Assembly (NCBI GenBank): GCA_038867615.1
Contig: JAWBYA010000002.1
Span: 32,001-96,000, forward strand
Length of the DNA stretch: 64,000 nucleotides
Direction of reading: 5' to 3'
Origin: Sulfolobales archaeon
Lineage (GTDB): Archaea; Thermoproteota; Thermoprotei_A; Sulfolobales; AG1
This document shows, piece by piece, positions 1 to 64,000 of this stretch. The notes under the pieces were generated by a model, which had not been told where the DNA came from, made no database searches, and worked only from the letters and a program-made list of their open reading frames with translations. A program made the translations under genes and the position numbers. Positions within the stretch are counted from its first letter, which is position 1, and each line of letters opens with the position of its first letter.

Positions 1-9
1 CTTAGCCAT
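1..9 (-). CDS. Start of the next gene of the molybdoenzyme operon (partial; MAK...), plausibly a gamma subunit or chaperone
   Basis: Minus strand reads TGAGGTGATAGCAA-ATG-GCT-AAG: an SD (GAGGTGA) overlapping the beta-subunit stop, then the ORF runs off the window edge. Product inferred from operon context only. Confidence 0.5.
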
Positions 10-20
10 TTGCTATCACC

Positions 21-1175
21 TCACACATCGTTCCTCCTATAGACCCCGAGCTTTTCATCATAGTAGGGTCTCACCACTACCTGTTCTGTTATGGGGATCC
101 TGACGACCTCGTTGCCTTTCTCGTTATAGCCTGCGACATACTCGCCCCCTATAACTTTAAACCTGTGGATTATCCTGTCGGTAGAGTTCGAAAGGATCAG
201 GGCTCCTATGACCTCCATATCCTGCTTCTCAATCGCCCTCACATAGTTGTTCACAGCCTCCTCGCCCATGGGGCCGAACATCATTCTCACGAAATCCGTG
301 TTCTTTATATTGATGGGGGGTATGTAGTAAATGTTAGGCTCAAGACCTAGTTGTGGAAGCAGAGGAGCCGCGATCCTCTTTACATGGACTAGGAAGTCTA
401 TTGGGTTCTCCGGATCCGCTTTCTCAGGTAAGCTTATATAGCCAAACATCCTTATCTTACCTATACAGTTCCTGAAGCACCTCGGTATCTCTCCCTTCTC
501 CAAGGCTGGATAGCAGAATATACATTTCTCCGAAACCCTTGTTACCGGGTTATAGAAGACCTTTTTATAGGGGCATGACTTCACACACTCCCTATAACCC
601 CTACACCTGAACTGATCCACGAGGACAACACCGTCGTCCCTCTTATAGATAGCCTGCCTGGGACATGCTGCAAGACATGAGGGGAAGGTGCAGTGGTTAC
701 ATATCCTTGGTAGGAAGAAGAACCACGGGTCGAAGGGGGCCCTATAGGAGCCCAGCCTTAAGGAGTTGCTAGCCTCACCCTCTCCTATGGCTGGGAAGGC
801 ATAATCATGGCTCTCAGGCATATAGCCTAGAGCTACCTCGCCCGAGGGCGCAGCCTCGAATATGGTCTTACCTCTATAGACCCAGGCGCTGCCCTCTTTC
901 CTCCACCTCATAGGCTCGAGCTTAGCAAGCATGGATAGTATTTTTACATCCCAGCGCAGCGGATACGACCCCCAAGGCTTATCCTCAACGTTATTCCATA
1001 GCATGTACTCCTGGCCTCTCCCAGAAGTCCATGTAGTCTTACATGCTACGGTGCAGGTCTGGCAACCTATGCACTTGTTAAGGTTGAATATACCGGCAGC
1101 CTGTCTCTTAGGTCTAGCTGCTGGATATGGGTAATCCATCTCCCTCCCAATCTGCCAATTATAGACCCTGGGCAT
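21..1175 (-). CDS. Fe-S beta subunit of a type II DMSO-reductase-family enzyme (NxrB/NarH-like)
   Basis: Four Cys clusters (CIGCQTC..C, CNHCTFPSC..CP, CRGYREC..CP, KCIFC..C..C). N-terminus MPRVYNWQIGREMDYPY and GQEYMLWNNVE motifs are typical of periplasmic NxrB/NarH-like subunits. Confidence 0.9.
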   Translation of the reverse strand: MPRVYNWQIGREMDYPYPAARPKRQAAGIFNLNKCIGCQTCTVACKTTWTSGRGQEYMLWNNVEDKPWGSYPLRWDVKILSMLAKLEPMRWRKEGSAWVYRGKTIFEAAPSGEVALGYMPESHDYAFPAIGEGEASNSLRLGSYRAPFDPWFFFLPRICNHCTFPSCLAACPRQAIYKRDDGVVLVDQFRCRGYRECVKSCPYKKVFYNPVTRVSEKCIFCYPALEKGEIPRCFRNCIGKIRMFGYISLPEKADPENPIDFLVHVKRIAAPLLPQLGLEPNIYYIPPINIKNTDFVRMMFGPMGEEAVNNYVRAIEKQDMEVIGALILSNSTDRIIHRFKVIGGEYVAGYNEKGNEVVRIPITEQVVVRPYYDEKLGVYRRNDV

Positions 1176-1181
1176 GTGACA

Positions 1182-4100
1182 TCACCCCTCCACGATCACA
1201 TAACCACCTTTAAGATAGATCTTCATGTCATCATCCTCGTATGTAGGCCTCACCTTCAACCTCACAGGCCTCCAAGGAGATTTCCCATCCTCACCTCCAG
1301 GCTCGAGCTTTACTATTTTGGCGAACCCCTCTCTAGGCGCCCCCACAGGGCTGTGTATATCTGGTGCGAACCCTTTACCCATTACTGCTACTAGCGGCGA
1401 CTTCCTGAATAGATCGTCTGTCATTAGAGTGGGTTTAAGCCATGTCCTCGTAACACTCTGGTGGCCTCCATACCTGAAGGAGGATATATAGCCTGTTCTC
1501 TCGTTTAGTGCCAGCCCATCAGGCCTCTTCTCATGCCCCTCAACGGTTCCATGACTTGCCATGTAGAAGTTAAACCATATCCTAGTCATACCCGGTGGTA
1601 TGCTATTGTTAAACCTGATCCTAGCCACCAGAGTGAAGGCTTTACGCTCCTCGGGCTTCTTATCAAGCCCCATGAAAGGCTCATAATCCGGATCTCCCTC
1701 AACCCTTACATAATCCCCATCGTCTAGTCCAAGCCTCCTCCCATCCTCAGGGTTTATGTCTACATAGCCCTCCGCAACCCAGGGCATCCTTTTATCCCTC
1801 CTGTAAATATCGCCGTATGGTGTGTAGTGTATTGCTAGTATATCGACGTTGCTGCATATGGTATGTATTAGTCCTTTATGCTTCGGGGTTATAATTATAT
1901 GGGTATATCCCTTAGCCTTGAGCGGGTGGCTTGTGGTTTTAACAACACTCCAAGGCTTGGCCACATGCCTAACCTGTCTAACCTCCTGGTCTAGGTTGTT
2001 AGGATCTAGCCCTAGATCTTCTGGCTTTAGAGGTCTTATTGCTTGGTGCGGCTTGTTAAGTATTATAACATTGGGCTCATAAGGCGTCGAGTTAGCAGGC
2101 TCCCTATAGACCGGTATGTTCTCCCCACTCTCTATGAAGGGGACTTCCTCTTTGTAGAACTCAAGCCTCCCAGTCTTAGTCCACCACGGCGCGCTCTCAT
2201 TGGTCTGCTCCCACCCGACAACGCTTGGTGTTGTCCTTGTAGCATACACAAACGGTATACCCTTCTTAGCATACTCCTCCAGCATCTCGTACGTCAGCCC
2301 CTTAGTCGCGTTGCCTGCAGCCAGCACTCTGTTAATATAAACCTCAGCCTTGTTCTCATGGATAAACCTCCAGTAATCCTTCATTCTCGGCTCTCCTAGG
2401 AGCTCGGCCATTTTAGCTGATATCCCAGCCATAACCTCCATATCGTCCTTCGTGTCGAATATCCTTGGCAACGGGGTTCTGGGCCATGCTACTATGAACG
2501 GGGTTGTCACGGTAACGGCTATGTCTGGGAGTTTCCTTTCAATCCAGCTGTCAACCCCGAATACAACGTCGGAGTACTCACATGTTAGAGTCCAGAACCA
2601 TTCTAAGGTTACTATAAGCTCTACTTTGGGTAGAACGTTAACTATAATGTTATAAGCCCATTTAGAGTTGCCGAGCGTCGAGTTAGCGTTTGCAAAGAAC
2701 ACTACCTTGGTTGGTGTGGGCATGTGGGTCTTGCCTGTGAACAGCCTACCAGCAATCTCTAGAGGCCTATCACCATAAGCATAGTAGTGAGCCGACTCTG
2801 CTGTGAAGTAAGATCTAACTCTAGCAGGCTTAGTTGGATCGAGCTCTGGATTGAAGGGATCCTCGGCTGTCCATTGTATTATACCATTAGTTAGCTCGAG
2901 TTTGAAGTTCCCAGCGTAGGTTCCTAAAGTCCCACCCATGTTGCCTATGTTGGCCGTTAAGGCTGCGAGAAGCATTATAGCTCTGTCTTTGAGGTCTCCA
3001 TGGAGGTATTGGTTTATACCCATGCCTAGGACAAAGAGGGTTTTACCCCTATTCTCTGCTATCTTCCTAGCAAGTCTCTCTATAGCCTCGGGCTCCACAC
3101 CCGTTATCTCGGATACTGTCTTCGGATCCATGCTGCTCATCACATACTCCTTCACGAGGTCAAAGACAGGCCTAACCTTGACTCTAGTACCATCTACCAA
3201 TGCAACCTCGAATTCTCCCTCCAATGCGGGGTCTACTCCCAACTCGTCGAAGTATTTGCCAACATGATCCCTTGAGACCACTTTAGGCGAGCCGGTCTTC
3301 AGATCCCAGGCTACGAAATCATCTATCTCATCTCTTAAAGCCTTGGGCCAGAACTGTACCCCTTGGAGCGCAGGGGGCGGGGGCGTCTCTTCAGGAGCTA
3401 TGACCTTAGTCCTGTTCTTGAGCTCCACAGGCTTGTAATCCTTGATTATATCTCTCGCCCTCAGGAATTTCAGGTTATCCATTCTAACAAGCAAGGGCAG
3501 GTCTGTGAACCTCTTGATGAAGGCCTCATCGTAGAGTTTATCCCTGATTATAACGTGAACCAGGCCTAGGGCTAATGCTGTGTCGGTTCCGCTCCTCACA
3601 ACTATATGTTCACGAGCCTGTGTAGCTGTGATCATGTATTCGTTAGATATTGTTATAATCTCAACACCCTTCGTACGAGCCTCTGAAAGCCATTTTGCTA
3701 CAGGCATTTTGGTCGAAACCCAGTTCATGCCCCAGATTATCGCGAGCCTTGCATGCTCCACCAGGTGTAGGTGGAAGTCTACAGCCTTAATCCCTGCTGT
3801 CATAGGCTGCCCCGGCGCCAAGTCGGTATGCCAGGCATAGTTATCCCAGGCTCTTCCACCTGCAGCCTTATCTGGGCCTACACCTCTGATCTTAGCGTCT
3901 AGTAGTGCGAGCATGTTGGCGAATCTCCAGAGAGAGGTTATCCTCATGGGGGCATTGAGAGGCATGCCAGCTCTAAACTTAAATGTTCTAACCCCAGCCT
4001 CGCTTACGGTCTCAACCATTTTGGGATGATAGCCTTGTTTGAGTAGCTTCTCAGCACCTGCCTTTCCACTATATGTCTCAGCTATATTGATCAACGCTTT

Positions 4101-4691
4101 GGCTACTATCTCGAACGCCTTATCCCACGGAACCTTTACAAACCTTTCCTTACCCCTACCCTCAAAATATCTAGCCGGAGGCAGTCCGGTCTCAGGGTCT
4201 CTGGGGAACCCGTCTTCAACCCATCTGAGGAAGCCTTCCCTGATATATGCGCCCTTAACCCTTCTATTAGAGTAAGCCCTCCTAGCTATAGCTACACCTG
4301 TAGGACATGTCATGGGATCCCATCTATGGGAAACCTTGTTACCATAAACATCCATAGCCTCTCCATAGCCATAGCTTGGATCTACATAGACCACAATACC
4401 GTTCTTAACAGCGGCTCTCAATATACACACGAAAGTGCAGTTGGGAACGCATGAGAACATGAACGTCTCGTCAGGCTCATAGATCCTCTTATAAACATCC
4501 TCCCAACCCCTGCCATAAGGATATGCCTCCAGCGGGTTGAAACCCTCAAGAGGCATTAGATACCTGTATACAAGAACCCCTTCAGGGATTAGGGTTGAAA
4601 ACGCAAGGGCCAGAGAACCTTTAACAGTGAGTGTGAGGAACTCTCTCCTCGAGATAGCAACATCTAGACCTTCTAACCTTGGCTCCGATAT
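1182..4691 (-). CDS. Mo-bis-PGD catalytic alpha subunit, type II DMSO reductase family (NxrA/NarG-like), Tat-exported
   Basis: FS0 motif CVPNCTFVC..C, Asp-ligand motif NYAWHTDL, C-terminal INPEDG molybdopterin-binding domain. The frame stays open 45 codons upstream of the ORF-track ATG (4556) and encodes SRREFL plus a hydrophobic stretch; start placed at ATA 4691 behind an SD. Confidence 0.9.
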   Translation of the reverse strand: MSEPRLEGLDVAISRREFLTLTVKGSLALAFSTLIPEGVLVYRYLMPLEGFNPLEAYPYGRGWEDVYKRIYEPDETFMFSCVPNCTFVCILRAAVKNGIVVYVDPSYGYGEAMDVYGNKVSHRWDPMTCPTGVAIARRAYSNRRVKGAYIREGFLRWVEDGFPRDPETGLPPARYFEGRGKERFVKVPWDKAFEIVAKALINIAETYSGKAGAEKLLKQGYHPKMVETVSEAGVRTFKFRAGMPLNAPMRITSLWRFANMLALLDAKIRGVGPDKAAGGRAWDNYAWHTDLAPGQPMTAGIKAVDFHLHLVEHARLAIIWGMNWVSTKMPVAKWLSEARTKGVEIITISNEYMITATQAREHIVVRSGTDTALALGLVHVIIRDKLYDEAFIKRFTDLPLLVRMDNLKFLRARDIIKDYKPVELKNRTKVIAPEETPPPPALQGVQFWPKALRDEIDDFVAWDLKTGSPKVVSRDHVGKYFDELGVDPALEGEFEVALVDGTRVKVRPVFDLVKEYVMSSMDPKTVSEITGVEPEAIERLARKIAENRGKTLFVLGMGINQYLHGDLKDRAIMLLAALTANIGNMGGTLGTYAGNFKLELTNGIIQWTAEDPFNPELDPTKPARVRSYFTAESAHYYAYGDRPLEIAGRLFTGKTHMPTPTKVVFFANANSTLGNSKWAYNIIVNVLPKVELIVTLEWFWTLTCEYSDVVFGVDSWIERKLPDIAVTVTTPFIVAWPRTPLPRIFDTKDDMEVMAGISAKMAELLGEPRMKDYWRFIHENKAEVYINRVLAAGNATKGLTYEMLEEYAKKGIPFVYATRTTPSVVGWEQTNESAPWWTKTGRLEFYKEEVPFIESGENIPVYREPANSTPYEPNVIILNKPHQAIRPLKPEDLGLDPNNLDQEVRQVRHVAKPWSVVKTTSHPLKAKGYTHIIITPKHKGLIHTICSNVDILAIHYTPYGDIYRRDKRMPWVAEGYVDINPEDGRRLGLDDGDYVRVEGDPDYEPFMGLDKKPEERKAFTLVARIRFNNSIPPGMTRIWFNFYMASHGTVEGHEKRPDGLALNERTGYISSFRYGGHQSVTRTWLKPTLMTDDLFRKSPLVAVMGKGFAPDIHSPVGAPREGFAKIVKLEPGGEDGKSPWRPVRLKVRPTYEDDDMKIYLKGGYVIVEG

Positions 4692-5008
4692 GGAGACCTC
4701 ACCCCGCAGTGTGTGCCGTGGTAGTATGATAAGTTAAGCTAAATCAGCTGCACCTTAATAATAAGATGCCCGGTCTAAAATCTACTCACATATAAAAACC
4801 TATGAAATAGTGCATCTTTACAAGAATATGCAGAACTATATATGGATATATAGAGATACATAGATCACTATTCAAAGATCTTTGAAAAAGAAGCACCACA
4901 CAGCATTGCTTAGATCTCATATCATCGATGCTGTTTAACACCAATAACTCTTTATCCTTGGTCCGTGTTGCTAAAAACCTGCCCCAGCTATTAACCAAAC
5001 CCCCGTAC

Positions 5009-5021
5009 GAAAGGCTTATAA
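5009..5021 (+). promoter_or_regulatory. BRE-TATA-like element upstream of rpl15e
   Basis: GAAAGGC-TTATAA, similar to the tRNA promoters in this window; about 120 nt upstream of the rpl15e TTG. Confidence 0.4.
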
Positions 5022-5138
5022 TCAGTTCAATAATAAAAGTAAGGCCTACTTACCAACGGGGTTGAGGAGGAATTGGGAAGGTAAAGATATTAAGGTGTGT
5101 TAGTCAACATATTTTAGAGCGATGGTGGAGGAAGCAGG

Positions 5139-5813
5139 TTGGCTAGATCTATATATCACTATATAGCTGAGGCTTGGAAGAGGCCTCGTGAGGGTGAGCT
5201 CGGTAGGCTTAACAGGGCTAGGATTATTGAGTGGAGGAAAGAGGAAACCGTGGTTAGGATCGATAAGCCGACGAGGCTTAACAGGGCTAGGAGCATCGGG
5301 TACAAGGCTAAACAGGGTTTCATTGTAGTAAGGGTCAGGGTTAGCAAGGGTGGGAGAGAGAAGCCGAGACCTAACAAGGGTAGAAGGCCTAAGAGAATGG
5401 GTGTCTATGGCTACTCCCCCGAGAAGAGTCTCCAGCTAATAGCAGAGGAGACAGCTGCTAGAAAATACAGAGGGCTCGAGGTTCTTGGGAGCTACTATGT
5501 TGGGGAGGATGGCGAGCATAAGTGGTACGAAGTGATCCTAGTAGATCCGAATCTACCCACTATAAAGAGCGACCCAGACATAAACTGGATCACCCATCCA
5601 TCCCAGAGGGGCAGGGTGTTTAGAGGAAAAACCATGGCTGGTAGGAAGATGAGAGGGCTTCTAAGCAGCAGAGGGCTTAAGGGTACGCATCACTATAAGT
5701 GGAAGAAGAAGCAGAAGGAGAGGGAGGAGAGGAGAAGGCACGAAGCGTCAAGAGGAGCTAGGGTTATACTACCCCAGGAGAAATACGAGGAGGTTTTTGG
5801 AGAGCCTAAATAA
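5139..5813 (+). CDS. rpl15e: 50S ribosomal protein L15e
   Basis: [30 protein letters not shown] and RGRVFRGKT motifs; basic C-terminal extension. Confidence 0.97.
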
Positions 5814-5860
5814 AAAGAACAGCCAGTATCTCTTTCCAGAGTTTTTAAAACCACGCCCAG

Positions 5861-6367
5861 CTAGCTATTAATAATCCCTAATATTTTGTCTTTTAGAAAT
5901 GATGGGTTGTTGGATACAGCTATATATATAGTTGCCTCCTCTCCTTTTTTGAGAAAATCTATTAAATCTCTTCTGAGATCAGCTGCAGCCTTATTAGATC
6001 TCAGCATTATGGTGTTTGGCGCTATGTATGTGCTCCTCCTAGCAATAATCTTAACAGGGTCGCTTAGCTCGAGACCAGGGTCGCCATACCCTATAGCCAT
6101 ATCCCATATATTGTTAACAACAATCACTATCGCTACCACCCAGCCCTTTTTTATCCTATCCCTCAGTTCTGGGTCTAGATCTCTTATAGATTTATTAGCA
6201 GATATAGCTATTATGCAGTCGCCCCTCGGCGTGAGGCTATCCTCCCTCGTTATCTCAAACGTTGTTCTATGTGTAGCCCTTATATTCCTATGACCCCTGG
6301 CATATACCTTGTCAACATAGATCTCGTCATGACCAGACACTAGATCTCCCTCAACACTATACCCCAA
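5861..6367 (-). CDS. DUF371 family protein
   Basis: ARGHRNIRATHRTTFEIT..LTPRGDCII and NKAAADL signature; overlaps the tgtA stop. Confidence 0.9.
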   Translation of the reverse strand: MGYSVEGDLVSGHDEIYVDKVYARGHRNIRATHRTTFEITREDSLTPRGDCIIAISANKSIRDLDPELRDRIKKGWVVAIVIVVNNIWDMAIGYGDPGLELSDPVKIIARRSTYIAPNTIMLRSNKAAADLRRDLIDFLKKGEEATIYIAVSNNPSFLKDKILGIINS

Positions 6368-7947
6368 TCACGGGGGCTTATCACCATCTGCCTCAATATC
6401 GATGCAACCTCAACGCTCCATGGAATCTCTCTCGAGTAGTAGATAATGATCCTCGATACATTGCCCCTGATCCTGGTTACAAGCCTATAGATCTCCTCAC
6501 CGAGATTCCTAATAAGGCTCAGCTCTACAGACTCAGGCGCCTCGTGCTGTGAGAACGGATATGTCTCCTCAAGATCCTCTGGGATTGCCCCAAAATACGG
6601 TGTATAGAAAAACACAAAAACATCTTCAAGCAGGGATTCTCTTGATAGATCTCCGAGAGCCCTTGCATAGAGAGGAGAGCTGGAGAAAGGCTTGATAGAA
6701 CCATCCCCAGGGATCATCGCAACAATCTTCATACCAGGGATTCTCTTCTCAACAACGTAGGAGAGGTATCTGTTAAGCCTCTCCATGGTTCTTATCATCT
6801 GCGGCTTGTATCTAGATGTGGAGTCATATATGAATAACCCCCTCCTCCCCTTAGAATATGGTGAGTATTTCTCTATCTTATCCGAGCCCATAACGATCCT
6901 GTTCATTGCGTCTAGCAATGATGGGTGGGATCTTGATCTCTCGACCAAGAGATCCCATAACCTTCCCTCCCTGATATAGGTCTTAACCCTCCTAACCTCC
7001 TTATCGATCATGTATAGGTTATGTCTTGCTATCAACCCAACCCTCTCCCTACGATCCATCTCTAACAGATCCTTTGGCGAGTATTTAGAACAAACAGGGC
7101 AGCTGCATGGAAAAACCTCGAGCTCCTCAACCCTCTCGGTTCCATACTCAGTTATATATCTATTATCCTTGGCGTAGAGCATATAGCTCGCAGAATCAAA
7201 CATATCTATACCCAAGGCTATCGCGAAGGGTAGTATCATTGGATGCCCCGCGCCGAATAAATGCACTGGATAGCTTGGGAGGAGCTCTTCCTTAGCTGTT
7301 ATTATCATATCTATTATTTTTGAATACCTATAGCTTTGGAGAAAAGTAACAGGGCTTCCTATAGCATAGAGAGAGTAGCCATCAAGCTCTCTAGCCTCTC
7401 TAGCAGATCTCCTCACAAGATCTAGATAAGCTCCCCCCTGTATTGGGAGAACCCAGAGGGTCTCTGACCTTGACACTATATCTATAACCTCTCGAGCCCT
7501 TCTGAGGGTCTCCTCAACACTGTGTAGGGCTTCACTATAGCTTGAACTTTCTTTTGTTGGTATATCGAGTATAACTGCTATATCGCTTCCAAGCCTCTCC
7601 TGGAACTCGACGATCTCTCTGTTACCTACATCAACGCTCCCATAGACCATATGCTGATAGGCTCCTGAATCGGTCATCACGATCCCGCTAAAACCTATAG
7701 TACCTTTAACTCCCCTCTCGGCAGCGGATTCTCCGTATGTTTTTTTGATCAGATATGCATTGGTTATAATAGCTTTGAAGCCCATCTTCTCGATCTCGTT
7801 TGCAGGGAGGATCGCCTTATCCCCAACCTGCTCCACAGGATCTATTACTGGTAAAAAAACAGGTGTTTCGAGTCTTCCACTCTTGGTCTCTATCACACCT
7901 ATCCTTCCCATCAGATCCTTATCCTTGATCTGGAAGTTGTCAGGCAT
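6340..7947 (-). CDS. tgtA: Archaeosine tRNA-guanine(15) transglycosylase
   Basis: TDSGAYQ, LDIPT, PIQGG, HLFGAGHP, DMFDSASY motifs and a CSCPVC..H zinc site. Confidence 0.95.
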   Translation of the reverse strand: MPDNFQIKDKDLMGRIGVIETKSGRLETPVFLPVIDPVEQVGDKAILPANEIEKMGFKAIITNAYLIKKTYGESAAERGVKGTIGFSGIVMTDSGAYQHMVYGSVDVGNREIVEFQERLGSDIAVILDIPTKESSSYSEALHSVEETLRRAREVIDIVSRSETLWVLPIQGGAYLDLVRRSAREARELDGYSLYAIGSPVTFLQSYRYSKIIDMIITAKEELLPSYPVHLFGAGHPMILPFAIALGIDMFDSASYMLYAKDNRYITEYGTERVEELEVFPCSCPVCSKYSPKDLLEMDRRERVGLIARHNLYMIDKEVRRVKTYIREGRLWDLLVERSRSHPSLLDAMNRIVMGSDKIEKYSPYSKGRRGLFIYDSTSRYKPQMIRTMERLNRYLSYVVEKRIPGMKIVAMIPGDGSIKPFSSSPLYARALGDLSRESLLEDVFVFFYTPYFGAIPEDLEETYPFSQHEAPESVELSLIRNLGEEIYRLVTRIRGNVSRIIIYYSREIPWSVEVASILRQMVISPRDWGIVLREI

Positions 7948-7948
7948 T

Positions 7949-8401
7949 TCAGCTCCTCTTCGACTTCTTACCCTCCATGTACTCCTGCCATATGTCGAAG
8001 ATCTTGTTGGCTAGTGCTCCGGATCCCTCAACACCGTTCTCAGAAACCCTATATCTATCCAGAATAACCACTGATCCCGACTCTTTATAGACCTTCACAT
8101 TAGCTGGGTTTATGTTGAGTCTCTGAACAACTAGGTTGAAGAACTCCTCGGGGTCGAAGAGGGGTATCTCCTCAACAACGATCTCAGAGATCCTGCTGCC
8201 ATTTATAACAACCCTGAAGAACCTCTTACCCTCGGAATCAGCCTCTCCGAGAACCACGTTAAGGCTTGGCTGGTCTATGCCTAGTAAAACACCCCTATAG
8301 ACCTTGCCATCAACAAGTCTAACATACACTCTCTTATCCACGAGACTCCCTATCTCAGTGTAAAACCTTCTCGCACCTGTTTGCGTGCTCAGACTCATCA
8401 C
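7949..8401 (-). CDS. Sm/Lsm-like protein with C-terminal domain (SmAP3 type)
   Basis: Sm fold (VYVRLVDGKVYRGVLLGID..NVVL, INGSRISEI) plus an extra C-terminal domain; next to tgtA and rpo8. Confidence 0.88.
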   Translation of the reverse strand: MMSLSTQTGARRFYTEIGSLVDKRVYVRLVDGKVYRGVLLGIDQPSLNVVLGEADSEGKRFFRVVINGSRISEIVVEEIPLFDPEEFFNLVVQRLNINPANVKVYKESGSVVILDRYRVSENGVEGSGALANKIFDIWQEYMEGKKSKRS

Positions 8402-8619
8402 CTTATAAATATTTATTCAGGGGGAGTAATATTGGAAATAATGCTAAGCATAGGACTTAGATCCCGTGTTACACAGGCGCTTATGATCAGCTATCTATAA
8501 TCATTAAATCCGATCTAGACGCCAACGGGGCAAAGCATGGATCCAGAGCATAGCATTAGCTACAACCAACAGTAAGCTTATTTACTCGGAAAATCCTATC
8601 TTGGCGGGAGAACAAGGAT

Positions 8620-8982
8620 ATGGATAGTATTAGATCCAGGGTTAAGGTTTTATCTATAAAGGATAGCAGGATCCCCGGCGTCAAGATCATAGAGCTAGAA
8701 GGTGAGGAGCTCAACATAACGATGGATCTACATAGAGAGCTAATAACATTCAGAGAAGGTGAGGAGCTCGAGATGGTTACCTCAAAGAATCTTCCTAAGT
8801 ACAAAGATGGTGTTGATCTCTGTGCAAGAGGGGTTGTTGTCAGTATAAAAGATAAGGATCAGAAGAGGATCGTGATAAGCCTCTGGGGATATCTAGTGAT
8901 CATAAAACCTAACAACCCCTCAATACTTGATAAGCTCGACCTAAAACCAAGCGATGAGATCTACTACTGTTTGATCAAATAG
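8620..8982 (+). CDS. rpo8: DNA-directed RNA polymerase subunit Rpo8 (RpoG)
   Basis: OB-fold 120 aa with ISLWGYLV and IYYC motifs; divergent from the Lsm-tgtA genes as in other crenarchaea. Confidence 0.8.
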   Translation: MDSIRSRVKVLSIKDSRIPGVKIIELEGEELNITMDLHRELITFREGEELEMVTSKNLPKYKDGVDLCARGVVVSIKDKDQKRIVISLWGYLVIIKPNNPSILDKLDLKPSDEIYYCLIK

Positions 8983-9105
8983 AACTACCCAAGAATCCCG
9001 CAGAACTAGACAAGCGATATAGGAATCGATAATACTGTGTGAAGTACGCCCTTCTATAATAAGAATCATTAAGGATCGGGCTTTCGCTGGTCTTAAAGCT
9101 GGCTA

Positions 9106-9594
9106 CTATGATACAGACCCGATGCTTAGCTCCTTAGCATTAGCCTCAACATATGTCTTCTCCTTTTTCCTAGCAGCTATCGCCTTCTTCAGCTCTGTAG
9201 CCACCTTTCTAACCTCCTCTTCGAGGTCTTCGTAGTGATGCTTCTTAAGATGATCTTCGGGAAACATGTTCACAAGCCTTCTACCACATATCATGCAAAC
9301 CTCTGGTCTCTTGCTCCTATCTATCTTTGGCTGAACCATAGATAGTATCAGTGGAGTGGCCATCTTTATGAGGAACTCTGCAAGTCTCCTATCACCAGCC
9401 TTCTCATTGATCCTCTGGACAAACCCTCTCAGCTGGTGTTTAGAGATCCCATATCTATCGTTGGCTTGTGACGGAGGGAGGGAGCCGCCTAGATACTCGA
9501 TCAAAGCTTCGAGAACCTCAGGTCTACCTGCCATCTTCTTCAACACCAGGTATTCGAGAACCTCTATTGCAGGCGATATATGACCCTTATCCAT
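9106..9594 (-). CDS. Hypothetical protein with HTH-like region and C2H2 zinc finger
   Basis: YGISKHQLRG (HTH-like) and CMIC..HLKKHH; start moved to MDKG (9594). Confidence 0.7.
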   Translation of the reverse strand: MDKGHISPAIEVLEYLVLKKMAGRPEVLEALIEYLGGSLPPSQANDRYGISKHQLRGFVQRINEKAGDRRLAEFLIKMATPLILSMVQPKIDRSKRPEVCMICGRRLVNMFPEDHLKKHHYEDLEEEVRKVATELKKAIAARKKEKTYVEANAKELSIGSVS

Positions 9595-9824
9595 TATGTT
9601 ACCTATTATACTAGCTAGAATATAGAGTGTTCCATATTTAAATAACAACCCCTATATATATTTGACAAAGCGTATTACCAAATAGATCTGCTAGGAGAGA
9701 TTCACATCAAAAAATACAGGACACCAAGGATCCATATTACCCTATAATAAATGAAAAGAAGAGAAACACCAAAGAGTATATATCTGACCCTTAATATATG
9801 TTTCTAGGAACCCGGAGGGGGCTT

Positions 9825-10124
9825 ATGACGATCATAGTCAGGAAGGTAAGTTCAGAGAGCTTCGAGCTCAATGTAAGAGTCCCGAGAATAATATCGATAA
9901 AGCTAGAACAAGGAACACTGAGAATGCTTGATGACGCATGGAAAAAAGCAGGGTATAGAAGCAGAAGCGACTTCATAAGAGACGCGATAAAGATCTACAT
10001 GGAGCTCTTAGAAGAGATATCGAAGCGAGAAAACAACGCAGGTGGGATCGATAGAACCAAGGTTACGTCGCTCAGAGAAGAACTGCTCAGAATGGTACTG
10101 CAGAAGAATATTACTACAAAGTAG
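9825..10124 (+). CDS. Ribbon-helix-helix (CopG-like) DNA-binding protein
   Basis: IISIKL..LD....GYRSRSDFIRDAI RHH pattern; SD GGAGGGG before ATG 9825. Confidence 0.8.
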   Translation: MTIIVRKVSSESFELNVRVPRIISIKLEQGTLRMLDDAWKKAGYRSRSDFIRDAIKIYMELLEEISKRENNAGGIDRTKVTSLREELLRMVLQKNITTK

Positions 10125-10618
10125 AGGATCGAGTGTTTTTTTAATAGCAACCCTACCTTATAATAAAACCGCCACTAGTTAGAGCTATACATGTGCATCT
10201 AAATAGACAACGACAGATCTACCAATAATATTACCCTATCGATCCCTAGATATCTATTGATCTTCTCTCTTTGATATTCCTATATTATCTAGGAACCCCA
10301 GCCAGACCACAGAGATCCTTTACCCCTATGGGTTTTCATCTAACCAGGCAGCCTGGACACTATCTACTAAAAAGGCATTCCCCAGGAGACCACATCGAAA
10401 CTGAATCATAACAAAAAGTAATCGATCAAACCACGGATCTCCCATACATCAAAAGAAAACAGACGAGTTGTAAAAACTATATCCCTAAGGATTGTCAGAG
10501 CTTAGCCACATACAGACTATCCCTACCCAGATTCCAGGTAGCTCTTACAAAACCCAAGAGTCTCTCGATCCCTAGCATTATGTCCTCCACACCGACCCCT
10601 AGACTGCTAACAATAGCA

Positions 10619-10630
10619 TAAAAGCTTATA
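10619..10630 (+). promoter_or_regulatory. BRE-TATA of tRNA-Ala
   Basis: AAAAGC-TTATA about 29 nt upstream of tRNA position 1. Confidence 0.65.
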
Positions 10631-10658
10631 GCACCCAAATCTTTATTTCTACAATGGT

Positions 10659-10735
10659 GGGCCGGTAGCTCAGCCTGGAAGAGCGCTCGGTTGGCATCCG
10701 AGAGGACCCGGGTTCAAATCCCGGCCGGTCCACCA
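10659..10735 (+). tRNA. tRNA-Ala(GGC)
   Basis: Full cloverleaf: GGGCCGG/CCGGTCC acceptor with G3-U70, anticodon arm CTCGG-TT-GGC-AT-CCGAG, T loop TTCAAAT, encoded CCA. Confidence 0.98.
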
Positions 10736-10990
10736 ATAACCATACCGAGTTCGCTGCTAAGAGTATCTTTACATGTCTGCCTTGATCTCTTTAACACACA
10801 CCGACCAGACATAAAAACAAATAGACCAAAGCCCAAGGGCTTAGAATGAGACATAACCTCGTAGGGATAGAGAATCCTCTGCAGATTATTGTGTGTTTTA
10901 GATGCAGAAGGAGAGGATCAGAGATCTCTGGGATGGATTATACTCACTACTACTCTGTAATGCTAGCTACATTGTTTTATAGATCGTGGT

Positions 10991-11428
10991 CTATGTGATT
11001 ACTATATTATCTATATTGTAGTATCTCTTAAGGATAAGCTTAGCTTTATGAACGTTCCTACCTCCTCTGCCTATTGCTATACCCTTATCCTGTGGATGCA
11101 CACTAACATATAGTGTCACTTTCCCACTCGGAGTCTGCACCCTCTTGATCGAGGCTATTCTCGCTGGTGCGAATATATTTCTCACCAGCTGGTCGAAATC
11201 GTTTGAGTACTCAACTATCTCTATGTTCTTCTTAAGTATAGCCTTCACCTTCCTGATATTGCTCCCATTCTTACCGATAGCTAGGCCTGCCTCTCCCTCC
11301 TTTACTATGAATATCAATGTGTTGTTCTCCTCATCAACTATACAGTCCCTTATAGTGGCTCCTGTGAGGTCTTGAACCAGCGATATGTATCTCATCTCTT
11401 CGAGGCTTAGCCTTATCTCGGACGACAT
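10991..11428 (-). CDS. nusA: Transcription factor NusA (archaeal, two KH domains)
   Basis: AIGKNGSN and AIGRGGRN KH motifs; position after L30e. Confidence 0.95.
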   Translation of the reverse strand: MSSEIRLSLEEMRYISLVQDLTGATIRDCIVDEENNTLIFIVKEGEAGLAIGKNGSNIRKVKAILKKNIEIVEYSNDFDQLVRNIFAPARIASIKRVQTPSGKVTLYVSVHPQDKGIAIGRGGRNVHKAKLILKRYYNIDNIVIT

Positions 11429-11449
11429 GACCTCACCCTATCCCTCTAT

Positions 11450-11770
11450 CTATTTAATCGCCACCTCTTTTATCACATCCATACTAACACTCCCTGGATC
11501 TATAACACCGATCACAGTTACTGGGAACGGTTTCCCTATCAGACCGCCCAGATCCATGCTTGAACCCTTAAACATGATCACAGGAACACCCCCGAGCCTG
11601 GCGTAGTAGAGCGTATCTGAGACAATATTCCTTGGAGACCCCTCAGCCAGTATAACTGCCTTCAGCCTCCCCGTCTTGAGCAGCCTCGATGATACCCTGA
11701 AACCTATGGTTATCTTTCCACCCCTAACTATGTTCTTTATAATACTATCCACAGAGGCGCTCTGGGACAT
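11450..11770 (-). CDS. rpl30e: 50S ribosomal protein L30e
   Basis: L7Ae/L30e fold, DLGGLIGKPF..VIDPG; canonical operon position. Confidence 0.93.
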   Translation of the reverse strand: MSQSASVDSIIKNIVRGGKITIGFRVSSRLLKTGRLKAVILAEGSPRNIVSDTLYYARLGGVPVIMFKGSSMDLGGLIGKPFPVTVIGVIDPGSVSMDVIKEVAIK

Positions 11771-11773
11771 TTA

Positions 11774-15636
<3,863 letters not shown>

Positions 15637-18600
15637 CTAGCCCCACCCCCACTTCTCCCTAAACACCTCAACCTTCTCTTTAACAATTAGTCTCGGCATT
15701 ATAAGCATGGCCATGAGCTCTTGCATCAAGAGCTTGAACGAGTATGCCACATTAACAGGAACAACCTTTGACTTATCACCATGTATTGGGCAGACAGGTT
15801 TCTTGCTATTCCTGTCAAACCAGCCTATATGTCCGCACTCTGTGCAGACATAGATTGTAGTCTTATCACTAGCATCAAGTAGCTTCTCCTTGAGCAGCAT
15901 GGCGGCACCGTGCCCAACCAGGCTATCCCTCTCCATCTCTCCAAACCTCAGTCCTCCCTCTCTAGCTCTCCCCTCTGTTGGCTGTCTAGTGAGGATCTGG
16001 ATCTGACCCCTAGCCCTGGCATGGATCTTGTTAGCAACCATGTGGTGAAGCTTCTGGTAGAAAACAATCCCTATAAATATAGGGCTCCCAATAAGCTCTC
16101 CAGTCCTGCCATCATACATAGGCTCTGTCCCGTCGAGGGGATATCCTAGGAATAATAGCTCCTGCTTAAGCGAATCAATATCCTCACCATAGAAGGACGT
16201 GGCATCCACAGGCCTACCCCTGAGAGCAGCAACCTTACCCGCTATGCTCTCCATAAGCTGCCCAAGAGTCATTCTCGAGGGCAGTGCGTGTGGGTTTATA
16301 ATGAGATCGGGCGTTATACCCTCGCTAGTAAACGGCATATCGCTCTGGGGTATGAGCATCCCAGCAACACCTTTCTGACCATGCCTCGATGCAAACTTAT
16401 CCCCTATCTCAACTATACCTAGATCCCTCACCCTCACCTTAATAAGCCTATGACCCTCGGAGGTTGTTGTCATAATAACCATATCAACGGTACCTTTCTC
16501 ACCATGCCTCACACCAACAGAGGAGTCCTTCCTCTTAGCCGCTATAACGCCGAACTCCCTCATCTCCTCCATGAACCTGGAGGGGGAGGTTTTTCCAACA
16601 AGGATCTCGCCACCCTCCACCGGGACCTCGACCCCTATTATACCCTCGCTATTAAGCTTGGAGTAGAACTGCCTACCTCTGTAACCATGGACGCTTGGAT
16701 CAGGGATCTCGATCCTGTCCTCCTCGCCTCCAGGGTATTTCCTCTCCTCTATGGTGTAGAGCCTGAAGAAAGTAGATCTAGCAAGCCCTCTCTCAACGCT
16801 TGATTTGTTAAGTATAACAGCATCCTCCATGTTATACCCAGTATAGCTCATAACAGCAACAACCATGTTATGCCCAGCAGGCTTGCTGTTATAACCGATC
16901 ACGTCTAGGAACTTTGTCTGCACCAAGGGCTTCTCTGGGTAGTGGAGGAGATAGGATCTAGTATCAGTCCTTATCTGATAGTTAGAGGCATAGATCCCCA
17001 GCGCCTGCTTAACCATAGCAGACTGGTAAGTATTCCTTGGGCTCTGGTTATGCTCAGCATACGGTATCGTCGCGGCAGCTATACCAACAATCGCAGGCGG
17101 GTAGATCTCCATGTGGGTGTGCTCCTTAGTAATCTCTCCCGGCTCGAGCGCTATATAGGCGTTCTCCTCCTCCTCAGGGTCTAGGTACTCGACAACACCC
17201 ATCCTCACAAGATCCTCAAACCCTATCTCGCCCCTCCTAAGCGCTTCTGCATGGCGGCTTGTGAAAACAAGCTCTCCATCTTTAACAACAAACACGGGTC
17301 TCAGGAACCTTCCTGGATCTGTGTTTATATATATCTCATCAATATATTGCGTCTTTATATGGGCTATACTGACCTCGTAATGAAGCTTCCCAGATCTCCT
17401 CATATTTCTAAGGAGCTCAACCAGCTTCTCACCATTTCTACAGAAGCCTATCGGTCTCCCGTTGAGCAGAACCCTTGTTCCCTTGATCACATCAGCATCC
17501 TTACCCCTTCTCAGATCGTTGAACACCTTCTCTATCTTCTCGATCCTGATCTCGGGATCGTCTATCTCCTCAAGGATCTCGAAGACGGAGTTCTCATCAA
17601 CACCCACAGATATATATGCTGTTAGAGCCATGTTCTTCACAAGCCCACAGTTGGGGCCCTCAGGAGTCTCGAATATACATATCCTGCCCCACTGGGTTCC
17701 ATGAAGATCTCTCGCCTCGAAGTTAGGCTGGCTCCTACTGAGGGGTGAGATAACCCTCCTTAGATGGCTATGCATAGAGATCCAGTTGGTTCTATCGAGT
17801 ATCTGGCTAACCCCAACCCTATTACCAGCCCAGTTACCAGTAGCCATTGCATGCCTTATCCTCTCAGTTATTATATCAGACCTCACCAGAGCACCTATCT
17901 GCGTAACCTTCCTGGTCCTCGCCCTTGCCTTCTCGAGTTGGTATCTAAAGTCCTTTAGAAAAGCCCTATACGCTACCCTGAACTGGACTGCCAGGAGATC
18001 CCCGGCTAGCTTTAACCTCTTATTCTTATAGTGATCCTTATCATCGGGAGGCCTTCTACCAAGCATGAACTCCAACAACTTCTGAGCCATATAGCCCAGG
18101 AAAAGGGCTTTCTTAATCCTATCCTCCCTATTAACTCCGAGGTGGGGTAAGAAATATCTGTCAATGATCTGCTCAGCCCTCTCGATCCTAACCTCTCTAG
18201 GCTGTCCAACAGCAACCCTGTTTCCTATGAATTCGAGAGCGTCTGTCGATGTCTTTATCTCTGTGCTCTGTAAGAGAGAGGGTATTAGCTCTTTCTGCAC
18301 ATCCTGGTCGTGGGAGACGGCGAGGGCTATCTCTAAATCGCTTTCAAGCCCGAGGGCTCTCATCATAACTACAAACGGGATCTTGCCAGTAACTGCGGGG
18401 AATGATACGTGGAGGGTTCCGTCCTTATGCCTATCAAGTATTATAGGAACCCTATAGCCTGTTGTTGCAGAGACAACCTTAGCCATATGGGTGACATTGA
18501 GGCCTTCCTTAGCATAGTCAACAATAACCCTATTTGGTGCGAGATCCTCTTGGGCAACGAGGATCCTCTCGCTACCGTTTATTATGAAATAACCACCAGG

Positions 18601-19062
18601 ATCCTTCGGATCCTCGCCAACCTCTCTCAAAGTCTTTTCATCCATGGATGACGTGGGATCCTTGATACTCCTAACCATAACAGGGATCTCGCAGAGGAGT
18701 ATAGGCTCTTGGGAGGACGTCTTTATACCATCCTCGACAAGCACTATGTTAACATAAACAGGGGCGGCATATGTCAGATTCCTCACCCTGCACTCGAGAG
18801 GCGTTATGGTTGTGTTCACACTACCATCGAACTCCCTAACCTGTGGGTTGCCTATAATAACGTTTGTTATCATGGCATAGAAGTTAGGCGACGTGGTCTG
18901 GACTATCGATTCCTCTTCTATTATCTGTCTAAGCCTCTTGGTTATAAAATCGTTATAGCTGTTTATATGCTGCTTTACAAGCCCCTTCTCCTTAATAAAG
19001 CTCTCTATAACCAGCCACCTATCGTCGTGAGATAAGAGGCTTTTCTGCTTATCCCTACCCAT
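15637..19062 (-). CDS. rpo2: RNA polymerase subunit Rpo2 (B), unsplit
   Basis: GDKFASRHGQKG, ETPEGPNCGL, GGLRFGEMERD, C-terminal zinc site; start set at MGRDK after the rpoH stop. Confidence 0.99.
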   Translation of the reverse strand: MGRDKQKSLLSHDDRWLVIESFIKEKGLVKQHINSYNDFITKRLRQIIEEESIVQTTSPNFYAMITNVIIGNPQVREFDGSVNTTITPLECRVRNLTYAAPVYVNIVLVEDGIKTSSQEPILLCEIPVMVRSIKDPTSSMDEKTLREVGEDPKDPGGYFIINGSERILVAQEDLAPNRVIVDYAKEGLNVTHMAKVVSATTGYRVPIILDRHKDGTLHVSFPAVTGKIPFVVMMRALGLESDLEIALAVSHDQDVQKELIPSLLQSTEIKTSTDALEFIGNRVAVGQPREVRIERAEQIIDRYFLPHLGVNREDRIKKALFLGYMAQKLLEFMLGRRPPDDKDHYKNKRLKLAGDLLAVQFRVAYRAFLKDFRYQLEKARARTRKVTQIGALVRSDIITERIRHAMATGNWAGNRVGVSQILDRTNWISMHSHLRRVISPLSRSQPNFEARDLHGTQWGRICIFETPEGPNCGLVKNMALTAYISVGVDENSVFEILEEIDDPEIRIEKIEKVFNDLRRGKDADVIKGTRVLLNGRPIGFCRNGEKLVELLRNMRRSGKLHYEVSIAHIKTQYIDEIYINTDPGRFLRPVFVVKDGELVFTSRHAEALRRGEIGFEDLVRMGVVEYLDPEEEENAYIALEPGEITKEHTHMEIYPPAIVGIAAATIPYAEHNQSPRNTYQSAMVKQALGIYASNYQIRTDTRSYLLHYPEKPLVQTKFLDVIGYNSKPAGHNMVVAVMSYTGYNMEDAVILNKSSVERGLARSTFFRLYTIEERKYPGGEEDRIEIPDPSVHGYRGRQFYSKLNSEGIIGVEVPVEGGEILVGKTSPSRFMEEMREFGVIAAKRKDSSVGVRHGEKGTVDMVIMTTTSEGHRLIKVRVRDLGIVEIGDKFASRHGQKGVAGMLIPQSDMPFTSEGITPDLIINPHALPSRMTLGQLMESIAGKVAALRGRPVDATSFYGEDIDSLKQELLFLGYPLDGTEPMYDGRTGELIGSPIFIGIVFYQKLHHMVANKIHARARGQIQILTRQPTEGRAREGGLRFGEMERDSLVGHGAAMLLKEKLLDASDKTTIYVCTECGHIGWFDRNSKKPVCPIHGDKSKVVPVNVAYSFKLLMQELMAMLIMPRLIVKEKVEVFREKWGWG

Positions 19063-19066
19063 AGGA

Positions 19067-19312
19067 TCACCCCGCAACAACATATCTATAAACCACAATC
19101 TCTCCCGCAGTCTCGCTCTTCCTAATGATCCTCACGATATCGCCCGGCTTAGCACCGATAGCCCTAGCAGCAGGATCGCTAGCCTTTATCCATGGAAGCT
19201 GCTCGGGCCTTACCCCAAGCTCTTTCAAGATCTTCACAGCCTCCTCTATGGGAACCACCTCATGCTTTGGAACAAGCTCGTGTTTAAAGATATTGAATCT
19301 CTTCTCCGACAT
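19067..19312 (-). CDS. rpo5: RNA polymerase subunit Rpo5 (H)
   Basis: HELVPKH..QLPWI..DP..GD..RKSETAG..YRYV; true start MSEK at 19312. Confidence 0.97.
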
Positions 19313-19356
19313 GAAGGAGCAACCACCACTCTTCTCTGTATATATACATATCCTCA

Positions 19357-19375
19357 GAAGAGTTATAAGCTTTCC
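19357..19375. promoter_or_regulatory. Palindromic TATA between the divergent rpo operon and tRNA-Lys
   Basis: TTATAA 19363-19368 with purine-rich BRE-like flanks on both strands. Confidence 0.55.
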
Positions 19376-19395
19376 ATATACAAAGTAATATAGAT

Positions 19396-19491
19396 GGGCC
19401 CGTAGCTCAGCCCGGTAGAGCGGCGGGCTTTTAACCCGTAGACCAGACCGCTGGGCGGAAGTCCCGGGTTCAAATCCCGGCGGGCCCGCCA
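19396..19491 (+). tRNA. tRNA-Lys(TTT) with a 19-nt non-canonical intron at 45/46
   Basis: GGGCCCG/CGGGCCC acceptor, GCGGG-CT-TTT-AA-CCCGT anticodon arm, TTCAAAT T loop, encoded CCA; extra 19 nt in the variable loop. Confidence 0.96.
19442..19460 (+). other. tRNA intron (bulge-helix-bulge) at position 45/46
   Basis: Central helix CCGU/GCGG, bulges AG^A and AA^G, intron hairpin CCAG-ACCG-CUGG; removal restores the A44-G-G-U-C48 variable loop. Confidence 0.92.
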
Positions 19492-19588
19492 CATCTACTA
19501 AAGGCTCCTAATAGCCAAAGATCATAGCAATCGAGCTCTAAATAGAACCTTCTAGGGATATCTATCTGGGGGACAGCTTCTGAGGGTA

Positions 19589-20476
19589 ATGATAGTGGGG
19601 CTAGTGCCCCACGAGTCTGGGAAAACAACGATCGCAAAAGCTCTTGTGGGGGAGCTTGTTTCCAGGGGATATAGGGTTGGTGTTGCTAAACCAGTCGCTG
19701 GGCACAATATATGGTACCAGAGGCTCTCGGTGAAGAATAGCTATGAGCACAGGATCCTCGTTGGCGAGGATGCTGTCGAGCTCAAAAGAGTATCAGGCTC
19801 TGAGGATCCTCTGGAGGTTATAAACCCCCTCGACATAGCTGCAGCACCGCAGGATCCAGAGCCATATCTAAAGAACCTGAGAAGCTATCACGAAACCCTA
19901 TCATCGATACTGCTCTCTGCGGTAATGCTTCGGGTAAGCATATGTGAAGGTAAAAATATATATACATACCACTATATAGTTGAGAAAAGAGCCGAGAGAT
20001 CCCCGAAATCTATTAAGGATCTAGTATTATCGATAGCAGAAAGGATCTATCCGAAACCAACCCCCATAGATCCTGAGGCGCTTGAGAACCTAGTATTGGC
20101 AGGATATGCAACTGCAGAGCTCTGCTATAGATATTTATCTGAAAAACACCAAACCCTCGTACTAGAGAGCTTCAATGACGCTGCATCACCCGTAACAGAC
20201 CCCGGAACCACGGATCTAGTGCTAGCAGTATCCCCTGGAAAGCTATTCATATACAATGGCTCTGTATATAGAAAAGCCCTCAACGTCGTACTAGGGATCG
20301 AAGGCAGCATCCATAGAAAATGGTGGCCATCCACAAGCGAGATCCTGAGGCTCATCAGCCCAATATCGTCTATGGATATACCCTTCCTAGAAGATATAGC
20401 TAGCTTCGCCTCATTCGCAGAAACCCTTGTCGACAATATAGAGAGTCTTATTAAAGAATCGTCCCTTTCTCGATAA
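19589..20476 (+). CDS. Predicted P-loop ATPase/GTPase (COG4028-like)
   Basis: GLVPHESGKTT, KPVAGHNIWY, INP and ESFND motifs. Confidence 0.75.
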   Translation: MIVGLVPHESGKTTIAKALVGELVSRGYRVGVAKPVAGHNIWYQRLSVKNSYEHRILVGEDAVELKRVSGSEDPLEVINPLDIAAAPQDPEPYLKNLRSYHETLSSILLSAVMLRVSICEGKNIYTYHYIVEKRAERSPKSIKDLVLSIAERIYPKPTPIDPEALENLVLAGYATAELCYRYLSEKHQTLVLESFNDAASPVTDPGTTDLVLAVSPGKLFIYNGSVYRKALNVVLGIEGSIHRKWWPSTSEILRLISPISSMDIPFLEDIASFASFAETLVDNIESLIKESSLSR

Positions 20477-20629
20477 CCCCTAGGAATCGCCTGATAGCGA
20501 TGGGACAACTCTCCAAGCCTTCTAGAAGCTATCTCCTATCCTACATAGAAGGTGCAGGAGCTCTAGATATGAATGAATACCAAAACACCAAAGAACACAA
20601 GCGGGTAAGCTGTGGGCTGTGGTGAATAT

Positions 20630-21331
20630 CTAGCTAGTAAGGATCTTCCACTTCTTCTCAGTAGCGTCAAACACTATTAAAGCCGAGTCTTTTAACCTTT
20701 CAAACAACTCCAGCTCCTTCCTATCCCTTAGCACAGATCTTATAGCCTCTCCTGTATCGCTCCTTATCCTTGAGACTTTCTCGCTAAACTCGTTCCAGAA
20801 ATCGCTATCTACAGCTATTCTCTCCCTATCGGTGGCGATGATCACTGCTCCCTCATTTTCAAGCCTCTGGAAGAACTTATCCCTATCCTTAATCTTACCC
20901 ACTATGGATGATTCGTAGAATACCTTCTGCTGCTTTAGTATCTCTATAGCCGTAGCCTTCCTCTGCTCCCGCCTCCTCTGAATAGCCTGACCTCTCTCCT
21001 CCCTAACCTCTTGAGTCCTTCCCTCGAGATCATCTATCCTGGATTTTATATCCTCCATCTCCTCCACGAGTGATGCGACTCTCGATGCTACCTCCTCTAT
21101 CTTCGAGGTATAAGCATTGATCACGTCTGAAAGCTTCCTCTCAGCCCTTGAAACGTGCTTGGCAACAAGATCCTCAACGTATTTACCAAGATCCAGCGTT
21201 TGTGGAGTAGATATGGATGATAATATTAGGTGTAACAAATACTCTCCAGGATCCTTGTAACCAGCCTTAGCAGCCCTCTCAAGAAGCTCCCTATATATAT
21301 TATCAGGTATGTTGATTATGATCTCAGGCAT
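20630..21331 (-). CDS. Hypothetical protein, N-terminal RHH-like domain plus coiled coil
   Basis: MPEIIINIPDNIYRELLERA..GY (RHH-like) followed by a heptad-rich central region; start moved to 21331. Confidence 0.65.
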   Translation of the reverse strand: MPEIIINIPDNIYRELLERAAKAGYKDPGEYLLHLILSSISTPQTLDLGKYVEDLVAKHVSRAERKLSDVINAYTSKIEEVASRVASLVEEMEDIKSRIDDLEGRTQEVREERGQAIQRRREQRKATAIEILKQQKVFYESSIVGKIKDRDKFFQRLENEGAVIIATDRERIAVDSDFWNEFSEKVSRIRSDTGEAIRSVLRDRKELELFERLKDSALIVFDATEKKWKILTS

Positions 21332-21465
21332 CAGTGTCCCAGTATAAAATGCGTTAAGTAGAATAAAACACACACCCAACCGATCAAAAAGATCTTTGAA
21401 AACGGATCAATCATCAAGACACGGCTCCCACAAAATACCTGGCTTATAACCAGGGTAGGACGGTC

Positions 21466-21798
21466 TCAACATACTTTAGAACCAGGGTCTGGCTGTCCAT
21501 CTACTGTAAGTACATAGGGCTTTTCGTCTCTTCCACACCCTGCCGCAAGGATCATGCCCTCGCTCACATACCCCCTTATAGTCTTCGGCTTCAGGTTAGC
21601 TACAACTATAACCCTCGAGCCAACGAGCTTCTCAGGCTCGTACCACTTTCCTATCCCAGCCACTATTTGCCTCTCACCAAGCCCCCCTAGATCTACTACT
21701 AGTCTTAGGAGACCTGTACCCTCTATTCTAGACGCGCTTTTCACAACCCCAACTCTGAGATCTATTCTTGAGAACTCGTCTATAGTGATCTCTCCCAC
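21466..21798 (-). CDS. OB-fold tRNA-binding protein (MetRS C-terminal/Trbp111/CsaA-like)
   Basis: IDEFSRIDLRVG, RQIVAGI, NLKP..GYVSEGMIL motifs; GTG start behind SD GAGGTGG. Confidence 0.92.
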   Translation of the reverse strand: MGEITIDEFSRIDLRVGVVKSASRIEGTGLLRLVVDLGGLGERQIVAGIGKWYEPEKLVGSRVIVVANLKPKTIRGYVSEGMILAAGCGRDEKPYVLTVDGQPDPGSKVC

Positions 21799-21823
21799 GA
21801 GAACCACCTCTAGCGAGAGCCGC

Positions 21824-22513
21824 CTAGATGGTTGTGCTCTCACCAGGTTTCAGGATTCTGACGCCCACCTGTAGCCCTTTACTCCCGATGAGGTTTAGAA
21901 GCTCCTTAGGATCAGCCCTTATCAGTGGGAACGTGTTATAATGCATAGGTATCACCACAGCTGGCTTGAGAAGCTCTATAGCTTTAACAGCCTCCCTAAT
22001 ACCCATTGTGAAGTGCCCGCCTATGGGGAGCATGGCTACCTTGGGGCTATAAAGCTCTTTTATAAGTGCCATATCGCTAAATACTCCCGTATCGCCTGCA
22101 TGATAGATCGTGGTCTCGCTGCTTTCTATCACAACACCTGTCGGTGAACCTCTAGAGGAACTATGCATAGCTGGTGTGAGATATACTGTGACACCCTCTA
22201 GGGATATGGGGCCTCCTATGTTTGCACCAATAGCCCTATCCCTGGCTCCTGCTTCTGAAGCTAGGTACTCGGCTAACTCGTATATAGCAACGATCTTTGC
22301 CTTCTTGCTCCTCTTAAGTATATTAACAGTATCTCCAACATGGTCTCCGTGATCGTGTGTAACTATTATATAGTCAGGCTCAGGGATCTTGTCAGGCGTT
22401 GTGGGGGAGAGGGGGTTGGTGATCCATGGGTCTATCAAGATCTTCTTCCCAGAGGTCTCTACCAGAAATGCAGCATGCCCATACCAAGTTACACTCGCCA
22501 AACCGCCCACCAT
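21824..22513 (-). CDS. Metallo-beta-lactamase-fold hydrolase (UPF0173 type)
   Basis: WYGHA, THDHGDH, HAGDT, LPIGG and PMHY motifs. Confidence 0.9.
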   Translation of the reverse strand: MVGGLASVTWYGHAAFLVETSGKKILIDPWITNPLSPTTPDKIPEPDYIIVTHDHGDHVGDTVNILKRSKKAKIVAIYELAEYLASEAGARDRAIGANIGGPISLEGVTVYLTPAMHSSSRGSPTGVVIESSETTIYHAGDTGVFSDMALIKELYSPKVAMLPIGGHFTMGIREAVKAIELLKPAVVIPMHYNTFPLIRADPKELLNLIGSKGLQVGVRILKPGESTTI

Positions 22514-22668
22514 CTTCTATTCGATACAAGCTGATAAAAGCATGACTAGAAACGTATTGAGATATAGACACACAGATGGAGAACGATGTTAACCAAACAT
22601 CTTCATCTCAGAGAAGTAATGGAGATGGATCTAAACAGCCATCGAGTAAAGATCTTTTAGTACTACTG

Positions 22669-23001
22669 CTAACCCTGTTTAAGCTCGAGTCTATGTATAT
22701 TCCAGCATAGGAGGCACGTAACGATCCTGAGCTTTCTAGAACCCTTCCTCCTAAGCCTAACCATAGCTGTTAACCCTGGTATAAGGGGGGCTCTACACTT
22801 CTTACAAAACCCCCTCTTAATCTCCTTTGGAAGCCTTACCGAGTTCCTCATAGAGAGCCTAAAGATCATGCTGCTAGCTACAAGGGCTAGCTCTACATCA
22901 CCTCTCCTTATAGCCTCGTGGGAGAGGTCTCTGAGGATGTGGATCCTCTGGATCACGAGATCCCTAAGGATCCTCTTACTCCTTGTAAAGCCCAAGCACA
23001 A
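22669..23001 (-). CDS. rnp4: Ribonuclease P protein component 4 (Rpp21)
   Basis: KRGFCKKC..LIPG..VTCLLC zinc ribbon. Confidence 0.88.
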   Translation of the reverse strand: MCLGFTRSKRILRDLVIQRIHILRDLSHEAIRRGDVELALVASSMIFRLSMRNSVRLPKEIKRGFCKKCRAPLIPGLTAMVRLRRKGSRKLRIVTCLLCWNIHRLELKQG

Positions 23002-23068
23002 CCCCTATTTAGATAAAATATAAGGTGAATATTCTATATATCTCGGAAACCGTTGGAGGTGGCACCAA

Positions 23069-24547
23069 TTTTCAGAAGCAGAGAGGATCCTGAGCAAGAG
23101 TGAGATCGAGGTTTTAAGAGCCATAGCCAGGATTAGGAGAGGCTCGATAGACGATGTTGAAAGAGCAAGCGGGATCCCGAGGAGCACTATAGCATCTATA
23201 GCAGAATCCCTAGCCCTGAAGAATCTCGTGAAGATCGAGAGGAGGGCGAGACAGATCTATAGAACAACCGAGGAGGGGCTTAAGAACCTGAACTCATTTC
23301 CAGAAGAGGAGCTTCTCGAACTCCTAAAGAGAATGGGCGGGGCAGCATCTATAAAGGAGATAGAGGATCTGTTTGGAAAAGAAAGAGCCTCGATCGCAAT
23401 AGCATGGGCTAGGAGGAGAGGGTGGGTAAGGATCGATAGCGGGAGGATCATATCCACAGGGGGGTATTCTATGGAGAGATATAGAAAAGCCCTCGAAAAA
23501 GCCGTGAAAGGCGCCACTGCCGAGGATCTCGGGCTATCGTCGGAAGAGCTTGCCGAGCTGGTTAGGAGGAGAATGCTTGTTAAGGAAGAAGCCGCCGAGG
23601 TTATCATCGAGATCTTAGAGAACGGGCTGAAAACACTAGAAGATCTGGGAGATCTTGTTATTGTGTCAAAACTAACGAGGGATATAGTGATCCAGAAGCC
23701 CAGGGGCATCTATATCAAGCCCTATAATGTAGAGGCAGAGCCTGCAAGGATCTATCCAGCCTATAGGCACTTTTACGTCGATTTCCTCGAAATGCTGAGA
23801 GAGATCATGCTATCCCTAGGCTTTGACGAGATTAGCGATGACCTTGTGGTTCCAGAGCTATGGAACTTCGACGTACTCTTCCAAGCCCAGGATCACCCCG
23901 CAAGAGAGATCCACGATACGCTTGTGGTGGAGGGAGGAGAGGCGGATCTGGGGATCTATGGTGATCTTTTGGAGAGGGTCTCTAGAGAGCATTCAAGGGG
24001 GTGGGGCTATGAGTACAATAGATCCATCGCCTCTAGGCTTGTCATGAGGAGCCAGACGACAGCTGCAACTATAAGGTATCTACACTACCATAGAGAACCC
24101 CCCGTGAGGGCCTTCATAATAGGTAGGGTGTTTAGGTTCGACAGGATCGATGCGAAACACTTGCCAGAGTTCCACCAGCTTGACGGGATTGCTATGGAGC
24201 ATGATATGAGTCTGAGGAAGCTTTTAGGAATACTTACACAGGTCACGAAAGCCCTGGGCTTCAGAGAGGTTATATTCAAACCCGGCTATTTCCCATTCAC
24301 AGAGCCCAGCGTCGAGGGGTATGTGAGAATAGGTGATCTAGGCTATGTAGAGATCTTCGGCTCAGGATTATTCAGACCAGAGGTTCTCAGAATGGCTGGT
24401 GTCAAGCATAACGTTGCTGCGTGGGGTATGGGGGTTGATAGGCTTGCAATGGCCTATCTAGCTATAAACGATATAAGGGAACTCTATACCCCGGAGATCG
24501 ATAGGCTGAGGTGGCATAGGATTGCCAGTTATAAGACTATCCATTAA
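23069..24547 (+). CDS. pheS: Phenylalanyl-tRNA synthetase alpha subunit (start uncertain, upstream of the ORF-track GTG 23228)
   Basis: WNFD.LFQ.QDHPARE.HDT, EFHQLDG, YFPFTEPS, AWGMG motifs; an open upstream frame encodes the N-terminal winged helix. Confidence 0.96.
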   Translation, partial: FSEAERILSKSEIEVLRAIARIRRGSIDDVERASGIPRSTIASIAESLALKNLVKIERRARQIYRTTEEGLKNLNSFPEEELLELLKRMGGAASIKEIEDLFGKERASIAIAWARRRGWVRIDSGRIISTGGYSMERYRKALEKAVKGATAEDLGLSSEELAELVRRRMLVKEEAAEVIIEILENGLKTLEDLGDLVIVSKLTRDIVIQKPRGIYIKPYNVEAEPARIYPAYRHFYVDFLEMLREIMLSLGFDEISDDLVVPELWNFDVLFQAQDHPAREIHDTLVVEGGEADLGIYGDLLERVSREHSRGWGYEYNRSIASRLVMRSQTTAATIRYLHYHREPPVRAFIIGRVFRFDRIDAKHLPEFHQLDGIAMEHDMSLRKLLGILTQVTKALGFREVIFKPGYFPFTEPSVEGYVRIGDLGYVEIFGSGLFRPEVLRMAGVKHNVAAWGMGVDRLAMAYLAINDIRELYTPEIDRLRWHRIASYKTIH

Positions 24548-26174
24548 CAGACTCATAAAAGCCATAGGGAAAGAGGTCTCTCTAAAGGAGCTTGAGAGAC
24601 TACTCATGAGGCTTAAAGCGGAGGTTGAAGAGGTTGGCGATAACCATATCTCGATCGAGATAAATAGCGACCGCCTCGACATGATGATCTCGGAGGGTGT
24701 TGCTAGAGCCCTGAAAGGACTGCTTGAAATCGAGGTCGGGATGCCTCGATATAGTTATAGAGATAGTGGTTACAAGCTAGAGGTTCTCGACGTACCATCA
24801 AGGCCATATATAGCAATGGCTATTGTTAGGGGTATTGAGAGCTCTGAGAACTATATCGAGGAGCTCATACAGTTCCAGGAGAAGCTCCACACAACGATTG
24901 GTAGGATGAGGAGAAAGGTTGCCATAGGGATCCACGATCTCTCGAAGGTACCCTCGAGAGAATGCGTATATAGAGAGCTCGAGCCGAGTGAGAGGCTCAT
25001 ACCCCTCGGGTACTCGAGATCCATGAGTGTTGCGGAAACCCTTAGCTCGACGGAGCAGGGAAGGCTCTATGGATCTATATCCCTAAGGGGTGGGAGAACC
25101 CCGGGGATCGTGTGTGGGGAGACGATCATAAGCATGCCGCCTGTTATAAACTCCAACATTACACGGATCACAGAGCACACAGAGGATCTTTTGATAGACG
25201 TCACAGGAATCGATCTAGACGCTGTTATAAAGACCCTCGAGATCCTATCAACAACGCTTGCAGAAGGCTCCAGATCTAGGGTGATAGAGAGAGTACTAGT
25301 AAAAGCTCCATGGGGTGTTATCGAAACCCCTAGGGGTGATGCCAAGGTTATGGAGATAGGTACAGACTGGGCATCAAGGATCCTTGGTATAGAGGGCATG
25401 GATCCCGGCGAGATGGCTAGAAAGCTTCTCATGATGAGGATAGATGCGAGGGTTCTGGATAGGGTTGTCGAGGCGACTATCCCACCATATAGAGTAGATA
25501 TAATAGATCCTGTGGATCTTGTGGAGGAGATCGCTATGGCCATGGATCTCAACACCCTAGAACCAGAACCACTAGCAACCATACTGCCTGGGAAGCCTAG
25601 TAGGGAGAGTGTTGTTAGAAGAACAATCAGGGATATAATGATCGGTCTCGGCTTCACAGAGATCTATAGACACGTGCTCACATCAAGCAAAATACTCACA
25701 GATCTCGGCTATAATGGCTTCCTCAGGATAAAGAACCCAGTATCGAGCGAGATGGACGCGGCAAGACCATCGATAATCCCAAGCCTCCTCGAGACCCTTA
25801 GACGCTCGCAACACTCACCCAAGCCCATCAAGATCTTCGAGATCGGGGAGATCGTGACCAGGGATCCTTCAATATATACCGGGTGGAGGACGAGACTATC
25901 GCTAGCGGCAGCGATCCTCGACTATGAGGTTAGCTTCGAGGATATACAGGCACCGCTCTTCTCACTACTAAGATCCCTGGGGCTCGAGCCAAAGACAGTG
26001 CAGGCTAAAAATAGCGTGTTTATAGATGGGAGAACAGCCCTCGTGGTTGTTAATGACAAACAGTTAGGATATGTGGGAGAAGTAAGAATAGAGATCCTCA
26101 GCACCCTTGAGATAGACTTCCCAGTAGCCCTGTTCGAGATCGATATATCTAAGATCCTTGAGATCCTTGGATAA
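24522..26174 (+). CDS. pheT: Phenylalanyl-tRNA synthetase beta subunit
   Basis: QEKLH.TIGR.RRKVAIGIHD, SMPPVINS, PPYR.DI..VDLVEE, NPVS motifs. Confidence 0.96.
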   Translation: MPVIRLSINRLIKAIGKEVSLKELERLLMRLKAEVEEVGDNHISIEINSDRLDMMISEGVARALKGLLEIEVGMPRYSYRDSGYKLEVLDVPSRPYIAMAIVRGIESSENYIEELIQFQEKLHTTIGRMRRKVAIGIHDLSKVPSRECVYRELEPSERLIPLGYSRSMSVAETLSSTEQGRLYGSISLRGGRTPGIVCGETIISMPPVINSNITRITEHTEDLLIDVTGIDLDAVIKTLEILSTTLAEGSRSRVIERVLVKAPWGVIETPRGDAKVMEIGTDWASRILGIEGMDPGEMARKLLMMRIDARVLDRVVEATIPPYRVDIIDPVDLVEEIAMAMDLNTLEPEPLATILPGKPSRESVVRRTIRDIMIGLGFTEIYRHVLTSSKILTDLGYNGFLRIKNPVSSEMDAARPSIIPSLLETLRRSQHSPKPIKIFEIGEIVTRDPSIYTGWRTRLSLAAAILDYEVSFEDIQAPLFSLLRSLGLEPKTVQAKNSVFIDGRTALVVVNDKQLGYVGEVRIEILSTLEIDFPVALFEIDISKILEILG

Positions 26175-26246
26175 GCCGAGCCGAGTCCTTACTCTCAAAC
26201 AATAGTATGGATTCCAAGTGTGTTTAGATCCAGTCCGACTCCATGT

Positions 26247-26258
26247 GAAAGCTTATAA
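26247..26258 (+). promoter_or_regulatory. BRE-TATA promoter of the tRNA half
   Basis: GAAAGC-TTATAA, sharing the core AAAGCTTATA with the tRNA-Ala promoter; 27 nt upstream of tRNA position 1. Confidence 0.75.
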
Positions 26259-26284
26259 GCGATAGTGGTTTATTAGAAATGGGC

Positions 26285-26341
26285 GCCGCGGTAGTATAGC
26301 CCGGCCCAGTATGCGGGCCAGGTAGGCCGCCGGGGCCGCGG
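26285..26341 (+). tRNA. 5' half (positions 1-32) of a putative split tRNA-Asp/Glu plus GC-rich trailer
   Basis: GCCGCGG-TA-GTAT-AGCCCGGCCCA-GTAT-G-CGGGC-C (26285-26319) matches crenarchaeal tRNA-Asp/Glu 5' ends. It is followed by A-GGTAGGCCGCCGGGGCCGCGG instead of an anticodon; no T arm follows. Confidence 0.75.
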
Positions 26342-26345
26342 TTTT
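26342..26345 (+). terminator. Oligo-T terminator after the tRNA half
   Basis: TTTT immediately after the GC-rich trailer. Confidence 0.45.
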
Positions 26346-26377
26346 CCACAATATTTTCTCTGATAGTATAGTAATGG

Positions 26378-26944
26378 ATGGAGACCATGTTGAATAGAGA
26401 AGAGGATGTCCTTCCGGGTACGTTGCTCGGGGTTATAGAGGAGTTCATTCCAGGGGCTAATGTTTATGAGATCGATGGTAAGATCTTCTCAAGCGTTATT
26501 GGGGTACCAAGGCTTGATATGATTAAGAGGGTTGCGTGGGTCGAGCCTAGATCGAGGGTACAGACCCCGACCCAGGGATCCATGGTGTATGCCTTCGTCA
26601 CCAGTGTTAGGGAGGAGACCGCGATGCTAAGGGTAATAGCACAGGATCTTAGAAACCCCTATAAGCATGGGTTCGGAGGCATTCTCCACATATCCCAGGC
26701 GAGGAGCAGCCCTGGTGAGAGGAATCTTCAGGAGATCATCAGGCTAGGAGATCTTGTCTATGCTAAGGTTCTTTCTAAGAGCAATCCCTATATATTATCG
26801 CTGAAAGCCCCAAAAGCTGGTGTGGTTCTCTCACTATGCCCCAAATGCGCCTCCTACCAGAGGCTTAAGGGAGGGAAGCTAGTATGCCCTAGATGTGGTT
26901 TTGAGGAGAGTAGAAGGGTTTCACAGCTCTATATATCACTCTAA
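26378..26944 (+). CDS. csl4: Exosome RNA-binding subunit Csl4
   Basis: VLPG..LG..EEF.PG N-terminus, S1 domain (GILHISQ, GDLVYAKV) and a CPKC..CPRC zinc ribbon. Confidence 0.93.
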   Translation: METMLNREEDVLPGTLLGVIEEFIPGANVYEIDGKIFSSVIGVPRLDMIKRVAWVEPRSRVQTPTQGSMVYAFVTSVREETAMLRVIAQDLRNPYKHGFGGILHISQARSSPGERNLQEIIRLGDLVYAKVLSKSNPYILSLKAPKAGVVLSLCPKCASYQRLKGGKLVCPRCGFEESRRVSQLYISL

Positions 26945-26955
26945 CCGGGATCATC

Positions 26956-27795
26956 TTGACCAGGATCGGGTTTTCAGTATGGAAAGGGGATTCGGGAAGA
27001 ATAGGGTCTCTCGTAAAGAGCCTGATCGAGAGCGGTATGGATCATGCTGAGGTAAGCGTTGATACCCCCTTAGATATAGAGCTAGAGGATCTCAAACCCG
27101 TTTTAGAGAGCATAAGAGATGCTGGGATAAGCCTCGGGATCCACCTCCCCTGGAGAGAGCTTCCCATAGCCTCACCGATCGAGGAGGTAAGGTTAGCCTC
27201 AACAACTGTTATAATGAGGATCATTGATAGGCTATCGAGATACGAGCCAGCGTATTTCGTGCTACATGGGTCAAGCGAGCAGGCTCTGTGCTCAGAGCGG
27301 GAGGATCTATGTATAGGCTATCTAAAAAGATCCCTTGAGGAGTTGTTGAGAATAAGCGATCGGATCGCTTTAGAGACTATCCAGGGGAGCTGTTGCGGGA
27401 AGATAGGGCAGATAGTCAAAATCCTGGAAGATCTACCCCAGCTAAGGATATGCATAGACCTAGCCCACGTTGCCGCCGAGAACCTGGTAAGGGGTAAGGG
27501 TAGATGGCCTTCAACGGTCTCTGAAGCCTTATCAGAGGTGGTGGAGAGTATTTGGAGAAGATCCGTTGTGATCCACCTCCACGGATTAAAGAACAAGGAT
27601 AGAAGGCCAAGGACCCATTATGACTTCTCACAAACACCGCTAGGGGCAGAGGATATAGCTAGAGCAGTAAAGATCTGGGGGATAGGGTATGTGGTGTTCG
27701 AGGTCTTCTACAGATCCTCCGGAGGAAGCCCCGAGCCTGGGGATCTCTCTGACGAGGTTAGGAGGATAAGGAACTGGATTTCACTATTAGGTTAG
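26956..27795 (+). CDS. Sugar phosphate isomerase/epimerase (AP endonuclease 2) TIM-barrel protein
   Basis: GIHLP, VLHG, ALE, CIDLAH, HLHG..H, VFE metal-ligand pattern. Confidence 0.8.
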   Translation: MTRIGFSVWKGDSGRIGSLVKSLIESGMDHAEVSVDTPLDIELEDLKPVLESIRDAGISLGIHLPWRELPIASPIEEVRLASTTVIMRIIDRLSRYEPAYFVLHGSSEQALCSEREDLCIGYLKRSLEELLRISDRIALETIQGSCCGKIGQIVKILEDLPQLRICIDLAHVAAENLVRGKGRWPSTVSEALSEVVESIWRRSVVIHLHGLKNKDRRPRTHYDFSQTPLGAEDIARAVKIWGIGYVVFEVFYRSSGGSPEPGDLSDEVRRIRNWISLLG

Positions 27796-27884
27796 TATTA
27801 CAATGCTCCTCACCGCAACCTGTGTAGGGTTTCATGAAGCACTTATAAGTGTAAAAATATAGGCTTTCTACCAGCTTCCCAGAC

Positions 27885-28655
27885 CTATGGCGGTACTATC
27901 TTGCCTTTATCAACTCTATATTCTATAGGCTCTACACAGTGGGCCGATGCCCTCATTTTCTTTATATAGAAATACCTAGTAACTCTCTTCTTAGCTATAT
28001 CCATTTCTAGGTTTGTGACCACAACGCCGTCGAGCACGTTTTCAATAGTCTTTAACCATTCCGCTATATCCTCGGAATCCGTGTGAATGATAACTAGGGT
28101 TGTGACCCCGTATCCCTTTGAGGCTACAGCCCTTATTCTTTTTAGAAGCTCTGTTGCACTGCTTATCTCTATAGATGAGAGGATCTCATTATATGAGTCA
28201 ATGATCATTATACCCCCACCCCCTCTCTCGGACATATATGCCGACTCAAGCCTTACAGCTGATAGTATCTCCTCGGGTGTTAGCGATGATATGGATCTCG
28301 ATATAATATCCTGGGGAGGTTTTAGGGGAAGCATCCTGTGAGAGAAACCATCTATTATCCTGAATGCCCCACGCGATATAGAGGATCTCACAAGCTCTTC
28401 CCCAGCAACGCTTGATAGTGAGTTAACAACATGCTGGGGATCATCGTCCAAGGCTAGGTATGCGACGAAACCCCCTCTGCTAAGGTGATAGGACGCTGTG
28501 TTTCTAACAAGCAGGCTCTTCCCACCCCCAGAGGGGCCTACGATAGCGATCATGGATCTGGGGTTTATTCTCTCAACACACCAGTCAAGGATCTTAACCC
28601 CAAATACAAACCCAGGCAAGCTGATCCTAAACCACCAGTTATACTTACCAGGCAT
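27885..28655 (-). CDS. KaiC/RAD55-like RecA-superfamily ATPase
   Basis: Walker A GPSGGGKS, Walker B IIDS, C-terminal IKKMR..H; start uncertain (28655-28757). Confidence 0.85.
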   Translation of the reverse strand: MPGKYNWWFRISLPGFVFGVKILDWCVERINPRSMIAIVGPSGGGKSLLVRNTASYHLSRGGFVAYLALDDDPQHVVNSLSSVAGEELVRSSISRGAFRIIDGFSHRMLPLKPPQDIISRSISSLTPEEILSAVRLESAYMSERGGGGIMIIDSYNEILSSIEISSATELLKRIRAVASKGYGVTTLVIIHTDSEDIAEWLKTIENVLDGVVVTNLEMDIAKKRVTRYFYIKKMRASAHCVEPIEYRVDKGKIVPP

Positions 28656-28936
28656 GGTTAAATCTACCCACATCGAGAGAGACCCTGCTGGATAGATGAA
28701 AGCCCCGCGCCCTTGGACTCGATCGCGACTTACGAATATACCGAAACATAGATCCATGTAGGCAGGGTTGAAGCCCTAGATATAGAAGGATATCACTGAT
28801 ATAACGAAACTTAAGGAACAAAGAACCGTTATACAGGGCTGGCTAGAGCTTATTATTAATAGCGTCATATGGGCATCTATTCTATTTGATTTGCTGCATA
28901 TTAGTCAGCATTTATGAAAAAACATGGGTGTATTGA

Positions 28937-29869
28937 ATGCCTGCATTCAATATACACAGATTATCCCACGCAGCTCTCAATGTATCAAACATAGAGCGTG
29001 CCAGGGAGTTCTACGTAGATATCCTGGGCTTTGTAGAGGTTGAGAAGAGCGGGGATGAGCTTTACCTCAAGGGTGTTGAGGAGGGACAGCATCACAGCCT
29101 TATTCTTAAGAAAGGAGAACCGACAGGGCTTGTCTATGTTGGTTTCAGGGTATCGTCGCCCGAGGATCTGGATCGGGTGCGAAGCTACTACGAATCCCGC
29201 GGCTGCAAGGTAACCAAGTATAAGGAGAAAGCCGTAGATGATGCTCTGCTCGTGATAGATATGTTCGGTGTACCTATGCTCTTTTACTACGACATGGAGT
29301 ATATAGGGGATCTGGGGCTTATGTTCCACATCTACAGAGGAGCCCCGCCTGTGAGGATACACCATGTCAATCTAGGGCTCAAGACACACGATCTAGAGGA
29401 GGGGCTTAGATACTATACCGAGGATCTTGGATTCATACTAGCCGAGTATTTCCTAGGCCCAGACGGGTCTAAACAGATCGCATGGCTAACAGGACGCTAT
29501 ATACATAGCTCCCACGAGGTTGCAATAGCTAAGGCTGGTGATGCAGCTTTCCACCATATAGCATACTACGTATTCGAGTTCAGGGATATGGTTAGAATAG
29601 CAGATATACTCGCTAGCCTGGGCATGTGGGACTCTATAGAGAGAGGGCCTGGGAGGCATGGTGCAACAAGAGGATTCCACCTATACCTAAGAGATCCTGA
29701 TGGGAATAGGGTAGAGCTCTACCAAGGGGATTACGTTATACTAGATCCTGATAAGTGGAAGCCTATTGAGTGGAGGTATGAGCAGGCTAGATATAGATCC
29801 GATTTCTGGGGAAGACCGACGCCCGAGAGGTGGAGAGAGGTAAAACAAGTGATCCCGCCAAGCCCATAA
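28937..29869 (+). CDS. Extradiol ring-cleavage dioxygenase, 3,4-dihydroxyphenylacetate 2,3-dioxygenase-like
   Basis: Two VOC domains with HHVNL, HEVA, FHHIAY, ERGPGRHG and YLRDPDGNRVELY motifs. Confidence 0.88.
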   Translation: MPAFNIHRLSHAALNVSNIERAREFYVDILGFVEVEKSGDELYLKGVEEGQHHSLILKKGEPTGLVYVGFRVSSPEDLDRVRSYYESRGCKVTKYKEKAVDDALLVIDMFGVPMLFYYDMEYIGDLGLMFHIYRGAPPVRIHHVNLGLKTHDLEEGLRYYTEDLGFILAEYFLGPDGSKQIAWLTGRYIHSSHEVAIAKAGDAAFHHIAYYVFEFRDMVRIADILASLGMWDSIERGPGRHGATRGFHLYLRDPDGNRVELYQGDYVILDPDKWKPIEWRYEQARYRSDFWGRPTPERWREVKQVIPPSP

Positions 29870-29980
29870 ATATCTGACCCATAGATCTTTTTCTTTTATG
29901 GAGACTGTGTACAGCCGGCTAAGCGGTCTGCTTTTCAATTGTAGAGAGATATTTTTCCTTAGATATATAATTAGGGGATC

Positions 29981-32371
29981 ATGGGGGAGGAGGTTCTAGA
30001 CGTCTTTATCCTGGATCTCAGCTATGAGGTTGTTAGATCAGAACCCCATATTGTGATCTGGGGTATAGATTCTTCCGGAAACAGGGTGCTTCTCCGAGAT
30101 AGGAGTTTTAGACCTTACTTCTACGCAGTGCTTGAGGACGATGCTCCTGTAGAGCAGGTGGCAGAGATGATCAGAAGGCTGAGCGTGCCATCATCGCCAA
30201 TAACCGAGGTTAAACCAGTTGATAGGAAATACTATGGGAGGCCTGTCAACGTCCTCAGGATCCAGACTGTTATTCCTGAGAGTGTTAGGGATTATAGGGA
30301 GAAGGTTAAGGGTATTGCGTATGTTAGAGAGGTGCTTGAGGCTGACATAAGGTTCGCCCTGAGGTATATGATAGACAGGGAGACTCCTCCCAGCACCTGG
30401 CATAGGTTTAGGGTTAGGAAGATCCCGAGGAGTAATGAGTATAGAGTCTCTGAGGAGTACGAGGTTATCGAGAGAACCGGCTATAGCGATATAACAAAGC
30501 CACCTAGCATGAGGAGCATAGCCTTTGATATAGAGGTATATAACCCCAGAGGCTCTCCAAGAGCAGAGACCGATCCTGTGATAATAATAGGCGCCATGAA
30601 TGACAAGGGGGAGAAGGTTCAGTTCCTCGCAGAAGATCCAGGGCCGAGGGATGCAAAACCACTTAGAGAATTCATTGAATACGTGTTAAACGAGGATCCA
30701 GACATACTTTTCGGATATAATAGTGCTTATTTCGACATACCATACCTCATGGAGAGGTGTAAGAGGTATGGATTGAAATTCGATATCGGTAGGAGGAGGG
30801 GGGCTGAGCCGAGACCTAGTGTTTATGGTCACTACTCAATCCCCGGGAGGCTGCACGTGGATCTCTATGACTTTGCTGAGGAGATACACGAGATAAAGAT
30901 CAAGAGCCTCGATGTCGTTGCAGAATACTTCGGGATCATGAGTAGGTCTGAGAGGACAAACATACCCTGGTATGAGATAGCGCGGTACTGGGATGACAAG
31001 TCGAAGAGACAGATTCTCCTGAAATACTCTATGGAGGATGTTATATCGACATACGGAATAGGGATGAAGATCCTCCCCTTCGCGATCCAGATATCATCTC
31101 TAACAGGATTACCACTAGACCAGGTTGGATCAGCATCTGTAGGGCATAGGCTGGAGTGGTATCTAATGAGAGAAGCCTATAGATATGGAGAGCTCGTACC
31201 AAACAGAGAGGAGAGACCCTACGAACCCTACAAAGGAGCAGTTGTTCTAGAACCAAAGCCCGGTGTTCATGAGAACATAGCTGTTATGGATTTCTCATCC
31301 ATGTATCCAAACATAATGATCAAGTATAACATTGGTCCAGACACATATATAGATAACGAAGAAGAATGCGGAGAAGACGGGTGCTGGGAAGCCCCAGAGG
31401 TTGGCTATCTCTTCAGAAAAAGCCCTCCGGGGTTTTACAAGAGGGTTCTTGAGACGCTCTTAAAGCTGAGGAGAAGTATTAGGAGTGAGATGAAGAAATA
31501 CGATCCCGATAGTATTGAGTATAGAATCCTTGACGAGAGGCAAAAAGCCCTGAAAATACTCGCCAACGCTGCCTACGGCTATATGGGGTGGGTGGGGGCT
31601 AGGTGGTATTTCAAGCAAGGGGCAGAGGCTGTGACAGCATGGGGTAGGGCTACTATTAAGAGGGCTATCGAGATCGCTAAGAGCATGGGGTTAGAGGTTA
31701 TCTATGGAGATACAGATTCGCTCTTCATAAGATACTCGAAAGGATTGGCTGAGGAGTTCGCGGAGAGGATCTCTAGGGAGCTTGAGATGGAGATAAAGAT
31801 AGATAAGATCTATAGGAAGGTTTTCTTCACAGAGGCTAAGAAGAGATATGTAGGGCTGACAGAGAATGGAGGGATAGATATAGTTGGCTTCGAAGCGGTG
31901 AGGGGAGACTGGTCAGAGCTTGCCAAAGAGATCCAGGAGGAGGTGGCTAGAATAATACTCGGGACAAACGATGTGTCAAAGGCTATAGAGTATGTGAGAA
32001 GCGTTGTGAAAAACCTAGAGGCTGGCAAGATACCCATGGAGAAGCTAGTCATATGGAAAACAATAACAAGACCCCTAGACGAGTACGAAGCCACAGCACC
32101 CCATGTAAGAGCAGCAAAGATCCTGCTGAGCAGAGGGGGTAGAATAGCGATAGGGGATAAGATAGGCTATGTCATAGTGAGAGGGGCTGGGAGGATAAGC
32201 GATAGAGCAATGCCCTACACGTTTGTAGACCCTAAGGATATAGATCCATCATACTATATAGACCACCAAGTAATACCAGCAGCCCTAAGGATACTAGAGT
32301 ACTTCGGGGTAACGGAGAGAACGCTGAGATCAGGGTCTAGGAGCAGGAGTCTTTTCGACTACTCCAAATAA
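29981..32371 (+). CDS. polB3: Family B DNA polymerase (PolB3 type), intact exonuclease and polymerase motifs
   Basis: FDIE, GYNS..FD, DFSSMYP, K..AN..YGY, YGDTDS motifs; C-terminal PIP-like SLFDY. Confidence 0.95.
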   Translation: MGEEVLDVFILDLSYEVVRSEPHIVIWGIDSSGNRVLLRDRSFRPYFYAVLEDDAPVEQVAEMIRRLSVPSSPITEVKPVDRKYYGRPVNVLRIQTVIPESVRDYREKVKGIAYVREVLEADIRFALRYMIDRETPPSTWHRFRVRKIPRSNEYRVSEEYEVIERTGYSDITKPPSMRSIAFDIEVYNPRGSPRAETDPVIIIGAMNDKGEKVQFLAEDPGPRDAKPLREFIEYVLNEDPDILFGYNSAYFDIPYLMERCKRYGLKFDIGRRRGAEPRPSVYGHYSIPGRLHVDLYDFAEEIHEIKIKSLDVVAEYFGIMSRSERTNIPWYEIARYWDDKSKRQILLKYSMEDVISTYGIGMKILPFAIQISSLTGLPLDQVGSASVGHRLEWYLMREAYRYGELVPNREERPYEPYKGAVVLEPKPGVHENIAVMDFSSMYPNIMIKYNIGPDTYIDNEEECGEDGCWEAPEVGYLFRKSPPGFYKRVLETLLKLRRSIRSEMKKYDPDSIEYRILDERQKALKILANAAYGYMGWVGARWYFKQGAEAVTAWGRATIKRAIEIAKSMGLEVIYGDTDSLFIRYSKGLAEEFAERISRELEMEIKIDKIYRKVFFTEAKKRYVGLTENGGIDIVGFEAVRGDWSELAKEIQEEVARIILGTNDVSKAIEYVRSVVKNLEAGKIPMEKLVIWKTITRPLDEYEATAPHVRAAKILLSRGGRIAIGDKIGYVIVRGAGRISDRAMPYTFVDPKDIDPSYYIDHQVIPAALRILEYFGVTERTLRSGSRSRSLFDYSK

Positions 32372-32502
32372 TCACCAGGATCGATTGATTCTGAGTAAGA
32401 AGCTATCTTTGTCATAAGCCAGCAAGCTTTTGGATCTCATCACCCGGTAGCATGATTATTAAGCCTCCGTGTGATAGATATCTGGTAACCCTGATGAGGA
32501 GC

Positions 32503-33306
32503 ATGTTCAAGGTATACTCCCACCTAACATGCCCCACATCCTATAGGCTTTTTAAGAAGCTGAGAAGCTCCGGAGCCCTGGGGAGCGTTGTCCTCATAGA
32601 TACAGGGTTAGACCCCTTCGGCGCTATATCAAGAAGTGTTGTCTCCGTACCGGCTATCTTTTATAATGATAACCTGATCTATTCGGGATATTTCGACGTT
32701 GATGAGGCTGTTAACACCATAAGCACGGGATCCCTGCCTTCCCTAGAAGATTTCGACTATGCCGAGGCCTCGGTTATGGCTATGGAGGGGCTTCTTGACT
32801 CCTACGCAACAGCCCTCTGGATCTTCCTAACCGATAGGATCGAGTCTCCCCTCAGGCTGAGAAGCTTTATAGAGGCTGTCTCAAGACATGTGTTCTATAG
32901 ATATAGATCTAGTGAGAGCTATGAGAGACTTAAAAAGGAAATAATAGACCTCTATAGGGGTGAGAGAAACCTATATCTAGAAAGGCTTAGAGAAGTAGTT
33001 ACAAAGAACGTTATAAGAGAACTTATATGGCTAGGAAAGGATCCAAATATATATAGGGAGAGGATAAACTCAGAATATATAGAACACCTACTCCTCGCCA
33101 GAACAGCTATTGGAAGGATAGGTCTTTTCATGGGATATAGCGGGGAGAAGATCCATAGGGAGAGGATAAGGGATCTCTACACACATCTCACGAACAGGTG
33201 GGGAGATGTCGTTGAAAGCGTGTTGAAGGAGACAAAGAAGATCCTGGGAGATGCTGAGTATGTGAGCGAATATACTAAAAAGCTTGAGGAGCATACCACC
33301 CCCTAG
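32503..33306 (+). CDS. Thioredoxin-fold-containing protein (CxxS)
   Basis: N-terminal KVYSHLTCPTS and SVPAIF cis-Pro motif; SD GAGGAG favours ATG 32503. Confidence 0.65.
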   Translation: MFKVYSHLTCPTSYRLFKKLRSSGALGSVVLIDTGLDPFGAISRSVVSVPAIFYNDNLIYSGYFDVDEAVNTISTGSLPSLEDFDYAEASVMAMEGLLDSYATALWIFLTDRIESPLRLRSFIEAVSRHVFYRYRSSESYERLKKEIIDLYRGERNLYLERLREVVTKNVIRELIWLGKDPNIYRERINSEYIEHLLLARTAIGRIGLFMGYSGEKIHRERIRDLYTHLTNRWGDVVESVLKETKKILGDAEYVSEYTKKLEEHTTP

Positions 33307-33324
33307 CCTTAAAGGATCATATCG

Positions 33325-34887
33325 GTGTTTTTGTTGAGAATCCTTATACTAACAGGCAAGCTCGCCTCACTAATAGCACTATCGATCGCCTCCAAGATCT
33401 CCAGCAACATGGGGATCAAGGTCGACGTTGGTACTCTAGACATACCTGTCGCGGCCCTCATAACAACCAGAGATGTTCTTGAATACCTGTCCCAAAGGGC
33501 TAGCGAGGTGAAGGATTACGATATAATCATAGCTCCGGGTTTAATGCTGGGGGATCTTGATATAGTTAACAGGGCTCTTGGTGTTAGGTGTTATAAGGGT
33601 AGCAGGTATATAGGGGATCTTCCGATCGTTATAGATGAGGTTATTAAGAGAGGAGCACAGCTATCAACATCGAAGCCCGCTGACTCTGTCCTCGATATTC
33701 TTAGGAAGAGGGATTATAGCAAGATTCTCAAGGAGCTTGAGGAGAGCTCGAGAAAGATCTTTAGCATAGGATCTCTACCTATCCCCCTAGATCCTCCTCC
33801 CTTCAGGATCTTTGCCGAGGTGAATATAGAGCACCCCATAGAAGCAACAATCAAGAATGCTAGGAGGCTTATCGAGAGCGGGGCAGACCTTCTGGTTATA
33901 GGTACACATGCAGATAGCGATGACCCAGATAGTGTTGGGAGAGTGTTTAGAGAGATTAAGAAACATTACGAAATACCCCTCGGCATAGACTCCCTAAACC
34001 CGAGAGAGGTTGAGGCAGCGGTTTCCGAGGGAGCAGGGCTTGTCATGAATATCAGCAGATCTTTCTTTGACTTTGTGGATAGATTTGGCAGGGATCTCGC
34101 CTACGTGCTAGTCCCAGAGACTGTTGAGGATCCCACGGCTGCTTCGAGGGTTAAGGCTCTTAAAAAAGATCTAGAGGATCTTGTCAATAGATATAAGGCT
34201 TGGAAAGTAATCCTAGACCCCGTGATACCGCCACCCCATTTCGGAGCACTCGAAGGCTTATACGCAGTAGCACTCACAAAGAGAGAGATAGCCTCCCACC
34301 CTGTCATGATGAGCTCTGCAAACATTGTCGAGATGATCGACACGGATTCTATAGGGATAAACGCATTGCTAACAAGTCTAGCCCTCGAGGCCGGGGCCTC
34401 AATAGTGCTCGCAACAGAGGATAGCTGGAAGACTAGAGGCTCTGTCTCCGAGATCAGAAGAGCTGCTACAATGTGCTCGATAGCCCATGTTAAGAGATCA
34501 CCGCCAAAAGATCTAGGGATAGGGCTTTTCCTAGCCAAGTCGAAGGAGAAGCCTGTAAGGATCCCGATCTTTTTTGAGGAGGATATAGTTGTCGATAGAT
34601 ATATCCCCCCATCGAGGCTGGATAGCGATAAATTCTTCGTCGTCCAGGTGGATCATGAGGAGAGATATATAGAAGTATATATCTTCAGCGGTGATAAAGA
34701 GAGAGCCGTGTATAGGGTTAGGGGAAGAGATCCCAGAAGCCTTGGAAGGCTTGCCCTGAGACTCTCAGGGATCCAGGATCCGGAGCACGCTCTCTACCTG
34801 GGAGTGGAGCTTGCAAGAGCCCTGGAAGCACTAAGACTTGGGAGGAGATATGAGCAGGATGAGCAGCCCTCGATAGATACTATATAA
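33325..34887 (+). CDS. Dihydropteroate synthase-like protein (archaeal pterin-binding type)
   Basis: ILTGKLA..PVAAL N-domain, pterin-binding barrel (IDS, LDPV, N..E..D.DS.G.N), C-terminal HALYLG.EL domain. Confidence 0.85.
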   Translation: MFLLRILILTGKLASLIALSIASKISSNMGIKVDVGTLDIPVAALITTRDVLEYLSQRASEVKDYDIIIAPGLMLGDLDIVNRALGVRCYKGSRYIGDLPIVIDEVIKRGAQLSTSKPADSVLDILRKRDYSKILKELEESSRKIFSIGSLPIPLDPPPFRIFAEVNIEHPIEATIKNARRLIESGADLLVIGTHADSDDPDSVGRVFREIKKHYEIPLGIDSLNPREVEAAVSEGAGLVMNISRSFFDFVDRFGRDLAYVLVPETVEDPTAASRVKALKKDLEDLVNRYKAWKVILDPVIPPPHFGALEGLYAVALTKREIASHPVMMSSANIVEMIDTDSIGINALLTSLALEAGASIVLATEDSWKTRGSVSEIRRAATMCSIAHVKRSPPKDLGIGLFLAKSKEKPVRIPIFFEEDIVVDRYIPPSRLDSDKFFVVQVDHEERYIEVYIFSGDKERAVYRVRGRDPRSLGRLALRLSGIQDPEHALYLGVELARALEALRLGRRYEQDEQPSIDTI

Positions 34888-34902
34888 AAGATCCACTGTG
34901 AT

Positions 34903-36147
34903 TTACTCATACCTCAAAGCCCTCACAGGCTCCATCCTAGAAGCCCTCCAGGCAGGGTATAGCCCAGCAGCAATGCTTACCGCAACAGCTAGAGCGAAAG
35001 CAGCTAGAGCTATATCTACCGGTATTACGGGGGAGTAGGATAGTGAGAACTGCTGCCCCTGTTGCTGGAAGCCCGGACCCCCTGGGCCCCTCGGCTGTGG
35101 AGATCTTAGAAAGGAGCCCAGGATTTGGGGAAGGATCTGGGCACCCCCAGTCCCGGCTACTATCCCTATGATGCCCCCTATGATCCCTATAAGCGATGCT
35201 TCGAGAAGGTATAGGAACAATACATCCCTGTTTCTGAAACCAACGGCCTTCATAACACCTATCTCTCTAGTCCTCTCTAGAACCGTGATCATCATTATAT
35301 TCATTGTTCCAAGCCCTGCAACGCTGAGCGAGATCCCTGCTATCGATGCTAGGAGGAGTCCGAACTGACCTATTATGGTTGATACTGTCTGGCTCAGCTG
35401 TTGCACAGTAAGGATCTGGACACTATTGCCATATATGGTGTTGAGATTACTAGATAGATCGTTAACAGCATCCACACTTACAGCTTTTACTATTAACATG
35501 TTATAAGACCTCCTGTTAAGGATCTTCATCAACTGGTCAAGGGGGAGAAAGATAGACGAGTCTGGCGAGACGAAAGCCGTCGAGCCATACTGGGCCACGA
35601 TCCCCATAACTTGCAACTGGATCCTCTGTGTGAACCGTCCAAGACCTATCTCGACTGTTACTGGTTGCCCAACATAGATAGATTGTGAGCCGCCCTGGTC
35701 GGGGGGAAATGCTATGGTATATCCGACAAGTGCTACTGGGACAGGGGCGTCTGGATATATGGATCCATCGACTATCTTTACATCGCCTAGAAGAGCCTCT
35801 AAATCGCCGCTCCTTATCCCAACCAGTGTTACCTGTACCTGCTGTCCAGATCTATATATAGTTGCCGGGGTCTGGATAATCGGGATCACTCTTTCTACGT
35901 TCTGGAGCTCGGAGATCCTGATCACATCGACCTGTGTGAGCGTAGACCCCCTAGGGGTTATCACTATCGTGGACGGGCCAAGCTTATACAGAGTATCTAT
36001 GACGCTCTGCTGGATCCCCATTGTCTGGGCTACAAGGGCTATAATGCTAGCAACACCTATAGCGACGCTAAGTATTGTAAGACCTGTTCTCAGCCTTCTC
36101 TGGGAGAGATCCTTTAGGGCTATTTTGACTAGATCTTGGTATCTCAT
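34903..36147 (-). CDS. MacB/FtsX-type ABC permease
   Basis: RRLRTGLT..IGV, V.ERTREIG.MKA.G and YPAWRASRMEPVRALRYE motifs; start MRYQ at 36147. Confidence 0.93.
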   Translation of the reverse strand: MRYQDLVKIALKDLSQRRLRTGLTILSVAIGVASIIALVAQTMGIQQSVIDTLYKLGPSTIVITPRGSTLTQVDVIRISELQNVERVIPIIQTPATIYRSGQQVQVTLVGIRSGDLEALLGDVKIVDGSIYPDAPVPVALVGYTIAFPPDQGGSQSIYVGQPVTVEIGLGRFTQRIQLQVMGIVAQYGSTAFVSPDSSIFLPLDQLMKILNRRSYNMLIVKAVSVDAVNDLSSNLNTIYGNSVQILTVQQLSQTVSTIIGQFGLLLASIAGISLSVAGLGTMNIMMITVLERTREIGVMKAVGFRNRDVLFLYLLEASLIGIIGGIIGIVAGTGGAQILPQILGSFLRSPQPRGPGGPGFQQQGQQFSLSYSPVIPVDIALAAFALAVAVSIAAGLYPAWRASRMEPVRALRYE

Positions 36148-39100
36148 TTCCTCCTCCCTACATAGATCCCGGCTATGAATGCTATAACAGCTGCTATAGC
36201 TATATAGACCCACCAGTAGGTGCCTAGTTCGAGTAAACCTGATCCACCGGTGCTTCTCGGGGTTGTGGTAGTCCTTAAACCTGCACCGAGGATCACTGGG
36301 ATCGATATGTTGACGGTGTTAAGGGTTCTTAGGTTATCATAGTATGTGATCTGGATAGGGATCTCGTACCTGCCCGGGCTTGTCGTGTTGGGGGCTATAA
36401 GGGTTATTGTGAATGTGGTTGGTGAGTTCACCTGCATATCGCCTATAAATACTGATCTAGACCCGAAGATCCTGAAGTCCCGAGGCGGTAGAGGAGTTGC
36501 CGTAACAGCTGAAGCTGTGATCGTTCCTTGGTTGGTGAGAGTCACCGTTATAGAGAACACCTGTCCCGGCGAGGGGGTCTCAGGGATCACTGTATAGTCG
36601 GTTACCCTAAGCTCTATAATACCCCTCGAGATAATACCAGCGCTCTTTACCTCCTGGTAGAATGTTCCATCTATATAGTATCTGAGATCTACCTGGAGGA
36701 TGGCTGTCGATGCAGTAGCGGGTACGTATATCTTTGCTGGGATCCCTATCTGTTCTCCGATCGATAGTCTTTTTACCTTAAACGCTGTTGTTCCGATCAC
36801 CAATAGCTGTCCCGCAACACCTATGGATATGGTTATATTATCTATATTCTGAGAGCCCGTGTTCCTTAGATATATGGTTGCATTGTTAATGATCCCTGTG
36901 ACAAGAACCAGAGGATCTATTGTTATTTCTATAGGCGATACTATAGGCTGTATCAATACTATGAGGGATAGATCGCGGGTCTCCGTCTTAAGAGATCCTG
37001 ATTGATCATAGTATGTGAGCGTTATTCGCATATTGCTTGTGCTATACATCTGCTGGGGTATAGCGGAAGGTCTCGCCATAAAGATCGTGAGCTGTGATGA
37101 CCAAACAACCCCTCCAGGAAGATCCCCTACATAGATCCTGCCATCGCTGTTCACCAGTGCTAGAGAAGATGCTGGTGTTATTGTAAGCGATAGATTATAT
37201 ACTGGGGCTCCACCTCTATTAACAATATATAGGGAGAGGTTGTTAAGCCCGGGCTGTATAGTGTTGCTAGATATATTGATAACTATCTGTGGCTGCTCCG
37301 AAGAGGCTACGTAGAACCCAAGCTGCTGGGACGATACCCTAGCAACACCATATTGATCTATATAGTTGATCGTGAACGTTAGGATGATTGTTAAACCTGC
37401 GGCTGATGGCGGGATATAGATCTGATAGCTTACTATGGAACTCATACCAGGGTTAAGGGTGCTTAGCACTTGGCTTGGTGTGAGGCTTGCAGATCCCTGT
37501 AGCTGTGTTGAAACCCCTATGCTGACATTGTAGATAGCCGCGTCGCCCAAGTTACTCACCCTGACGGAGAGGTTGTTTATAGAGCCTGGTGTGAGATTTG
37601 CTGTTAACGGCTCCAAGAGGATCAATGATTGTCTCTGGGGGCTGATTAATAATCCTAGCTGCTGCGAGTAGCTCCTCGGATAATCATAAGGATCTATATA
37701 TGAGATCGCTACTAGTAATGATAGCGGTGACTGCTGTGCTGATGGCGGGATATATATGTTTACCGAGAGCGAACCGCTCTCACCTGGCTGTAGATCTAGT
37801 TTCCCCTGATCATAGCTAATGACAGAGCCTATAGAAGGCTGGATAGACGTTATACCTATCTGCCTAGCAGGCCCTGTACCGTTATTCGTTATCAAGAGCA
37901 GCACGGTGTTTACAAACCCAGGTTCTAGCGATCGATTAGCAGCCCTAATATATAGATCCACCCTGCCCCTTATGTCGAGCAAAACCGGGACTGTCTGGCT
38001 ATACCCGGACCTGCTCTGCGTATCCCAGGTTATCGCTAAAGCTGCCCCATATAGACCTGTCTTCATACTTGGGTCTATGCTCACCTGGTAGGCGAGCTGG
38101 ACTACGCTGTTAGGCTGTATAGACGGGATATATTGAGAGGCGCTCCGCTCATTAGGAAGGATCCTTATACCGTTTGGAGGGAGCAGCGTGAAGTTAGCAT
38201 TATAGGCAGTACTGTTACCAACATACCTAACAGCTATAACCAGAGACACCCCAGAGTCGCCCGGACCAACCTGGATCTGTTGCTGGAGAGACCCCCAGCC
38301 AGCTGATAAAGCCTGGAAATACCCCGGCTGGTAATCCACAGCTAGACTTATTGCTAACAGATCGCTTCTCTGAACACCGGATCTATCTGTATAGCTGAGC
38401 TGGATCTGCAATGTGATTATTTGAGGAGCCTGCGATCCAACATATAGGTTAAACGAAAGATCCTTATACCCCGATGGTGCTAGATCTCCTATGAAGAAAC
38501 GAGCATCGCTCCCCACAATAGCTGCTTGCTGCGAAGGGGTCACGCTAGCAATGACGTTATATATCCCTGAGGATCCCTTGTTTGTTATTCTGATCGAGAC
38601 ATTATTGATCTGGCCTGCTATAACGCTCTGAGTTAGGGGGGTCACAGAGATCATTTGGGGAACCTGCTGCCCCACATAGAAGCCTATCGACTGTGATAGT
38701 GTTTTCACAGCATAGTATGGGTTTATATACGAGGCGATGACCACGAGACTTAGCGCCTGTAGTGCCGAGGATGGGGGTACATAGACCAGGATCTTGGCAT
38801 CCCTATACTCGCCCGGAGGGATCAGATCTATAGATAGTGGTGTTGATAATATCGAACCCGGGCCTTGTAGGTTATAGCTGAGGCTGAGGTTATATGCTGG
38901 TCCCGAGCCCCTGTTATATATTCTGAGCGTGATCTCATTTATATCGCCTGGGCTAAGGTTTCTTGGTGATGCGTCGAATACAAGATCCGCTCTACCCCTG
39001 AGATCTATTGTCACGTTCAGGCTCTGCTTTATTATTAGTGATTGTGTCTGCCCCATAATATCAAGGATCGCCGTATATGTTCCTAGGCTGGTATATGGGC

Positions 39101-39416
39101 TTATAGAGATGGGGAATGTTAGTGGCACTATAGATCCTGGTGTGACGGGACCGCTATAGGCGGTAACATTACTCTCGCCAGATGTGCTGAGAAATCCTTC
39201 GGGTAGACTGAGATTAGCCGTGAGGCTTATTAGATTCACCGAGCCATTGTATTGTATATATATTGTTAGAGGGACACTGAGATCTCCTGGAGACGCCTCA
39301 GCCCCCCACAAGACATTAACTACCCTGAAGTACTGGGTCTCTGATAAAACCATCGGGGTTAGTGAGATTGCGAGCAGGGTTATAAGCACTATAGCTAACG
39401 AGACCCTTGCCATCAT
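36144..39416 (-). CDS. Large membrane-anchored Ig-like repeat (COG1361 S-layer-domain) protein
   Basis: Signal peptide, repeated N-x-G / I-x-Y-x-D beta-sandwich units, C-terminal TM helix plus basic tail; sits between the ABC ATPase and permease. Confidence 0.85.
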   Translation of the reverse strand: MMARVSLAIVLITLLAISLTPMVLSETQYFRVVNVLWGAEASPGDLSVPLTIYIQYNGSVNLISLTANLSLPEGFLSTSGESNVTAYSGPVTPGSIVPLTFPISISPYTSLGTYTAILDIMGQTQSLIIKQSLNVTIDLRGRADLVFDASPRNLSPGDINEITLRIYNRGSGPAYNLSLSYNLQGPGSILSTPLSIDLIPPGEYRDAKILVYVPPSSALQALSLVVIASYINPYYAVKTLSQSIGFYVGQQVPQMISVTPLTQSVIAGQINNVSIRITNKGSSGIYNVIASVTPSQQAAIVGSDARFFIGDLAPSGYKDLSFNLYVGSQAPQIITLQIQLSYTDRSGVQRSDLLAISLAVDYQPGYFQALSAGWGSLQQQIQVGPGDSGVSLVIAVRYVGNSTAYNANFTLLPPNGIRILPNERSASQYIPSIQPNSVVQLAYQVSIDPSMKTGLYGAALAITWDTQSRSGYSQTVPVLLDIRGRVDLYIRAANRSLEPGFVNTVLLLITNNGTGPARQIGITSIQPSIGSVISYDQGKLDLQPGESGSLSVNIYIPPSAQQSPLSLLVAISYIDPYDYPRSYSQQLGLLISPQRQSLILLEPLTANLTPGSINNLSVRVSNLGDAAIYNVSIGVSTQLQGSASLTPSQVLSTLNPGMSSIVSYQIYIPPSAAGLTIILTFTINYIDQYGVARVSSQQLGFYVASSEQPQIVINISSNTIQPGLNNLSLYIVNRGGAPVYNLSLTITPASSLALVNSDGRIYVGDLPGGVVWSSQLTIFMARPSAIPQQMYSTSNMRITLTYYDQSGSLKTETRDLSLIVLIQPIVSPIEITIDPLVLVTGIINNATIYLRNTGSQNIDNITISIGVAGQLLVIGTTAFKVKRLSIGEQIGIPAKIYVPATASTAILQVDLRYYIDGTFYQEVKSAGIISRGIIELRVTDYTVIPETPSPGQVFSITVTLTNQGTITASAVTATPLPPRDFRIFGSRSVFIGDMQVNSPTTFTITLIAPNTTSPGRYEIPIQITYYDNLRTLNTVNISIPVILGAGLRTTTTPRSTGGSGLLELGTYWWVYIAIAAVIAFIAGIYVGRRK

Positions 39417-40108
39417 TGCTCCCTTACCTCTTCCTTCACCACTACTCCGTCTCTTAGGTATATTATCCTTTTTGTAGCCCAGGCAACCTCCATGTTATGT
39501 GTAACTATTATTACTGTGACACCGCGCTCCTCATTGATCCTTTTGAGAAGATCTACAACCACCTTGGCACTAGCACCATCGAGATTCCCCGTAGGCTCGT
39601 CAGCCAACACGATGCCGGGATCGTTTGCTAGAGCCCTAGCTATAGCTACCCTCTGCTGCTCCCCACCACTTAGCTCTAAGGGTTTCTTCCATATTTTATC
39701 GCCAAGCCCCAGCTCTTCCAAAAGCCTTCTAGCCTTCTCCCTCCTCTGCTTTGGAGGTACACCGCTAACGATCATCGGGATCTCCACATTCTCTATAGCG
39801 CTTAGGTAAGGAATCAAGTTATACTGTTGGAACACAAAACCCACAGTCTTATTCCTATACTCCGCAAGCCTATTATCGCTTAAACTCGATATAGACTGCC
39901 CAGAAACACGGATCTCGCCCCTCGTAGGCCTATCAAGACCACCTATTAGGTGGAGAAGTGTGGATTTACCGCTCCCAGAAGGCCCTACTATAGATACAAA
40001 GCTCCCCTTATCTATAGAGAGGCTCACACCTCTAAGGGCTGGGTAGTCTATAACCCCAACCCTATAGATCTTCCACACATTATCAAGCTCTATAAATGCT
40101 CTGCCCAC
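39413..40108 (-). CDS. ABC transporter ATP-binding protein (LolD/MacB type)
   Basis: GPSGSGKST, LSGGEQQRVAIARAL, ADEPTGNLD. Confidence 0.95.
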   Translation of the reverse strand: MGRAFIELDNVWKIYRVGVIDYPALRGVSLSIDKGSFVSIVGPSGSGKSTLLHLIGGLDRPTRGEIRVSGQSISSLSDNRLAEYRNKTVGFVFQQYNLIPYLSAIENVEIPMIVSGVPPKQRREKARRLLEELGLGDKIWKKPLELSGGEQQRVAIARALANDPGIVLADEPTGNLDGASAKVVVDLLKRINEERGVTVIIVTHNMEVAWATKRIIYLRDGVVVKEEVREQ

Positions 40109-40290
40109 ACAACATACCCATTTATGAAGCCCTACGATGGCTTAATAAGGTTAACCACAAGCCATAATACCGGATCGCTATAATCAGCGTGATCCTGCCT
40201 GAGAGATAGCGTCCAGAAACAATATGGGAGCTATTTACTTTTAAACCGAAGACAGGGCTGGTCAGGGTTTAATAACCATGGGCTCGATCC

Positions 40291-40791
40291 CTATACCTCG
40301 CGGCGAGATGCCCTCTTTATCGGTACTATTTCCTGTTCGTCTGGGCGCCATCTGAATATGTTTAGATATGTGCCCCAGTGGATCAGGCATTCAATGGCTT
40401 CGGAAGCTTTTGTTCCGTAGAGCTCTTCTAACATGCCTCTCAGCTCTTCTATCTGTATCGAGCCTTTCTCGTTGAGCATTTTAACCATACTAGATATAGG
40501 CTCGATCCCTATTACTAGGTTTCTGAGGATCTTCTTAATACTCCTAGAATCGGCTTTGGCAACCTCTTTACCTGTATCTGTGATCACGAGATCCCCTTTC
40601 TCTAGGCGGACAAGACCCATGGATTCAGCGACATCTATCACGTTTGGCAAGAGCCCTGCATCAGCGTCTATCACCTCACTTATCTTAGAGGTGTCAGCCA
40701 AACCTCCAAGGCTATAGAGAGCCTCGACAAGCCCAACAACCTGGTCTATGGTTACACATATAGGGAGGTTTATCTTCCTATGTTGTGACAC
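40291..40791 (-). CDS. Stand-alone AAA-associated (NitT/TauT C-terminal-like) winged-helix protein
   Basis: GL.E.L...GG.AD, AE.MGLV....GD..IT..G and LI.WG.Y pattern; adjacent to NitT/TauT ABC genes. Confidence 0.7.
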   Translation of the reverse strand: MSQHRKINLPICVTIDQVVGLVEALYSLGGLADTSKISEVIDADAGLLPNVIDVAESMGLVRLEKGDLVITDTGKEVAKADSRSIKKILRNLVIGIEPISSMVKMLNEKGSIQIEELRGMLEELYGTKASEAIECLIHWGTYLNIFRWRPDEQEIVPIKRASRREV

Positions 40792-40866
40792 TCCCTCAGA
40801 CCAGCCTCCTAGAGAATCATATTGTGAAGACTATATAAGCACCATAGCTCTCCTGTTATCGGGAAA

Positions 40867-42438
40867 ATGCCAGAGCCCTGGATCTACGAGCTATTGGTGA
40901 GCACCTCATATACATTGGCTAGGATGGTTGCTGCATACCTACTCTCACTACTAATAGCTATTTTGATCGGGATAACGATGGCTGTTAACAGGAAAGCAGA
41001 GGTGATCCTCAACCCCTTGATAGATGTGCTCCAATCAATACCCATACTAGGTTTCTTCCCCGCAGCACTACTAGTACTGATAAGGATCCTACCACCAGGA
41101 GTTGGAGCTGAGGTAGCCTCTATCTTCCTCATAGCAACCAGCATGGTGTGGAACATGATATACGGTGTATACACCTCGATAAAATCCCTGGATCAGGGTG
41201 TGATCGATGTTGCCAAGATCTATAAGATAGGGGTTCTAGCAAAGCTAGTGACAATATATCTACCAGCCTCAAAGAACGCTATTGCAACCAACTCGCTAAT
41301 ATCATGGGCCGGGGGCTGGTTCTTCGTAACAGCCGCAGAGATCATATCGCTTGGGAACGAGGAGTATAGGTTAAGAGGGCTTGGAAGCTACATAGTGGAG
41401 GCTAGTGCTAGAGGGGATCAGGCTGCTCTATATGCTGGGGTAGGGATCCTCATACTAATGATCATGATCACATATCTGCTTATATGGAACCCCATGATCA
41501 GTCTGAGGGGGGAAGCCTACACCATAACACAGCCATCCATAAAGATCCTCTATAAGCTGCTCTCACCAAGATTCTCAGCCCTGTCTGGAAGGCTCTCCAC
41601 AGGCATATATAGGATCGATGCGGCATTATCGCCAACCCATCGGGCTAGGAGGTATATCTCTTTATCCGCCGTTATAGCGATCTTCGCCTCGATCATTACG
41701 CTCTTAACACTAGGATCTCTCAGAGATATCAGCATTAAAGGAACCGGTACTTCCGAGCCATTGTTCCAAGCGATGGCAATGGATATGGCTAACCGTTCTC
41801 TAGAAGCGGTATACTCGATCGCTGTAAGCTTCGTGAGAGTTGTTGCTGCGCTGCTCTTCGGACTATTAGTAACAATATCGCTAGCATATCTCTATATAGT
41901 TAACCAAAGATCTATATACTTTCTTCTCTTTATCGGAGAGATCCTATCATCCATACCAGCAACAGTGTGGTGGCCCCTCCTAGCAGACGCTGTTAAGAAC
42001 GGGCTTAGCCCCAACGTGGTCTCAATGATCATAATCATCCAGGGGTCTTTCTGGTACTTGTTCTTCAACCTGTTCTTCTACGGCGTCCCCTCATTTAGAA
42101 GACAGCTGATCGAGCTAGCAGAGGTGTATAATATCAAAGGAGGTCTCTATGTATCTAAGATCTTCCTCCCAGCGCTATACCCATCCATAGCAGCCGGGCT
42201 TATATCAGCCTCCGGAGGCGCATGGAACTCCGTGATCGTGGCTGAGTATATAGATATAGGGGATCTCAAGGTAGATCTAGGAGGGATCGGGAGCCTCATA
42301 TCAAGATCAGCCGCAGGAGGCGATGTAATATCTCTAACCACCTATGTCCTCTACATGGCACTATTTGTAGTGATACTGAACAGAACCCTGTGGGAAAGGC
42401 TGCTCTTTAGGAGAATAAAGAGAAGATACGCTATATAG
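40867..42438 (+). CDS. NitT/TauT-family ABC permease with two fused TM modules
   Basis: DVLQSIPILGFFP, WAGGWFFVTAAE and GGAWNSVIVAEY motifs. Confidence 0.9.
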   Translation: MPEPWIYELLVSTSYTLARMVAAYLLSLLIAILIGITMAVNRKAEVILNPLIDVLQSIPILGFFPAALLVLIRILPPGVGAEVASIFLIATSMVWNMIYGVYTSIKSLDQGVIDVAKIYKIGVLAKLVTIYLPASKNAIATNSLISWAGGWFFVTAAEIISLGNEEYRLRGLGSYIVEASARGDQAALYAGVGILILMIMITYLLIWNPMISLRGEAYTITQPSIKILYKLLSPRFSALSGRLSTGIYRIDAALSPTHRARRYISLSAVIAIFASIITLLTLGSLRDISIKGTGTSEPLFQAMAMDMANRSLEAVYSIAVSFVRVVAALLFGLLVTISLAYLYIVNQRSIYFLLFIGEILSSIPATVWWPLLADAVKNGLSPNVVSMIIIIQGSFWYLFFNLFFYGVPSFRRQLIELAEVYNIKGGLYVSKIFLPALYPSIAAGLISASGGAWNSVIVAEYIDIGDLKVDLGGIGSLISRSAAGGDVISLTTYVLYMALFVVILNRTLWERLLFRRIKRRYAI

Positions 42439-42783
42439 CTATACCCACCATAACAAGCTATTCCAGTTTCCACAAAGATTTATGGTATGTTTATTAGCGA
42501 TCGTTACTAGCCCTTCCCGAGATCTTCGCTGTTGTAAAGACAGGCTTATAGCTAGAATATATCGCCGATGTCTACCTACAATGTATAAAAAGATCTATCT
42601 ACACTCTGGGAGAAACCCCAACAGATCTCGGAGATCTTCCTATGCACTATAACACCTAGGAAGGAAACGCTTATTAATCCCACGGCGGTAATGAGGGCTG
42701 GGGAAGGTTTGTACTGAGGGTGTTCCTGACAGGGGCTCTATATCCCATCGGATCGATTATCATGATAGCTAGTTATATGGGGT

Positions 42784-43539
42784 GTGGCGGAATTAGTTGA
42801 GACTCTAGTGATCCTCGATAATATTTCCAAAGAATACGGATCCAGAGGAAAGAGTGTCAGAGTTATTGATAATATCAGCCTCGAGATAGGGAGCGAGTTC
42901 CTAGCAATACTCGGGCCCTCGGGGTGTGGAAAGTCAACCCTGCTTAGAATGATAGCAGGTGTTGAGAAGCCGAGCTCTGGAAGGATAGTATATAAGACCC
43001 ATGATAAGGGATCGCCTTCTGTAGGCTTTGTCTTCCAGTCCCCCAACCTTATACCATGGCTCACAGCCCTTGAGAACGTAGCACTACCCCTCAAGGCCAG
43101 AGGGATCCCGGCTAGAGAGGCTGAGGAGATTGCGAGAAGATACCTCTCCCTAGTAGGGCTCCAAGAGTTTGAGAACTTCTACCCAGACGAGCTAAGCGGT
43201 GGAATGAAGCAGAGAGTAAACATAGCCAGAGCACTTAGCGTGGAGCCCGAGATCCTCTTGATGGATGAACCCTTCTCACACCTAGACCCCCTCACCGCAG
43301 AGAGCCTAAGGGCAGAGTTGCTTGATATATGGCTATCAGGGTTATCGCCGGTAAAGGCGGTGGTCCTTGTAACCCACGATGTTATAGAAGCCGTATATAT
43401 GGCCGACAGGATCGTTATTCTCACACCAAGACCAGCCAGGATCTCCAAGATAGTGAGCGTGAATCTCCCAAGACCTAGAAACAGGCTATCGCCGGAGTTC
43501 GGGAAATTAGTAGATCTCGTGTACGAATACGTCAGCTAG
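42784..43539 (+). CDS. NitT/TauT-family ABC ATP-binding protein
   Basis: GPSGCGKST, LSGGMKQRV, LLMDEPFS.LD, VTHD..EA..MADR. Confidence 0.94.
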   Translation: MAELVETLVILDNISKEYGSRGKSVRVIDNISLEIGSEFLAILGPSGCGKSTLLRMIAGVEKPSSGRIVYKTHDKGSPSVGFVFQSPNLIPWLTALENVALPLKARGIPAREAEEIARRYLSLVGLQEFENFYPDELSGGMKQRVNIARALSVEPEILLMDEPFSHLDPLTAESLRAELLDIWLSGLSPVKAVVLVTHDVIEAVYMADRIVILTPRPARISKIVSVNLPRPRNRLSPEFGKLVDLVYEYVS

Positions 43540-43761
43540 CAACCAAGACCCATAGTAGGAGTAGAGCCAAGTATTGGTTACAGTAATTATTCGCGATACG
43601 TATTGAAAATACTTGGGCTTCCGATGGAAAAGATCCTAGGATCTGTGATGCCTAGAGTAACTTATATCGCGCTATACCTATCCAAATGAAACATATCTCC
43701 ATCCATGCTTGTAAGATCGCGTGGAGATCCTATCTAATCTCTACGGATAGAAAACACCTTA

Positions 43762-45042
43762 TTACTGAGAAGAAGCTTTAGGAGAGCCCGGCTGCCCAGA
43801 GATCCTTTTAGCCAGCTCTATGAGATCTGCGTCTCTGCTAACCATCCCAACGATCTGGACACCGACAGGGAGTCCTCTGATCTTTAAGGCTGGTATCGAT
43901 ATCGCGGGGGCGCCTGCGTATGATGCATAGAGCGTCTCATATGTTAGAACACCCCTCACAGGACCGTCCTCTCTTCCTAGGACATCATCTATCTTTGGTG
44001 CTGGTATCAGTGTTGTTGGTGTTGCAAGGGCGTCGTATCTTTTCAGGATCCTTCCTAGCTCTTGCCTCACCTCTTCCCTCGCAGAGAGGGCTTTGAGGTA
44101 ATCGATAGCGCTGTAGATCGTCTGCAACCCTCTCTCCACAAGCCTTCTCACGTCGGGGAAGTAGAGATCCCATTTATCCCTGTATCTTAGATGTATATGT
44201 GTAGCCTCGCTATACCTGATCACCATCACCTCCTTCCACACAGTGTTCACAGCTACCGGCATCTCAACCTCTGAATACTCATAGGCGATAGAGGCTATGT
44301 AGTCGAGGAACCTGTTCTCAACCTCTTCCACAATATCCTCATAACCCTTCTTTATATCGCTGGGCGCTCTGAACCATCTTGGCACAGCTATCCTGGGCTT
44401 TTCAACCCTCTTCCCACCCCTAGACCTAGATATTGCTGGAATCAGCGCTGAGGCAGCCCTCTCTATCCACGAGAGATCCTTTGCTATGAACCCGATCGTA
44501 TCGAGTGATGGTGAGAGTGGGAACACACCATCGTTATCGATCAAGCCGTATGTTGGTTTATAGCCATAGACACCGCAGAGAGAGGCAGGGATCCTCACGG
44601 ACCCTAGAGTGTCTGTTCCAAGAGCTACAGGGACTATGTCGGCGGCAACAGCAGCTGCAGAGCCACCGCTACTCCCACCAGCTATTCTCGAGAGATCATG
44701 GGGGTTTCTCGTAGGACCGAAGATCGAGGATGTTGTTGTCGGGCCCATGCCGAATTCATGGGTATTTGTTTTACCAATAACAACCCAGCCTCGTCTCTTA
44801 AGCCTCTTGATAACTTCTGCATCGCGTTTTGGTATATAGTCCTGAAATACTCTAGAACCCATAGTTGTTCTTATACCCTTTGTTTCTATTAGATCCTTTA
44901 CCGCTATGGGGTATGCACTATATCCCTTCTCAACAAGCCTTGAAGCCTCTTCAAGGGCTTTATCGTTATATGTTACTATAGAGTTGGTAGCCCTATTTAG
45001 GGACTGGGATCTTGGTGTAAACGCCTCCCTAACAAGATCCAT
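43762..45042 (-). CDS. Amidase signature family protein
   Basis: Lys-Ser-Ser triad motifs AVKD, GGSSGGS and GTDTLGSVRIPA. Confidence 0.92.
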   Translation of the reverse strand: MDLVREAFTPRSQSLNRATNSIVTYNDKALEEASRLVEKGYSAYPIAVKDLIETKGIRTTMGSRVFQDYIPKRDAEVIKRLKRRGWVVIGKTNTHEFGMGPTTTSSIFGPTRNPHDLSRIAGGSSGGSAAAVAADIVPVALGTDTLGSVRIPASLCGVYGYKPTYGLIDNDGVFPLSPSLDTIGFIAKDLSWIERAASALIPAISRSRGGKRVEKPRIAVPRWFRAPSDIKKGYEDIVEEVENRFLDYIASIAYEYSEVEMPVAVNTVWKEVMVIRYSEATHIHLRYRDKWDLYFPDVRRLVERGLQTIYSAIDYLKALSAREEVRQELGRILKRYDALATPTTLIPAPKIDDVLGREDGPVRGVLTYETLYASYAGAPAISIPALKIRGLPVGVQIVGMVSRDADLIELAKRISGQPGSPKASSQ

Positions 45043-45108
45043 AACAAGGCACCATATAGAGCATTATATGAGGGCTAATATCTAGCCTCTCGAACAGATC
45101 CGGTGGGA

Positions 45109-45942
45109 TCAGCGTGTCTCCTCAGGCCTCTGCCCAGAACCTTCTATGAGGTTTCTCAAGAGCCTCAATACCCTCTCCTCCCGCTCGTCTCCCAGGGTCT
45201 CCATAGCCTTCCAGAGGGTCTTGAAGGCCTCTCTCCTTCTCTCCAATCTCTCTCTAAGCTTGAGTAGCACGTGATCCTTTATACTCCCCATAACCACCTC
45301 TTTCTCAGAGGGATCGAGCCTCAGCAGGATCGAGTCACCTATGTTGGGGGAAATAGAGGGGTCAACCTCCGAGGCAGCCATGACTATGAAGGCGGAGAGG
45401 ACGCCGATGTTCCATGTGCTAGATTCTCCTGGAGAGTATCCTGTGAGCCTCAGTATAGCTTCTGCGATTGCGGAACCAGCATGTGATCCTAGGACTATAT
45501 AGCCCGGCGAGCTATGGCGCGGTACTGCTAAACCTCTCTCGTTAAAGAGGTAGAGCCTTGGAGAGCCGTCCTGAGTAATTGTTGCTAGTGATAGATATGT
45601 GTTGGGGATCACGCCGAGGTTTCTTAGACCGCTATACCTCTCCATAAGCCTCTCCTCAACCTGTGATACTATTCTTTTAACCTCACTATCGCCCGGGTTT
45701 CTCCAGCTCCTCGAACCAACAGTGTCGAACCATTCTACAAAAACATCATCCACTATCTGGAATGCGGAGGACAAGATAGACTCGTCGCCATAACCACTAA
45801 CAATAGCCAGGGGCTTCTCCTTACCGCCCTCGCTATATATTATTGGCTTGACATTCCTAGGCTCTGGGAAACCAGGATCTATCGATCTACCATCAACCGT
45901 TACTAGAACACCACTACCCCAAACGATCGATATTGAGAACAA
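45109..45942 (-). CDS. Divergent proteasome-subunit-like (Ntn fold) protein lacking the N-terminal Thr
   Basis: ISIV..SGVLVTVDGRS, ..K.., LYLF..G, Y..LGS and A..VDP pattern recalls proteasome beta/Anbu-like folds. Confidence 0.5.
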   Translation of the reverse strand: MFSISIVWGSGVLVTVDGRSIDPGFPEPRNVKPIIYSEGGKEKPLAIVSGYGDESILSSAFQIVDDVFVEWFDTVGSRSWRNPGDSEVKRIVSQVEERLMERYSGLRNLGVIPNTYLSLATITQDGSPRLYLFNERGLAVPRHSSPGYIVLGSHAGSAIAEAILRLTGYSPGESSTWNIGVLSAFIVMAASEVDPSISPNIGDSILLRLDPSEKEVVMGSIKDHVLLKLRERLERRREAFKTLWKAMETLGDEREERVLRLLRNLIEGSGQRPEETR

Positions 45943-46021
45943 AAACCCACCTCAGAATAAAAGCCCCAGCTCTGTAATAAGCATTAAGGCCGCTATACCA
46001 TGGCTAACAACGATCCTATAT

Positions 46022-49000
46022 CTATACAAGTTTTCTCCAAGCCCTTCTACCAAGTATGGATAGAAGGGGAGGCGCTACTAGATATGATGCTGCAGATGAT
46101 ATCAATAAAGCGCTTGCCAGCAGTGATAACCCTATCTGTCTCAGACCAATAGACGATGAGAGCATAAGGGATCCGAAGGCTGCCGCGACAACAAGAGCGA
46201 GCCCTATTACTAGTCTCCCCACAGCACCTGTCGCCATAGCTGTTCCCTCAGAGCCGCATTTACCTCTGTCTAGGCATACCTCTCTAGCTCTCGCCATATA
46301 GAAGCTATTATAATCCATACCCACCCCCAGCATGGCTGTGAATACAACCTGTGGCAGGAACCATATCATGGCTGTTGAGAAAACATTGTTAAAGATCACC
46401 CCGGTGAGGACCATGGAGACGAAGGATGAGAGAACCACTATAGCTACAGAGAGGATGGCTGCTAGAAGGCTTCCAAACACCACAGTGAAGATCACTATCA
46501 TAGACGCTACAGCGAATGGAAGCACCCTCTGCCAGAATAGGCTGTTGACAAGCCTATCAAGCTCCTCAGATGCCGCTGTAGAGCCCCCAACATAGATCTT
46601 ATACCCGTTCTCTTCTCCCCAGCTGCGGGAAACCTCTCTGATCTTTTTAAGAGTATCCACAGCTTCTTGGCTGAATGGGTTGTGGGAGAGCACGATCCTC
46701 AGATAGGATGTGTTGTCCGATATATATCTCAAGACGTATGGATCTCTCAACAGATCCTGACTTATGCTGAGAGGTTCTCCAAAGGGTCTTGTAGGTCCTT
46801 CCACGCTCTTCACACCATCTATCTTCTCTATGCTTCTCGACAGATCCTCTATCGATCTGAGATCCTCAAGCCCGATGCTTGTGTTCTTAACCATAACAAC
46901 ATAGGTTGGGAAGACAAAGCCATATCCTATATCAGAGGCCATAGCGTCTAGAGAGACTATAGAGGGGCTGTCGGAGGGGAGAAATAGTCTCAGATCGTGG
47001 GAAGCCTGTATAGATGGGTAAAGGGCTAGAGAGACTATCGAGATCACGATGAATATAGCTGGTACGAGAAGACCCAGCCTATTAATCCTCATGGCTAGAG
47101 AGCTAACAGCACCTCCAAACCCTCCAAACCCTTTGAAGCCCCATGAGAACCACTTAGAGCCACCGACAAGGGCAAGCACGGCTGGAACCAGCGTGAGAGA
47201 GGATGTGGCTGTTATTGCAACCACCAGTGGCATGAACACACCAAGGCTTCTGAATAGGGGGAACTCCCAGCCCAGTGCTAGCGAGCCAAAACCTGCTATG
47301 ACTGTTAGTGCACTCGCTATAATAGCCGGCCCTGCTCTCCTGAGCGCCTCCTCAGCAGCTTTCTTGGGATCCCGGAGTCTTGCATACTCCTCCCTGAATC
47401 TATAGACTAGATAGGCTGCATAGTCAGACCCTAGTCCGAGGGGTATAACATATATAAGGGTTCTTGTGAGGGATATCATTTCAGCAGCACCGCTTGCAGC
47501 AACAATATATGCTATCCCTCCACCAACTACGACACCGATCACTATACCGAGGTATGGTAGGATTACCGATGCCAGGCTTCCAAGAACAGCTATTAGGACT
47601 ATGAACACCAGGATCTCGCTCACCCTTGAGATCCTAGCCACATCCTCGGAAGCCGCTGTCTCGAGATCTCTAGCTATAGCTATACTTCCTGTCAGCATCA
47701 CAGAAGCGTTTGGAAAGATCTTCTTAATATCGCTGCTAACCCTTGAGAAGAAGAGCTTGCTGGATTCATATCTATCATCCCCCTGAGGCACATAGACCAC
47801 TATAAAGGAGTTGTTTCCAAGACCAACCAGCCTCCCCCTAACGGTTTCTAAAAGCTCGCCGAAAGATCTCCTGTATATGGTTTTTGAAACAAGTTCCGCT
47901 GCCTGTTCGAGCGTCTCATTACCTAGGGCAACGCTTAGAGAGCTCGACGCTATTATATCTGCTATGTAGGGATCTACACGGTATTTGCTTCCGAACTCCT
48001 CGACTATCGATGTTGATATTATCTGCACTATATAACTATAGACCCTGTTGAGAGAGTGGTTGGGATAACTATTAACCATATAGGAGACAAGCTCTAGAGC
48101 GATTCTAGAGGCATTATCACTTAGTCCGAGTCTTTTTGCCTCTGTAGATGTCATGTTGATCGATAGTGAGAGGAAATAATCCCGAGCAATAGCTTCAACC
48201 CTACCCGGTTCGCTGGCTATTCTTTCCATAATACTCCTGGGTAACGATCTGATCAGCTGGCCATAGCCCCTTTTCTCTCCAACAATCTGGACGAGCTCTA
48301 TGCTTGCGTTTACCAGCCTGTCTCGTTCTCTTAGGAGCCCTTGCCCTAGCGGATCGTATTTCTCTAGTATATATCTTAGATCGCTTGACGATATAGATCC
48401 GTTGCTTAGCCTCTCAGCAACCAGGGAGACATAGTCTCTAAGGGCTGATGCTATATCCTCTCTCGATGGGTTTTTCATTAACACATCAACTAGAGATGCT
48501 GCGAAGCTGGGGTCAATGTTGCCTATCCGGCTAACAAGGATCACTATAGCCTCTCTAGCCAGGCTCTGGTTACCATATATAGCCCCGCTGGCATCCGGAT
48601 CCAGGGTTACTAGGATCTCAACTAGGTATGGAGCATACATCGATATCATTGTATTGTTAGGGGCTTGTCTGAGAGCCTCATCAACCACTAGAGAGGCTAT
48701 TGATGTCTTGTTCACACTGCCTGATACTATCATCATGGAGAGCATTCTGGCTAGAGAGTCGCTAGCCCCTGTCTCTGCTATATATCTATAGATAATATCC
48801 TGGATATAGCTAGAACCTTTATCCCTGATCCCGTCAGAGATCTTTGGAGCTTTTGAGAGAAGTGTGTTGAGGAGAGCTATCTGTGACACTACATGTGATC
48901 CGTCATCATCGCTGGGCGGTTGAAGGGAACAGTAGAGACAGCCACCCTCTTCTCCATATACCTGGAGCCATGCTCTATAAAGGATCTCTCCGAGCACTTG

Positions 49001-49975
49001 GGCACTTCCATCATCAATACCAGGGATCAGTGTCCTCAGGTATTCTGGTAAAAGGATCTTCGATGTTATATTAGCTATTACGATATCCGCCTGTACCCCT
49101 TTCCTATAGGCTTCTCCAAATTCTCTGTATATTATAAGGGTTATGTTAAGTGGCAGAGGGGCTAGTCTGGGATCTATGCTGGTTAAGTTGGTATAGCTAG
49201 CATAGCTCTCCCCGGTTATATTGTAATAGTAAATAGACCTCGCGGCTTGCCACCATAGGAATAGATATAGCCTTGTAAGATCGCTCCTAGCTGTATCGTT
49301 ATATATGAGGGAGCTGGTGAGCTTTGAAACATCCTGTGAGTATCTATATGCCTGCTGATATATTTGCGAATACGACTGATCCAGCATCATGATCCCTTCG
49401 ATATATATTGGAAGCTCTCTTGAGAGGTTTACTGCTAGATCAACCCCCTCTGAGTAATTAGAATCAAGTGTAAGTAGCATCTCCTCGGAATATCTTAGCG
49501 AGATGGATAGGTTCTCGAAAATCATTATTACGTAGGATAGATTAGAACTAATATCGCTCGTGGTTTGTAGAAGCATTTTTGAGGCTATTAGCGAGCCGTT
49601 AATAGCTGTGTAGGAAGTGCTCCTTATACTGTTATACAGCTGTAATACCAGAGAGGGGTAGCCACCAATATCCCTCACCTCCTGGCTGCTCTGATTACTA
49701 ATACTGCCTATAACGCGCGCTATCTCAAGGCTTACGTCTGGATCGCTGATATCAATTCCAGTTACGTATAATATATCGGAACCACCCCCACCAGAGATCC
49801 TAGAGATCGTGGCACTAGCTATAGAGCTCTCAGAACTTTCTGGAAGAAGACTCTCTTCTGTAGCAAGGGTTATTGATTCTAGCGATCTGAATAGAGGGAA
49901 TGACACGCCGAGCGCTAGAACCCAGATGATCATTATACCAAAAGCTCTCCTAGCCAAAAAACCTGAAAGATTCAA
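46022..49975 (-). CDS. MMPL/RND family membrane transporter with a very large extracytoplasmic insert
   Basis: GLGSDYAAYLVYRFREE and GVGMDYNSFYMARARE TM motifs; about 700 aa between TM1 and TM2. Confidence 0.9.
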   Translation of the reverse strand: MNLSGFLARRAFGIMIIWVLALGVSFPLFRSLESITLATEESLLPESSESSIASATISRISGGGGSDILYVTGIDISDPDVSLEIARVIGSISNQSSQEVRDIGGYPSLVLQLYNSIRSTSYTAINGSLIASKMLLQTTSDISSNLSYVIMIFENLSISLRYSEEMLLTLDSNYSEGVDLAVNLSRELPIYIEGIMMLDQSYSQIYQQAYRYSQDVSKLTSSLIYNDTARSDLTRLYLFLWWQAARSIYYYNITGESYASYTNLTSIDPRLAPLPLNITLIIYREFGEAYRKGVQADIVIANITSKILLPEYLRTLIPGIDDGSAQVLGEILYRAWLQVYGEEGGCLYCSLQPPSDDDGSHVVSQIALLNTLLSKAPKISDGIRDKGSSYIQDIIYRYIAETGASDSLARMLSMMIVSGSVNKTSIASLVVDEALRQAPNNTMISMYAPYLVEILVTLDPDASGAIYGNQSLAREAIVILVSRIGNIDPSFAASLVDVLMKNPSREDIASALRDYVSLVAERLSNGSISSSDLRYILEKYDPLGQGLLRERDRLVNASIELVQIVGEKRGYGQLIRSLPRSIMERIASEPGRVEAIARDYFLSLSINMTSTEAKRLGLSDNASRIALELVSYMVNSYPNHSLNRVYSYIVQIISTSIVEEFGSKYRVDPYIADIIASSSLSVALGNETLEQAAELVSKTIYRRSFGELLETVRGRLVGLGNNSFIVVYVPQGDDRYESSKLFFSRVSSDIKKIFPNASVMLTGSIAIARDLETAASEDVARISRVSEILVFIVLIAVLGSLASVILPYLGIVIGVVVGGGIAYIVAASGAAEMISLTRTLIYVIPLGLGSDYAAYLVYRFREEYARLRDPKKAAEEALRRAGPAIIASALTVIAGFGSLALGWEFPLFRSLGVFMPLVVAITATSSLTLVPAVLALVGGSKWFSWGFKGFGGFGGAVSSLAMRINRLGLLVPAIFIVISIVSLALYPSIQASHDLRLFLPSDSPSIVSLDAMASDIGYGFVFPTYVVMVKNTSIGLEDLRSIEDLSRSIEKIDGVKSVEGPTRPFGEPLSISQDLLRDPYVLRYISDNTSYLRIVLSHNPFSQEAVDTLKKIREVSRSWGEENGYKIYVGGSTAASEELDRLVNSLFWQRVLPFAVASMIVIFTVVFGSLLAAILSVAIVVLSSFVSMVLTGVIFNNVFSTAMIWFLPQVVFTAMLGVGMDYNSFYMARAREVCLDRGKCGSEGTAMATGAVGRLVIGLALVVAAAFGSLMLSSSIGLRQIGLSLLASALLISSAASYLVAPPLLSILGRRAWRKLV

Positions 49976-50091
49976 CCAAGACCTCCATTTTATACAGGGG
50001 TACGCCCACCTATAAACATTTCCTCGCTAAAGAAAATACATAGCCCATAGCATGAAAAACAGCCAGAACACCAGTTGAAATACATTAGATA

Positions 50092-50150
50092 CCTCGGCGA
50101 TAAGGGCTCCGATGAAACAAGCCCTGAGGCTCATGATGCCAAGGGAAGAG
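50092..50150 (+). ncRNA. Candidate H/ACA-like K-loop hairpin sRNA
   Basis: Lower stem CCTCGGC/GCCAAGG, 5+5 nt internal loop, upper stem GGGCT/GGCTC, K-loop CGATGA..CTGA, AGA 14 nt after the loop top. Confidence 0.3.
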
Positions 50151-50224
50151 CAATCGGTATAAATCATATCAACTGCTATGAAGCACTAACCATTTGTTCC
50201 TGGGTGTTCATTCCACTCACTTTA

Positions 50225-50356
50225 TTCATGGCCTCATCCAGGGGTTTTCGCCTCTACCCTCAGGATCTCGGATCTCTAATCCTGCGGGGTCATGGGCGGC
50301 TGTCGAGCCAAACGGCCGCGGCTCCCATCTAGGGCTTGTGTGGGGAGACCCACACC
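50225..50356 (-). ncRNA. Structured ncRNA resembling the omega-RNA/sense-overlapping transcript of IS200/IS605 (tnpB) elements, without a tnpB gene
   Basis: GC-rich island with hairpin GTGTGGG/CCCACAC, H-type pseudoknot GAGCC:GGCTC and GCGGC:GCCGC, hairpin CAGGAT/ATCCTG, GATGA motif, and upstream TTTATA. Confidence 0.5.
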
Positions 50357-50378
50357 GAGGACATTATCTTTCAAGGAC

Positions 50379-50390
50379 TATAAATACCCC
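50379..50390 (-). promoter_or_regulatory. TATA box upstream of the structured ncRNA
   Basis: Minus-strand TTTATA (50384-50379), about 23 nt before the first hairpin. Confidence 0.45.
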
Positions 50391-50602
50391 TGGGTGGTGG
50401 GGGAAGTAGCTTTCGGGCAAATGCCCCAATAACCATGAAAATCTCCAAACCTATTAATCCTCCTCCTTATGTATATCAAAAAGAAAATATCCTCAACGAG
50501 AACATATTAAAGATGGAAAGCACATCAAAGCAGCCTGAGTGACTGATATAAGGCAACCTCGCTTATTACCTCTGCAGTGATATAAAGAAATAGGTGTCAT
50601 AG

Positions 50603-51016
50603 TTGTATGTTGTTAGAAGAGTTGGAGAACTTATAAAGAGAGAACCTGTTACTGTATCACCAAGCACTAGTATTAGAAATGCTGTGAAGCTTATGAATGA
50701 GAGGAACGTTGGCAGCGTGGTCATAACAGATCCTGAGGGAAGGGTTCTAGGGATCTTCACCGAGAGGGATCTTGTGAAAGTCGTAGCAGGAGACATAAGC
50801 CTTGATAGTGATATAGGGAGCGTTATGACTAAAAACCCCGTGGTAGTGTTTGAGGAAGATCCCGTCTCAAAGGCTGTAACCATAATGGCTGAGAGGAGAA
50901 TACGCCACCTGCCAGTGGTTACTAGAAGAGGTACGCTGAGAGGAGTTATAACTGCTAGAGATATAACAGAGACTTTCAAGAAATATTTAGACGAACTAGG
51001 CGATGTAGGGGATTAA
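50603..51016 (+). CDS. CBS domain pair protein
   Basis: GSVVI..GIFTERD and IRHLPVV..GVITARD. Confidence 0.92.
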   Translation: MYVVRRVGELIKREPVTVSPSTSIRNAVKLMNERNVGSVVITDPEGRVLGIFTERDLVKVVAGDISLDSDIGSVMTKNPVVVFEEDPVSKAVTIMAERRIRHLPVVTRRGTLRGVITARDITETFKKYLDELGDVGD

Positions 51017-51196
51017 GCTACAAACCCGTCTTTTCTTTTTATGTTTCACCAGATATTATAATAAACCCATATCCTGTGTTTATAACTATAGCTACTGATA
51101 AAGCTATCCCTCTGGTGTATATTCTTTTAAGATCCGTGTTGCTTGCTACTTCTATATACTGGTATAAAGCTGGGGATCATGTCTCTGGAGATGTTT

Positions 51197-52129
51197 TTAC
51201 CTCTTTGCATGATTCGCCAGGATAGATTCGATCTCACCGGCTATCCTCATTATCTCTTTCGATACTGGGGAGTCTGGGTATAGGTCTATAAATGATACGC
51301 CTCTATCATTGCTCTCAGCTATCCTGGGATCTAGGGGTATTTTGCCTAGGAGCCTTGTTCCCAGAGCATTGCTGAGCTTTAAACCGCCTGCCTTACCAAA
51401 TATATAGTATTCCTTACCATTCTCACACACGAAGTAGCTCATGTTCTCAATAACCCCTATGATTGGTATTTCCTTACCGAGGCTTGCTCTCACAAGCTCT
51501 ACGAACTTTATCGATTTTGCTACGACGTGGGAGCTTACCTCTGAGGGTATCGTTACAAATATAAGCCCATCTATTCTTGGGAACATCTGCACAAGGTTTA
51601 GAGCATCATCCCCGGTCCCTGGAGGCATGTCTATAAACAGGTAGTCAAGCTCTCCCCACTCGACATCCTCCAAAAGCTGCTGGATAACCCTAACCTTTAT
51701 CGCGCCTCTCCAGATAACTGGGGTTGATTTATCGCTCAGCATAAGGTCTATTGAGACAACCTTGATGCCCATATACCCCTCTGCAGGCATGATCCTGGCG
51801 ACGCCTGGCTTTACCTCAACAGCCTCCAAAAGATCCTGCTTAACCCCCAGCATTATAGGCATAGAGGGGCCGTGGAAATCCATGTCAAATACTCCTACTT
51901 TTCTACCAATCTTCCTCATAGCCATTGAGAGGGATGCTGTTACAAAGGACTTGCCAACACCTCCCTTACCGCTGAGCACAGCTACTATGTTCTTAACACC
52001 CTTGAGATTCTCGGCAACCTTCTGCCCAGGCTGGGGTGGGGGTGCTGGTGGTGCTGCGGGGCCTCTCTGCTGAATCCTAACCCCTCCTCTCTTCTCCTGA
52101 GGACTCTCGATCCTGAATGGGTTTGACAA
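51197..52129 (-). CDS. Mrp/ApbC/NBP35 Fe-S cluster carrier ATPase
   Basis: SGKGGVGKS, D.D.HGPS, WGELDYL.IDMPPGTGD and GVIENMS motifs. Confidence 0.93.
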   Translation of the reverse strand: MSNPFRIESPQEKRGGVRIQQRGPAAPPAPPPQPGQKVAENLKGVKNIVAVLSGKGGVGKSFVTASLSMAMRKIGRKVGVFDMDFHGPSMPIMLGVKQDLLEAVEVKPGVARIMPAEGYMGIKVVSIDLMLSDKSTPVIWRGAIKVRVIQQLLEDVEWGELDYLFIDMPPGTGDDALNLVQMFPRIDGLIFVTIPSEVSSHVVAKSIKFVELVRASLGKEIPIIGVIENMSYFVCENGKEYYIFGKAGGLKLSNALGTRLLGKIPLDPRIAESNDRGVSFIDLYPDSPVSKEIMRIAGEIESILANHAKR

Positions 52130-52193
52130 GAGGGCTACCTAGTTTTACTACCGCTAGGGAGCCTATATTACCGTTTTAAAAGATCTAGAAGAT

Positions 52194-53180
52194 CTACTCA
52201 ACAGCTGGTTCATCCATATATACTATGCCTTCATCAGCATCCATAGTGACTCTCGAGCCTATCGCCAGCGGGTATACGTAATGCCCATGCTCATCCCCAC
52301 CATGGCAGCATGGGAAGTTGATGAAAGACGGTGTCTTTATATACCTCCTAGCCCTGTCCACTATAACCTCTTCGATACTTGGTGTTGGTCCTCTCACCTC
52401 TGGTTCGGGGAACTCACCGAAGATCACGCCCGATGCTTTTTGCAAATGCCCTCCTAGGGCTAGTGATGTGAGGAAGTTATCTATTCTCCAGGCATCCTCC
52501 CTTATATCTTCTAGGAAAATCACCTTACCTTCTGTGTTAACGCCATACGGTGTTCCCTGGATCATTGTGAAGAGTATAAGATTACCCCCAACAACCTCGC
52601 CAGAGGCTCTTCCAGGATTTATTGTTTTTGGGAATGCTCCATCCCCAGGGGGTCTGAGTTCGAGGACCTCTCCCTGGAGGATCTTTAACACCATCTCCAA
52701 GTTGCTCTTATACCTTTTAGCACCTATCTCATCACCGAGCTTCGGGGTTGTTGCTACCATTTCTCCATGTATACTCACCAACCCTGATCTTGAGTAGAGC
52801 GCGTTCTGAAGAGCTGTTATATCGCTAAAACCTATAAGTGGTTTCGGGTTGCTTGCTACAAGATCATAGTCTATAGAGTCGAGAAGCCTTATACCACCAG
52901 CGCCACCCCTAACACACCATATGGCATCTATATCTCTTCTTCTGAAACCCTCCATGAGATCTTTTATCCTAACCTCTTCCGGGGCGGAGAGATACCACCG
53001 CCTCATGGCATACTTAACACTATCGCCAAGAACTATGTTGAACCCGTATTTCTTCAGGATCTCTATACCCATACTCAAATTCATGCCAGGATATACTGGG
53101 TAGCTTGAAGGAGCTACAAGAAGTATTCTTGATCCTGGCTTGATCCTAGGGGGCTTGATCCTTGTTCTCAAGCGGCTCAC
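52194..53180 (-). CDS. S66 family peptidase (LD-carboxypeptidase/MccF-like)
   Basis: APSS, RGG.G, GFSDIT (Ser), GGNL, FLED (Glu) and C-terminal His (CCHGG). Confidence 0.92.
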   Translation of the reverse strand: MSRLRTRIKPPRIKPGSRILLVAPSSYPVYPGMNLSMGIEILKKYGFNIVLGDSVKYAMRRWYLSAPEEVRIKDLMEGFRRRDIDAIWCVRGGAGGIRLLDSIDYDLVASNPKPLIGFSDITALQNALYSRSGLVSIHGEMVATTPKLGDEIGAKRYKSNLEMVLKILQGEVLELRPPGDGAFPKTINPGRASGEVVGGNLILFTMIQGTPYGVNTEGKVIFLEDIREDAWRIDNFLTSLALGGHLQKASGVIFGEFPEPEVRGPTPSIEEVIVDRARRYIKTPSFINFPCCHGGDEHGHYVYPLAIGSRVTMDADEGIVYMDEPAVE

Positions 53181-53265
53181 CGCTAATGATTAGGAATATG
53201 GCGGTAAATAATCCTAACCCGGTTAGACAGGCGAATATATAGATCTGTGTATGTTGTTTAAGGAG

Positions 53266-55023
53266 CTAGTAGGATCCCTTGACCCTTGGGTTTGCTATAG
53301 GCTCTAGGGATCTTACCAACATGTATATTGAGAGCGATATAGAGCCGATAAAGATCCCTGGTATGGCTACCCACCACCAAGCATCTCTCCATGCACCGGT
53401 TAGACGTGCTTGGTTAAGTATACCTCCGAGGGTGTAGGTATCCTGCGCACTAACGCCCAGAAAACCCAGAGTTGCCTCTGCAAGTATCGCGTAAGCAATA
53501 ACGCTTGCAAAATCCAACAATACTAGCGGGAGTACAGCGGGCAATATATATCTAGCAATGATCCTTAGGTGGCCGGCCCCGAGGGCTCTTGCAGCCTCTA
53601 CCATCTGGCTTGATGCTACCGTCATTGCCTGGGATCTTATGATCCTAGCTGTTGTCCTCCATATAAGAACCGAGATAGCTATTATAACAGTCATCATGCT
53701 CGGTCTCATGGACATTGCAAGCAATATCGCGAAGGGTTCGAGCGGTATTGTATATACAAAATTTATTATTGTGTTGAATATCGAGTCAACCTTACCCCTG
53801 AAGTATCCGGAGAGCATACCAACCATAGATCCTATTGTTGTTACAGCAGCAGCCACTGCCACCCCTATAAGGAGTGACATCCTAATCCCCACCATGATCT
53901 GTGCCATGAGATCTTTACCATAGTAATTGGTTCCAAAAGGATGCTCTAGAGAGGGCGGTTCAAGGCTTGCTACAAAGGCTCCATATGATAAGAGATAGAG
54001 ATTACCATCGATCATAATGGCTTTCTTAACACCACTAATCCCTCTAAGCTCTTTCACAGATAAAGCACCAGTACCAAGATCTATCGATACAACAGAACCT
54101 TTAGATCCTATCGCTAACACGCCACCACCTGTGGGAACAACGTGTACAAGATCATCAACCACACCAGTAATAACAGGTGTTATGGTGTCGCTCGACAGGA
54201 TCACCGTGGAGCCGTATCTACCAGTAACGATCACCTTGCCGTCTATGCATGCAGCACTAAGCAGATCCTCGAATACTGGCTGATACGTCTTTACACCCTT
54301 ACCCTCAGCATCTACTACCGAGACCCTACCGCTAGGTCCTACGAAGACAAGCCACGATCCACAATCAACAGCCCACCGAGGAACCCATCCCAACTCGGCT
54401 ATAACAGAAGAGCCGCTATAAGAGTTATTATGACTAACCCTCGCAAGATTAATCCTACCCGTGTTATCCCACCAAACGATCCCATAGTTAGTGGGGATCA
54501 ACCCCTCTACCCGGCTCGAAGCTCTAAGCACTTCCCTCAGGCCTGATAACGCATTACCGCTATACATGGCCACATATATCGAGCCTCCGTCACTGAGGAT
54601 AACAGTATTGTTCACAATGCTTATGCTACTCACGTCACTCTTTAACCCAAGCATTGTGATACTCGGCTTGCTAACACTGTGAGAAAGATCCACGAGATAT
54701 AAAGATCCCCCCGAGCCTTCCTTCTCAACAGGCTTGGCATAGAAGATAAAACCCCTATCAGTAGAGGCTGATACTGTGGCGGAAATGCCCTCGAGTGTGT
54801 AGACCTCTCTAGCCCTGAGCCCGTCGACCATATATACTGATACTCTGTATCTATAGAACACAGTATCGGGATCTACTTGATATAGTAGAGGGCCTAGGAT
54901 TCCGAACAGGATTAGCGAAACCAATGCTATGAGTGAGGCAGCAGCGGCCCTCTCGGATAGGATGATCCTTAACACCTGCCCAACACGCCCTATATATCTC
55001 GACATAAATCTCCCAGTATTCAT
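53266..55023 (-). CDS. Peptide ABC permease DppC/OppC with an inserted beta-propeller domain
   Basis: PPS..HPFGTN..GKD, EAARALGA, AEATLGFLG, AWWW motifs; about 300-aa beta-rich insert after TM1. Confidence 0.9.
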   Translation of the reverse strand: MNTGRFMSRYIGRVGQVLRIILSERAAAASLIALVSLILFGILGPLLYQVDPDTVFYRYRVSVYMVDGLRAREVYTLEGISATVSASTDRGFIFYAKPVEKEGSGGSLYLVDLSHSVSKPSITMLGLKSDVSSISIVNNTVILSDGGSIYVAMYSGNALSGLREVLRASSRVEGLIPTNYGIVWWDNTGRINLARVSHNNSYSGSSVIAELGWVPRWAVDCGSWLVFVGPSGRVSVVDAEGKGVKTYQPVFEDLLSAACIDGKVIVTGRYGSTVILSSDTITPVITGVVDDLVHVVPTGGGVLAIGSKGSVVSIDLGTGALSVKELRGISGVKKAIMIDGNLYLLSYGAFVASLEPPSLEHPFGTNYYGKDLMAQIMVGIRMSLLIGVAVAAAVTTIGSMVGMLSGYFRGKVDSIFNTIINFVYTIPLEPFAILLAMSMRPSMMTVIIAISVLIWRTTARIIRSQAMTVASSQMVEAARALGAGHLRIIARYILPAVLPLVLLDFASVIAYAILAEATLGFLGVSAQDTYTLGGILNQARLTGAWRDAWWWVAIPGIFIGSISLSIYMLVRSLEPIANPRVKGSY

Positions 55024-55988
55024 TACCTCTTCACCCTAGGATCTAGGTATGAGTAGAGAATATCGGCTACCGTATTGCTTGTTATAATTGCAAGAGACAT
55101 TATAGCGAAAATACCTTGTGCAAGCGGGTAGTCAAGGCTATTGAAGGCTATAACCAACTCCCTCCCAATCCCGGGCCATGAAAAAACTGTCTCGAAAGCA
55201 ACAGAGCCAGCGAACGAGAGCCCTATTGTTATGCCTAGCTGTGTTATAAGGGGTAGTATGCTGTATCTCGAGGCATCCCTCATAACCCTTCTTTCGCTAT
55301 GACCCACAGCCCTTAAGGTCATTATGAAATCCTCCCCCATGGTCGAGATCATCGAAGCCCTCATCAGCAGCGCGGGGCCTGTCATTATATATAGTGTTAG
55401 CACCAGGTATGGGAGGATCCAGTGGTATAGGAAGTCGAGGCTTGCTATCTTGTCTATGAAGCTAGTTGCTTCATAGGGTGGGGTTCTCATACCACCTGGT
55501 GGAAATATCCTGAGCTCGACTGCAAACACTATGAGGACTATCAAGCCTATCCAGAACAGGGGGAGGGAGTGGATAAGCGTGAGGATCGATAGTACTGTCT
55601 TCTCCACCATACTACCTCTCTTCCAAGCCATATAAGATCCTATGAGCCATGCGGCCAGATAGGCGGTCGCTATAGCAGGCATAACAAGGATCATTGTGCT
55701 GAGGAGTCTATCCACCACTATCTCCTTGACAGGAACCTTGTATAGAAAGGAGAACCCCATATCTCCTCTCAGAAAGTTTGTTATATAGAGCACGTATTGC
55801 TCGTGGAGTGGTCTATCCAGCCCGAAGGATCTTCTTATGATCTCTCTCTCCTCAGGCCCAAGCCCTTCTCTCAGATATATTATTGTTGGATCTGGGAAGG
55901 CGAGTCTGAAGAGTATAAACTGGAATGTGAGAATAGCTATATAGAATAGAAAAAGAATAGCGACTTTATACAGAACCCTCGGGATCAT
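55023..55988 (-). CDS. Peptide ABC permease DppB/OppB
   Basis: FGLDRPL..QY..Y, GDMG.S, ETVFSWPGIG, DILYSYLDPRV; start MIPR at 55988. Confidence 0.93.
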   Translation of the reverse strand: MIPRVLYKVAILFLFYIAILTFQFILFRLAFPDPTIIYLREGLGPEEREIIRRSFGLDRPLHEQYVLYITNFLRGDMGFSFLYKVPVKEIVVDRLLSTMILVMPAIATAYLAAWLIGSYMAWKRGSMVEKTVLSILTLIHSLPLFWIGLIVLIVFAVELRIFPPGGMRTPPYEATSFIDKIASLDFLYHWILPYLVLTLYIMTGPALLMRASMISTMGEDFIMTLRAVGHSERRVMRDASRYSILPLITQLGITIGLSFAGSVAFETVFSWPGIGRELVIAFNSLDYPLAQGIFAIMSLAIITSNTVADILYSYLDPRVKR

Positions 55989-55995
55989 TATCCCC

Positions 55996-57786
55996 TTAGT
56001 CCCTCTTAACCGTATAGTTAGCCGGGTAATGTATCTTGCCAGAAGCATCCCAGGTGAAGCCAGCCATTGCCAGAAGCTCTCTAGCCTTGGTTAGATTATA
56101 TGTGTATGAGAGGGCGTTTGGGTTATGCCAGAAACTATTAATCGGCGCTATTATATATCCCTTCTCACCATAGCCCTTGAGGATCACATTTATTATGTGG
56201 TCATAGGGTACCGCGTAGAGCAGGGCTTGCCTCACTAGCTTCAGATCAAATGGCGATCTTCTAACATTGAACATCAGATCAGCGTTGAGGGCAAAGCTCC
56301 TACCCTTGATAATAGATATGTGGTCATACTTGCTCAGAACATCTATATGGCCTGGGAGAAGACCTACAGCCGTGGCATCAGCCTGACCAGTTATGAGGGC
56401 GTTCACAACACCCTCGAGATCGCCGTAGATCCTTATAGTGATCCTCGAGACCTTTATAGAGGGCACCTTGAAGCCTCCGGCATCAACACCTTTGTATGCA
56501 AAGTGATCTGGGAACACCTCCATCGATATATACTCCTTTCTAACCCACACAGGGTTTCTGAAAGGCCCTGACCCTACTTTGAGCACCTGGGCCAATTGAT
56601 CCTCGCTCAATGCTCCAGGATCCTTTATATTCTCCCACACATGTTTAGGCAGTATTGGTATCATGTATAGCGAGTTTGTCACGAAAGAAGCATCGGGCGA
56701 CTTGAGGTAGAACCTAACAGCTGTCGAGTTTATAACCTCAACTCTATCTATGTTTCTGAAATAGGGTCTGAAGTAAGCGAAATTGTTAGCTATATAGTAG
56801 TCAAAGCTAAACTTAACATCCTCAGCAGTTATGGGTTTACCATCGTGGAACTTAGCATTACTCCTAATCTTAACATCAACAGATGTTGGTGACACAACCG
56901 CCACACTCTCAGCAAGCCATGGTACAGGCTTACCATCGGGCCCTAGTCTCACTAGGCTGTCGTAGACAAACTTGAGAACATACCACGAGAATATGAGGGT
57001 TGCTTTGAGCGGGTTAATGCTATCAGGCTCCGTGTTAGCAGCATATATAAGCTCCTGCATACCGCCAGCAGCTGGGGTTATGAAATATGGCTGCCACTCG
57101 TGGAACAGAGGTACTCCAGGCATTGATAGCGGGTTAGACCACTTCTTAGAGTTATATGCTGCTATGACGAACGTGTGGTAGAGATTATACCTCGGAGCAT
57201 CTTCGTGGAAGATCTCCTGCAGCTTATGCACAATACTCCTCCTCTCGTTAATATCAAGCGTCACCCTCTGCAGATCGTATAGCTTATCATACTCAGGGTT
57301 AGAATAGCCAGTGGGGTTATTAGCCCCCTCACCCTTCTTGCCGATCTCTGCTGTGGTTATCAACCCCAGGAATAGGTTTGGATCGAGCCTATCGATCCTC
57401 GCACCCCAGCCGAAGACACATACATCGAAATCCCACTCATAGTAACACTTCTTATCAACCTGGGACGCCTCTAAGCCTATTACCTCTACCTCGAAGCCCA
57501 GCTTCCTCCACTCAGAAGCTATAGCCTGTATAGCCGCCCACCTCTGTGGATCCTCAGCCTCCGTAGTTGTTATTATAACTATCTTCTGCACAGGCGGGCC
57601 CATAGCTGGTGTTGGAGGTCGAGTTACCTGTGGGCTTGTTGTTGGTGTCGTTGGTGTTGTTATCTGTGGCGAGGGGGGAGCTGGTGTGGAGGGACCGAGG
57701 AACATTATGTAGGAGATCCCCCCGAGCACTGCTACTATGACGATTACTGCCAGGATTATCGCCCAGATTTTAGAGAGACCTTTCAA
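55996..57786 (-). CDS. Peptide/nickel ABC substrate-binding protein (family 5), N-terminally anchored
   Basis: TM anchor plus Pro/Thr linker; PWLAES, FHDG.PITAEDVKFS, GSGPF motifs; TTG start behind SD GGAGGTGG. Confidence 0.92.
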   Translation of the reverse strand: MKGLSKIWAIILAVIVIVAVLGGISYIMFLGPSTPAPPSPQITTPTTPTTSPQVTRPPTPAMGPPVQKIVIITTTEAEDPQRWAAIQAIASEWRKLGFEVEVIGLEASQVDKKCYYEWDFDVCVFGWGARIDRLDPNLFLGLITTAEIGKKGEGANNPTGYSNPEYDKLYDLQRVTLDINERRSIVHKLQEIFHEDAPRYNLYHTFVIAAYNSKKWSNPLSMPGVPLFHEWQPYFITPAAGGMQELIYAANTEPDSINPLKATLIFSWYVLKFVYDSLVRLGPDGKPVPWLAESVAVVSPTSVDVKIRSNAKFHDGKPITAEDVKFSFDYYIANNFAYFRPYFRNIDRVEVINSTAVRFYLKSPDASFVTNSLYMIPILPKHVWENIKDPGALSEDQLAQVLKVGSGPFRNPVWVRKEYISMEVFPDHFAYKGVDAGGFKVPSIKVSRITIRIYGDLEGVVNALITGQADATAVGLLPGHIDVLSKYDHISIIKGRSFALNADLMFNVRRSPFDLKLVRQALLYAVPYDHIINVILKGYGEKGYIIAPINSFWHNPNALSYTYNLTKARELLAMAGFTWDASGKIHYPANYTVKRD

Positions 57787-58044
57787 AACACCACCTCCAA
57801 ACAAGTGTGACAGGGGCGATTTATATGTATGGGATAGAAATACCTATACTTGCTCAATTGAGGGAAAGATCTTCTGGGTATAGCGAATTATACCCACAAC
57901 ATCAGTATAAGGTGTTATTTAATTAATAAAATAAACTCCACTCCTAGGATATATCAACAATGGTAAGCTGTACCATGACTCGCAATGATATTGTTAAAAA
58001 CACCTAAACATGTGTTGTTTACCCGCGTTTTTAGGCCTCTTCTA

Positions 58045-58971
58045 TCAGATCCCCTCAAGGTTTATTGCTGAGAGCACCCTGTCTATTCTCTCTAAATGCT
58101 CTTTAGAGAGTCTCCACCCGAGGCTCCCCAGGTTATCCACCAAATGCTCCTCTTTTGTGGTGTTGAATATGGGGAAGACGTTATCCTTTATCAGCAGCCA
58201 GTTGAGCACAACCTGGGCCGGGGTTTTTCCTATCTCTGAGGCTATTGCTTTTATCTCGCTCACCAAGGGTTGTATGGCTTCAACAACCTCTGGTTTTGCT
58301 AGCCTGTACCATCTATACTCATCCCTGATCTCTTTTCTACCTATCAGGAAGCCCAGGGCTAGTGGATCGTATGCTTGAACCGCTATGTTTTCTTGAAGCA
58401 TATATGGTAGTAGTTCTTTCTCGATCTCTCTATACAGGATGTTATAGTGAACCTGATTCGTAGCTATATCTGTCCTTGATAGATACTCCCTAGCCGCTCT
58501 AAGCATTGGTAAGGGGAAGTTACTCACACCTATATATCTTATCTTCCCCTCACTCCACAGCTTCTCCATAGCCTTCAGCGTCTCCCTCAGAGGTACGTAG
58601 TGGTGTGGCCAGTGGATCAGATATAGATCTATATAACTGGTTTCAAGCCTCTTAAGACTAGCCTCAGCAGCCTTGATCACGTCGTGATATCTGAGATGAT
58701 CATAGGATACCTTGGTGGTTATGAAAAGCTCATCCCTCCTATAACCCTTAATAGCCCTCCCAATAACCCTCTCAGAAAGACCATTACCATAACTCTCAGC
58801 AGTATCGATAGCATTGATCCCTAGATCTATTGCTTTTCTAATCACCTCAACAGCCCGATCCTCGGAAACTATTGTTGGCGCCCCAAACTCCCAGGATCCG
58901 AGGAACAAGGGCGAGATCTTCTCACCAGTCCATCCAAAAACTCTTCTCTCAACAGGCAAGCTAGACACCAT
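58045..58971 (-). CDS. Aldo/keto reductase
   Basis: IDTAESYG, ITTK, YIDLYLIHWP, IGVSNF; start set at MVSS 58971. Confidence 0.93.
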   Translation of the reverse strand: MVSSLPVERRVFGWTGEKISPLFLGSWEFGAPTIVSEDRAVEVIRKAIDLGINAIDTAESYGNGLSERVIGRAIKGYRRDELFITTKVSYDHLRYHDVIKAAEASLKRLETSYIDLYLIHWPHHYVPLRETLKAMEKLWSEGKIRYIGVSNFPLPMLRAAREYLSRTDIATNQVHYNILYREIEKELLPYMLQENIAVQAYDPLALGFLIGRKEIRDEYRWYRLAKPEVVEAIQPLVSEIKAIASEIGKTPAQVVLNWLLIKDNVFPIFNTTKEEHLVDNLGSLGWRLSKEHLERIDRVLSAINLEGI

Positions 58972-59067
58972 TTGATAAAAAACATCGAGGCTAATGAAGA
59001 CAAGCCAGAAACACTCCACTCTAAATTCTATCAATATTTATTATTAACTCCCTTGATATTCTCAATC

Positions 59068-59120
59068 TGGTGATGAGCGCTCTATCCAGTGATCTGTGAT
59101 CGATATAACCCCGTCTGAAA
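59068..59120 (+). ncRNA. Box C/D methylation guide sRNA
   Basis: C box GTGATGA 59070-76, 12-nt guide, D' GTGA, C'-like GTGATCG, 12-nt guide, D box CTGA 59115-18; AT-rich TATA-like tract about 25 nt upstream. Confidence 0.75.
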
Positions 59121-59337
59121 GATCTAATGCCTATAGATCCATGAATAGTTAACAAAGCTAGAATTCCTATATACATCCTCAACATCGATCCAAGGATGAT
59201 CTGTGGTGACAATAAATCGGGATTCCATAAACCCAGATCCTAATGATATAATCATAAACGTAGTGGAGCCTAGAGATCTATCCTAGCACACAGTCAAGCT
59301 TATAGGATGTTTCTAATTATATATTTCTGGAGACCCA

Positions 59338-60330
59338 TTGGAAGTTCAGATTTTCCTCCTCCTGCTAAGCGGTATCGCGATAACATTTCTCGGCGGGCTT
59401 CTCTTCACAAACGCCATAGAGTATGTTGGTCATAAGGCTAGATGGACAGGATCCTTCACGGGAGCGGTGGTGGCTCCTCTCTTCACCTCAATGCCGGAGC
59501 TCATAATATTTCTAGTAGCTCTCTACGTCTATGGAGGAGATATTGGCGAAAAGATAGGTGTTGGCACGATCCTCGGACAGCCATTCATGGCTGCAACGAT
59601 AATCTTTCCAACTATGTTCTTAGTAGCCTTAGCTGGGTATTTGCTGAAGAGACGTCACGACCTTGTGTTGGAGGTTGAGAGGATCCTGGTGATCCCATAC
59701 ATAATATTCACAGTACTATACCCACTAGTCCTCCTACCTCTACTACCTATAGGCTATGGAAAGTATGCCGCAAGCGCCGTGTTACTCTTATCCTATATAC
59801 TCTATACTGGCATTATGTTTAGATCTAAATCGATGTTGATCTCGGAGGCGGAGGAGATCTACCTCAAGAGAGTGTTTAGAAAAGGCTCCTGGATCCCTAT
59901 GGTAGCTCTCCAACTAACCATCGCAGTCGCTCTCCTAATCATGGGGTCGAGAACCCTTGTCTCAGGGATCGACGATGCTTCGAAAAATCTAGACGTAAGC
60001 CCGATAGCACTAGCCATACTGGTAACACCCCTAGCCGCTGTGCTTCCAGAATCTATCACCGCAGTGATATGGACATTTAGGGGGAAGGACACCCTAGCCG
60101 TTGCTGCAATGATTGGGGAGAAGGTTCTCTACTCAACATTCTACCCAGCGATCGGTCTTATACTCACAGAGTGGGAGATCGATTCCCACGCGATACTGAG
60201 TGTAATAATAGTGGAGATCACATCCCTAATAATCCTCTACCACGTGTGGAAAGGCAAGCTAACGCTAGATGTCGCAGCCATAGGTTTGGGTGGATATATG
60301 GTCTTCGCGATCTACGCGTTTCTCTACTAA
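59338..60330 (+). CDS. Ca2+/cation antiporter (CaCA/YrbG-like)
   Basis: Two alpha-repeats (TSMPE and AVLPE) in a multi-TM protein. Confidence 0.85.
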   Translation: MEVQIFLLLLSGIAITFLGGLLFTNAIEYVGHKARWTGSFTGAVVAPLFTSMPELIIFLVALYVYGGDIGEKIGVGTILGQPFMAATIIFPTMFLVALAGYLLKRRHDLVLEVERILVIPYIIFTVLYPLVLLPLLPIGYGKYAASAVLLLSYILYTGIMFRSKSMLISEAEEIYLKRVFRKGSWIPMVALQLTIAVALLIMGSRTLVSGIDDASKNLDVSPIALAILVTPLAAVLPESITAVIWTFRGKDTLAVAAMIGEKVLYSTFYPAIGLILTEWEIDSHAILSVIIVEITSLIILYHVWKGKLTLDVAAIGLGGYMVFAIYAFLY

Positions 60331-60371
60331 TCACGCGCTAAGCACAAGCATATGTTTCCAGCATCATATAG

Positions 60372-61862
60372 CTATACATATTCTCTGTGTATTGTTTTAG
60401 CCATATCGATCGAGATGCTTATCTCGTGATACATATCTATAGCTCTCTCTATAGCTCTGTTCCACCTAAGGATCGGTGGGTATGGTCTTCTAAGCATAGC
60501 CCTAAGCGCTGTTCTCCTCATATATTTGCAGAAACCCTCGGCTAGATTTCTATCAACACCCATCTCTGCTAGTCTTTTACTACAGCTGGGCTCGCTGAGC
60601 CTGGTTCCGGTGACGCTGTATATGATCTCATCTATAGCTCTATATATCTCTAGGAAATCTTTTCTCCCTAGCTTCTTTTCACCCAGATCCTTAGTACTCT
60701 TACCACTAACCAGCTCCTCAGAACCAATATATCTAGCATCTATCGGTGTGTCTACTCTCCTAGCAGGTGTTTTTGACAGCAATACTAGGGATATGATTAG
60801 AACGGAAGTACTTATAATAAGGATCTTTGCTAGATTTGATATCGCTATTAACCCCCTCATTGTATTGTCGGCTTGTGATACTAGTGGTGGGAACCACGTT
60901 GATGGGTGTATTATCCTCGCTATAGCTGAGGCTAAGAACTCAGGAGTTACGAGGAGCGCTGGGTTCACACCACGGTTTATAAGTGACACGGGATCCCCTC
61001 CTATGTATTTTGAGGCATCGATCAACACCAAGCAGTCCGCCTGATCCATGCATAGATGCCTCAGAACACCCTCATAGAGCTCGAGATACTTATCTCTATA
61101 CTGGCTCCTCATAATCTGGTTTAGAAAGATAGAGCCATCGCCTATCGTAAAAACAGTAACGCTACCGAACCTCTCCTCCATAGCTATTGTGACGTCTAGA
61201 TATATCCTCTGAGTAGATGTCTGCCGCGATTCCGTCTGGTTAACAATATAAGCTGCTGGAACAACTCCCGACACCAAGACCCCGTGTCCCTGATCTACAC
61301 CCTCGATTATTATTAGGCGTGATGCTATATCCAGGGTAACCCTATCACTATAGCCCCACGATGTGTTGAAAACCGCTGCTGGGTATGGGAGTCCGGTCGA
61401 TGGATCAAGGATCCTTGTACCCTCAACCCTGACACGAGACCCTATAGCCTCTAACAAGGAGTTGGTATTACCACTCTCATCGGCTACTAAGAATCCTAGG
61501 GATCTGCACTGGGATAGCTGTCTAACGATCTCTTCGGCTTCGTAGTTGGAGTACGGAATCTCAGGCGATATTGTGATCATAACAGCATTTTTACAACCAG
61601 CGATGATGTTTCTAACCATGCTCCAGTTGGTGATAATAATCGTGCTGGGATACATACCCTTCGTCTCCGAGTAAAGGTCGCTTGCACCTAGAAGACCTGT
61701 ATTGAGCGGAGAAGCCCCCGTATAGATCATGATTCTAGGAGGTCCTAGCTCAAGCACTGCTAGAAGCCCTATGAGGGTTAGGAATACTATCGTAGCTGCA
61801 CCAACGAGGATCTCGGTGTTCACACCCTTTTTCCTAGTATTCGCCTTGGAATCACTGCTCAT
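60372..61862 (-). CDS. DUF4350-like membrane-anchored protein
   Basis: SPLNTG..GASD, ADE.G..N and GDGSIF.NQ motifs; two TM segments; start MSSD at 61862. Confidence 0.65.
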   Translation of the reverse strand: MSSDSKANTRKKGVNTEILVGAATIVFLTLIGLLAVLELGPPRIMIYTGASPLNTGLLGASDLYSETKGMYPSTIIITNWSMVRNIIAGCKNAVMITISPEIPYSNYEAEEIVRQLSQCRSLGFLVADESGNTNSLLEAIGSRVRVEGTRILDPSTGLPYPAAVFNTSWGYSDRVTLDIASRLIIIEGVDQGHGVLVSGVVPAAYIVNQTESRQTSTQRIYLDVTIAMEERFGSVTVFTIGDGSIFLNQIMRSQYRDKYLELYEGVLRHLCMDQADCLVLIDASKYIGGDPVSLINRGVNPALLVTPEFLASAIARIIHPSTWFPPLVSQADNTMRGLIAISNLAKILIISTSVLIISLVLLSKTPARRVDTPIDARYIGSEELVSGKSTKDLGEKKLGRKDFLEIYRAIDEIIYSVTGTRLSEPSCSKRLAEMGVDRNLAEGFCKYMRRTALRAMLRRPYPPILRWNRAIERAIDMYHEISISIDMAKTIHREYV

Positions 61863-62983
61863 GGGGCAACACCCATAGCCCTTACCACGAGCTCTGCAAC
61901 TATCCATGCATCTCTATAGTAGGCGGTTAGAGGGCTGAGCATGTTGTCAAGGCTGGGTGAGGCTGGGAATCCTATTGATACTCCTGCTAGGTAGGATATA
62001 GCATATATGCTTACTATAACTAGGGCTAGAACAGCTATCCTTCTAGGCGTGGGTTCTCTCTCCTCGCTAAACATGCTTCTCGAAAGGATACTCCATATTG
62101 TTAGAAACAATGCTAAGCCCATCGCCCCCAGAGCTATCCTTGAATATAGATCCTCCTGTCCGCTCGGTACCACTAGACCAGCTATTCTCAGGGCTTCCCT
62201 AACTATATAATATACAGGGGGTGTGATCACCGACGAGAGTACAAAGCCTCTTAAAGAGCTGAGGGGTGGTTTTATCCATCTCAAGTCAATAGATCTAGAT
62301 AGATCTGCGAGCGCAACCCTGGGACTGGGGATCACGTAAGAGACTATAGCCTCCGTAGCCTGTCTCGTCAACATATAGAACACCCCGAGCAGTATCGATG
62401 CTGTTAATATCGAGCCCACGGGATTGCTATTGAGGAAAGAAATAACCGGTGATAGATAGGGACTCACACTGTAAAGCTTAAACGAGAATATATATGATGC
62501 TATATACATAGATACAAACCCCGGAATCGCTATTATAAGGGCGAAGAATAGAGAGAAACCCTTCACAAGATCCTTTAAACCCGCCTCATAGCTGACTATC
62601 GGGGCTGCTTTGACCCCTCTATAGTGGTTTCTCACAACATCCATCACAAGGATCACGAATAAAACAATAATAGCCTGATAAAGCCCTACAGTTATGAGGA
62701 GATTGCCCCCCGATAACGATCCTGGCAGGATTACTAGGGAGGTAAAGAACAGTGTGAGCGTATATAGAGAGGGGGAGGGGATTATAAGCGTGGCTATGCA
62801 GCTGATAAGGGATACTAAGAGCAGTATCGGTATCGATGCTATATCAAGCCTGCCCCCTAGTATGAGCTGTGGTATTGATAGTATGAATGGAGCCTGCTCT
62901 ACTGTTTTTAGCGATATGGGCAATAGGATCGGTAGGATCGAGACTCTCGGTATGATTTCCGCAATTACTTTTAAGATCCTCAA
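61859..62983 (-). CDS. Hypothetical multi-pass membrane protein
   Basis: Many hydrophobic segments; overlaps both neighbours by 4 nt (translational coupling). Confidence 0.65.
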   Translation of the reverse strand: MRILKVIAEIIPRVSILPILLPISLKTVEQAPFILSIPQLILGGRLDIASIPILLLVSLISCIATLIIPSPSLYTLTLFFTSLVILPGSLSGGNLLITVGLYQAIIVLFVILVMDVVRNHYRGVKAAPIVSYEAGLKDLVKGFSLFFALIIAIPGFVSMYIASYIFSFKLYSVSPYLSPVISFLNSNPVGSILTASILLGVFYMLTRQATEAIVSYVIPSPRVALADLSRSIDLRWIKPPLSSLRGFVLSSVITPPVYYIVREALRIAGLVVPSGQEDLYSRIALGAMGLALFLTIWSILSRSMFSEEREPTPRRIAVLALVIVSIYAISYLAGVSIGFPASPSLDNMLSPLTAYYRDAWIVAELVVRAMGVAP

Positions 62984-64000
62984 GACCTCTCGATCTCCTC
63001 ATAATCCTTAATAGCCCTATCCATATATACTTCCTCAGGCTCGTGAGCATACCTAACCCTCTCATAGATCTTTGTTAGGTCTTCGAAAGAACCGGTGTTG
63101 GTGAGTCTCCCCCTAACCTTCTCAAGATATTCTCTATGTGTCTCGCTAGGTCTCTTTGGAACTTTTCTCGATAGGAGACTTACAGCCTTCCAATAGACAC
63201 CTATAACACCTCCTCTCCACACAATTTCTCTAGGGCTCGGCTTTTTCTTTAGCCCGGTGCTTCTCATAATCCTTGGTATAATACTCTGTATCCCTAGAAC
63301 AGCAACAATGGTTACTACTGATATACCTATAACTATAAGCACTAGTGAGAGGAAATCAAGCCCTGGTATAGACGATGGAACCGATATGTAAATGCTAGAC
63401 GGCATAACCCCCAGAGAGGTTTTTCTATTGCTCTCCCAACTCTCTTGCTGAGTAGGCCCTGAGGTCTCGGATGAAGCTAGTATCCCGGTAAGGCTCTTCA
63501 CAAGCCCTTCAGCTGTGTTGGAGAGGATCAGCTGTCTTATTGCTTCAAGCTGCATCCTATCGATCACCAGGGCCTGATCCCATAGTCCCTGTCTTAGCGA
63601 TGATCTCTTAAGCAGTTCCAGTGCTGCTACATATTCGTTTAGAGATATTCTTCCACCCCTGAAGAGACTATCAAGGATCCCTAGGGCGCTCTGATAATCA
63701 CTAACTCCCGATGATAATATACTGCTTATCAACTGACCCACCTCGGGATCGCTTATCAGCCTTCTAAGCGCCTCATCACCTAGGTATATCTGATCCACGC
63801 TATCCAGTATCTCATCAGCGATGATAGGGTCGAGGTAGCCTGATCTCTCAAGCTCTTTCACGCTTTGCTCAATACTAGCTCTAGCAGACCTGTTCTGGGC
63901 TAGACATGATAGAGTATCGCAACCCATGGTTACGTTCCTCAGAGCCTCGAGGATCTTTGAGAGGGATATGTTCAGATCCTCATACCTACCATACCCATTA
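62980..64000 (-). CDS. DUF4129 domain-containing protein (5' partial)
   Basis: C-terminal SETHREY..F..LT..YE..RY motif after a TM helix; the frame stays open to the window edge. Confidence 0.75.
   Translation of the reverse strand, partial: NGYGRYEDLNISLSKILEALRNVTMGCDTLSCLAQNRSARASIEQSVKELERSGYLDPIIADEILDSVDQIYLGDEALRRLISDPEVGQLISSILSSGVSDYQSALGILDSLFRGGRISLNEYVAALELLKRSSLRQGLWDQALVIDRMQLEAIRQLILSNTAEGLVKSLTGILASSETSGPTQQESWESNRKTSLGVMPSSIYISVPSSIPGLDFLSLVLIVIGISVVTIVAVLGIQSIIPRIMRSTGLKKKPSPREIVWRGGVIGVYWKAVSLLSRKVPKRPSETHREYLEKVRGRLTNTGSFEDLTKIYERVRYAHEPEEVYMDRAIKDYEEIERS

Follow-up and report, generated by a model that had tools for sequence, protein, structure and literature searches.

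A short transcription unit lying between pheT and a Csl4-like gene was found to be, very probably, the first piece (here P1) of a tri-split tRNA-Asp(GUC) gene with predicted splits at positions 32/33 and 37/38, the other exons residing at two further loci, P2 and P3, of the same genome. P1 was located in a stretch of 64,000 nucleotides (the window, G000:C2:32001-96000) of an archaeal genome of 2.22 Mb in 28 contigs, 94.4% complete (G000), one of the six genomes (G000-G005) that make up a genus here termed g1. Of the sequence-level traits that define the tri-split kind, separate promoters, complementary arms, a predicted BHB at 32/33, a canonical product of the joined exons and the splicing enzymes were found, and a canonical BHB can be drawn at 37/38. 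The features concerned are the following (window coordinates, unless a contig is given):

24522..26174, + strand: pheT (PheRS beta chain), flanking gene outside the element, used as locus marker
26253..26260, + strand: TATA-type promoter box TTATAAGC of P1, exact match to the box of the genome's tRNA genes, at the usual spacing
26285..26319, + strand: putative exon 1, tRNA-Asp(GUC) positions 1-32, with the same letters as exon 1 in the sister genus's two-intron Asp gene
26320..26341, + strand: trailer AGGTAGGCCGCCGGGGCCGCGG, 22 nt, GC-rich, putative intron-derived pairing arm (local MFE; in the second species group both partners have a different distal arm)
26342..26345, + strand: oligo-T (TTTT), likely archaeal transcription stop of P1, kept in G002 and G003
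26378..26944, + strand: Csl4-like exosome subunit gene (ECR1_N domain, E 1.3e-10), flanking, outside the element
C2:58285-58341 (window 26285-26341), + strand: P1, tRNA positions 1-32 and trailer
G000:C5:661-707, + strand: P2, putative middle piece of 47 nt, with leader, UGUCG (positions 33-37, anticodon GUC) and trailer
G000:C2:139496-139555, - strand: P3, putative 3' piece, with leader, positions 38-76, G73 and encoded CCA

The first-pass annotation had described a free-standing, promoter-bearing unit made of tRNA positions 1-32, a 22-nt trailer and TTTT, placed between pheT and csl4; the unit could be read directly at 26253-26345 and both flanking genes were recovered. The exon, GCCGCGGTAGTATAGCCCGGCCCAGTATGCGGGCC, is 35 nt long, corresponding to tRNA positions 1-32 plus three additional D-loop bases, and comprises, from G1 (26285) to C32 (26319), the acceptor 5' strand, the D arm (D stem GUAU/GUAU), G26, C27-C31 and C32, with a spacer of 24 nt between the TTATAAGC box and G1. 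In the trailer, A26320 completes the 5' bulge C31-C32^A, while GGU and then GCCGCCGGGGCC pair with the P2 leader. T-runs stand directly 3' of both P1 and P2, oligo-T being a signal for archaeal transcription termination. P1 was not called by ARAGORN, and Rfam was blank at gathering scores and gave 0 matches at E<=10 on 26200-26400; the only tRNAs called by either within the window were tRNA-Ala (10659-10735) and tRNA-Lys (19396-19491), in agreement with the earlier statement that no 3' half lies in the window.

A misassembly at 26320, which the first-pass annotation had raised as a possible cause of the break, is excluded, since a Logan contig from an independent study (X6, record 9) spans 25900-26440 with 0 differences and the same 26319/26320 junction occurs in five other genomes of genus g1. 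The order pheT then P1 was also observed in the two closest named relatives. Contigs from other organisms of the same hot-spring data agree with P1 over 26285-26319 but part from it right after 26319, where they read TGTCGAGCCCG..., or at greater length TGTCGAGCCCGTGACCCGGG...; X5 has 8 such contigs and X9 has 5. Homology to ordinary tRNA-Asp genes thus ends exactly at C32.

A genome search for a T arm followed by the acceptor strand CCGCGGC retrieved one orphan, P3, located 81 kb from P1 and outside the window. Its locus reads as a TTTATAAGC box, 22 nt, the leader GGGGCCTGTGGGCGCTGCGGAT and then AGCCCG-TGAC-CCGGG-TTCAAAT-CCCGG-CCGCGGC-G-CCA, with no anticodon and with the Asp-type discriminator G73, as against A73 in the Glu genes. 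The best non-self complement of the P3 leader genome-wide was a 13/13 match at C5:689-701 (blastn-short), within P2, which lies on another contig. The P2 locus is composed of a ATATAAGC box, a spacer, CTCCGGCGGCGCCCCCGAA-TGTCG-CGGTGCCCACAGGCCCCCGCTAG and then TTTTTATTTT, with TTTTT terminating the locus after CGGTGCCCACAGGCCCCCGCTAG; the core of P2-type genes is CCCCCGAAUGUCG. This single locus holds, from 5' to 3', an arm fitting P1, U33-G37 with GUC, and an arm fitting P3, and it was the only middle piece located in the genome. P2 carries CCCG-AA-T-GTC, the very motif predicted for the partner of P1 by the first-pass annotation, whose proposal of a 32/33 split with a distant partner was right as to the site and the distance; the partner is, on the present reading, a 47-nt middle piece and not a 3' half, positions 38-76 being carried by P3. 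The exact complement of the P1 arm that had been anticipated at the partner locus was not there, as a 17-mer search allowing 2 mismatches matched only the P1 trailer itself genome-wide; the pairing of P2 with P1 has a G.U pair and two bulged bases.

P1, P2 and P3 are separate loci, each with its own promoter box. The TTATAAGC box has 0 mismatches at -32 for P1, 1 at -28 for P2 and 0 at -30 for P3, against a background of 23 exact occurrences, and 304 with <=1 mismatch, at 20000 random places. Boxes with <=2 mismatches precede 26 of the 42 tRNA genes of the genome, in most cases with their first base between -30 and -34; for 11 genes the box has <=1 mismatch.

When the three strands were folded together, the MFE was -106.3 kcal/mol, P1 and P3 forming the acceptor stem and the arms pairing in both duplexes; the GC-rich arms are complementary over 3 + 12 bp (P1:P2) and 16-20 bp (P2:P3). 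At junction 32/33, the local MFE of the G000 pieces (P1 positions 25-32 with trailer, against P2 leader with exon) is a relaxed BHB, consisting of a 4-bp helix C27-G30:CCCG (CGGG:CCCG), the 3-nt bulge C31-C32-A, 3 bp GGU:GCC, a 2-nt bulge and a 12-bp arm, and on the P2 side A-A-U33 stands directly after the helix. It is classed as relaxed because the exon-side outer helix is missing. Since a splicing cut falls after the second bulge base, the predicted cuts would leave exactly C32 and U33 at the exon ends. The same relaxed BHB is the MFE for the G001 pieces, and the G000 fold with P2 agrees with the half BHB (helix C27-G30, bulge C31-C32^A, pairing arm) that had been drawn from P1 before any partner was at hand.

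At 37/38, a canonical hBHBh' can be drawn in which all 25 pairs are standard (-48.8 kcal/mol), with the stem 27-31:39-43, a central helix of C32-U33-G34-U35 with GCGG of the P3 leader, the bulges C36-G37^C and A-U^A38, and a 16-bp arm. The predicted MFE in G000 is instead a 20-bp helix slid by three bases, which at -57.0 vs -48.8 is 8 kcal/mol more stable, and in G001 it is another register, with UGUC paired with GACA; on thermodynamic prediction alone, the canonical motif is thus not the favoured one at 37/38. In the cis intron found at 37/38 in the sister genus, the canonical register is the only one available. The two motifs compete for the same bases, as 27-30 must be paired to P2 in the 32/33 motif and to 40-43 in the 37/38 motif, so that they cannot coexist; the two cuts are therefore probably made in different conformers, which would imply ordered splicing.

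P2 is not identified as the partner of the P1 trailer by duplex energy alone. In a duplex scan of 64527 GC-rich windows, P2 was outside the best 8 for the P1 trailer, with at least five unrelated windows at -43.5 kcal/mol or better vs -38.6 for P2, and among at least 500 shuffled partners (mean -25.9 kcal/mol) one reached -40.4; for the P3 leader, P2 ranked 2nd among the non-self windows. Energy alone being insufficient, the partnership of P2 rests on the fact that both arms, the missing bases, the bulge-defined cuts, a promoter and a stop come together in a single locus, and the tri-split case rests, in addition, on conservation and on arm replacement across species.

P1 ending at C32 and followed by the trailer AGG(U/A)AGGCCGCC... 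was found in 6/6 genomes of g1. P2 was found in five of the six, not in G004 (81% complete), and P3 with its leader in four, not in G004 (81% complete) or G005 (93% complete). Outside the genus, P2 DNA gave matches at E<=1e-8 in 0 of 35 genomes, and E values never fell below 0.04. The proximal 6 bp of the P1:P2 pairing are common to both species groups of the genus, whereas the distal parts differ: GGGGCC:GGCUCC in G000, G002 and G003, and CAGGGUCUC:GAGACCCUG, i.e., CAGGGUCU(C):(G)AGACCCUG, in G001, G004 and G005. Within each genome the distal arms are complementary despite the loci being unlinked. The cognate P1:P2 duplexes have energies of -38.6 and -44.5 kcal/mol, and the cross-group ones of -26 to -29 kcal/mol, that is, approximately the shuffled level. 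The P2:P3 arm is near-constant, with two G.U pairs replaced by G-C in G001, and the exon and bulge letters are invariant except for the first trailer base of P2 (C/A) and the last leader base of P3 (U/C).

The layout is stable in the species group of the window: pheT precedes P1, and in G000 as well as in G003 a single contig carries P1 and P3 at a distance of 81 kb. Within this group the identity of PheRS beta is 91-96%; it is only 64% in two further records whose pheT has no P1 downstream, and these two were tentatively taken to represent the second species group (G001/G004/G005).

When joined in silico, the three exons were called by ARAGORN as tRNA-Asp(gtc), 78 nt with CCA, with a canonical cloverleaf. 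The joined exons have the anticodon arm GCGGGCC-TGTCG-AGCCCGTGAC, which is also the most frequent one in the contiguous Asp genes that were found in 60 of the 81 sampled genomes of the order. No other Asp gene was found in G000 (94.4% complete) among 50 ARAGORN calls, 44 matches to the Rfam tRNA model and 17 hairpins: the two 'Asp' calls of ARAGORN are both artefacts, with 'introns' of 1742 and 134 nt, 0/44 Rfam matches are Asp, and 0/17 hairpins with a YU-GUC-RN loop have tRNA flanks. The candidate with the 134-nt intron, tRNA-Asp(gtc) at C5:102408-102637, was rejected, as its 3' part belongs to split tRNA-Gln (the shared 3' half) and its 5' part does not resemble a tRNA. The contiguous 13-mer ATGCGGGCCTGTC, which spans 32/33, has 0 exact matches in G000-G004 (81-96% complete); it has 13 matches with one mismatch, 10 of which are Glu genes, the other three all being in G002. 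The order sample includes four g1 genomes, and these likewise yielded no uninterrupted Asp anticodon arm. In the isoacceptor check proposed by the first-pass annotation, no intact Asp gene was found in G000, whose Glu(CUC) and Glu(UUC) genes are both intact; once the tri-split Asp and the split Gln genes are counted, a tRNA was found for each of the 20 amino acids.

On the side of the enzymes, two EndA-family (PF01974) ORFs were detected in G000, of 198 aa (112 bits) and 162 aa (31 bits), two EndA-type subunits being as expected for the alpha-beta enzyme of Crenarchaeota, and RtcB is encoded as well (577 bits). The two EndA genes lie in the regions of C1:316186-316440 and C2:116528-116761. [quoted passage not shown] Two side observations concern other tRNAs of this genome. 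Brute-force joining of the split tRNA-Gln halves led to many cut points being accepted by ARAGORN, and G000 contains tRNA-Gly 3' fragments that resemble integration scars.

An intron-bearing counterpart was found in the sister genus g3 (G009, L023:1503-1618; G007, L024), which has one Asp gene with introns at exactly 32/33 and 37/38. This gene reads ...GCGGGCC|AGGATCTACGTGGTCCCCCGAA|TGTCG|GGCCGTTGGCGCAGAT|AGCCCG..., with the first intron of 22 nt ending in CCCCCGAA and the second of 16 nt ending in GCAGAT. Genus g2 has an Asp gene that either is uninterrupted, as in 4 genomes, or carries a single canonical intron at 37/38, and across the order sample no letters were found between GCGGGCC and TGTC beyond g3, bar one match in G055. 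At their inner ends, the trailers and leaders of g1 carry the same letters as the termini of the g3 introns (AGGA..., ...CCCCCGAA, ...GGCGCAGAT). On this ground, the simplest history would be that an intron was gained at 32/33 before g1 and g3 separated, and that the gene later broke within each of its two introns, ahead of the divergence of the two g1 groups. The Asp loci of g3, g2 and g1 share no gene context; in G000, the counterparts of the genes that flank the intact Asp genes in G009 and G012 lie elsewhere, at C1:549 kb, C2:117 kb and C2:5 kb.

Other explanations of P1 have to be weighed against these data. The three pieces might be decaying relics, the working Asp gene lying intact, possibly as a foreign copy, in the unassembled part of the genome. 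With an assembly 94.4% complete, tRNA genes often absent from metagenome bins, and the tRNA-Gly fragments just mentioned actually present in G000, such a situation is conceivable; we nevertheless hold it to be improbable, as a contiguous Asp anticodon arm was found neither in G000-G004 nor in the four g1 genomes of the order sample, the promoter boxes and T-runs of all three pieces are kept across species, and arm changes on both partners have left the exon letters and the bulges at the splice sites untouched. Relics would not retain complementarity between unlinked loci. A pseudogene or att scar was rejected, given that no intact Asp gene was found of which P1 could be a copy, an exact promoter box, 6/6 conservation with co-varying partners, and no integrase or other mobile-element domain in the 10 ORFs scanned beside the three pieces. 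Less probable than the relic model is that P1 is an independent small RNA, a tRNA-derived regulator or decoy that is tRNA-like by descent only and has no relation to P2 and P3. The presence of a promoter and a stop at P1 would suit such an RNA, as would its stable self-fold (-29.4 kcal/mol), in which the tail is paired to its own 5' end; the self-pairing tail CCGCGG, however, is not kept in G003 (GGCCGGC instead), P2 alone carries arms for both P1 and P3 flanking the missing 5 nt at bulge-defined cut sites, and no other source of tRNA-Asp was found in G000.

Least probable of all, to the point of being very hard to sustain, is a two-piece split in which P1 joins a distant, anticodon-bearing 3' half and possibly serves Asp and both Glu isoacceptors, as the first-pass annotation had envisaged. 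The P1 exon is indeed identical at 33/35 positions to the 5' halves of both intact Glu genes of the same genome, and halves shared among tRNAs are known in Nanoarchaeum and Caldivirga, as stated in PMC4390854. The only matching orphan 3' piece, however, starts at A38, has no anticodon and has a leader that is not complementary to the P1 trailer, whose complement occurs nowhere in the genome within 2 mismatches. The combinatorial use for Asp and Glu is not supported either, both Glu genes being intact, a single middle piece having been found, and P3 having G73 where Glu has A73. A two-piece tRNA-Asp of the Aeropyrum/Thermosphaera type was likewise discarded, given the three pieces, the extra 32/33 split and the loci lying 81 kb apart and on another contig. 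The reading that best accommodates the data is that of a tri-split tRNA-Asp(GUC) gene.

A tri-split tRNA-Gly of Caldivirga maquilingensis was reportedly described by Fujishima et al. in 2009. In the available excerpts of PMC4033280, PMC4390854 and PMC4090602, tri-split tRNAs are listed only for this species (tRNA-Gly, exons 1-25, 26-37 and 38-end), and the tRNA split sites listed are 37/38, 25/26, 29/30 and 30/31; the 32/33 split is absent from these sites, in line with the first-pass annotation, which had presented it as not known to have been described. No description of a tri-split tRNA-Asp was found in the literature searched, supplements (the additional files of Chan et al. included) being outside its scope. 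As far as those excerpts go, the gene proposed here resembles the Caldivirga tRNA-Gly in its three transcripts with complementary leaders and trailers, in having the anticodon on the middle piece, in combining one split at the canonical site (37/38) with a non-canonical one, and in arms that resemble introns at the same sites in related species. It differs, within the same limits, in the tRNA, Asp and not Gly; in the organism, a Desulfurococcales-type hot-spring archaeon and not a member of the Thermoproteales; in the split sites (32/33 and 37/38 here, 25/26 and 37/38 there); and in the middle exon (5 nt, positions 33-37, vs 12 nt, positions 26-37). Moreover, its pieces are not shared among isoacceptors, and both junctions lie in one anticodon arm, their motifs being mutually exclusive. 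The Caldivirga tri-split was demonstrated by RT-PCR according to the excerpts, whereas the present gene is known from sequence alone. The putative tri-split Asp gene is thus set apart from the known tri-split kind by lineage, tRNA, the 32/33 site, the 5-nt exon, motif overlap and genus-wide conservation, and it would be the second three-piece tRNA described.

The split tRNA-Asp(GUC) of Aeropyrum and Thermosphaera concerns the same tRNA in the same broad lineage, with a 37/38 split that shows a canonical hBHBh' followed by a GC-rich stem, a motif that can be drawn in the present gene too, and it too is judged to be a recent split of an ancestral contiguous gene. Their halves, however, are two and adjacent, while here the pieces are three and dispersed, with the extra 32/33 split; besides, the arrangement is genus-wide here and confined to single species there, and the two-intron ancestor is preserved in the sister genus. 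Split tRNAs of Nanoarchaeum equitans were reportedly described by Randau et al. in 2005. The excerpts of PMC4390854 and PMC4090602 attribute to them dispersed half genes with their own promoters, GC-rich complementary extensions and a relaxed BHB, as in the present case, with cleavage by an (alpha-beta)2 endonuclease, but each consists of two pieces, with split sites at 37/38 and 30/31, and they belong to the reduced genome of a symbiont, as opposed to the 2.2-Mb genome studied here. Non-canonical introns at a relaxed BHB are also found in the multiple-intron tRNAs of Crenarchaeota (Sugahara et al., as cited in the available part of PMC4033280). The sister-genus Asp gene at L023:1503-1618 is of this kind, as far as that part describes it, and in g1 the introns appear broken and the exons placed at unlinked loci.

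By sequence, P2 pairs through its leader with the trailer of P1 and through its trailer with the leader of P3, and P1 and P3 together form the acceptor stem. On the tri-split reading, the heterotetrameric splicing endonuclease would cut the relaxed BHB at 32/33 (helix C27-G30:CCCG, bulges CC^A and AA^U) and the canonical BHB at 37/38 (helix C32-U35:GCGG, bulges CG^C and AU^A, 16-bp arm), and RtcB would ligate the exons. With the cuts made in order, the 5-nt exon would remain attached to a long arm up to the ligation of one of its sides. The split itself may have arisen by breakage of a two-intron Asp gene within both introns. Somewhat better than evenly balanced, in our judgement, is the case for a wider picture, in which a whole genus of uncultured hot-spring Desulfurococcales would make its only tRNA-Asp from three unlinked transcripts with a fixed splicing order, the two tRNA-Gln isoacceptors of G000 would each be built from a 5' half of their own and a 3' half common to both, and an intron-to-split series would be laid out in three genera.

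A practical consequence is that standard tRNA finders miss all three pieces, so that such genomes would be reported as having no tRNA-Asp, and ARAGORN even builds a false Asp gene in G000. If the tri-split reading is true, UGUCG would be, to our knowledge, the shortest exon in a trans-spliced tRNA, and the 5-nt anticodon exon with its mutually exclusive motifs would offer a testable case for ordered trans-splicing. A second, independent tri-split case would mean that fragmentation into three is more than a single event, and would place it in a setting new with respect to Caldivirga, that is, in another order and another tRNA and with genus-wide conservation. The passage from one intron to two introns to three pieces, in three neighbouring genera, would bear on the debate on whether split tRNA genes are ancestral or derived, the sister-genus stages giving unusually direct support to their derivation from intron-containing genes and not to a primordial origin.

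Judging from its sequence, tRNA-Gln is a second fragmented tRNA of the source genome (G000), besides the tri-split tRNA-Asp(GUC), its pieces being encoded at three loci:

C9:3025-3086 (L115:1026-1087), promoter-bearing 5' half, anticodon UUG
C2:273527-273580, promoter-bearing 5' half, anticodon CUG
C5:102579-102637 (L116:1080-1138), shared 3' half, leader GGGGCGGCGC...

Both 5' halves break after G37 and continue into a GC-rich trailer (...GCGCCGCCCC), and a single 3' half, giving an A1:U72 acceptor pair, fits both the UUG and the CUG form. Cofolding of the C9 and C5 halves returned an acceptor stem plus an arm duplex at -75.4 kcal/mol, and no intact tRNA-Gln gene was called. Within the genus, both 5' halves with their trailers are present in G001, G002, G003 and G005, and one is present in G004.

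An insertion of about 20 nt, placed 3' of the anticodon arm at an identical site and alike in sequence (GUAGACCAGA...CUGGGCGGAA), was observed in both tRNA-Lys genes and is probably a non-canonical intron common to the two:

window 19396-19491, tRNA-Lys(UUU)
C2:247448-247544, tRNA-Lys(CUU)

Three tRNA-Gly 3' fragments, two of them at the ends of one contig, look like attachment-site duplications from integrated elements, and contig C10 may itself be such an element:

C3:267208-267232, fragment
C10:75-103, fragment at one contig end
C10:41180-41241, fragment at the other end

As for tRNA-Asp, intact genes carrying two introns, one between positions 32 and 33 (22 nt) and the other between 37 and 38 (16 nt), were found in the sister genus:

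L023:1503-1618, tRNA-Asp of G009
L024:~294-409, tRNA-Asp of G007

These introns are the cis forms of the two tRNA-Asp splits; no further 32/33 intron in tRNA-Asp was seen elsewhere among 81 sampled genomes of the same order. In the second species group, the trailer of P1, the first tRNA-Asp piece (L019 in G004, L020 in G001, L021 in G005), contains the P2-pairing segment CCCAGGGTCTCT and, after it, an inverted repeat of this segment, AGAGATCCTGGG, and could therefore self-fold, a form that, on sequence grounds, could rival P2 for pairing; the repeat is a candidate terminator hairpin, or something else. Two more distant Desulfurococcales have, in place of a tRNA piece, a GC-rich structured stretch (GGGGCCCGACAACCCCGCUCCUACCGGAGAGAGCCCG...) after pheT, possibly the SRP RNA gene:

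L065:~3190-3330, stretch 3' of pheT
L066:~3190-3330, stretch 3' of pheT

At C5:102408-102637 ARAGORN reported a 'tRNA-Asp(gtc)' interrupted by a 134-nt intron. The call, whose 3' part is the shared tRNA-Gln half, was rejected as artefactual; automatic annotation could thus mask both the split tRNA-Gln and the tri-split tRNA-Asp.
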